Virus record (IMG/VR): IMGVR_UViG_3300020043_002908
Location: 1 to 24,602 of that record
Length of the DNA: 24,602 nucleotides
Origin: a virus
Taxonomy: Duplodnaviria; Caudoviricetes
Reading direction: 5' to 3' (one strand)
A model generated the notes under the pieces. The model was not told the DNA's origin and did not search any database. It saw only the letters and a list, made by a program, of their open reading frames with translations. A program made the translations under genes and the position numbers. Positions 1 through 24,602 of this stretch are shown in pieces. How positions within the stretch are numbered: the first letter of the stretch is position 1; every line of letters starts with the position of its first letter.

Positions 1-131
1 AATGTCAGTGCGGCGAACTGTCTGTCCATGCCGCCTTCGATGAGTGCTTCGGCGAGCTGGTCGGCGAGTTGGCGTTCTATCGCCAGTTCGTTCATCAAGC
101 CTTGAATGATTTGTTTACTTGCCTTGTCCAT
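1..131 (-). CDS. Hypothetical protein, 3'-truncated by window edge (MDKASKQIIQGLMNELAIERQLADQLAEALIEGG...)
   Basis: ATG at 131 preceded by AGGAGGTCTGCACA; frame open to window edge; not in the ORF track. Confidence 0.8.
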   Translation of the reverse strand, partial: MDKASKQIIQGLMNELAIERQLADQLAEALIEGGMDRQFAALT

Positions 132-149
132 TGTGCAGACCTCCTACGG

Positions 150-398
150 TCAATCGTCTTCGAGTAACTGTCTTGCCATCCTCAACTTCTCGGCAGCCGA
201 AGCTGATTCGAGCAACCCGATCGTAGTTGATGTGACCTGCTCAGGCGGGCATATCGTAAAAAACTTTTGTTCGGTGGTCACATAGTTTTGGATGGTTGCG
301 ACGAGTACATATGCGGTGCATACATTGTCTGCGTCTACTTGTGATTCGATGAAGTATTTGATGCGGTCGTCTAGTGGGTCTTCGTCTTCATTCATCAT
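150..398 (-). CDS. Hypothetical protein (~82 aa)
   Basis: Minus-strand ORF fills the gap; start overlaps the end of the upstream small ORF. Confidence 0.75.
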   Translation of the reverse strand: MMNEDEDPLDDRIKYFIESQVDADNVCTAYVLVATIQNYVTTEQKFFTICPPEQVTSTTIGLLESASAAEKLRMARQLLEDD

Positions 399-477
399 CG
401 TCGTCCAGTTTCTCTCCGCATACGGGTTTGGTTGGGAGGATGCGGTTTGGTAGGCAGGCGCAGAGTCGTGCGTCCAT
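388..477 (-). CDS. 29-aa Cys-containing microprotein (MDARLCACLPNRILPTKPVCGEKLDDDDE)
   Basis: TAATG coupling to the upstream stop at 477; its end overlaps the next start and exactly fills the gap; translated by hand. Confidence 0.6.
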   Translation of the reverse strand: MDARLCACLPNRILPTKPVCGEKLDDDDE

Positions 478-794
478 TATCGTTCCGCCACGGTGCTTGG
501 GTACGGTAGGTCGTTGTAGGCCTGGTTGAGTAGTCCGAGGTAGCCGATCGCATCGGCGAGTGTGTCGTGGTGTAGTCGGTTCTTTTCTAGGTTGGTGCGG
601 AGTCGCGCCATCTTGACCGACACCATGAACAGGAGCGCGTCCGACATTGACATTCGGATGCCGGTTAGTCCTTCGAAGATTTGGATGACTTTGCTGTAGT
701 CGTCTACGACGTTGCCGTAGTCGTTGTTGCGTGGTCCTGTCACTAACTGGTGTGCTTCGAGCAGGATGTCTGCTCCGACTGATTCAGTTTTCAT
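477..794 (-). CDS. DUF6378-like helical protein (possibly nucleotide-modification or pyrophosphatase-related)
   Basis: Motifs ILLEAHQLVTGPRNNDYG, MVSVKMAR, HHDTLADAIGY; start reassigned to ATG 794 (AAGGAG RBS, ATGA overlap). Confidence 0.75.
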   Translation of the reverse strand: MKTESVGADILLEAHQLVTGPRNNDYGNVVDDYSKVIQIFEGLTGIRMSMSDALLFMVSVKMARLRTNLEKNRLHHDTLADAIGYLGLLNQAYNDLPYPSTVAER

Positions 795-979
795 TGTGTC
801 TCCTTGCAGATTTCGTATTTGGATTGGCTGAATGCGAGTAACCGTCCGTTGGGTTCTATGCCGACCCAGGTTGGTGCATCTGGATCGCAGAGGCATCCTG
901 TGATGCGGCGTGTGTCGAGTCGGACTTCACCGTCGCACAGTTGGCAAACGATGTATGTGTCGAGGCCGATTGTGATCAT
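791..979 (-). CDS. Small Cys-rich, putative zinc-binding protein
   Basis: CQLC...CLC pattern; GAAAGGA RBS favours ATG 979 over GTG 988. Confidence 0.7.
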   Translation of the reverse strand: MITIGLDTYIVCQLCDGEVRLDTRRITGCLCDPDAPTWVGIEPNGRLLAFSQSKYEICKETQ

Positions 980-1015
980 ATTCCACACATCCTTTCGCGT
1001 TCTTGTTTGAAAGCA

Positions 1016-1672
1016 CTAAACATTGAGTCTCAATTTTGAAATCTCAAAATACTTTTCATCTAATTCAATTCCAATAAAATCTCGCCCTAATTCTTGACAT
1101 GCTAAAGCAGTGGTTCCGCTTCCCATGAAAGGGTCAATAATTGTGTACCCATCAGGCAGTATCCCTATTATCCGGCGCATAACTTCGTATGGCATTTGGC
1201 ATGGATGTTCGGTTTTTTCAGAACTTACATTCTTGACTTGATTGATTTCCCACCAATCATATAATCTCGCAGTTTTCCCTTCTGCTATTCGTTTGGCAAT
1301 TCTTTTGTCTGAAGGATTTTTGTAATCTTGCCCTATTTTACGAAAATTTGGACAAACTCCAAAAAATCCAATATCTCTATGCTGCTTAGCGGTATTTGAG
1401 TTGTATACCCAACTGACAACTTTGTCAGGGAAAACACCGATGTTGTAAGAATGTCGGTAAAGTGCCTCTGGATAGTGAATGATTACTTGTTTATTGGTGC
1501 CAAATACATCAGAAAGAAAAGTATAGTAATCATCTTCGGTCATATTGTCTTTATATGTTTCGTAGTGATATCCAATGTTGAACGGCGGATCGCTAACAAA
1601 AATTGTTTTGTCGTAATCAATATCGAGTTTTGGCAAAATTTCGATACAATCACCAAAAATTAGGTCAATCAT
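1016..1672 (-). CDS. DNA amino-methyltransferase (N6_N4_Mtase, beta class, probably m6A)
   Basis: Catalytic SDPPF near the N-terminus, HPCQMP, SAM-binding IDPFMGSGTT and FIGIEL near the C-terminus; no cognate endonuclease adjacent. Confidence 0.95.
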   Translation of the reverse strand: MIDLIFGDCIEILPKLDIDYDKTIFVSDPPFNIGYHYETYKDNMTEDDYYTFLSDVFGTNKQVIIHYPEALYRHSYNIGVFPDKVVSWVYNSNTAKQHRDIGFFGVCPNFRKIGQDYKNPSDKRIAKRIAEGKTARLYDWWEINQVKNVSSEKTEHPCQMPYEVMRRIIGILPDGYTIIDPFMGSGTTALACQELGRDFIGIELDEKYFEISKLRLNV

Positions 1673-1893
1673 AGTTCGATGCCTTGTTGGATGTGGACGC
1701 GAAGTCGGTCTAGTTGTCCGCCGAGTGATTTGATTCGGTCACGACACGCTTCAAGTTCTTGATGTAGTGATTCGGCCGCATCGACGGCGTTGTCTCGTTG
1801 TTCGGTCATGTGTTCGAGTGCGACCGAGAGTTCTGCGACACGGGTTTGCAACTCGATTATCTCTTGACTCATTGCGAATGTATCTGCGGTCAT
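1669..1893 (-). CDS. Coiled-coil hypothetical protein
   Basis: Heptad-like E/Q/L/R-rich sequence; AAGGAG RBS; ATGA overlaps at both ends. Confidence 0.8.
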   Translation of the reverse strand: MTADTFAMSQEIIELQTRVAELSVALEHMTEQRDNAVDAAESLHQELEACRDRIKSLGGQLDRLRVHIQQGIEL

Positions 1894-2021
1894 TTCTTGC
1901 TCCTTCTGTCTAGTTCTTGTTTGAGTGCTGCTATTACTTCGAAGAGCCGATCTTGTTCACCGACACCGACGAATTGTCTTTCAAGGAACGCGATTGCGTC
2001 TTGTATATCTTTCTTAGTCAT
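1890..2021 (-). CDS. 43-aa hypothetical protein (MTKKDIQDAIAFLERQFVGVGEQDRLFEVIAALKQELDRRSKK)
   Basis: GGAGG-tcagg-ATG; stop overlaps the next start (ATGA); below ORF-track cutoff. Confidence 0.8.
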   Translation of the reverse strand: MTKKDIQDAIAFLERQFVGVGEQDRLFEVIAALKQELDRRSKK

Positions 2022-2045
2022 CCTGACCTCCATTGGTTAGAGGAA

Positions 2046-2087
2046 CGACCCTACTTCGCCGAAAGGGAAGAATGCAAAGTAGGGTCG
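2046..2087 (-). promoter_or_regulatory. Intergenic hairpin, 14-bp stem, pyrimidine-rich loop AUUCUUCCCUUUCG
   Basis: Sense CGACCCTACTTTGC pairs with GCGAAGTAGGGTCG (one G-U); followed by TTCCT, then RBS. Confidence 0.7.
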
Positions 2088-2103
2088 AACCCTGCTTACG
2101 GAC

Positions 2104-2502
2104 CTACCAACGGTCGTCGGTTGCAACCTTCTCGACCTTCGCTGCGAACAGTTTCGGTGCGTTGAAGCCTGCCTTCTTCTCTCCATCGCCTGAGTATTTG
2201 ACCGAGATTCTGTTGCCAGTCAACTCCGTGACGGATGCCTGCTTCGCTGCTTCACGGATCGCGGTGATCATCGCACCACGCGCCCACAAGTTAGCGTCGC
2301 CTTCTTTTTCTGTTTTCAGTGTGATGACATACACGAAGCGTGGATCACCGTTCGGCCATGTCTTGGCGACACCTGCCGGATCTCGGTCTTCGAGCTTCTT
2401 GACATCAGTGACAATGCCCGAGTGGACATCGCCGATCTTCTCGAACTTCAAACTTGGCAGTTTGGGTCCGCCTCCTGCTAGGAGATCTTGTTCATCTGAC
2501 AT
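2104..2502 (-). CDS. Putative single-stranded DNA-binding (OB-fold) protein
   Basis: PSLKFEKIGD..SGIV..DRDPAG..KTWPNGDP pattern resembling actinophage SSB-like proteins; lies downstream of the exonuclease. Confidence 0.65.
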   Translation of the reverse strand: MSDEQDLLAGGGPKLPSLKFEKIGDVHSGIVTDVKKLEDRDPAGVAKTWPNGDPRFVYVITLKTEKEGDANLWARGAMITAIREAAKQASVTELTGNRISVKYSGDGEKKAGFNAPKLFAAKVEKVATDDRW

Positions 2503-2939
2503 TACTTACCTACCTTTTCTTTGCTTGGGAATCCGAAGGAATCCGTTGATGTGTTCCACACGATGTCTTGTTCATCCCAACGAATAGCACGACACAGAAC
2601 AGCGAACTGTTCCGCACATGCTGCGTCAAGATGCCCGATGGCACCGCCTGCCGTTCTAAATAACACACCCTGAATCGAGTGGCAGAGACTCGTTATCAGG
2701 AGTTCGTCACAGTTATCAGACATGATGAGGTCTACTAACCCTCGTCCTATCTGGTATCTGCGATGCGATTTGAGTTGATCCAGTGAGATTGAGTGACCGT
2801 ACTCGGTGCATTCGGTTGCAATCTTCTTGAGCATTGCGCGCTGGTGTGGGCGGAGCGAGTCGAAGTCTGTTTGGAGTTGCAGGACGCAGGTTCGGTCTAC
2901 ACCTTTGTCGTATGTTCGGCCTTCGAATGTGTCGCTCAC
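2502..2939 (-). CDS. Hypothetical protein (145 aa) in recombination module
   Basis: GTGA and TAATG coupling to neighbours; no recognised motif. Confidence 0.8.
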   Translation of the reverse strand: MSDTFEGRTYDKGVDRTCVLQLQTDFDSLRPHQRAMLKKIATECTEYGHSISLDQLKSHRRYQIGRGLVDLIMSDNCDELLITSLCHSIQGVLFRTAGGAIGHLDAACAEQFAVLCRAIRWDEQDIVWNTSTDSFGFPSKEKVGK

Positions 2940-3985
2940 TTCTTTGCCTTCTTCCGTGCAACCTTGACGGTCGGATCTGTTTCAAAGAACTGGACATTGT
3001 GTTCCGCTTCGAGTAGACCGACGATGCGGATGAGTAGGTCTATTTGTTCGTTGTCGGCTTCACCAAGTTTCGGCACATCAACAGGCCACAACGAGCGCAA
3101 CATCTTCTGTGCCTTCTCTGGTAAATGTTTGATTCGTGCCGTCATCCAGTCGCGACGCTTCTCAAGACCTGTGTCAAGTTTGACAATCTTTGCCTCTTCA
3201 AAGCGTTCGTTTAGATCGTTGCGTTTGCGCCAGTTGCGAACATTCAGTGCAAGTGCTAAACCTTCGCGACCTGCGTTGAGGTCAACCCAATACAGTTCGC
3301 AGCGTGCTTCGCCTGCTGGTAGGTGGAAGACGATGGCACGATCTTTCTCAATCTGTGGCAGGCTGATGCGTTCGGCTGTCTGATAGTTGTAGATCCATTG
3401 CGCATCGGCGTATGCAGCCAACTGGATTGCGATCGACCGCCACGAGTAGGTGAGATCGGTGCCAGTCTTGAGGTCGGCGATGTACATTCGGCCATCCACT
3501 TCGACTATGCGGTCAAGTGTGCCTGCGTATTCTGAGTCATCGTTGATGACGACAGATTCGATGTAATTGGGCATGATGTGAACGCCGTACTTGGCGAGTG
3601 TCGCCGTGTAGGCATCGATGTCGGGTTGTAATCCTGGGAGGATTTGTGGTTTCTTGCCGAGGTCAACTGCTTCGGTGACTGCATGTAATGCTGTGCCGAG
3701 GTTGGCGCGGTGTGATCCGCCGCCTGCTGTGATTGCTTCTTCACAGATTCTGTTCAACGCATTCTTGTCATCAAGTTTTGTTGATGCTTGCGCAAGTAGG
3801 TCGGAGCGTTGTATTAGTCCGGTGACGACCATTCGGTTCGCCCATTGTTTTAATGCGGCTTCGTCGTCTGGTGCTTTTGCGATTGTTGTGACTCGTGTGT
3901 AGCCGCGTTGTTTGCCGTCAGGTGTGGTGACGAGGTATCGACCCCACCGATCTTTCGGTGCTTCTTGTCGGGTTTCTTCGAGCAT
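2936..3985 (-). CDS. PD-(D/E)XK exonuclease (RecB/Cas4/RecE-like phage nuclease)
   Basis: RVTT, GTALH, AGTLDRIV, IADLKTG, QLAAYA motifs; start reassigned to ATG 3985 behind AGGAGG. Confidence 0.9.
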   Translation of the reverse strand: MLEETRQEAPKDRWGRYLVTTPDGKQRGYTRVTTIAKAPDDEAALKQWANRMVVTGLIQRSDLLAQASTKLDDKNALNRICEEAITAGGGSHRANLGTALHAVTEAVDLGKKPQILPGLQPDIDAYTATLAKYGVHIMPNYIESVVINDDSEYAGTLDRIVEVDGRMYIADLKTGTDLTYSWRSIAIQLAAYADAQWIYNYQTAERISLPQIEKDRAIVFHLPAGEARCELYWVDLNAGREGLALALNVRNWRKRNDLNERFEEAKIVKLDTGLEKRRDWMTARIKHLPEKAQKMLRSLWPVDVPKLGEADNEQIDLLIRIVGLLEAEHNVQFFETDPTVKVARKKAKK

Positions 3986-4028
3986 GTGCAGGCCTCCTAG
4001 TTTTTTTGGGAATCTTTGTTGGTTTGAA

Positions 4029-4406
4029 CTATACCTGATCGGTGTGCGCGGATGCGGGACTGTCATCAATTTGTTTGTAGGCGTTCCAAAGTTTAAGAAA
4101 CTCGGTCATGGTCATGATTGCATACCAGGTGTCTACTTCGACTGCGCCTTGTTTCTTGACTGCGCAAACACCATGGTTCGTGCCACGGTTCTTTTGCTCA
4201 ATTTCAAGTTCTTTCAACCAGCAACCTATGTCGTGTCGGCGTTGGTCTTTGACTTCAACGGTCAGATCCTCGACGCCGTCTATGTCGCCGCGGTCATCCG
4301 TCCAGCCTGACCTAGATCGTTCAGCTCTTGGATGTCCGTGGTCTTGGAAGAACTTCGCCACCTGCAATTCGGCGCGCGTACCTTTTCTTCTTTGTGGATT
4401 TGACAT
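4029..4406 (-). CDS. Holliday junction resolvase (Hjc-like PD-(D/E)XK)
   Basis: KGTRAE...DRGDI...VEVK motifs; AAGGAG upstream. Confidence 0.85.
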   Translation of the reverse strand: MSNPQRRKGTRAELQVAKFFQDHGHPRAERSRSGWTDDRGDIDGVEDLTVEVKDQRRHDIGCWLKELEIEQKNRGTNHGVCAVKKQGAVEVDTWYAIMTMTEFLKLWNAYKQIDDSPASAHTDQV

Positions 4407-4695
4407 AGTCGCCTGATCTCCTTCGTCGTCGTATCTCGTTGCGTCGCTCGACCGTTGTCAGTCCGCCCCACACGCCGACACAATCGTTCTTGATTGCAAA
4501 GTCTAGACAACTTTGGCGCACCACGCAGATGTCGCAAAGTTTCTTCGCTTCGCGCACCGCATGCAAATATCTTTCGTGAAAGAAGATGTCGGTGCCTTCG
4601 CCACGGCATGTGCCGTACTGTTGCCATTCTGGTCGGAGTAGTTCGAATACATTCTTCGACTCCGACCAGACATCAACAATTCCGTAGTCGCCCAT
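4321..4695 (-). CDS. whiB: WhiB-family Fe-S transcription factor
   Basis: C-x23-C-x2-C-x5-C plus GVWGGLT..ER and a basic tail; start reassigned to ATG 4695 (TGATG coupling). Confidence 0.93.
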   Translation of the reverse strand: MGDYGIVDVWSESKNVFELLRPEWQQYGTCRGEGTDIFFHERYLHAVREAKKLCDICVVRQSCLDFAIKNDCVGVWGGLTTVERRNEIRRRRRSGDYVKSTKKKRYARRIAGGEVLPRPRTSKS

Positions 4696-4877
4696 CACTT
4701 GATTTCTTTGATCCAGCGACGCACATAGAACATTGCATAGAAGTTGACTACTGCGTAGATGAATATCTCTATGCCGCTTGCCGGACTTTCTTGCGGTAGT
4801 CGTGGCATGAATAACAGCATCATCCATCCCATGAATATGAACGCCAATGTGAATTTAATTTTCTCTTGCGGTTTCAT
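4695..4877 (-). CDS. Small membrane protein (2 predicted TM segments)
   Basis: AAGGAGG RBS; two hydrophobic stretches. Confidence 0.8.
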   Translation of the reverse strand: MKPQEKIKFTLAFIFMGWMMLLFMPRLPQESPASGIEIFIYAVVNFYAMFYVRRWIKEIK

Positions 4878-4921
4878 TTGTCCTCCTTGGTTAGTAACTC
4901 GCCTATTTATGTTCTAGTGCA

Positions 4922-5485
4922 TTATGGGACAGAAGTGGTGGATGCTTTACAGACCCGCCAATTACAAGGATTCCACGGTTCGAATCCCGACAAGTTATAC
5001 AACACTAGTCCTGCTTTGAGGTTGGTGAGTGGGTCGAGTAGCGGGTCTTGTGTGCAGATGTTTAGTTCTCGGCAGACGGCAGCCCACTTGTTTCTTGATG
5101 GGTCGTAGTTGACGCCGTTGATCTGCAAGAGTCCTGTGTCGGAGCGATGATTCCATTCGGAGACGCCTGTGATGTTGCAGTCCTTGTCAACCATGTCGCC
5201 ACCGCGACGGTTCGGACAGCCACCTGATTCACGCAACACGATTTGTGTGAGTTTCGGGATGGCATGGTCGGGCCAGCCTGCCTGTTTGGCGAGCGACGGT
5301 AGCCAAGAGGTGTCGCCGTGTCGGTATCGGATCGGCTGTATCGGGTCGAGCCTGTCTGCCTGCCAGAGAGGCTGTAATGCGATTACAGCGACGCTGGAGT
5401 GCGTTGGTGCGGAGACTGCCTGAGCTATGCCAAGGCTGACTGTGAGACTTGTGAGTGTTGCCAGGATTGCGGTCAATATGCGCAT
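4922..5485 (-). CDS. Secreted lytic transglycosylase (SLT/lysozyme-like fold)
   Basis: N-terminal signal peptide; RESGG (catalytic Glu), DTGLLQIN, LLDPLTNLKAG, GFEPW motifs. Confidence 0.88.
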   Translation of the reverse strand: MRILTAILATLTSLTVSLGIAQAVSAPTHSSVAVIALQPLWQADRLDPIQPIRYRHGDTSWLPSLAKQAGWPDHAIPKLTQIVLRESGGCPNRRGGDMVDKDCNITGVSEWNHRSDTGLLQINGVNYDPSRNKWAAVCRELNICTQDPLLDPLTNLKAGLVLYNLSGFEPWNPCNWRVCKASTTSVP

Positions 5486-5586
5486 CGTGGTCCTTTCGTT
5501 AAGTGCAGGAATGACGCAACCAAGAAGGAGGTGACTTGGTTGCGGTGCTACATCAACCCTAGTGGGGAGCGCACCGTTCTACCTTA
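5486..5586 (-). promoter_or_regulatory. Putative promoter and structured 5' leader/sRNA with anti-Shine-Dalgarno loop
   Basis: -10-like TAAGGT (5581-5586); CGGTGC...GCACCG stem; perfect 10-bp stem 5515-5544 with loop UCACCUCCUU; TCCTGCAC; GAAAGGA RBS. Confidence 0.6.
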
Positions 5587-5603
5587 GCCGATGGGCTGGT
5601 TTG

Positions 5604-5621
5604 ACCGCTATCTTTAGCGGT
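5604..5621. terminator. Inverted repeat after the lysis region (possible terminator or operator)
   Basis: ACCGCTA-4nt-TAGCGGT immediately after the stop at 5624; no U-tract on the coding strand. Confidence 0.35.
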
Positions 5622-5623
5622 TT

Positions 5624-5878
5624 CTAGATTTTTATTTGTAGATCCATCAACACTTTGATGTTCTTGACCATGCCGACGGGTATGTGTAGAACATGGTCTA
5701 TTGAGTCTTCGTTGCGTGACTGGTAGAGGGTGACATGGTCGGGTTTGCCTCCGTCGCCTGTGGCGAGTAGGAAGCCGACTGATTCAACTTCGGCTGGGTC
5801 GGTGTCGAGGTCTTTGATGTTGATCCACGATTCTGCACCGCTGTGCGCATCGTGCCAGGTGACGAGTACGACCGTCAC
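5624..5878 (-). CDS. Small phage protein of unknown function
   Basis: VLVTWHDA...W...SVGFL...IPVGMV pattern that I recognise from other phage hypothetical proteins; GTGA coupling. Confidence 0.8.
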   Translation of the reverse strand: MTVVLVTWHDAHSGAESWINIKDLDTDPAEVESVGFLLATGDGGKPDHVTLYQSRNEDSIDHVLHIPVGMVKNIKVLMDLQIKI

Positions 5879-6135
5879 TTCTTCTTGCGTGTCGCAACCT
5901 GCTTCGTCTTTGTCAGACTTCCGCTTGGCTCCTTGGTTACATGCCAGTCGAGATGGCTGGTGAGTCTTGCGCCTTGTTTGCCGACCATGTCGATCAGGTT
6001 GTCTAGTCGCTTTTGTACGACTGCGTGATCGGCTCGGTTCTCTTCGCGGAATCCTTTAAGTTGCATCAAGGCGATGATGATTCCGCCGAAGGTTGCTACT
6101 GCTGCGGCGAGAACTGTGGCAAGTCCGGTATCCAT
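5875..6135 (-). CDS. Lysis-cassette membrane protein (single TM + coiled coil)
   Basis: N-terminal hydrophobic helix, RLTSHLDWH tail; follows the endolysin; start reassigned to ATG 6135. Confidence 0.7.
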   Translation of the reverse strand: MDTGLATVLAAAVATFGGIIIALMQLKGFREENRADHAVVQKRLDNLIDMVGKQGARLTSHLDWHVTKEPSGSLTKTKQVATRKKK

Positions 6136-6136
6136 G

Positions 6137-6688
6137 TCACACGACCTTCTTGGAGTCGAGCCATGCTTGTACGGCTGGTGGCACATTGTCGCCTGCGGTG
6201 TAGCGAAGATGCCATGGTTCTTCTGGTACGACTTCCCAAGAGAAGCCGAAGTCGAGTGCGTTCTTGAGCATCCATTCGAAGCGTGGCCCGCTGGCCGACC
6301 AGATGTCGACCGCGATGCCGAGGTTGTGCATGCTTGTGCCAGGTGCGGCGAGCGACGCCAAAGTCGGTGACTTCTTGTACCATTTCACACCTTCGAATGT
6401 GCGTGTTGATGCGCCTGCGATTGGTTGTTTTTGGTATCGCTGTAGGAACGCTGTGAGTTGGCTTTGGTAACTGCGATAGGTGTCGCCTGCCGAGGTTGGT
6501 TTGAATGGTTTGATGTTGTCGGCTAATGCTTTGGCTCGCATCGCATGATATGCGTCGGCTGCCCGCCAATGAAGTTTGCCTTCAGGTTGAATGTCGCGCA
6601 ACAGATGCGCAGGTACCTCACCAGGTTTCACACCTTTGAGATCTGCGGGCAAAGTTACTTTGACGATCGGCCAGTTCTTGGCGTTCAC
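6137..6688 (-). CDS. Endolysin, zinc peptidase M15 (VanY-like fold)
   Basis: YRSYQSQ, SMHNLGIAVD (SxHxxGxAxD), EPWH motifs; flanked by membrane proteins. Confidence 0.9.
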   Translation of the reverse strand: MNAKNWPIVKVTLPADLKGVKPGEVPAHLLRDIQPEGKLHWRAADAYHAMRAKALADNIKPFKPTSAGDTYRSYQSQLTAFLQRYQKQPIAGASTRTFEGVKWYKKSPTLASLAAPGTSMHNLGIAVDIWSASGPRFEWMLKNALDFGFSWEVVPEEPWHLRYTAGDNVPPAVQAWLDSKKVV

Positions 6689-6951
6689 TTTTTTTTCGCT
6701 CCAGAGAACGCTTGCTTGATTTCTTCGCTGTCAAGTTCTCCGTCGACTGATGCTTCGGCGAGTGCCGACACAACTTTGATGACCGCCATTGCACCAGCCA
6801 TGATCGCAGCTTTACCAACAGAGATGCCGATGACTGCACCTGTGGTGATTGCTGGTAGCGCGTTGGCAAGAAACAATGAGACAAGTCTTTGACCGAGGTC
6901 AAGGAACTTTGCGATTGTCGGGTTTTGTTTAATCTTCACTTCTGGCACCAT
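6685..6951 (-). CDS. Putative holin
   Basis: Hydrophobic segments, charged C-terminus, directly upstream of the endolysin. Confidence 0.7.
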   Translation of the reverse strand: MVPEVKIKQNPTIAKFLDLGQRLVSLFLANALPAITTGAVIGISVGKAAIMAGAMAVIKVVSALAEASVDGELDSEEIKQAFSGAKKK

Positions 6952-7120
6952 GGTCTTCTCCGTCCTTCGTTAATACTCCTGCCAAGTGTAGTGCGAGTGA
7001 CAGGAATGTGAAGAATAACGCCCAATTCTGGAGGCTTCCTGACAGGGTCATGATGGTGATTGCGGATGCACCGAGTGTGAATCCGAGTGCGAATAGTTCA
7101 TCTTTTAGTTTCTTAAACAT
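6929..7120 (-). CDS. Small 2-TM membrane protein
   Basis: Two hydrophobic helices; TAATG-coupled to the PA14/mucin gene. Confidence 0.75.
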   Translation of the reverse strand: MFKKLKDELFALGFTLGASAITIMTLSGSLQNWALFFTFLSLALHLAGVLTKDGEDHGARSED

Positions 7121-8721
7121 TAGTTGCTTCTTCTGCGCAGGCTGGCTCCTACCGCCACAAGTGTATTTGATACGGCGACCAGTGTTCTACGCTCGCCGAC
7201 AGGTATGGTCTGGCCGACCATCTGGAAGGAATCGAAGACGCCCGCAAAGACATTAATGGTTTCTTGGAACGCCTTCTTGACTTTGGTTGGTGCTTCATTG
7301 ATGACTGCGACTAATTCTTCGGCCGCTTCAAGCGTGAGTTCTTCGACCACGATCTCTTCAAAGATCGCTTCGGCTTGTTCTTCGGTTACTGCCGCCAACA
7401 CTTCAGGACTTGACGCGATACTCACCGCCTGATCACTCGTGATGTCGGTCGCCAACACCTCCTCGATTGCTGCAACGATCTGTGCCGGTGCCGCCTCGGC
7501 AAGCACTTCAAGTATCTGCTCAACTTTCGCATCGCTGATCGGCTGATCGGCGACAATGTCTAGTTTGATTTCGGGTAGCGTTGTGGTCGATGAACTCTGT
7601 ACTACTGGTGGCAATGTTTCTTGGATACTTGTTCCTGGCGACGGCTGTGATGTTGGCGTACTTGTTTCAACGGGCAGAGTTGGAAGAACGGAAGACGGAA
7701 CTGGACGAGATACAGGCATGGTGGGATCAGGCTCGACAGGAACGGTTGTAGATGTTGTCGTCGCAGGTTCGGTCGTTGTCGTTGCAGGTTCGGTTGTGGT
7801 TGTTGAAGTGGTTGTTGAAGGTGAGGTTGTAGATGTTTCTTCAACTGTGGTTGAGGGTTCAGGCAAAGAAGTGGTGGTCGTTGTACTTGAAATTACTTCG
7901 ACGACTGGTTCGCTAGTCGTCGTGGTCTGAGGAGGAGTCCAAGGTGCTTGCGTTGTGGTCGGAGCTAATGCAACAGTTGTGGTCGTCGTTGTCGTGGTAC
8001 TTGTCGTTGATGTGGTTGTGCTTGACTGAACTGGTTCGCTGGTTGTGGTCGTTGTTGTGGGAAGGAGTGTTGTAGATGAGGTCGTTGATTCTGGTGGCGA
8101 TGTTGTTGTGGTTGGCGTTGTACTCGTACTGGTGGTTGAAGAAGAAGTAGTAGTCGAAGTAATTGTGGTCGACGAAGTGGTTGTGGTAGTTGCGATCGCT
8201 TGTTGAGTGAATGCCGCGTCTGGCACTATTTCCCAGCCTTGGTTGTTGATGTTCCATGCGAGCATCATGCACGAGTTCCCGCCATGCTCGTACATCCAAA
8301 CCTGAAAGGCATTACTTCCAGGTTCGAGTATTAGTTCGCCTGACATCATCCATGTGCAGCCCTGGTCGTTCCAGTTGCCCCACGAATAATTGCCAAGCTG
8401 CATTGTGCCGCCGTCATCTGTGGCGAGCATCAACTCAATCGTGTCATGTTCCGGTATGTCAATGAAGCCTGTCATGTGGATCATGAATAGGTCATAGGTG
8501 CAGTCTTCAAATAGTTCGTAGTCGTAGTTGCGGTTAATGTTATTTTCTATTTCGGTTCCGCAAACTAGATATTCGGTGTCCGACTGAATCGGCGGAATCT
8601 CGTCAATCGTGTAATACGAAGTTGCGATACCAAATTCTGTTTCAGCTCGGACAAGTGTCGGCCAAAACGATAGAACGATCGCAGGAAGCGGAATCAGCCA
8701 TCTGGTTAGATGGCGACCCAC
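7120..8721 (-). CDS. Secreted PA14-domain protein with mucin-like Thr/Ser/Pro stalk
   Basis: Signal peptide (..LVRA|E); PA14-like TGFIDIP, LATDDG, WNDQG, MYEHGG motifs; ~200-aa T/S/P tract; acidic helical region; weakly hydrophobic end plus RRR. Confidence 0.8.
   Translation of the reverse strand: MGRHLTRWLIPLPAIVLSFWPTLVRAETEFGIATSYYTIDEIPPIQSDTEYLVCGTEIENNINRNYDYELFEDCTYDLFMIHMTGFIDIPEHDTIELMLATDDGGTMQLGNYSWGNWNDQGCTWMMSGELILEPGSNAFQVWMYEHGGNSCMMLAWNINNQGWEIVPDAAFTQQAIATTTTTSSTTITSTTTSSSTTSTSTTPTTTTSPPESTTSSTTLLPTTTTTTSEPVQSSTTTSTTSTTTTTTTTVALAPTTTQAPWTPPQTTTTSEPVVEVISSTTTTTSLPEPSTTVEETSTTSPSTTTSTTTTEPATTTTEPATTTSTTVPVEPDPTMPVSRPVPSSVLPTLPVETSTPTSQPSPGTSIQETLPPVVQSSSTTTLPEIKLDIVADQPISDAKVEQILEVLAEAAPAQIVAAIEEVLATDITSDQAVSIASSPEVLAAVTEEQAEAIFEEIVVEELTLEAAEELVAVINEAPTKVKKAFQETINVFAGVFDSFQMVGQTIPVGERRTLVAVSNTLVAVGASLRRRSN
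7575..8190 (-). repeat. Low-complexity Thr/Ser/Pro coding repeats (ACN-rich)
   Basis: Runs such as TTTTTSSTT and TTTTEPA x2 within the 533-aa ORF. Confidence 0.9.
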
Positions 8722-9029
8722 TCAAGATCTTCTTCACTCCACCTATATTCGCCACCATCCAAAGGCATTGGTGTTGGTGGCTGCCAATCGTTATTTTCGT
8801 CTAATGTCCACGACTCGTATGGTTGCGGTGCGACAAATTCGTCGCGCACATGATCGTAGGTGTAGCCAATGCCGGGAAATTGTTTTCTAATTCGGTTGGT
8901 GTAACTGCATTGTATCCATTCGCCGCCTAGTAAATCGTGGCAGAATTGTGCGCCGTTTGCTTCCTCGTTGTCATGCACAACAATTACGCGCTGCACAACA
9001 CCGTTCAATATTTCTGCAAAGTGTGCCAT
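8706..9029 (-). CDS. Partner of Gly-rich tail protein (putative tail fibre accessory/chaperone)
   Basis: MAHFAEI...WIQCSY...GIGYTYD..RDEF..PQPY.SW pattern, typically found next to Gly-rich tail genes of aquatic phages. Confidence 0.7.
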   Translation of the reverse strand: MAHFAEILNGVVQRVIVVHDNEEANGAQFCHDLLGGEWIQCSYTNRIRKQFPGIGYTYDHVRDEFVAPQPYESWTLDENNDWQPPTPMPLDGGEYRWSEEDLEWVAI

Positions 9030-9907
9030 CAGAATGTGATACTTCCGCTAGCCGTAAATGTGTAAATGCGGTAGCCACCTGAAACAGTAATTGTTGGTGA
9101 ACCCGTTGTGGCTGCAGCCGCATCGAATGTGTCTGCATAACGCAAAACCACAATTCCGCTTCCACCGCTACCACCTGGTTGTGATAATCCGCCGCCACCG
9201 CCGCCACCTGTGTTTACTGTGCCTGCAGTACCTGCTGCATTTGTTCCGCCACCACCGCCGCCACCTGTGCCACCCGAGCCAACTGGACTGCCATTTGTTC
9301 CGCCGCCGCCACCACCTGAATACGCAACTGAACTGCCCGTAATTGAAACGCTTACTCCTGCACCACCGTTGCCACCGAAATTCTGGCCTGCGTCTGCACC
9401 GATTGCACTAGCACCGCCACCGCCTGCGCCACTTGTTCCTGTACCTACCACCCTAAAACCTGTGCCGCCTGCAAAACCTTGATTGGCAGTCCCAGCACCG
9501 CCAACGCCGTTTGTGTTTGGACTTGTTGAACCGCCACCACCGCCACCCGATCCGCCGGCAGAACCATCTCGATTAGTTACATCTGAACCAGCACCACCGC
9601 CGCCGCCACCTGTTGAAGTTATTGTGCTGAAAACGCTGTCAGAACCGTTTGTCCCACGACCCGTATCATTTGTGTTTGCACCAGCAGCACCGCCAGCACC
9701 AACAGTTACAGTTAGCGCAACACCAGCCGTAACCGCTAATGCTGACTCAAGGGAACCACCGCCGCCAGTAGCCGTGACAGTTGAACGCAAACCACCACCG
9801 CCACCACCGCCAGTACCACTACCACCGCCACCTCCGCCAGCGACAACAAGATAATCAACTGCTGTAGGTGCGTTAGCACCACCACCAACACCTGCAAGTA
9901 TTTGCAT
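9029..9907 (-). CDS. Glycine-rich tail fibre/receptor-binding protein
   Basis: VDYLVVAGGGGGG start, repeated GGGGGG blocks, GGSGIVVLRY and YRIYTFTASGSITF end. Confidence 0.8.
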   Translation of the reverse strand: MQILAGVGGGANAPTAVDYLVVAGGGGGGSGTGGGGGGGLRSTVTATGGGGSLESALAVTAGVALTVTVGAGGAAGANTNDTGRGTNGSDSVFSTITSTGGGGGGAGSDVTNRDGSAGGSGGGGGGSTSPNTNGVGGAGTANQGFAGGTGFRVVGTGTSGAGGGGASAIGADAGQNFGGNGGAGVSVSITGSSVAYSGGGGGGTNGSPVGSGGTGGGGGGGTNAAGTAGTVNTGGGGGGGLSQPGGSGGSGIVVLRYADTFDAAAATTGSPTITVSGGYRIYTFTASGSITF

Positions 9908-9910
9908 GAT

Positions 9911-10294
9911 TTACGAAGCCAGGTTGCCGAGTGCGATCCATTCGTTTGTGTCGATCTTGACACAGGTCGCAACGGAGAATTGATCTTTCGTCTTCAACTT
10001 CGAACCGCTCGAACGAATCGTTACGGTCGCAGCAGGTGTGATTGTCACTTGTGCTGTGCCTGCCTGATAAACATTGATTTGGTCGCCGACTGCGAACGCA
10101 ACAGTTGCATTGGCTGGGATAGTGAAAGCAATCGCAGTGCCTGAAGTGAAACTGACAAGCTTGCCTACATCGGTGAGTGCCGCCGTGTATGCGGTGCCGG
10201 CTTGAGTGTTTAATGCGACTATCGATGTTGCCAAAATGTTGGCGTTCGCCGCTGTGAATACATCACCACTAGTGAAACTCGGTCTTGTTCCCAT
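9911..10294 (-). CDS. Minor tail/tail fibre protein
   Basis: FTSGDVFTAA N-terminus and W.ALGNL C-terminus; position between hub and Gly-rich gene; AGGAG RBS. Confidence 0.7.
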   Translation of the reverse strand: MGTRPSFTSGDVFTAANANILATSIVALNTQAGTAYTAALTDVGKLVSFTSGTAIAFTIPANATVAFAVGDQINVYQAGTAQVTITPAATVTIRSSGSKLKTKDQFSVATCVKIDTNEWIALGNLAS

Positions 10295-10301
10295 ATTGCT
10301 C

Positions 10302-11546
10302 CTATCCTAGTCCAACATCAACATCGTCAAGTTGGTCTGTGTCAAGTATAAATGCGGTCAAGAGTTGTGCCTGACCTAACCCGAATCTTATCCGATGATC
10401 GGACGGTGTGATGTCGTGCGTCACCGATTCGATGAACACCGATTCGGTGCGTGTCAGTGGGAGTCCTGTTGTGTAGGTTTTCGTGACTGAGATGACATCA
10501 CCCACATCGAGTGTCAGCACGGTCGGCCACAAAGCCGAACCACAAGCATTCAAACTGGTAGAGATCTCATCGAAGCGAATCTTCGGTTCTTTATATTTGT
10601 TGAGAAGGTTCGTCGCCAGCGCTGTGCCTGCAGCCTCATCGACTAGTGGCACTTGTGAGAATGACAAAGTTTGCACACCGTACTGTGTTTGACTCGCTGT
10701 GTCCGATGCGATCGATCCTGTCGTGGCACCGTCGACATCTATCTGTACACGGTTGAACAATGTTTCTTGACCGTATGCGACACCGATCGCCAAGATCGGA
10801 ATCTCGTTCGTTGCCGTACCACCGAACGATGCGATAGCGGTTGAGAAGGTGAACGAGATTCTCGAATCGAACACAATTTGGTTGCGACGGTTCGCGAACA
10901 ACCGACCATCCTCAGCGATCGCAACCGCCTGCAACGCACCCAAAGTGTTGGTGTTGTCTGTGTAGGCAACCGTGCCACAGGTCGCGACACCTGTTGAGAT
11001 GTCGCGTAACGCTGTCGAGAAGTTCACCTCTGGTCTGTCAAGGATGGCTGATACTCGAGCCGAAGTAAGTTGCGAAGAAGGATCGAACGCCGTCAATGCT
11101 GTGCGTGACAGTTCATACAATCCGTCAGCCGACATGATTGTCGCAAACGACAGGTTCGGCATCTCATAAGTGATGTCGAGATCGGTAATTGCACCGACGA
11201 ACAGTTCGGCTGTGCCGGCAAGAACTTTGATTGCCCGCCTCGGTGCCAAATCGAAATCACCTTCATACCAGGTTGACGCGGTGTTAGCTGGGTCAAACAG
11301 TCGGCCTGATGCACGGTCGTCAGCTAACACACGACAGGTGCCAGGTGAGAACTGGTCTAGTTGGCTGGTGCGACCGCGTTGAATTGCGACCGACAAAACA
11401 TATTCGGTTGCATCCACGAAATCGGTTGTGCCATCAAGAGTGTCCGTACCATCCAATGTTGATGTGTCAAGAATGAACTGGTCAGCGAGCGCACCAACAT
11501 CCAACAACACCGAATACTCTTGACCCCACTTCAAAGTCTTAGGCAT
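10302..11546 (-). CDS. Minor tail (baseplate hub/distal tail) protein
   Basis: Directly after the tape measure; IQRGR, LFVGAI.D, EDGRLF, LDVGDVISV motifs typical of hub proteins. Confidence 0.8.
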   Translation of the reverse strand: MPKTLKWGQEYSVLLDVGALADQFILDTSTLDGTDTLDGTTDFVDATEYVLSVAIQRGRTSQLDQFSPGTCRVLADDRASGRLFDPANTASTWYEGDFDLAPRRAIKVLAGTAELFVGAITDLDITYEMPNLSFATIMSADGLYELSRTALTAFDPSSQLTSARVSAILDRPEVNFSTALRDISTGVATCGTVAYTDNTNTLGALQAVAIAEDGRLFANRRNQIVFDSRISFTFSTAIASFGGTATNEIPILAIGVAYGQETLFNRVQIDVDGATTGSIASDTASQTQYGVQTLSFSQVPLVDEAAGTALATNLLNKYKEPKIRFDEISTSLNACGSALWPTVLTLDVGDVISVTKTYTTGLPLTRTESVFIESVTHDITPSDHRIRFGLGQAQLLTAFILDTDQLDDVDVGLG

Positions 11547-11548
11547 AA

Positions 11549-13645
11549 TTACCTTCTCGGCGCGAAGCCAAGTTTGTCAATCGCGAACGCATCAACCGCC
11601 GTATATTGCTGCAACAGTTGCACAATCTGCCGACCAGCCTCAATACCATTAGTGCCAACACCCGTATTTACCACAATCGTCGTACCGCCACCACCCTGAC
11701 CTGATGGTGGTGGACCAGACACACTTGGCACACTCGGCAACACAGGCAAGTTCGGACCAACAAAGGTTTGACCTGAAGCCGCTGCCGCACCCGCAGCGTT
11801 ACGGATCGCCTCAGCCAAATCGTTGTACGCATCAGTTTCACGCTGAATCGCATCAGCAAGACTGTCCGCAGCATCCTCTTGCGCTTCTTTCGCTTTCGTT
11901 ACCTCATCGAGCAGAGCGTCATAGATCGCTGATCCGACAATCGCACCATTCACAACCTCATTCAGTTTGATTTGTGAAGCGGTACGACTATTGGTTGCTT
12001 CTTCTTCGGCTTCGAGTGCGTCAACGACCTGCAGTTTCGCTTGAGCCAATCTGATTTCGGCTTCACGAATCATTCGCGGATCAGACTTAGGATCTTTACG
12101 AACCTCAGCGAGAGCCTTCTCGGCGTCAGACACCGCGAAGATTGCATCCTCTACCCGATACCCAGCTTCTTCGACATTGCGTTGCGCACGGGCAAGTTGC
12201 TTCTGTGCGTCACGAGCCTGAGCGGAATCCGCACCGTAACCTTTGACCGCCTGGTTGAACTCTTCTTGTGCGGTGGCAAGATCCTTGTCACGAATACCAA
12301 GTTGCTTCTTCGCGTCAGCGGTACTTTTCTGCGCACTATTGAACGCCTTCTGACCGCTCGTCACTTTGTCGATCGCCTTCGTGTATTCACCGAGAACATC
12401 TTTGGCTTCTTTGACTGTTTCCTTGACTTTCTTTGCTGAGCCACCAGTTTTCTTTAGAGCCTCATTGAAGTCCTCTGTTTCTTTTGTAGCCTTCGGCAAA
12501 ACCTTGGTGCCAATCTTGTCTGTCTGATCAATGACCGAACTGATTGCGTTACCTGACAGATTCAATGCGGCTCGAGTGTTAATGATTGAAAGACGCCACG
12601 CATCAAACTTTGCTGTGACTGATGCTGTGCGATCTTCAAGCATCTGTTCAATAGTGACGATGCCATCGCCACCGGTGATTGCGGAACCCAATGCTCGCAT
12701 AATGTCAATCAATACCGCTAAAGGTTTGACAAGATTGACGAACTTCTTTTCTAATTCAATGAAGCCAAGAATCATCTTTTCGACATTGTCAAGAACTGCA
12801 AAGGTGATGGTACCGAATGCGGCACCAAAGTATCTGATTGCGCCAGACAGACCTTCTTCTTTGAATCCCGTGACCGCACCTTGCAACGCTGGTATCAAGT
12901 TCTTTTGTAGGAATCCAACGAGCCGTTCTGCGACTGGTAATAGTTGATAGCCGATCTCTTCGACCACTTCACCGAGAGATGTTCTAAGAATCTTTACTCG
13001 TCCAGAGAATGTGTCGGCTGCGGTTGCGGCTGCACCACCAAATTGTTTCTCTAACTCCAAGAGTGCAGCATTGAAATCTTTGCTCTTCTTGATGTTGTCA
13101 TCAAGCGGGATTCCTAACTTCTGTAATCCAGCAACCTGACCATTTGCCGCACGACCCAAACCTAGTGTAACGGTTTCTAAATCGCGGCCTGTGCTGGCGC
13201 TGATGTCGAGTGCCAGATTGAACAGACGCTGAGATTTATCTAGATCACCTGTGGCACGGGCAAGGTTGCCGAACGCTGGTCGAAGTTCATCATCGGCGAT
13301 ACCAGTCGCCAACATCGCTTTCTCGATGAACGCTTCTGTTGCTTGTACCTGTGCGTTGGTTGCACTGGCGGAACGGATCAATTGTGCTTCAAGACTTTTC
13401 TGTGATGCTTCGTCGGCTGCCGCTGCGGCGACTGCTCCAGCTGCTGCACCACCAACCGCGGTCAATGCGCCGAGCGCAATGAATGCACCCTTCTTCACTA
13501 CATCGAATGCAGCACCAATTCCTGCACCGACTTGTTGCACTTGCTCAATCGATTGTTGTCCTTCGCGGGCAAGATTCTTGAATGCCGTGATAGCACCGTC
13601 GGCGTTGCCGAGAATCTTTACAAGAAATGAGCGTTCACCTGCCAT
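11549..13645 (-). CDS. Tape measure protein
   Basis: 698-aa Ala-rich helical/coiled-coil protein in the tail module; GIADDELRPA, LALDISA motifs. Confidence 0.9.
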   Translation of the reverse strand: MAGERSFLVKILGNADGAITAFKNLAREGQQSIEQVQQVGAGIGAAFDVVKKGAFIALGALTAVGGAAAGAVAAAAADEASQKSLEAQLIRSASATNAQVQATEAFIEKAMLATGIADDELRPAFGNLARATGDLDKSQRLFNLALDISASTGRDLETVTLGLGRAANGQVAGLQKLGIPLDDNIKKSKDFNAALLELEKQFGGAAATAADTFSGRVKILRTSLGEVVEEIGYQLLPVAERLVGFLQKNLIPALQGAVTGFKEEGLSGAIRYFGAAFGTITFAVLDNVEKMILGFIELEKKFVNLVKPLAVLIDIMRALGSAITGGDGIVTIEQMLEDRTASVTAKFDAWRLSIINTRAALNLSGNAISSVIDQTDKIGTKVLPKATKETEDFNEALKKTGGSAKKVKETVKEAKDVLGEYTKAIDKVTSGQKAFNSAQKSTADAKKQLGIRDKDLATAQEEFNQAVKGYGADSAQARDAQKQLARAQRNVEEAGYRVEDAIFAVSDAEKALAEVRKDPKSDPRMIREAEIRLAQAKLQVVDALEAEEEATNSRTASQIKLNEVVNGAIVGSAIYDALLDEVTKAKEAQEDAADSLADAIQRETDAYNDLAEAIRNAAGAAAASGQTFVGPNLPVLPSVPSVSGPPPSGQGGGGTTIVVNTGVGTNGIEAGRQIVQLLQQYTAVDAFAIDKLGFAPRR

Positions 13646-13662
13646 GGTAAACGCAATTCTAC

Positions 13663-14376
13663 TCAGTTAGCGAGCATCCGTTTACGCAGTTCAGCCCACT
13701 CGCGTTGCATGTCTTTGTGAACTTCCGCTTGCGTCATCCCGTCATACTGCGACAAATCGACTGGCGCATCCCACCACTTCGGATCAAGAACACATCGCAT
13801 CGGATTACCGCGACGCGGTTGACGAGTCGTGCGAATGTTTGGTGTGGAGAATGTGCGTGTCGGTGCAGCGATGTCGGTGATCGTCGGGTCAAGGAATCGC
13901 CAACCTGAATGATGTGTGTGGAATGCTTGACCAGCTTCGTGCTGTGGCAGATAGAAGATGCGGGCTGGGTCTTTGGTTGCTGGGTCGCCTTTGAGACGAA
14001 GACGCTCATGTGTCTCATACCAAACCTCTTCCCAGTTTTGTACTGGCACGGCCTGCTCGAATGGGACAACAACATGCCAGTGAGGATTGTTGTCGCGATG
14101 CGACCAGGTTGTGTAGGCGAAGTGTATATACGATCCGAGATCAGCCTGCTTGAATGCTTCACCGTCAAGGTCGGCAACCAATGCCCACACATGCGACACA
14201 TTACGGTTGCCACGAGTTGTGTGATCACGGTATGTGACTGGCGAATATAACTTGCCGTCAGACTTCTGCTCGCGTTCTTGATGGTTGCCGAGCATCGCTG
14301 CGAAGTCCATCCAAGATGTGGCGATGGTCTTCGGATAGACGGATTTGACCGATGGGAAACCGACGACTTCAAACAT
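13663..14376 (-). CDS. Primase-polymerase-like protein (AEP superfamily catalytic domain)
   Basis: LVADLD (DxD), YTTWSH, WHVVVP, DPATKDPARIFYLP motifs; own AGGAGG RBS. Confidence 0.8.
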   Translation of the reverse strand: MFEVVGFPSVKSVYPKTIATSWMDFAAMLGNHQEREQKSDGKLYSPVTYRDHTTRGNRNVSHVWALVADLDGEAFKQADLGSYIHFAYTTWSHRDNNPHWHVVVPFEQAVPVQNWEEVWYETHERLRLKGDPATKDPARIFYLPQHEAGQAFHTHHSGWRFLDPTITDIAAPTRTFSTPNIRTTRQPRRGNPMRCVLDPKWWDAPVDLSQYDGMTQAEVHKDMQREWAELRKRMLAN

Positions 14377-14425
14377 TGTGCAGAACCTCCTAGGTTCAGG
14401 ATAGCGAATCCTGAGCCGAATACAA
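14377..14425 (-). promoter_or_regulatory. Putative promoter/operator and RBS-occluding hairpin of the primase gene
   Basis: TTGTAT-16-TATCCT; inverted repeat TCAGGAT-5-ATCCTGA over the -10; GAACCT-AGG-AGGTTC hairpin over the SD. Confidence 0.5.
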
Positions 14426-14428
14426 GTA

Positions 14429-14977
14429 TCAGCCGATGCCTAATTCTTTGACCACACGGTCCAAACCATCTAGATATTCCTTGGCTATCTCGTTCTTTCG
14501 CTTGCGTACCGTCGGCCAGAAGAAGTAACCAGACTGACCTCGATGCCTCAAGAACTGTTTAGTGGTCGGTCTGGCACCACCACCGAACTCCGCACCGAAG
14601 AACACATCGGCACGAGTCACCTTTGTTTTGCGTTTACTATTCGGACGAGACTTCGACACGAAGGATTCTTTACCACGCAAACCGATAGTTGGGATTCGAT
14701 CATTCTTTGCCCGTAATCCTTTGGCGACCTGTATCGCTTGACTGGCTCGACTCACAGACGCCGCTTCAATCCTGACCTTGGCTTCCAAGTCTCTTGCGAT
14801 TGTATAAGCAACCTTCTTCATTTCTTTGTTGAACTCTGGGCTTGCCTTTGAGAACTTGCGCAAAGTTTCAAATAAATCTTTGACGATGACTGTATTGCCT
14901 CCGATAGATGCAGTACCGCCACGACCAATAGTTGAACCTGTGTCGCCTGTCAAATTAGGGAACGCTGAGAAGGCCAT
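14429..14977 (-). CDS. HK97-gp10-like tail/neck component
   Basis: Basic protein with FFGAEFGG and QFLRH...YFFWP motifs in the tail operon. Confidence 0.7.
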   Translation of the reverse strand: MAFSAFPNLTGDTGSTIGRGGTASIGGNTVIVKDLFETLRKFSKASPEFNKEMKKVAYTIARDLEAKVRIEAASVSRASQAIQVAKGLRAKNDRIPTIGLRGKESFVSKSRPNSKRKTKVTRADVFFGAEFGGGARPTTKQFLRHRGQSGYFFWPTVRKRKNEIAKEYLDGLDRVVKELGIG

Positions 14978-15395
14978 TATTGAATCCTTTGCGGTGGACT
15001 TGTTTTGATGCTCTTCCAGCGCAGATAGCCGAGCATTGTGTACAGCATTCTAGGTGATTCTTGTAACAGTAATGATGGTGCGATGTGTGTCTCGCAAGCG
15101 AGATATGCGATCAGCCAGTGGGCTGAGGACTCTCCAAAGGGACGATCACCGCAGAATCGGTTCCAACCTCCACCTTCTCAACAGTGTCAATCCATTCCTC
15201 GAACTTCATCGCAGTTCTTTTCGTGCGCTTCTCAGCATGCCACGCCAACCATGCGAGATCGGTGAGGCGTAGTTCTGTTTGGAAGTTCGCAACCGAACGA
15301 TTCTTTTCGGTTTCGAACGCGATGAAGTCGGCGAACTGTGCAGTCACTTTCGTGGTGACAGAGTCGAGCGTTGTTACTTCTAGGTTGATTTTCAT
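14977..15395 (-). CDS. Tail assembly chaperone G-T fusion via -1 frameshift
   Basis: -1 frame after CCCTTTG reads PFGESSAHWLIAYLACETHIAPSLLLQESPRMLYTMLGYLRW...; its TAA overlaps the next ATG. Confidence 0.85.
15111..15395 (-). CDS. Tail assembly chaperone (G)
   Basis: Follows the major tail gene; AGGAGGT RBS; ADFIAFE, LAWLAW motifs. Confidence 0.85.
   Translation of the reverse strand: MKINLEVTTLDSVTTKVTAQFADFIAFETEKNRSVANFQTELRLTDLAWLAWHAEKRTKRTAMKFEEWIDTVEKVEVGTDSAVIVPLESPQPTG
15135..15141 (-). promoter_or_regulatory. -1 ribosomal frameshift slippery site C CCT TTG
   Basis: X XXY YYZ heptamer in the correct phase near the chaperone 3' end. Confidence 0.8.
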
Positions 15396-15423
15396 TCTTA
15401 CCTCCTGATTGTTTTGTTAAGAA

Positions 15424-15834
15424 CTATGCGATTGTTTTGGTGATCGTTCCGCTAATTGGCCACGTTACGTCCGCTGTGTTGAGCTCGCCCACGGCGCCGT
15501 TCACGGGACTAAATTCTGTGCAAAGTACAGAGAAGGTGTAGTGCGGTGTTGCTGACCCTGCTGCGGCTGTGCCTGCTGGTTTGACAATCATCGTGACAGC
15601 GGTCGAGCCAACCAATGGCAAGATGAGTCCGTCAATGGCGTTGTAGTCGTTATGCAACGACAATGTCACCGAGTTGTCGATGAGTCCAGCGACGCGAGTT
15701 ACTGCACCACCTGAACCGAAGTTCGTTGTTGGTACTTCGGCAGCCGAAGTTGACAGAGTTACTGCCGCAACATTCGAAGTGATGTCTGTGCCGTTGAGTG
15801 TGACATTCGCGTTTGTAAGAACTAACTTTGCCAT
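15424..15834 (-). CDS. Major tail (tube) protein
   Basis: 136-aa beta-rich protein, GAVGEL.T.DVTWP motif, upstream of the chaperone. Confidence 0.85.
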   Translation of the reverse strand: MAKLVLTNANVTLNGTDITSNVAAVTLSTSAAEVPTTNFGSGGAVTRVAGLIDNSVTLSLHNDYNAIDGLILPLVGSTAVTMIVKPAGTAAAGSATPHYTFSVLCTEFSPVNGAVGELNTADVTWPISGTITKTIA

Positions 15835-15836
15835 GA

Positions 15837-16004
15837 TTATTTATCTCCTGCCGTTGTGGCTTTCGAGGTTGATTTTTCAGCCACCGGAACAATGCGACCC
15901 GATTGCAGTAGAGAGTCTAGATGGTCAATCTCGCTGCCATCAATAGTGGCTGGATATTGTTTACCGAGAACGGTAAAGCCTTCGACTACTTGATACTTGG
16001 CCAT
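15837..16004 (-). CDS. 55-aa hypothetical protein (MAKYQVVEGFTVLGKQYP...)
   Basis: Exactly fills the gap between terminator and tube genes; below ORF-track cutoff. Confidence 0.75.
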   Translation of the reverse strand: MAKYQVVEGFTVLGKQYPATIDGSEIDHLDSLLQSGRIVPVAEKSTSKATTAGDK

Positions 16005-16007
16005 GGT

Positions 16008-16418
16008 CTAAGCGTACACCACGACACGAAAGTCGACAGTCAGGTAGGTTGTGTCGTTCGCATCCACGGTTGAGATGTTGCTGGCTTCCTCAACAATCAG
16101 GGTTTGGGCGTATCCTCCGAGTGTTGTATCGGCTTCGATCGCTGCACGAATCCCACTGTCATAAGACAGATAGGTGTCCATCAAGTTCTGTGCTGTGCGT
16201 TCCGCTGCACGACCGACGATCACACTGACCGTGAACACATGTGTGACTAGACCTGCCCGCATCGCACCGTGATAGGTGATCGATTCCAAGGTCGGCCATG
16301 CAATACCGCCGACCGACGGGTTTACCTGGTCGGGTTGTTGTGCGTAGGCGCGTAGGTTCGTGATTGTTGCGAGACGGGTTTGTAAACCTGTTTTGAGTTC
16401 GGTGACTGTTGCGGTCAT
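16008..16418 (-). CDS. Tail terminator/completion protein
   Basis: Position; ERTAQNLMD.YL and AAIEADTTLGG motifs. Confidence 0.75.
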   Translation of the reverse strand: MTATVTELKTGLQTRLATITNLRAYAQQPDQVNPSVGGIAWPTLESITYHGAMRAGLVTHVFTVSVIVGRAAERTAQNLMDTYLSYDSGIRAAIEADTTLGGYAQTLIVEEASNISTVDANDTTYLTVDFRVVVYA

Positions 16419-17041
16419 GCGAACATCCGCATTCGGCGATATGGCTCGACAAGTTGTGCGACATCTGGGTCGAGTGCGCGTGTCACTCGTATCGCACCCA
16501 AGTCTCCGAAGCCGGCAACGCCGAGCGGTGAATCGTAACGCTTGAAGATTCTTGATGCCTGAATGATGACAGCTTGTGTTATCGGTTCAGGCACAGACGG
16601 CCAACCATAAACTGCGGTCAGTTGCACCAATGCTTCCGACCCGTAGTTCGCGTTCAAGGTTGGGAATAGATAGTCGCCGACTGCACGGATCCGTGTATAA
16701 GGAACTGTGAGTCCGTCCAAGATTCCGTTTACTGGTTCTAGTTGCCAGTCTGTTGGACTCCATGTCACATCGAAGTTGCCGTCAGCAAGTGTCGAAGTCT
16801 TGAGAGTAATTGCAGTTGATGAGATGTCATCAATCTCGCAAACATATTCGTCACCAGCAGTGAACACTCGTGTCGTTGCTGAACCGTAAGCCCAGAACTG
16901 TCTGTTCGCATAACCATCAATGAGTCGACTCGCCGCACCAGCACAGTTGTCTATCAGATCGTCATCTTGTGTGTCCGCAGTCCCGATCCTGAGAGCGGCT
17001 TTGATTTGATTTCTGGTCGCATAACCATTGACGATACTCAT
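16415..17041 (-). CDS. Head-to-tail adaptor (gp6/gp15-like)
   Basis: NGYAT, AASRLIDGY..RQF, YGWPSVPEPI.QA, LDPDVAQLV.PYRR motifs. Confidence 0.85.
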   Translation of the reverse strand: MSIVNGYATRNQIKAALRIGTADTQDDDLIDNCAGAASRLIDGYANRQFWAYGSATTRVFTAGDEYVCEIDDISSTAITLKTSTLADGNFDVTWSPTDWQLEPVNGILDGLTVPYTRIRAVGDYLFPTLNANYGSEALVQLTAVYGWPSVPEPITQAVIIQASRIFKRYDSPLGVAGFGDLGAIRVTRALDPDVAQLVEPYRRMRMFA

Positions 17042-17058
17042 AGTTCCTTTATCCTACT

Positions 17059-17814
17059 TCAGAGCGTCTGTGTTTGTTCGATGAACAAATCTAGTTGCTC
17101 AGCCATTGTCGGGAAGTAGTCAAGATAAGCCTGATACGACTTGCCGACTTCCGCTTTCGCTTCATCAACTTTTGATGCACAGTTCACGGCACCAAATATC
17201 TTCATCGGTCCAGCAGTCAGATGGGACAGATCCCAACCTTCGTTTTCGATGATGACAACTGGACAGCCGCACAAAGTTGCCTCATGGACCAGCGCAGTGT
17301 ACGCATCAAATGAGATTAGATATTCAGCCGACCGCAATGCTTCCGCAAGTTCTTTGCGTGTAGACGGCCAAGAATGTGTGATCAACTTTGCACCATCAGG
17401 GACATGACCGATCTGACCTTTACCGATCCACACCAACACACCAGACCGCTCACCGTCACCAGGATGAAAGATGTCAGGTTCCAGATAAGGCACATTCAGC
17501 ACAGGACTTTTGTTGATGTTCGGATGCCAAACAAACTGCAACCCATCCTTCGCCTCATGATTCAATAACCACCAAACAACACGACTCGAACCCGAAGGAT
17601 TACCTTGAACGATCTCAGGATAAACATGAATCGCATCATCGGGAATCTCAACACACTCAGGTACCGACCACGGATTGTCAACGAACGGACCGTGAGTCAT
17701 TTTCATCTCTGCTTGCAATCCGCGATCACGCAATAATTTTCCGAGCAGATACAGCACTCGAATCCCACCAGAGACACGCCGATATTCAGGCGACCAAATC
17801 ACATACGGCTTCAC
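17059..17814 (-). CDS. Glycosyltransferase-like protein (divergent GT-B)
   Basis: SGGIRVLY, VYPEI, EATLCGCPVV motifs; start reassigned to GTG 17814 (GTGA coupling). Confidence 0.65.
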   Translation of the reverse strand: MKPYVIWSPEYRRVSGGIRVLYLLGKLLRDRGLQAEMKMTHGPFVDNPWSVPECVEIPDDAIHVYPEIVQGNPSGSSRVVWWLLNHEAKDGLQFVWHPNINKSPVLNVPYLEPDIFHPGDGERSGVLVWIGKGQIGHVPDGAKLITHSWPSTRKELAEALRSAEYLISFDAYTALVHEATLCGCPVVIIENEGWDLSHLTAGPMKIFGAVNCASKVDEAKAEVGKSYQAYLDYFPTMAEQLDLFIEQTQTL

Positions 17815-18545
17815 CGCCGAAACCGCCAACTGTCAGGATGCTTACCGGCAACAACCCACTTCGGCCAATCCGCAGCAACATCAACCTCATTCAACTTGTT
17901 GCCATTCACGAACACTCCGTCACGCAAACAGTCACGCATCTTCAATTCAATGTCGCCAACATTCAACTCGTGATGACTGAACTGTCGCAACTTGTTCACG
18001 CACCGATCCACTCCACCCATCCACCCAAGATGCCAACCACCAACCAACTTCGGCATCGTATAGCGGTCAACCTGTCGCATCTTGTTAGCGGTACTGGTGC
18101 GCTGACCCCACGGACCAGCAACACAAGTCAACTCCATCGGTGCTTCCCAATGGACACTGAACACAAGATGACGCATCATTACCGAATGCCAACCATGACA
18201 AAACCGTTCAAGCATCGAAGGCGACCAAATCTCATCAACATCACAAACCGTCACCACATCACCATCCTCAACCGCCAACTTGTTGAAAGTGTGGAACAGA
18301 TAATTGCGTGTAGTTTGTTCAACTATCCACGGGTCAGGATTGACAGGTGTCATGAAGTCAACCCAATAAATCTTGTTTGCCCACGGTTCAAATCGTTCAC
18401 GACTCTCACGGACTTTCGGTAAACCAGTAAACGACTTGTCGCCTTCAATGATGACAAACAGATCAACCGTGTCAGCCAATTCCCACAACCGGCATTCGAG
18501 CATGTCGGCTTCGCCGTTGTATAGAACGCCGTCAAATACTTTCAT
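17811..18545 (-). CDS. Glycosyltransferase family 17-like (GlcNAc-transferase III-like)
   Basis: FD..LYNGE.DMLE.RL.EL...VD.FVIIE...SFTG.PK, DVDEI, GGWHL.WMGG, FSH.E; start ATG 18545 (TGATG). Confidence 0.85.
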   Translation of the reverse strand: MKVFDGVLYNGEADMLECRLWELADTVDLFVIIEGDKSFTGLPKVRESRERFEPWANKIYWVDFMTPVNPDPWIVEQTTRNYLFHTFNKLAVEDGDVVTVCDVDEIWSPSMLERFCHGWHSVMMRHLVFSVHWEAPMELTCVAGPWGQRTSTANKMRQVDRYTMPKLVGGWHLGWMGGVDRCVNKLRQFSHHELNVGDIELKMRDCLRDGVFVNGNKLNEVDVAADWPKWVVAGKHPDSWRFRR

Positions 18546-19198
18546 CAATCCCAACTCAGGTCTAGGCGGCGTTGAAGATCCCATTGACCTGCGTCAAGTC
18601 TCGCGTTGCGAAGATTGAACAATTCAAGATTCGACATGAAACTTTTCGAGTTCTTGCCTTGCAACGAAACATCTGACAAGAGTGTCGACGAGTTGTCGTG
18701 CATGATGATGTCTTGTGATTTGCGGATATTTATGTTGAGCCGCACAGCGCGACGCTCATAGTCATTGTCTTCGAAGTATGCCGGATGGAACGCTTCACAA
18801 AACAAGCCGACATCCTTGACAACCTCAGAACCGATCCACGCACAAGCCCAATCTGGTGAACCTGTCAGATGAATCTCGTTCGGGTAACACTGTTCCCAGA
18901 ACTGTTCAAGTTTGTTTGGCATGAACCAGGCGTCCGAGTTGAGAAGAATCCAACCAGATGCGAACGGTGTCATTTTGATACCAAGATTCCAAGATGTCGC
19001 CACACCAAGATTGCTGGGCATGTCCATGATGTAGGTTTTGCCGTGCCGACTGTGGCGTGGCATCACCAAACAATCTTCTTCAATCTTGCCTCCGTTGTCG
19101 ATGATGATGATCTTGTCGACAGGGAAGTCAAGTGAATCTATGCAGCGTTCAAGTAGGTCATATCGATTGAGGACTGGAATGATTACGACCGGCACCAC
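18545..19198 (-). CDS. Glycosyltransferase family 2
   Basis: IIPVLNR, IIIDNG, NLGVATSWNLG, LNSD, YFEDND motifs; GTG 19198 behind AAGGAG. Confidence 0.9.
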   Translation of the reverse strand: MVPVVIIPVLNRYDLLERCIDSLDFPVDKIIIIDNGGKIEEDCLVMPRHSRHGKTYIMDMPSNLGVATSWNLGIKMTPFASGWILLNSDAWFMPNKLEQFWEQCYPNEIHLTGSPDWACAWIGSEVVKDVGLFCEAFHPAYFEDNDYERRAVRLNINIRKSQDIIMHDNSSTLLSDVSLQGKNSKSFMSNLELFNLRNARLDAGQWDLQRRLDLSWD

Positions 19199-20478
19199 GC
19201 GGACAACTCCTTCATCACAGGCTTCCAATACTGCTCAAATACGGCGTCGGCTCCATACCCTTGAGCATGGGTAATACCCGTCTCAGAACGGCTCCTAGGC
19301 GCGTCATAGGCCAATCTGAGAGCATTAACTATCTCAGGGACCGAAGGTGTGAAGAACCATGAGTTCTGTGCCGCATCCCACCATGGCTGACCTTCAACCG
19401 TCCAACCGTCACCAACTAGCTCAGGTTGTGCCGTGAAGTTTGAGACAATCACACGACAACCGCAGGCTTGTGCTTCGATGACCGGTATCCCGAACCCTTC
19501 ACCCATCGAGCAGGCGAGCAGAACATCTGTCGCCGTGTACATCGCAGCCATCAGATTCTGTGGCATGCCGTGCCGGTAGGCGTACTGGTCGACGATCTTG
19601 TATTTATCTTGAGGAACACCGCAAGCATCAAGCAATGCAATCAGGTTGATTCCAGCCATCGCACCCATCGGTTCTGTGTAGAGATATAGCACCGCGTCAG
19701 GATGATCTTGAGCGAAGATGGAGAACGCAAGAATGTTTTCAGCCCAAGATTTACGAGCAGGATGCGCACCCTTGTTCGTCGCAATCATCGAGATCACGAA
19801 TCTGTCTTCTTCCCAACCCATGAACTCACGGCCAGTCATCTTCGTACCATTCGCCAAAGTCACCGACTCGGTCGGCTTGAACACAGATTCGATCGCATGA
19901 GGAACATAAAGATGCTCAACACCCGCAGCATCCAACATGCGTGAACCGAACTTCGACATCGCGATCGGTTTCACATTGTCACGCTCACACCATTTCAATA
20001 CTTCTGGCGGTGTCGGCTGATGATCAATCGGAACCCACGAAGCGATGTTCTTCCAATCTTTCAACGATTCAGATTTCAACACCCACACATCAAACAATGT
20101 CATCATCAATGTCGGTGTCGACAGATCTTGGTTCGCCCATTCCATTGTGTGTGCGACAAGCACATCGTCGGAGTATGCCGACAATCCTTGCGGATACATT
20201 TTGAAACCATTCCAAGTCGATGCCGAACCCGCAAGTCCGTACATCGCATGGACTGCTATTTCATGGCCTTCTTTCGCGAGCCTTTGGATGGCTTGCGCGG
20301 TTTGCTGACCGTATCCTGTTGCGGCCCAAGGTGCATTGCTGTACCAAAGGATTCTGAGTCGGTCGGGATTGACAGTTCGGATGTTTCCAAGTAATGCGCT
20401 GCGCCCGCTCGGACTAATCTCTCCGCTAAATATCCGGGCATCTCCACCGGTCGCCCTTTTACGATTACCTTTTCCCAC
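19183..20478 (-). CDS. Glycosyltransferase family 4 (GT-B)
   Basis: TGYGQQT, YVPHAI, GEGFGIPVIEAQACG motifs; start position uncertain. Confidence 0.92.
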   Translation of the reverse strand: MGKGNRKRATGGDARIFSGEISPSGRSALLGNIRTVNPDRLRILWYSNAPWAATGYGQQTAQAIQRLAKEGHEIAVHAMYGLAGSASTWNGFKMYPQGLSAYSDDVLVAHTMEWANQDLSTPTLMMTLFDVWVLKSESLKDWKNIASWVPIDHQPTPPEVLKWCERDNVKPIAMSKFGSRMLDAAGVEHLYVPHAIESVFKPTESVTLANGTKMTGREFMGWEEDRFVISMIATNKGAHPARKSWAENILAFSIFAQDHPDAVLYLYTEPMGAMAGINLIALLDACGVPQDKYKIVDQYAYRHGMPQNLMAAMYTATDVLLACSMGEGFGIPVIEAQACGCRVIVSNFTAQPELVGDGWTVEGQPWWDAAQNSWFFTPSVPEIVNALRLAYDAPRSRSETGITHAQGYGADAVFEQYWKPVMKELSAWCRS

Positions 20479-20480
20479 AT
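20256..20480 (-). CDS. 74-aa small basic protein after capsid gene, overprinted on the GT4 5' end
   Basis: AGGAGGatcATG; AERLVRAGAA core and Lys/Arg tail resembling small post-capsid virion proteins. Confidence 0.55.
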   Translation of the reverse strand: MWEKVIVKGRPVEMPGYLAERLVRAGAAHYLETSELSIPTDSESFGTAMHLGPQQDTVSKPRKPSKGSRKKAMK

Positions 20481-20510
20481 GATCCTCCTAAGTTTAGTGC
20501 AGATACAGGA

Positions 20511-20547
20511 AAGCCTCGGCAAGTCCTGCACGACCTTGCCGAGGCTT
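20511..20547 (-). promoter_or_regulatory. Perfect 13-bp hairpin with loop GUCGUGCAGGA
   Basis: AAGCCTCGGCAAG / CTTGCCGAGGCTT followed by TCCTGTATCTGCAC; could also act as a weak terminator after the capsid gene. Confidence 0.75.
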
Positions 20548-20557
20548 AATCCTAGTC

Positions 20558-20575
20558 ACAGTCCTTGCGGACTGT
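20558..20575 (-). other. GNRA-tetraloop hairpin downstream of capsid stop
   Basis: Sense ACAGTCC-GCAA-GGACTGT. Confidence 0.65.
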
Positions 20576-20604
20576 CATGTCTTATTGGTTTTACTTCCTG
20601 ATTA

Positions 20605-21801
20605 TCAGGATGCGCCACCAACGAAGTGTTTGACATGTGATGTTTGTGGCAAGTTGCCATCGACACGCATTGTTGCGCGGAAGGTAACAAGGCCTGTGTT
20701 GAAAGCGAAGTCATCGCTTCGATCCAAACGGATTCCACCAACTTGACGAACATAGTACGAAGGAAGGTGTCCGAAGATTACCGACTTGTTCGCTGTTCCT
20801 GTTGCTGCCATTGCTGGGTTCTCAAACACTGGGTAGCCCAAGAGCAAGTCTTGTGCATCAGCGTTGAGTGCTGGTGAGAACACATAGTTGCCTGCTGTGT
20901 CCTTCAACGAGCGCATCTTCGCGATTGAACCCGAGTTCATTTGGAAGCCTGAACCAGCCAAACGACGACCTGCTGTGTCTACCGAGTAGACCAAGCTGAT
21001 CAAGTTGTCTGCTGTGAAAGCACCAGTCACACCTGTTCCGCCAGTTACGCCGGCAGCAGATGCTGCGACGATACCTTTTGGTTGGTTTGTGCCTGTACCA
21101 GTTGTCAATGCTGCGTTGACTCGGTAACCGAGTTCGTTGCCGACTTCGGTTGCCAAGAATCCGAGGATGTCAACACCGCTGTCTTCGATCAACTCTGTTG
21201 AGAGTTGTACGAGGAATGAGTACTTGTATGCACCCAAGGTGATGAACGAGTTGAATACTGGATCGGATTCAGCGATTGCTGTGCCTTCACCAGTGATTGC
21301 TGCAGTTGAATACTGAGCAAGCGATGGAATCTGAAGATTCTCACCTGATGCCGTGTTCAAGATTGTTGATGTCTGGAGCATCGGACCAACATGACGAGCA
21401 AGCATGATGACTTGGTCGTAGAACGATGTTGGTACTGGTGAACCAGTCGAAGTCTTTACGACATCGCGCTTTTCAAACGAGTGTGAACGGATCTCGCCTT
21501 TTGCCATCGAGCGGATGACTTCTGCATCTGAACGAACACCGCGTGGTGCGTCAGCGACAGGACGAACCTGGTCTGCGAACTCGCGTGTTGCTGCATCCAA
21601 ACGAAGTTCACGAGCCTCATCGGCACGGAGCTTCTCGATTGTTGCTTGGCGATCCTCAAGTTCTTTGCTGATGCGCTCGTATGTCTGTGTTTCTTCTGCT
21701 GACAGGTCACGCTTTTCAGCGGCTGCAACATCAAGAATCTTCTTTGCGGCTTCCCACGCTGTTGCGCGTTGTGCCATTTGTTGTTCAATAAATTGTTTCA
21801 T
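20605..21801 (-). CDS. Major capsid protein, HK97 family, with N-terminal delta (scaffold) domain
   Basis: Coiled-coil N-terminus ending EKR|D (~R112); AESDP.F..ITLGAYK, STELIEDS, GTG..QPKGI, LKDTAGNY, LLGYPV motifs. Confidence 0.97.
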   Translation of the reverse strand: MKQFIEQQMAQRATAWEAAKKILDVAAAEKRDLSAEETQTYERISKELEDRQATIEKLRADEARELRLDAATREFADQVRPVADAPRGVRSDAEVIRSMAKGEIRSHSFEKRDVVKTSTGSPVPTSFYDQVIMLARHVGPMLQTSTILNTASGENLQIPSLAQYSTAAITGEGTAIAESDPVFNSFITLGAYKYSFLVQLSTELIEDSGVDILGFLATEVGNELGYRVNAALTTGTGTNQPKGIVAASAAGVTGGTGVTGAFTADNLISLVYSVDTAGRRLAGSGFQMNSGSIAKMRSLKDTAGNYVFSPALNADAQDLLLGYPVFENPAMAATGTANKSVIFGHLPSYYVRQVGGIRLDRSDDFAFNTGLVTFRATMRVDGNLPQTSHVKHFVGGAS

Positions 21802-21917
21802 GATTTCTCCATGAGTAGTGGTTGATTGGGTGTGCGCAGGAAGATTGTATTCCGATGGCGCGGAACGCTGACCAATCTCTAGTCGTAGCGGGACGCTTAC
21901 CGACAGAATGAACTATA
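21802..21917 (-). promoter_or_regulatory. Putative capsid promoter and structured 5' leader
   Basis: TATAGT at 21912-21917; two stem-loops; repeated AGCGTYCCGC (21860-21869, 21888-21897); GGAG RBS. Confidence 0.55.
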
Positions 21918-21926
21918 GACGAGAAT

Positions 21927-23819
21927 CTAGAAGTTTTTCAACAGTTCAAGTTTTTTCGCCAACAAATTAACCGTGTGAGGAACTTTGGCTGGTTCGGCAC
22001 GAAGTTTGCTGACCGCACTAGACAACAGATCAGCCGACTCATCGGACAAAGTGTTGCCTGATTCGAGCATCGTGATCGCCTCAGCGAGCTTGTCTGCGTC
22101 AACGCCTGTGCGTTCTGCAAGGATGTCAAGAGAACGGACCGATGCCGAGGTTGCTTTGTAGGCAGGGAAGCCTGTCACGACCGACACTTCATGTAAACGG
22201 ATTTGGCGTAGTTCGCGGGTCATGCCATCATCTGACCATTTGTCTCCACCGGAAGGAACCGAGAAGCCGAACGACATCGAGTCAACATCGCCGCGTTGCA
22301 TCAGGACGCTCAGGTCACGGCCGACAGTTGTGTCTGGCAGATCGGCGTTCACCAACAAACCTTTTGAATCTTCTTCAAGTCGCAAAGTCTTTGACCGTGT
22401 CGAAGCGAGAAGCATCGACGAATCATGGTTCATATACATCTTGATTGTGTTGCGACCTTTCAACGATTTGCGGAATGCACCTGGTGCGATTCGCTCGATG
22501 AACGGTAGTGGTTCGGAGTCTGAGTTGAAGACTGCTGCGTAACCTGTGAATGACATTCCTTCACCAGTCGGACCTGCGCGCAACTCGAACTCGTTGACTT
22601 GGATGCGGCGTGTCTCAACCTTGTTGTCTTCCATGCCTGGAATGTTAGCAAAGTATTCAGTCTTGGCGCGATGAAACGAGAACAAACCTCGTTCGTCTTT
22701 AATCGCATTCGCTTTACGCTCAAACCAATCTCGTGCCGGTTGAGGGTTCAACGGGTTGATGCCCCACAGGTAATGTGCGACCGCACCCGCGCCAGGGAAC
22801 TGGTCGTTGCTTGCATCAGAGTTCTTCGGTGCCTGTAGATCTACCGAGTGTCGTTGCGCCCAAGCGTTCGCACGGATCACTTTGTCTTCCGTGATCTGGC
22901 CTCGTGCCATGTCTCGTGCTTCACGAACGGTTCTATCGACCAGCCCTTCACCCGCGAGACCTTGACCGTAGTAGTCCAATCCTTTTCTTGCCGCGCTGCG
23001 AATGTAGACAGGTATCTCAAGAGATACCTGGCGAACCATCTCTTCTTCTTCGTGACCTTCTTCTTCCTCTTCTTCTTCCATTTCTTCTTCGTGTGGTTGC
23101 CATGCGTTGCAATAGAATCCGCCGTCAACATATTCATCCCATCTCTCGCACCATGCTTTGAGATTGTTGCCTTCTTCGATGACATCATCTTCGTCATAGA
23201 AGTGGCAGTTCCCGCAAGCGCGACCGTCAGGAACATCAGCCGAAAGCGCAGGCCGATAGTTGTCAGGTAACGCACGGTCAGCCGCCGAATACTTCGGATG
23301 ATCAATATGCAACAGATCGTTGTCCGTGATGTAGGCAGGATTCTCTGGACGACCAACACGACTCAAATACATGAACGCATTCACTCGCGCCATCGCCCAT
23401 TGCGCACGACCAATACCAGGACGATGCGAAGTCGAATACGCACCAGCACCGCGACGATACACAGACTTCAAAACACCGAGCGTCACACGAGTCCACACAG
23501 GACGATTCTCTGCATCCATCTTCTCGTTGTGATCGGTCACTTTGTTTCGCAACGCCGTCTCGGTTGCTTCATTGATTTCTATCCCACCTTGCTTACCTGC
23601 CGCCGACCCAGCAGGGTTCTTGTCGCTACCTGTGATCTGGTCTGATGGTGGTGCCGGTGCGCGTTCGCCACCTGGTTCCATGTCTTCAGCGATAGACACC
23701 GCGACCATCTGATCAACCGCATCCTGTTTCGTCGAATGACAACCGATTACTTCGCCATCTTCTTTGATGGTTGCCCACCCAGAACAGTCTGGTGATTTGT
23801 CGGTGATGAAGTAAGGCAT
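21927..23819 (-). CDS. HK97-family prohead protease with ~395-aa multi-domain N-terminal extension (includes HiPIP-like module)
   Basis: C-terminal GYAAVF, ERIAPGAF, NHD (His), MSFGF (Ser), LHEVSVV.FPAY motifs; directly upstream of the capsid gene. Confidence 0.93.
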   Translation of the reverse strand: MPYFITDKSPDCSGWATIKEDGEVIGCHSTKQDAVDQMVAVSIAEDMEPGGERAPAPPSDQITGSDKNPAGSAAGKQGGIEINEATETALRNKVTDHNEKMDAENRPVWTRVTLGVLKSVYRRGAGAYSTSHRPGIGRAQWAMARVNAFMYLSRVGRPENPAYITDNDLLHIDHPKYSAADRALPDNYRPALSADVPDGRACGNCHFYDEDDVIEEGNNLKAWCERWDEYVDGGFYCNAWQPHEEEMEEEEEEEGHEEEEMVRQVSLEIPVYIRSAARKGLDYYGQGLAGEGLVDRTVREARDMARGQITEDKVIRANAWAQRHSVDLQAPKNSDASNDQFPGAGAVAHYLWGINPLNPQPARDWFERKANAIKDERGLFSFHRAKTEYFANIPGMEDNKVETRRIQVNEFELRAGPTGEGMSFTGYAAVFNSDSEPLPFIERIAPGAFRKSLKGRNTIKMYMNHDSSMLLASTRSKTLRLEEDSKGLLVNADLPDTTVGRDLSVLMQRGDVDSMSFGFSVPSGGDKWSDDGMTRELRQIRLHEVSVVTGFPAYKATSASVRSLDILAERTGVDADKLAEAITMLESGNTLSDESADLLSSAVSKLRAEPAKVPHTVNLLAKKLELLKNF

Positions 23820-24082
23820 TACGGCGTGATCAATGTGAAGGCAACTGCGTGACCTTCTTTGGTTGATATTGCGTACATGCTTTGCCCTGGGTAAACAGCA
23901 AAGTCTTCTGATGCGCTTTTCTGTAGTGCGTGTCCTGCGTTCACTGTGATTGCTGGACCGCCGAGAAAGATTGTGTCGGTGTTGTCAAGATTGCTGACAT
24001 GCAGTTGCCCTGGATTAACTCCAGCGTGACTGATAAGTGTTGCGGCCGTTCCGACCGTGATTGATCCGTTTGTCATTGGCAT
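23819..24082 (-). CDS. Small beta-rich protein in head module
   Basis: TAATG-coupled to the protease; GAGGT RBS. Confidence 0.75.
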   Translation of the reverse strand: MPMTNGSITVGTAATLISHAGVNPGQLHVSNLDNTDTIFLGGPAITVNAGHALQKSASEDFAVYPGQSMYAISTKEGHAVAFTLITP

Positions 24083-24091
24083 GGTGTTACC

Positions 24092-24602
24092 TCAGAGCAT
24101 CAATAATAGTTCAGCTTCGTCATCAAGAATACTGAACGCAATTTCGGCTGTCGCCTGCGAACTCATCCCACCAAGAACAGTTGACGAAACCGCATAGCGT
24201 TTCTTCGGTTCAATCACAGGAACCTCGACTGGTGGCATCTCGACTAGCGGTTCAATCTTCTTGCGTGGAGTTGTTGAATAAACTCTGCGACCACCAGACG
24301 GCGCAGGTGTCGGCTCAGGTTCTGGCGGTGTCGGTGCTGAATCAACTGTCGCGACAAGACCACCAAGACTTGCTGTGGCGACTGCTTCTTGTTCGACTGC
24401 GGTGATCGCCGAAGCGGCAAGACCGCCGAGGTTCGCTGACGCTGTCGCAGGTAGTGCGACTGTGGCAGTGGCCGAAGAAGCAACACCGCCAAGATCAGCC
24501 GACGCTGTCGCTAGATGTGTGACTGTTGCTGTTGCCGAACCTGCAAGACCGCCGAAAGTTGCTTCGGCTGTTGCTTCAGTTGTGACGATGACTTGTGCAA
24601 CT
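24092..24602 (-). CDS. Ala/Thr-rich 21-aa repeat protein, 5'-truncated by window edge
   Basis: Open frame of 170 codons ending ..ILDDEAELLLML-TGA; repeats ATAxAxLGGL; absent from the ORF track. Confidence 0.85.
   Translation of the reverse strand, partial: VAQVIVTTEATAEATFGGLAGSATATVTHLATASADLGGVASSATATVALPATASANLGGLAASAITAVEQEAVATASLGGLVATVDSAPTPPEPEPTPAPSGGRRVYSTTPRKKIEPLVEMPPVEVPVIEPKKRYAVSSTVLGGMSSQATAEIAFSILDDEAELLLML

Follow-up and report, generated by a model that had tools for sequence, protein, structure and literature searches.

What is a copy of the 3' tail of 16S rRNA doing in the loop of a hairpin ahead of a phage gene? The question is raised by the window, by which we mean the whole stretch of DNA that was analysed, a 24.6-kb virus record in which every recognisable phage gene lies on the minus strand. 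The hairpin, here called P2, has the lysis block on one side and the WhiB/nuclease block on the other and lies in a 138-nt gap that separates an 84-aa gene at the end of the lysis block from the gene of a 187-aa SLT-like protein (Table 1).

Table 1. Features of the leader and of the neighbouring genes (positions in the window)
Feature	Position	Strand	Remarks
84-aa hypothetical gene, ends late/lysis block	5624..5878	-	upstream neighbour in both phage groups
Palindrome, CGCTA-N4-TAGCG core	5604..5621		about 20 nt upstream of the -10 hexamer; TAGCG half invariant in 27/27 aligned relatives, other half not
-10-like hexamer TAAGGT, predicted promoter	5581..5586	-	predicted start near 5575
P1, predicted 5'-terminal hairpin, UU bulge on 3' side	5544..5575	-	double-sided changes in 6/9 tested pairs
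P2, 10-bp stem presenting anti-SD loop	5515..5544	-	18 stem-loop variants
P2 loop UCACCUCCUU, same as 16S rRNA 3' tail	5525..5534	-	predicted unpaired, at least 0.92
Linker, 19 nt (relatives 16-20), loop 3 of possible pseudoknot	5496..5514	-	invariant CUGCA
SD GAAAGGA of SLT-like gene	5491..5497	-	ATG at 5485; 5 bp possible with loop, 7 bp with actinobacterial 16S tail
187-aa SLT-like gene preceded by leader	4922..5485	-	hydrophobic N-terminus, predicted lysozyme-like/SLT domain, invariant RES motif
60-aa membrane protein gene	4695..4877	-	strong SD AAGGAGG at 4888-4882

Genomic setting and likely host

The genes of the window include those for a capsid protein, a prohead protease, glycosyltransferases, a VanY-type lysin, WhiB, a RusA-like resolvase and an exonuclease. 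The phage WhiB points to an actinobacterial host. The single close genome match is a phage contig (L316) binned in an Acidimicrobiales MAG, a binning that is weak as evidence for the host. Neither a relative of the SLT protein nor a real DNA match was found among GenBank phages. The phages form an uncultured freshwater family whose hosts are likely actinobacteria.

The original prediction had called the gene behind the hairpin a transglycosylase. The 187-aa protein, predicted to be a peptidoglycan-cutting (SLT-like) enzyme, has a predicted lysozyme-like/SLT domain, a call based on Pfam matches below the cut-offs and on a language-model search. The AlphaFold model of the protein has a mean pLDDT of 70.7, and a PDB sequence search with the SLT alignment returned no match.

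Several other features of the window were recorded. Group-1 relatives (see below) conserve a TGTMCTAYAACTGATAC-like motif in the gap that follows the SLT gene and precedes the 60-aa gene (4890-4921 in the window), likely a second promoter or a binding site. At 20511-20547, between the capsid gene and a glycosyltransferase gene, lies a perfect 13-bp hairpin that is likely a terminator or a processing site. A 533-aa mucin-like protein with long Thr/Ser runs and no Pfam match is encoded at 7120-8721, adjoining the lysis genes, and the tail block has within it, at 13663-14376 between the tape measure and tail genes, a primase-like gene (PHROG 9765) whose SD is strong.

The hairpin and its loop

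On the minus strand, positions 5515-5524 and 5535-5544 form the perfect 10-bp stem around a 10-nt loop that the original prediction had described. Its further claim, that the loop corresponds to the segment called anti-Shine-Dalgarno (anti-SD) at the 16S rRNA 3' end, holds with 10/10 identity. In minus-strand letters the loop is UCACCUCCUU, in plus-strand letters AAGGAGGTGA, and UCACCUCCUU is present in 19 of the 19 complete 16S ends from the class of the MAG, which is the likely host class (20 loci, one of them incomplete). Directly 3' of all 19 complete ends (L399-L418) these rRNA loci carry AAGGAG, which could fold back on the anti-SD in precursor rRNA.

A perfect 10-bp stem is by itself not rare, being found in 26.5% of 200 dinucleotide shuffles of the window, and the 10-mer of the loop is expected 0.035 times per window; by our estimate the two would coincide by chance with a probability of about 1e-6. 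Folding of the 93-nt segment gave z = -3.19 on the minus strand against z = -0.76 on the plus strand, which bears out the minus-strand structure. In the predicted fold the loop is kept as a single-stranded anti-SD.

Conservation among phages

A search with the SLT protein gave 43 viral loci, 28 of which have the leader, and the hairpin is kept in all 28, with the loop UCACCUCCUU in 27 and UUACCUCCUU in one. A second phage group, group 2, was reached through the upstream gene, the SLT proteins of the two groups being 28% identical. The hairpin is present in all 38 group-2 loci with upstream DNA; its outer stem is again CGCA/UGCG, and its loop has CCUCCUU. This count does not include 4 more distant loci, which differ, and 1 locus without upstream DNA. 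In metagenomes the complete loop was found, by reading, in 50 of 80 loci, the rest being cut short or having other leaders. The collection holds 64 distinct leaders, 42 of group 1 (the group of the window) and 22 of group 2, with 18 variants of P2.

A loop that varied among relatives had been named beforehand as grounds for giving up the original prediction, and the loop proved to be conserved. CCUCCUU occurs in 64/64 distinct leaders; the pattern behind this count required CCUCCUU, and no protein-anchored leader of the same architecture is without it. Over all leaders the loops read UCACCUCCUU, UUACCUCCUU, UUUCCUCCUU or UUCCCUCCUU. The UCACC half is kept in 40 of the 42 group-1 leaders, and in group 2 the loop drifts to UUUCC/UUCCC. 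The stems vary by paired substitutions and paired indels. Across 20 group-1 leaders 96.4% of cells are paired, against 35-46% when the pairing is slid, and 9 of 17 pairs have double-sided changes, counts of such changes being inflated by the relatedness of the leaders; for P2 alone, tested over 8 pairs, 100% of cells are paired and 3 pairs have double-sided changes. What the comparison shows directly is the sequence and its conservation, together with the compensatory stems, the spacing and the complementarity.

Among the matches listed in two context-blind pattern scans, stems of at least 9 bp were confined to this leader family (21 of 120 matches in one scan, 29 of 119 loci in the other), and no free-standing or terminator-bearing copy of the hairpin was found among the matches listed (120 matches; 119 loci). 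The covariance model R1, run against 151 genomes of the likely host family, matched only a phage contig binned in G001; run on 68 loci, it scored group 2 weakly (E 0.0008-0.09) and missed L027 and a third SLT lineage described below. Most other SLT lineages seen are without such a loop. Because all members share one gene order, the link of the hairpin to the SLT gene is partly one of ancestry. Judged by sequence comparison, the hairpin is a real and deeply conserved phage leader motif that displays a copy of the 16S tail.

Two other arrangements were noted near SLT genes. Eight loci (L226, L236, L042, L251, L031, L255, L228 and L033) share a different leader 60 nt before the SLT gene, consisting of ATAG, a hairpin whose loop is often UACU, CCUAUCC(ACC), an SD of the AGGAG type and UUG as the start, with no Rfam match. 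In L027 (3583-3611; a 98-kb phage) and in L388 (near 1664) a terminator-like hairpin stands directly after the SLT gene, between convergent genes, and its loop UCACCUCCGAG is again anti-SD-like.

Organization of the leader

P2 is, by its position in the aligned sequences, the second hairpin of a leader of about 90 nt between a fixed -10-like hexamer and the SLT-like gene. The hairpin before it, P1, is also conserved and lies inside the interval of the original prediction, where it had been overlooked; its sequence is largely different in L186, L333 and L334. TAnnnT is the actinobacterial -10 consensus, and a TAnnnT hexamer stands 40-43 nt before P2 in 20/20 group-1 leaders in four sequence variants, which suggests a promoter with a transcript starting at P1. 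These alignments also agree with the earlier placing of TAAGGT (5586-5581) upstream of the hairpin at the boundary of the late and early blocks. A sigma-70 scan did not call TAAGGT as a promoter. The palindrome farther upstream is possibly an operator, for the phage WhiB or another regulator, or a plus-strand terminator.

Downstream, the distance from the end of the loop to the AUG is 33-40 nt in 20 group-1 and 17 group-2 leaders. The group-1 SD, GAAAGGAC, is invariant in 20/20 leaders, and that of the next gene varies freely. The U-tract by which a rho-independent terminator is recognised is absent after P2, the 3' flank being variable and U-poor, and a terminator scan did not call the hairpin. 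A discrete RNA of 70-90 nt, which the original prediction had proposed to look for, is not indicated, since the hairpin has no U-tract behind it and the element leads without exception into the SLT-like gene. Two further candidates were dropped. The promoter region bears short likenesses to the flanks of 16S helix 45, which differ from one relative to another and were put down to chance; a different helix, which UGAY and GUYA would form around P2 and which was noticed by eye, is broken in several relatives.

The RNA data were Logan contigs of 4 of 24 listed runs, in which strand, ends and level are not readable. The phage group is present in contigs of four RNA-library runs. Run X2 covers 30/30 bins at depth 107-875, which fits DNA, and the other three are patchy. 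In run X9 a 297-nt contig with a depth of about 5000 (window 5010-5236) loops back within a relative's SLT coding region, over about 267 nt, where neighbouring DNA has a depth of 0-4. This contig is probably an amplification artefact and less probably a circular RNA.

Proposed pairing of the loop with the downstream Shine-Dalgarno sequence

Our leading reading, which we hold tentatively and at somewhat less than an even chance, is that the loop pairs with the SD sequence on its own predicted transcript and so damps translation of the SLT-like enzyme. H-type pseudoknots that mask an SD are a known design in the SAM-II and preQ1-II riboswitches. In group 1, UCCUU of the loop would fold onto AAGGA of the gene as an H-type pseudoknot, with a stem 1 of 9-10 bp, UCACC as loop 1, a stem 2 of 5 bp, no loop 2 and a loop 3 of 16-20 nt. 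The fold onto the downstream AAGGA that the original prediction had proposed is therefore geometrically possible, and these lengths (5 bp; L1 5 nt, L2 0, L3 16-20 nt) fit an H-type fold in 20/20 group-1 leaders, but the pairing amounts to only 5 bp. A pseudoknot so marginal, which the 7-bp pairing of the ribosome could open, would tune translation and not block it. Transcription, the promoter, every pairing of the loop and the effect on translation are what we infer here.

By calculation the loop binds its own RBS at -4.6 kcal/mol in 18/18 group-1 loci, where the real 16S tail reaches -9.3 to -9.5; the group-2 values run from -3.2 to -10.3, with the loop binding more weakly than the tail in 14 of 16. 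None of the SLT genes behind these leaders has an AGGAGG SD, which would give a masking loop its best grip. Group 1 keeps both loop and SD invariant. The SDs of the group-2 SLT genes differ (GGAG, GAAAGG, AAAAGAG, CAGGAC and others) while CCUCCUU stays the same, so that in group 2 loop and SD do not covary. No cis partner was found for the UCACC half of the loop.

The group-2 leader (L273-L311, about 130 nt before the SLT start) also has a -35-like TGGACA/TAGACA and further conserved hairpins. It contains two -10-like hexamers about 35 nt apart with an invariant AAGGAGG between them (21/21), and in 17/17 leaders an uninterrupted run of 7-14 pairs is possible between this AAGGAGG and the loop region. 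In the transcript from the upstream one of the two predicted promoters, the only one that would include it, AAGGAGG would capture the loop and free the RBS. With nested folding the probability of this loop/upstream pairing is at most 0.03, kissing loops being outside the reach of the model. By analogy with the STAB-SD idea, that of a ribosome-binding mRNA stabiliser, the AAGGAGG leader could also serve as such a stabiliser. An upstream ORF behind AAGGAGG was rejected, as no more than 7 of the 22 distinct leaders have an ATG at SD spacing, these fall into three frames, and no ORF is conserved.

A third, unrelated SLT lineage comprises 7 loci (L030, L247 at 2667-2751, L252, L253, L271, L381 and L393). 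Their leader is structured and has a 5' segment resembling an anti-SD, for which direct pairing is predicted with the SD of an ORF of 30-31 codons (MKP.../MQS...) that precedes the SLT gene and ends at or near its start; only 1 of 19 pairs is double-changed. The arrangement of the sequence suggests a leader peptide with translational coupling.

Thus the fixed spacing to the start, the lack of free-standing copies among the matches listed, the invariant group-1 SD, the cis partner in group 2 and the third lineage argue for a role in cis, and the weakness of the own-SD duplex next to that of the tail, the variation of the group-2 SD and the partnerless UCACC argue against it.

Alternative explanations

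An action in trans we consider rather unlikely on balance: the predicted early leader, whole or processed, would offer a universal anti-SD seed and compete with the 30S subunit for strong SDs of host mRNAs or of phage early genes, in the manner of 6C or cuckoo RNAs, and the SLT gene would escape because its GAAAGG-type SD uses a part of the 16S tail that is missing from the loop. The identity with the tail over all 10 nt, including UCACC, would then be accounted for, as would a loop predicted to be fully open that is bound by its own SD about 5 kcal/mol worse than the ribosome tail is. C-rich 6C loops bind G-rich RBSs with no need of a chaperone (PMC6486639). In four related genomes the early genes bind the loop somewhat better than the late ones (means -5.7 to -7.3 vs -4.1 to -5.0; p = 0.006, 0.038, 0.063 and 0.43), a trend that is weak, comes from automatic start calls in non-independent genomes and is equal for the real tail. 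Against a trans-acting RNA stand the missing terminator and U-tract after P2, the lack of a free-standing copy among the matches listed, the presence of one loop only where cuckoo and 6C RNAs have two to four, and the fact that no specific target was found. The SD of the next gene, that of the 60-aa protein, was rejected as a target, since 47 distinct pairs (11 loci with no recognisable next-gene SD were left out) gave no covariation (observed -12.29, permuted -12.33), and the only occurrence of AGGAGGTG in five relatives is the antisense copy of the hairpin itself. A target other than mRNA is conceivable at long odds: the first early RNA of the phage would be an abundant mimic of the 16S 3' end that, outside its own message, soaks up host factors recognising the anti-SD tail, above all MazF-type toxins that clip it. 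Phage PhiTE, with its pseudo-ToxI, reportedly directs RNA mimicry against a toxin-antitoxin system (PMC3475682), which is a precedent. In the likely host family MazF/PemK genes were found in 125 of 151 sampled genomes (one of them, G232, unpublished), and no MazF was seen in G001 or in many of the small genomes (1.5-2.4 Mb). The published anti-SD cut motifs, CACCU for MazF-mt11 (PMC12274833) and UCCUU for MazF-mt1 (bioRxiv 10.64898/2026.10.23.761202), are both held by the loop, and UCCUU is in 64/64 leaders; however, CACCU is absent from 24 of the 64, and any copy of the anti-SD brings both motifs with it, so that finding them is no independent evidence. A substrate that can be cut moreover inhibits poorly, the fixed spacing to the AUG is left unexplained, and in mycobacteria 16S rRNA was the only target cut by MazF-mt11 (PMC12274833), so that more than the motif is needed.

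Other readings dispense with SD recognition altogether. The pyrimidine-rich loop might equal the anti-SD by coincidence and serve mRNA stability, ribonuclease cleavage or a ribosomal protein (S1) site, an explanation to which we would likewise give little credit. Both groups keep the actual sequences of the outer stem, CGCA/UGCG, and of the flanking motifs, UGAY and GUYA, suggesting protein or tertiary contacts, and the drift of the group-2 loop would be in keeping with such a role; the exact 10-nt identity with the 16S tail and the complementary AAGGAGG of group 2 would be left unexplained. A plus-strand role appears very unlikely, whether AAGGAGGUGA is taken as a small ORF's RBS or as the ribosome sponge of an antisense RNA, and so does a role of the site as a DNA operator. 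AAGGAGGUGA is a perfect SD with TTG or ATG 7-8 nt downstream, and a real small ORF at this place is what the original prediction had set against itself. The frame, of 15 codons in the window, is not conserved, having a stop at codon 4 in L021 and at codon 3 in L024 and a frameshift in L018, and there is no shared antisense -10, since just 3 of 20 leaders have a TAnnnT on the plus strand and its place differs among them; the small-ORF RBS was therefore rejected. The fold is also favoured on the minus strand, where alone the G-U pairs of group 2 work, and paired indels alter the half-site spacing in a way that an operator could not tolerate. That the hairpin has no function at all is hardly credible.

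Comparison with known RNAs

No match at E <= 1 was found in Rfam for the window or for six relatives, and 20 distant SLT loci gave tRNAs only at the gathering score. The leader resembles the SAM-II and preQ1-II pseudoknots in having a loop complementary to the downstream SD and lengths that fit the H-type, and differs in lacking a ligand-pocket consensus, an Rfam match and, in group 2, where the SD varies, covariation of loop and SD, and in having a copy of the 16S tail as its loop. With pseudo-ToxI of PhiTE, a comparison that bears on the toxin decoy only, it would share the imitation of a host RNA by a phage RNA, but pseudo-ToxI consists of tandem repeats imitating an antitoxin, whereas the hairpin is a single copy imitating rRNA.

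The closest likeness is to bacterial sRNAs. Cuckoo (alpha-r14) sRNAs of Alphaproteobacteria are free chromosomal sRNAs with 2-4 hairpins that each carry CCUCCUCCC (PMC4615179). The phage leader has in common with them a stem that varies with compensation and an anti-SD-like loop that stays fixed; unlike them, it has no CCUCCUCCC in its loops, only P2 has an anti-SD loop, and this loop matches the 16S tail exactly and lies in an mRNA leader close to the AUG, outside any Rfam family. The 6C RNA of Actinobacteria, a stand-alone trans-acting sRNA of two stem-loops with C runs (PMC6486639), belongs to what is likely the same host phylum, and its C-rich loop, too, can bind G-rich RBSs without Hfq; in contrast, the phage hairpin has no C6 run, one such loop only and neither terminator nor Rfam match. 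For viral structured RNAs, the catalogue by Fremin (2023; PMC10690425; 10,000 candidates) gave no match in its text and supplements 3-6 and may list the motif in its alignments. No description of an exact 16S-tail copy in a phage mRNA leader was found in Rfam or in the literature searched, of which few subscription papers were within reach. The phage RNA motif is apparently undescribed, the principle of an anti-SD loop being already known from bacterial sRNAs.

Implications for phage biology

A conserved copy of the 16S tail spans phage groups whose SLT proteins have only 28% identity. At 90 nt and with 64 natural variants, the leader is short enough for direct laboratory study in an actinobacterium. 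If the loop acts in trans or as a toxin decoy, host translation would be taken over or protected with an rRNA mimic; the decoy in particular would be an RNA-based counter-defence by rRNA mimicry that keeps translation running. If instead the reading in cis is true, phages of abundant freshwater actinobacteria would hold back a wall-cutting enzyme whose gene comes first in the early block, to which group 2 would add a possible switch by promoter choice.

Follow-up and report, generated by a model that had tools for sequence, protein, structure and literature searches.

A hairpin loop behind the major capsid gene of an uncultured phage family covaries with words at translation starts: a candidate loop-seed antisense system

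L5 stoperators are asymmetric repeated words, found in one orientation near gene boundaries, that serve as repressor DNA sites acting on transcription. The loops of RNAIII are C-rich and complementary to the Shine-Dalgarno (SD) sequence. Pope et al. name the stoperators beside the start-associated sequences (SAS) of cluster K mycobacteriophages, which the relevant part of their paper presents as a 13-bp word at gene starts that contains the SD (PMC3203893). According to the same part, four K1 phages carry a single reverse SAS copy away from gene starts, and whether an RNA or a protein reads the SAS was left open by the authors (PMC3203893). Similar start-associated words are described for cluster EF Microbacterium phages in the section concerned (PMC7302621). 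In the pages devoted to it, the c4 antisense RNA of P1/P7 is reported to carry short complementary sequences in loops and to block a ribosome-binding region (PMC12197685). Fremin 2023 gives, in the portion considered here, candidates upstream of GT4 genes (DNAVirus_2002 and DNAVirus_1801; PMC10690425). Outside the candidate alignments of that paper, where an unannotated listing is possible, we found no description in the literature of the element presented below.

The window, that is the whole stretch of DNA analysed, is a 24.6-kb phage record (24,602 nucleotides). It comes from a siphophage belonging to a family of uncultured phages. Nearly all its genes, including all those around the hairpin, are on the minus strand, and they encode a protease, an HK97 capsid, glycosyltransferase-like proteins, connectors, tail, lysis and replication functions. 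Among cultured phages, the closest relative is Pontimonas phage phiPsal1, whose capsid is 46% identical and whose capsid gene is likewise followed by a glycosyltransferase gene. The host is likely actinobacterial: contigs occur in MAGs labelled Acidimicrobiales, Actinomyces and Aeromicrobium, a hint that is not firm since these may be binned phage. No integrase is named among the 54 proteins of one complete close relative. Several complete records of the family (29-35 kb) have direct terminal repeats. The features of the locus are the following.

20605..21801, minus strand: HK97-type major capsid gene, proposed source transcript (PF05065; 46% identity to the phiPsal1 capsid)
20558..20575, minus strand: GNRA hairpin upstream of the main hairpin, with loop variants among close relatives
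20549..20554, minus strand: TAGGAT, a -10-like hexamer and possible glycosyltransferase promoter, whose start would fall inside the 5' arm
20511..20547, minus strand: main hairpin with a 13-bp stem, resembling a terminator and situated directly in the capsid 3' UTR (fold z -6.3)
20524..20534, minus strand: loop GUCGUGCAGGA, core GUGCAGG, the predicted pairing seed (invariance and covariation with start-site words)
20497..20503, minus strand: TCTGCAC, the target word next door, 7 nt ahead of the SD (seen in the sequence; family z 9.2)
20484..20489, minus strand: Shine-Dalgarno AGGAGG (seen in the sequence; invariant columns in the alignment of relatives)
20256..20480, minus strand: 74-aa ORF over the glycosyltransferase N-terminus in another frame, with synonymous variation in its own frame among relatives
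19183..20478, minus strand: GT4-family glycosyltransferase, 431 aa (phrog_2170; PF00534)

The stem arms (20535-20547 and 20511-20523) enclose the 11-nt loop GUCGUGCAGGA, in which the minimum free energy (MFE) structure forms two more pairs, with GUGCAG unpaired. No more than about 60 nt separate the hairpin from the capsid stop, and none of 200 shuffles was as stable as its fold. A CTGCAC word (20497-20502) is found 8 nt past the stem and 7 nt ahead of the AGGAGG. Thus, sequence and fold bear out the original prediction of a 13-bp hairpin that exposes its loop, with CTGCAC next to the ribosome-binding site. That prediction had missed that the AGGAGG is common to two overlapping starts, ATG at 20480-20478 and GTG at 20478-20476. 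This ATGTG dual start serves the 74-aa ORF, which has no Pfam match, and the glycosyltransferase, the two sharing a stretch of 74 codons read in different frames; the GCGCAGG and ACGCAGG clades have a comparable dual start. The glycosyltransferase gene belongs to a cluster of such genes (GT4, phrog_29879, PF04724; 17059-20478, minus strand) between the capsid and the head-tail adaptor, which may serve virion glycosylation.

Several observations indicate that the hairpin is an RNA element of the capsid strand. A stable GC-rich stem follows the gene on the transcribed strand, as in an intrinsic terminator; in the window its tail is a weak U-tract and the terminator scan made no call. In the family, 55 of 100 hairpin types have at least five U in the 8 nt after the stem and seven of 100 have a 5' A-tract. 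Internal pairs in 82 unique stems of relatives, located with G-U allowed first and then rescored strand-neutrally, comprise 79 G-U and 14 A-C. From this excess and the tract asymmetry, the hairpin belongs to RNA of the capsid strand and in many cases is a canonical terminator; it is likely the 3' end of the capsid message. A decoy on the antisense strand was also considered and is ruled out by the same pair counts and tract asymmetry. Contigs assembled from RNA runs give no strand and are not counted as evidence here: three runs, all from one study, cover 6-9 of 30 bins, mostly in the capsid gene, with listed pieces that end at 20545 and 20555, whereas 30/30 bins are covered by a fourth run that may be DNA. 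As the original prediction had it, the hairpin fits no known Rfam family: a search of the window and of seven stretches of relatives (140 kb) against Rfam 15, the c4 model included, gave zero matches at the gathering threshold, and E values up to 10 added only three chance matches.

The GNRA hairpin and the TAGGAT element reported earlier are both there. The former has GCAA, GAAA, GUGA or GCGA loops among close relatives, plus a U-G variant; an upstream hairpin occurs in 48 of 49 types of the GUGCAGG (window) and ACGCAG clades and in 3 of 72 other types. TAGGAT precedes the hairpin in all 30 types of the window's clade; taken alone it is not above chance as a promoter, the window containing 12 promoter-like matches for 14.0 expected. 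A transcript started from it would begin inside the stem, yet the same loop would fold, which would make it a glycosyltransferase leader rather than a free small RNA (sRNA). A separate sRNA from TAGGAT would, besides, have no terminator of its own.

In contrast to the stem, the loop is conserved. Among 80 loci with 86-94% capsid identity, 77 reach the hairpin and give 51 distinct sequences, in all of which TCGTGCAGG is invariant, while the stem exists in several compensated versions and the linker is variable. Among capsid relatives at 41-94% identity, the stem sequence is completely replaced and the loop is confined to a few classes: GUGCAGG, GCGCAGG, ACGCAGG, UGUAGGUU and GCGUAGG, with rare GUUGG/GUGGG. 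In 38 of 38 genomes the loop is carried by one strong hairpin, always behind the capsid gene; seven other stems of at least 10 pairs with the loop are weak, G-U-rich matches. Loop and leader word form cognate pairs, such as GUGCAGG with CCUGCAC and UGUAGGUU with AACCUACA. A clade at 50-56% capsid identity has an unrelated stem, the loop GCGCAGG and the word CCTGCGCA; in this clade, one of 206 CTGCAC copies lies within 40 nt of a start, vs 95 of 302 CCTGCGC copies (redundant loci). A wider sample of 120 loci, drawn solely on a capsid peptide pattern and 99 of them usable, yielded further loop classes, with the complement of each at the next gene start. About a fifth of these relatives (20/99) have ordinary loops, as does phiPsal1, the only cultured relative found: it has an ordinary terminator, and its loop match at the tail assembly chaperone gene is just 6 nt, within chance. 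Most of what a scan of viral contigs for the loop-word-SD pattern returned was chance: of 120 loci, four were linked to a capsid gene, and these four belong to the window's clade.

At the adjacent gene, the complement to the locus' own loop averages 5.98 nt over 99 loci, vs 4.64 +- 0.12 when loops are permuted (maximum 5.09 in 10,000 permutations). Loops with GCAG have CCTGC next door in 28 of 41 loci and CCTAC in none; loops with GTAG have CCTAC in 31 of 38 and CCTGC in 4; the 20 loci with other loops have CCTGC once and CCTAC never. Among 79 loci with the window's loop, the word is TCTGCAC in 60, CCTGCAC in 9 and CCCGCAC in 10, the last being an uncompensated A-C mismatch to the loop. These permutations leave kinship in; on a quick tree built from 130 columns, the phylogenetically independent pairs number two for one position (1.9 the same way) and four for the second (2.5 the same way, 0.6 opposite), neither being significant. 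Three loci have no glycosyltransferase gene behind the capsid: L296, in which the loop is changed, and L299 and L345, which have both the loop and a chaperone site. The adjacent site is absent in L299, L345 and G018, which retain the loop along with the chaperone site.

Words complementary to the loop are also found kilobases away. The main predicted targets other than the adjacent one are listed below.

21834..21841, minus strand: target in the capsid gene's own leader, TCCTGCGC, one G-U, at -40..-33 (family z 4.8; covaries)
15111..15395, minus strand: tail assembly chaperone gene, the strongest family-wide target, though with no site in the window (slippery site and -1 frame)
14378..14384, minus strand: target between SD and ATG of a primase-like gene at 13663-14376 (phrog_9765)
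5503..5510, minus strand: target upstream of the SD of a 187-aa gene at 4922-5485 (6/6 clade genomes)
3986..3992, minus strand: CCTGCAC between SD and ATG of the exonuclease gene, start 3985 (phrog_466)
133..139, minus strand: target ahead of a small early gene truncated at the end of the window, between its SD and ATG (6/6 clade genomes)

Of 71 gene families with at least six members, 52 were scanned for own-loop matches, with at most six members per loop class. Three stand out: the chaperone (z 9.4), the glycosyltransferase (z 9.2) and the capsid leader (z 4.8), the next best reaching 2.9. Matches of at least 6 nt are present in 30 of 40, 32 of 43 and 14 of 43 of their members, respectively. 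The gene that follows the tail tube is identified as the tail assembly chaperone by a conserved slippery site and -1 frame in nine of the nine loci printed; the programmed -1 frameshift (14980-15130, minus strand, in the window) uses CCCTTTG here and CCCAAAA or CAAAAAAA in relatives. At the chaperone start, the own-loop complement averages 6.04 vs 4.69 +- 0.13 permuted (74 types), with matches up to 8-10 nt; the neighbouring tail-tube start, taken as a control, gives no signal (3.91 vs 3.97, 67 types). The chaperone site has shifted among -18..-7, +1 and +8..+11, so that it occupies the SD region, the start codon or codons 3-6, and is still within the ribosome footprint at all these positions. 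In the L084/L209 clade most chaperone genes start with TTG, and the start codon is part of the loop-complementary word. In the window's genome and clade there is no chaperone start site.

Rare loops are followed as well. L352 is matched twice, by CCAAC next door and by TACCAACCA at the chaperone; L290 has TCCTGCGAT at both the capsid leader and the chaperone; and L374/G019, inside a CCTAC clade, have CCTGC at the adjacent and chaperone sites, with a synonymous Leu codon swap. The capsid-leader word, CCUGCGC at 21834-21840, had been overlooked; in relatives, CCTGCGT accompanies ACGCAGG loops in 8 of 11 cases. Capsid leaders (window 21850-21927, minus strand; L302, L306, L335, L359, L364) also contain tandem small hairpins with recurring loop words of the types GAGCCGC, GAGTGTCAGCAC, GAGTTAGCTC and AGCGTTAGCGC; in the window they fold weakly (z -1.0) and have zero Rfam matches. 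In another genome (G009; L422, 7846 on the capsid strand), three CCTGCGC copies are evenly spaced by 51 nt at 1241-1349.

The original prediction had proposed covariation between loop and target as a check, and the words do follow the loop, next door and kilobases away; among close relatives the loop is invariant (51/51) as the stem changes. The pattern that was to refute the prediction, a freely varying loop beside a fixed CTGCAC, is not what the relatives show. A plain intrinsic terminator whose conserved loop has no pairing function would fit the position of the hairpin, the U-tracts in 55/100 types and the ordinary loops in 20/99 relatives and phiPsal1. It leaves the covariation with three gene starts unexplained and is refuted as a complete account, so that we find it hardly credible. 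Likewise, a purely local cis structure, pseudoknot or switch, that serves the adjacent gene while distant matches are incidental would have no concentration problem, and the 8-nt linker that follows 13 bp in the window may just span the stem. Here a pseudoknot may therefore form, as suggested earlier. It would hardly serve as a general solution, since 12 of 121 hairpin types have stems of 15-18 bp followed by linkers of 5 nt or less, which would probably preclude a simple pseudoknot on steric grounds. Moreover, 13 of 23 UGUAG types have a leaderless-type promoter between hairpin and word, with TANNNT 5-7 nt before an ATG, which would give a leaderless message that lacks the hairpin. Covariation at the distant chaperone site is no weaker than next door, which largely refutes the local explanation and makes it very improbable. 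The second cis pairing put forward, with UCCUGUAU, is not retained: this stretch lies directly against the stem, and most of the 51 distinct sequences do not have it.

Taken over whole genomes, the words are concentrated at gene starts. In the window, CTGCAC is not over-represented (24 copies vs 18.4 +- 4.1 expected); of its 11 sense copies, however, 5 are no more than 25 nt from a start, and 8 of the 24 best duplex sites fall in -45..+20, a region making up 10.6% of the sequence. In 1,599 start regions from 38 genomes, the adjacent gene being excluded, own-loop sites number 90 vs 31.7 expected from coding windows; the window's clade alone has 32 vs 4.8 expected. Three loop classes have no start-site excess by the 7-nt core test. 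When the adjacent gene is included (1,612 genes), sites peak at -50..+19 with a dip at 0..+9.

Some of the targets belong to early or replication genes, which were surveyed in 40 records, the window among them. The trans matches noted earlier, TCCTGCAC at 5503-5510 and CCTGCAC at 3986-3992, were confirmed; the transglycosylase label given to the 187-aa gene behind the former was not, this gene having no PHROG or Pfam match. In two clades the exonuclease site tracks the loop: it is CTGCAC in 6/6 GUGCAGG genomes and CCTGCGA in 7/7 ACGCAGG genomes, and two group-B homologues have a weaker match. An 11-nt pairing over the primase SD had also been proposed. AGGTTCTGCAC does precede the primase-like gene; the full pairing needs three stem bases that are changed in the other stem type of the clade. 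This site is confined to the window's clade (6/6 genomes vs 0/15 others), and the 610-aa primase has a site in 3 of 5 cases. The gene itself, similar to a primase N-terminus, is located in the tail module ahead of the tape measure gene, has its own TATCCT hexamer and has homologues in 21 of the 40 records. The terminase, too, carries a loop-complementary word. An early-to-late switch is thus only partly supported, and a dedicated one is not: family-wide, the principal targets are late (chaperone, glycosyltransferase and the capsid leader itself), and the primase-like site is clade-restricted.

The pairing energies must be read with care. Seeds of the window's sites range from -11.6 to -16.2 kcal/mol, vs -2.9 and -9.1 for two controls; since -13 kcal/mol or better is also reached by 55 of 820 random windows, energy alone proves little, and a 6-8-bp loop-target duplex in trans would be marginal. 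Furthermore, G-U and A-C combinations between loop and target (17/180 vs 6/93, p 0.49) do not differ significantly and therefore do not distinguish RNA pairing from a DNA word. An asymmetric, stoperator-like DNA operator, whose protein would drift in specificity by clade and of which the loop would be one more, reversed copy, would account equally well for covariation, for the single orientation near starts, for these wobble counts and for the 10 loci with an A-C mismatch at the adjacent site; one relative also encodes a small repressor-like protein (phrog_876). However, a DNA operator would not be expected to have its reverse copy in the loop of a 13-18-bp hairpin in 38/38 genomes although the stems are unrelated, nor to give matches that coincide with the loop. 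Nor would a DNA roadblock need sites placed on translation starts, even within an operon and in codons 3-6. We consider this explanation improbable. An RNA-binding protein that reads the word at gene starts, with the hairpin guiding it or competing by covering the word, would explain both the action of so short a duplex and the position of the sites. No candidate appears by PHROG names among the 54 proteins of the complete relative, many of which have no match, and an opposite-strand decoy is disfavoured by the G-U and A-C counts (79 vs 14); such a reader seems decidedly improbable.

Comparison of the sequences indicates that a conserved loop-word system co-evolves across these relatives. We lean towards the reading in which the loop of the capsid message's 3' hairpin base-pairs with start regions, where it would lower initiation. 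Capsid mRNA, or a processed 3' fragment of it, would be abundant late in infection and would reach distant targets in trans, such as the chaperone, the exonuclease and leaderless glycosyltransferase messages; the exonuclease and chaperone sites are kilobases from the hairpin, behind a terminator. The adjacent target could also be reached in cis on read-through. A loop duplex of 7-10 bp inside the 30S footprint would block initiation, and the capsid-leader site, outside the footprint, may hold the loop in cis or feed back. The output of low-stoichiometry assembly genes, and in the window's clade of some replication genes, would thereby be tied to the capsid transcript level. As most sites lie within the ribosome footprint, lowered initiation is inferred; judged from site position only, the effect is probably repression.

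The same RNA pairing could have the opposite sign, a possibility that we regard as unlikely. The loop would then activate translation, either by opening weak hairpins in which the AGG of the SD is hidden by the CCU of the word, or by holding start regions close to the capsid stop so that released ribosomes are handed over, with a closed loop on the capsid mRNA and coupling in trans for the chaperone. In the MFE structure the adjacent word does pair with the SD; the hairpin is at most about 60 nt from the capsid stop; and the capsid-leader site (-50..-33) is outside the footprint. Capsid and chaperone are, besides, needed in large amounts. Against activation, the hairpins that would mask the SD have little stability (z -1.8 to +1.6). 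Many sites, moreover, fall on the start codon itself, in codons 3-6 or in the gap that separates SD from start, and a hairpin bound at such places would be expected to obstruct the ribosome. A bolder and rather unlikely variant makes the loop of the capsid terminator an address reader that captures coded start regions, including the capsid leader, beside the busiest stop codon of the infected cell and hands ribosomes over to them. If true, this would be translational coupling in trans by a private, co-evolving RNA code and would explain the start-associated sequences of actinophages.

Under the favoured reading, repression by the capsid 3' hairpin, the end of the most abundant late message would double as a regulator of assembly stoichiometry, and the system would be an RNA-only, multi-target translational circuit inside a phage. 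SAS words have been described at phage gene starts since 2011 without a reader; here a candidate reader is visible, as one hairpin loop per genome and its words have changed in concert across at least eight loop classes, with sites up to 16.5 kb off. Pairs of 7-9-nt loops and words could moreover become orthogonal parts in actinobacteria.

Compared with the SAS of clusters K and EF, as set out in the parts of those reports considered here, this locus likewise has an asymmetric word in one orientation at gene starts and a single reverse copy. The word differs in being 6-9 nt long, CCTGCAC-like and located beside the SD or in the first codons, in contrast to 13 bp including the SD; it is also carried by the chaperone, capsid leader and terminase, whereas SAS are confined to non-structural genes in those parts. 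Unlike the reverse copies of SAS and the L5 stoperators, again within that coverage, the reverse copy here is an RNA hairpin loop that covaries with the word. Like RNAIII of S. aureus, in the passages that treat it (PMC12197685), it would use the 3' region of an mRNA as a multi-target regulator acting through hairpin loops; unlike in RNAIII, the loop is G-rich, the word it would read is a private one beside the SD, and co-evolution of regulator with targets takes place in one phage genome. The likeness to c4 lies in a loop-displayed seed complementary to start regions and in compensatory change, with independent pairs too few for significance. The setting differs: c4 is, in the pages concerned, a separate immunity RNA on the ant operon, whereas here one loop at the capsid 3' end has many unlinked targets, the 54 proteins of a complete relative include no named integrase and the hairpin has no Rfam match. 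On sequence grounds, this element, which belongs to no Rfam family, appears to be a variant form of loop-seed antisense control. By analogy, it would resemble c4 or a loop-seed 3'-UTR sRNA in its working, and SAS in the pattern of its targets.

What the first reader, a model, noticed from the sequence alone, without database searches (positions are those of the whole stretch)
23094..23273. HiPIP-like [4Fe-4S] module embedded in a phage prohead protease
Seen: residues ~183-242 read NYRP...GRACGNCHFY-x15-CERWDEYVDGGFYCNAW, i.e. C202-x2-C205-x18-C224-x12-C237, with an upstream Tyr, an aromatic pair after CxxC, an aromatic before the last Cys, and a terminal CxxW. Established: this is the ligand and aromatic pattern of high-potential iron-sulfur proteins, normally stand-alone periplasmic electron carriers. 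Inference: the protease, which is packaged into proheads, carries an Fe-S (or other metal) domain into the virion. Possible roles are redox-gating of maturation, oxidative protection, or iron cargo. The phage also encodes an Fe-S WhiB.
Basis: partly seen in the sequence, partly recalled or inferred. Interest (0 to 1): 0.85.

Follow-up and report, generated by a model that had tools for sequence, protein, structure and literature searches.

The report
Swappable iron-sulfur module in phage protease
This phage's head-maturation protease carries a small, swappable four-cysteine domain that is predicted to fold like bacterial high-potential iron-sulfur proteins and likely holds an iron-sulfur cluster; close relatives replace it with another module, so it is likely a passenger carried into the virus head rather than a switch for the protease.

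Summary
Residues 183-242 of the HK97-type protease gene (21927-23819, minus strand) carry C202/C205/C224/C237. The window sequence misses Pfam HIPIP (9.9 bits, cut-off 22). However, a 51-sequence profile ranks 13 HiPIPs first in the PDB (best E 8e-4). The model (pLDDT 98) matches only HiPIPs or HiPIP-fold [4Fe-4S] subunits (11 of 11 rows, best Z 6.7). dN/dS is 0.09. The module is one cassette in a shuffled, Arg-bordered chain. Of 68 complete close proteases, 60 carry it; 8 carry a HAD-like module in that slot, one with an otherwise identical protease and C-terminal region. So it is not needed to gate maturation. It also rides on portals, other proteases and ADP-ribosyltransferase proteins, and stands alone in two pelagiphage genomes. 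It has no Tat signal, so it is HiPIP-fold rather than a classical HiPIP. Cluster binding, cleavage and retention in virions are untested. The scan noted this before on other DNA (three notes). No paper turned up in my searches.

The parts
21927..23819 (-). 630-aa modular HK97-type prohead protease gene
23661..23819 (-). module M1 (aa 1-53), small N-terminal domain with two Cys, ends in Arg
   Evidence: boundaries from homolog shuffling; confident in full-length model
23274..23660 (-). module M2 (aa 54-182) containing DUF5824 (aa 102-154); optional, found before or after other modules
   Evidence: PF19141 E 7e-8; architectures
23094..23273 (-). module M3 (aa 183-242), HiPIP-fold four-Cys domain: C202 23214-23216, C205 23205-23207, C224 23148-23150, C237 23109-23111; aromatics Y188, F207, W227, Y236, W240
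23031..23093 (-). acidic linker (aa 243-263, 14 D/E of 21) ending in Arg; low model confidence
22686..23030 (-). module M4 (aa 264-378), all-helical domain of no named family, shared with many phage head proteins
   Evidence: phrog_2859; ESM Atlas unnamed viral clusters; model
22131..22607 (-). S78 protease domain (aa 405-563); H465 (22425-22427) and S516 (22272-22274) invariant, taken as the catalytic pair from family knowledge (recalled)
   Evidence: T4 gp21 fold E 5e-4
21930..22130 (-). C-terminal helical region (aa 564-630), likely the prohead-targeting part by analogy to HK97 gp4 (recalled from Duda et al. 2013, not read)
   Evidence: helices in model; inference
20605..21801 (-). HK97 major capsid protein; first 112 residues hold 14 Arg against 10 in the other 286, and end in Arg just before the capsid domain: likely substrate and clue to P1=Arg specificity
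   Evidence: inference

Best explanation
Residues 183-242 are a conserved, exchangeable four-cysteine domain inside a chain of small modules in front of the head-maturation protease; it is predicted to have the HiPIP fold, likely binds one [4Fe-4S] cluster, and is likely carried into the prohead with the protease and cut free at the arginines that border it. Steps and basis: (1) homology and fold: computed, about 0.9. (2) [4Fe-4S] loaded in the host cytoplasm, since there is no export signal: inferred from the fold neighbourhood, about 0.7. (3) co-packaging through the protease: family knowledge, about 0.85. (4) release by self-cleavage after Arg: inferred, about 0.7. (5) role: most likely a cluster-stabilised accessory cargo that binds a host or phage partner early in infection, working like the non-electron-carrying HiPIP-fold subunits of glycyl radical enzymes. 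It is one of several alternative payloads for this slot (HAD phosphatase-like, Tudor-like, DUF5824). This step is inferred only, about 0.35. It is not required for protease activity.
For: The A2 profile's top 13 PDB sequences are all HiPIPs, best 1HPI E 8e-4, with four Cys in register in the alignments shown. hhalign against 19 cellular HiPIPs gives probability 94.7% over 39 columns. Model pLDDT 97.9. Foldseek top 10 are HiPIPs. VIA: 11 of 11 listed entries are HiPIPs or BSS/HPAD/MASS small subunits; best Z 6.7, rmsd 2.4 A, 55 of 60 aligned. Those subunits carry [4Fe-4S], and the gamma subunits are thought to be mainly structural (PMC13450708, passages). Shielding aromatics are kept in 51 sequences: Y188 Y/F 51, F207 F/Y 47, W227 W/F 51, Y236 Y/W/F 47, W240 W/Y 51. 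Modules change order and number, and the commonest start contexts follow an Arg. Arg precedes the module in 22 of 28 S78-bearing representatives, against 7% background, and in 0 of 10 proteins of another head-protein type. Linkers have low confidence and pTM is 0.33 in the full-length model. A HAD-like module fills the slot in 8 of 68, scattered over the protease tree. Also fused to portals, XkdF-type proteases and ART-domain proteins.
Against: The window sequence scores 9.9 bits on PF01355; only 3 of 101 representatives scanned pass the cut-off. No Foldseek PDB hit reaches E 0.001 (best 0.076), and Z 6.7 is within the range the tool calls common. AlphaFold gives no metal. The Gly of the HiPIP 'GWC' motif, seen in the 20 cellular HiPIPs printed, is mostly Y/F/H here. 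Cleavage is inferred from sequence only, and kinship inflates the Arg counts; 6 of 28 S78 and 34 of 66 other representatives lack that Arg. Released propeptides generally leave the head (PMC10052503, passages), so the module may not reach the mature virion. In the full-length model the module itself was low-confidence (alignment of mixed architectures). No partner is identified.
Confidence: 0.5

Rival explanations
1. True redox HiPIP inside the virion: the cluster cycles between 2+ and 3+ and acts as a one-electron buffer protecting packaged DNA in sunlit, oxic water.
For: The full HiPIP aromatic cage is conserved and the nearest structures are the classical HiPIPs, ahead of the GRE subunits. 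A weak viral fold hit is labelled Dps (E 0.61).
Against: No re-reducing partner exists in a virion, and each copy gives one electron. Propeptides usually exit the head. Interchangeable with a HAD-like module.
Confidence: 0.17
2. Same fold, but it binds Zn (or forms disulfides) and serves as a compact structural spacer or scaffold filler that is discarded at maturation.
For: Four Cys with CxxC; sub-threshold Pfam score; loss of the HiPIP Gly; several weak viral fold neighbours carry automatic zinc-finger names.
Against: No zinc-finger structure appears among the 11 VIA rows. Strict conservation of five aromatics and dN/dS 0.09 exceed what a filler needs. Stand-alone homologs exist.
Confidence: 0.2
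3. Redox gate: the cluster state controls protease activity and so the timing of head maturation.
For: Present in 60 of 68 close proteases and fused to several unrelated protease types. The BSS beta subunit is a precedent for a HiPIP-fold subunit contacting an enzyme's catalytic domain.
Against: Absent in 8 of 68, including a pair with identical protease sequence. Position varies before, between and after other modules. Also on portals and alone.
Confidence: 0.07
4. Iron cargo: the virion carries iron to an iron-poor host, or uses it as bait.
For: Four Fe per module; aquatic actinobacterial and pelagiphage context.
Against: At roughly 50 proteases per prohead (HK97 figure, recalled) the load is about 200 Fe, small against a cell's quota (recalled). 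It sits inside the head, not at the receptor-binding end.
Confidence: 0.05
5. c-type heme site, because C202-G-N-C205-H206 reads CxxCH.
For: The motif is in the window sequence, and the single-sequence PDB search gives weak cytochrome c hits (E 0.19-1.4).
Against: His is at that column in 1 of 51 diverse sequences and 26 of 78 close copies. There is no export signal for heme ligation, and the fold is HiPIP-like.
Confidence: 0.01

Closest known systems
HiPIP family (Pfam PF01355; PDB 1HPI, 1PIH, 8Z82 chain a, 3H31, 1ISU, 1HLQ, PioC 6XYV)
   Same: Four Cys in register, aromatics at C2+2, C3+3, C4-1 and C4+3, predicted fold (Z up to 6.7, rmsd 2.2-2.9 A).
   Different: No twin-Arg signal; internal cassette of a phage head protein; GWC motif mostly replaced by [YFH]YC; own conserved LPxxYRPA leader; below the Pfam cut-off in the window.
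HiPIP-fold small subunits of glycyl radical enzymes (BSS beta/gamma 4PKF and 9PZJ, HPAD gamma 2Y8N, MASS 9O8U)
   Same: Same fold without export; [4Fe-4S] used in accessory roles.
   Different: Those are separate subunits of anaerobic bacterial enzymes with lower structural scores (Z 2.5-4.4); here the module is viral, fused and swappable.
Effector-fused phage head proteins (MuF/portal fusions and polyvalent proteins, Iyer et al. 2017, PMC5512222)
   Same: Small domains shuffled onto head proteins, with ART among the payloads.
   Different: That paper's main text has 0 occurrences of HiPIP or iron (supplements not checked). Here the carrier is mainly the S78 protease, with Arg-bordered cassettes.
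Fe-S clusters in phage tail-tip proteins (lambda gpL and relatives; recalled; related structure papers appear in the listing)
   Same: Precedent for an Fe-S cluster in a virion protein.
   Different: Tail location, essential structural role; none appeared among this model's fold matches.

Membership tests
HiPIP (PF01355) | Score above the Pfam gathering cut-off (22 bits) | tested here: not met
   Window module 9.9 bits, E 1.2. 3 of 101 representatives pass (26.6, 25.0, 22.1 bits; the best has two copies).
HiPIP (PF01355) | Four Cys ligands CxxC...C...C in register with solved HiPIPs | tested here: met
   Alignments to 1HPI, 1HLQ, 1EYT, 3H31, 1B0Y; hhalign probability 94.7%.
HiPIP (PF01355) | HiPIP fold | tested here: met
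   Predicted model only: Foldseek top 10 HiPIPs, none at E<=0.001; VIA Z 6.7, 55 of 60 aligned, no unrelated fold listed.
HiPIP (PF01355) | Aromatic cage after C2, after C3, before and after C4 | tested here: met
   F207, W227, Y236, W240.
HiPIP (PF01355) | N-terminal cluster-shielding Tyr | tested here: inconclusive
   Y188 is Y/F in 51 of 51 and lies 14 residues before C1 (Iro: 10, PMC10654088 passage), but hhalign did not place it on the HiPIP Tyr and VIA gives ranges only.
HiPIP (PF01355) | Gly two residues before the last Cys (GWC/GYC) | tested here: not met
   F235 in the window; Y 19, F 12, H 10 of 51; Gly in the 20 cellular HiPIPs printed.
HiPIP (PF01355) | Twin-arginine export signal, stand-alone periplasmic protein | tested here: not met
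   Internal domain at aa 183-242 with no signal-like leader; cellular controls show RR-containing leaders.
HiPIP (PF01355) | [4Fe-4S] cluster using the 2+/3+ couple at positive potential | not testable with these tools
   Needs UV-vis, EPR, voltammetry.
S78 HK97-type prohead protease (PF04586) | Profile match, conserved His/Ser, position before the HK97 capsid gene | tested here: met
   E 1e-42; H465 and S516 invariant in 51; gene order.
c-type cytochrome | Conserved CxxCH and export | tested here: not met
   His in 1 of 51; no signal peptide.

The most novel reading that the evidence does not exclude
A widespread group of aquatic phages packs a redox-active HiPIP-type [4Fe-4S] protein into the head through a self-cleaving, mix-and-match cargo chain on the maturation protease. 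It stays in the virion and is delivered to the host or protects the genome, making it an electron-transfer cofactor carried as internal phage cargo.
Probability: 0.22. Interest if true: 0.85.

Novelty: new variant of a known kind. Interest (0 to 1): 0.58.

Why it matters
If the cluster is real, the HiPIP fold, known from periplasmic electron carriers and a few anaerobic enzyme subunits, has a large viral branch: at least 1,783 proteins and 105 clusters at 50% identity. It is tied to head assembly. The Arg-bordered, shuffled cassette chain offers a simple way to list what these phages load into heads, and a natural with/without comparison (L162 vs L163). The domain is 60 residues, so the main claim can be tested with a single expression experiment.

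Tried and rejected
A single-sequence Pfam scan at E 0.1 gave nothing for the module, and a single-sequence PDB search gave only chance cytochrome hits. The narrow profile A1 reached 1HPI only at E 1.2. PF01355 finds no match in the window's own record. The CxxCH heme reading was rejected. The alternative ORFs over this stretch (22848-23270 +, 22877-23359 -) were not pursued because synonymous variation fits the protease frame. ESM Atlas gave only a lead (0.85, HIPIP on 11% of a viral cluster). In one search, loci L090-L092 were wrong-frame or chance matches and were dropped. A second viral scan with the diverse alignment could not be run. The complex prediction of module plus protease domain was not available, so direct contact was not tested. 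Literature searches showed no paper on a phage HiPIP domain (37 and 91 returned 0; for 16 and 38 I saw listings only). Automatic database names such as 'High potential iron-sulfur protein like [Siphoviridae]' exist. phiPsal1, the only GenBank phage with the fused form (1 of 50,697 records), is no longer available (PMC6106888 passage).

Full report
Setting. The window is a 24.6-kb linear virus record, about 72% complete. It carries an HK97 capsid gene, a tape measure-like gene, three glycosyltransferases, a VanY-type peptidase, a methylase and WhiB. WhiB and the nearest named relatives point to an actinobacterial host: MAG contigs labelled Acidimicrobiales, Ilumatobacteraceae and Microbacteriaceae, with others labelled Alphaproteobacteria and Bacteroidetes, possibly misbinned, and Pontimonas phage phiPsal1. 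The host assignment is an inference.

Observation. Positions 23094-23273 (minus strand) encode residues 183-242 of a 630-aa S78 protease with the stated Cys spacing. The pattern arose in 1 of 200,000 shuffles of the protein. The module is common: 844 of 858 candidates of similar length, 570 of 573 viral stretches, 105 clusters at 50% identity and 1,783 of 6,630 candidates with the wide profile. Of 105 domain hits, 88 span the whole profile and all 88 keep four Cys; 17 partial hits were set aside, and this count is partly circular. A less circular set was chosen by the protease domain: 80 loci, 12 dropped as 5'-truncated, 60 of the other 68 carry the module with all four Cys. Over 78 coding copies dN/dS is 0.092, against 0.101 for the protease domain (pooled pairwise, non-independent).

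Is it a HiPIP? The window sequence alone is not recognised (PF01355 9.9 bits, E 1.2; 15 of 17 close homologs match at E up to 10, best E 0.003). Among 101 of the 105 representatives scanned, 3 pass the cut-off. A profile of 51 diverse modules ranks 13 HiPIP sequences above everything else in the PDB, best 1HPI at E 8e-4, with the four Cys and final Trp in register in the five alignments shown. Against 19 HiPIPs taken from a sample of 151 genomes (16 had a match), hhalign gives probability 94.7% over 39 columns. The model has pLDDT 97.9. Foldseek's first ten PDB hits are HiPIPs, though none reaches E 0.001. VIA over 48,161 chains lists 11 entries: seven HiPIPs and four small subunits of glycyl radical enzymes, best Z 6.7, rmsd 2.4 A over 55 residues. 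That Z is modest by the tool's own note, but no unrelated fold appears. The enzyme subunits bind [4Fe-4S]; a 3+/2+ potential of +76 mV was measured for BSS, and the gamma subunits are thought to be mainly for solubility (PMC13450708, passages). Differences from classical HiPIPs: no twin-Arg leader, the GWC Gly mostly replaced by Y/F/H, and the N-terminal Tyr equivalence not shown by alignment. I therefore call it HiPIP-fold and homologous, not a member in the functional sense. A heme reading of CxxCH fails because His is in 1 of 51 sequences.

Anatomy. The 400 residues in front of the protease are a chain of modules: M1 (1-53), M2 with DUF5824 (54-182), M3 (this module), an acidic linker and M4 (264-378). 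Homologs show M1-M3-M4, M1-M3-M4-M2, M1-M2-M3-M4, M1-M3-M2-M4, M1-M4-M3 and more, with the commonest module starts directly after an Arg. The full-length model has low-confidence stretches at the junctions and pTM 0.33; M3 itself was also low there, probably because the alignment mixed architectures. In the 8 of 68 close proteases without M3, a HAD-like domain fills the slot between the same Arg junctions (one of the eight was scanned against Pfam). These are scattered on a tree of 50 distinct rows, and L162 (HAD) and L163 (M3) have identical protease plus C-terminal sequence. Arg precedes M3 in 22 of 28 S78-bearing representatives and 32 of 66 others, against 7% background. It does so in 0 of 10 proteins of the phrog_859/18402 type, which mostly have Gly-rich junctions, and Glu precedes it in a third protease type. 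The capsid's N-terminal 112 residues are Arg-rich and end in Arg. This fits junctions that follow each protease's cut preference, but no cut was observed and kinship inflates the counts.

Other carriers. The module occurs on portals (P0204, P0252, P0190), an XkdF-type protease (P0184), ART-domain proteins (P0241, P0247), a protease-capsid fusion (L084) and as 57-65-aa solo proteins. Two GenBank pelagiphages have solo 68-aa basic homologs a few genes upstream of the terminase (34 and 29 bits on the profile). Weak viral fold neighbours are again proteases, portals and XkdF proteins.

Mechanism. Shown: conserved domain, homology, exchangeability. Predicted: fold. Inferred: cluster loading in the cytoplasm; entry into the prohead with the protease (C-terminal targeting in HK97 recalled from Duda et al. 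2013, seen only as a reference); release at Arg; then an accessory role as cluster-stabilised cargo, by analogy to effector-fused head proteins (PMC5512222, passages). The weak link is retention: propeptides generally leave the head, though some persisted in SPN3US (PMC10052503, passages). Gating of the protease is unlikely as a needed function because the protease occurs without the module.

Prior knowledge. Searches returned no paper. Searches (20 listed; 25 of 46 listed) showed no title or abstract start on a phage HiPIP; I saw listings only, plus passages of PMC10654088. PMC5512222 has no 'HiPIP' or 'iron' in its main text; its supplements were not checked and might list the domain. Passages of PMC3185693, PMC9024508 and PMC6106888 gave background only. 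Automatic database names already call some phage proteins HiPIP-like. Three earlier notes of this scan describe the same module on other DNA; my reading was recorded before seeing them, and they are not independent support.

Verdict. Real, homologous to HiPIPs, likely Fe-S, and an optional cassette of phage head proteins. New variant of a known kind; interest 0.58.

Noticed in passing
L093:2691-3074 (also L115, L128, L136, L153, L155, L158, L162): A HAD-superfamily phosphatase-like module replaces the HiPIP-fold module in the same Arg-bordered slot of near-identical proteases.
   Followed up: yes
window 22686-23030 (-): Module M4, a well-predicted all-helical domain with no Pfam family, recurs on proteases, portals and ART proteins; possibly a general head-cargo or capsid-binding domain.
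   Followed up: partly
window 23661-23819 (-): Module M1 has two Cys and a His and starts most of these proteases; weak DUF2188 matches in homologs.
   Followed up: no
L167:5983-6189 and L168:5950-6156: Pelagiphages HTVC026P gp22 and HTVC202P gp22 are solo, basic 68-aa homologs annotated as hypothetical; a possible experimental handle.
   Followed up: partly
P0206 aa 174-214 and P0190 aa 218-265: Second, divergent copies of the four-Cys module within one protein; the P0206 copy looks like a distinct subfamily.
   Followed up: no
window 17059-20478 (-): Three glycosyltransferase genes (GT1-like, GT2, GT17) and one unknown gene sit between the capsid gene and the weak head-tail connector match; phiPsal1 has a similar insertion. 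Possible capsid glycosylation.
   Followed up: no
L084:2245-4272, L088, L089: The module is attached to a protease-capsid fusion and, C-terminally, to another protease type, with Ala- or Glu-ending junctions instead of Arg.
   Followed up: partly
window end at 24602: The record ends inside an Ala-rich ORF (24092-24601); no terminase or portal gene was identified in the window.
   Followed up: no
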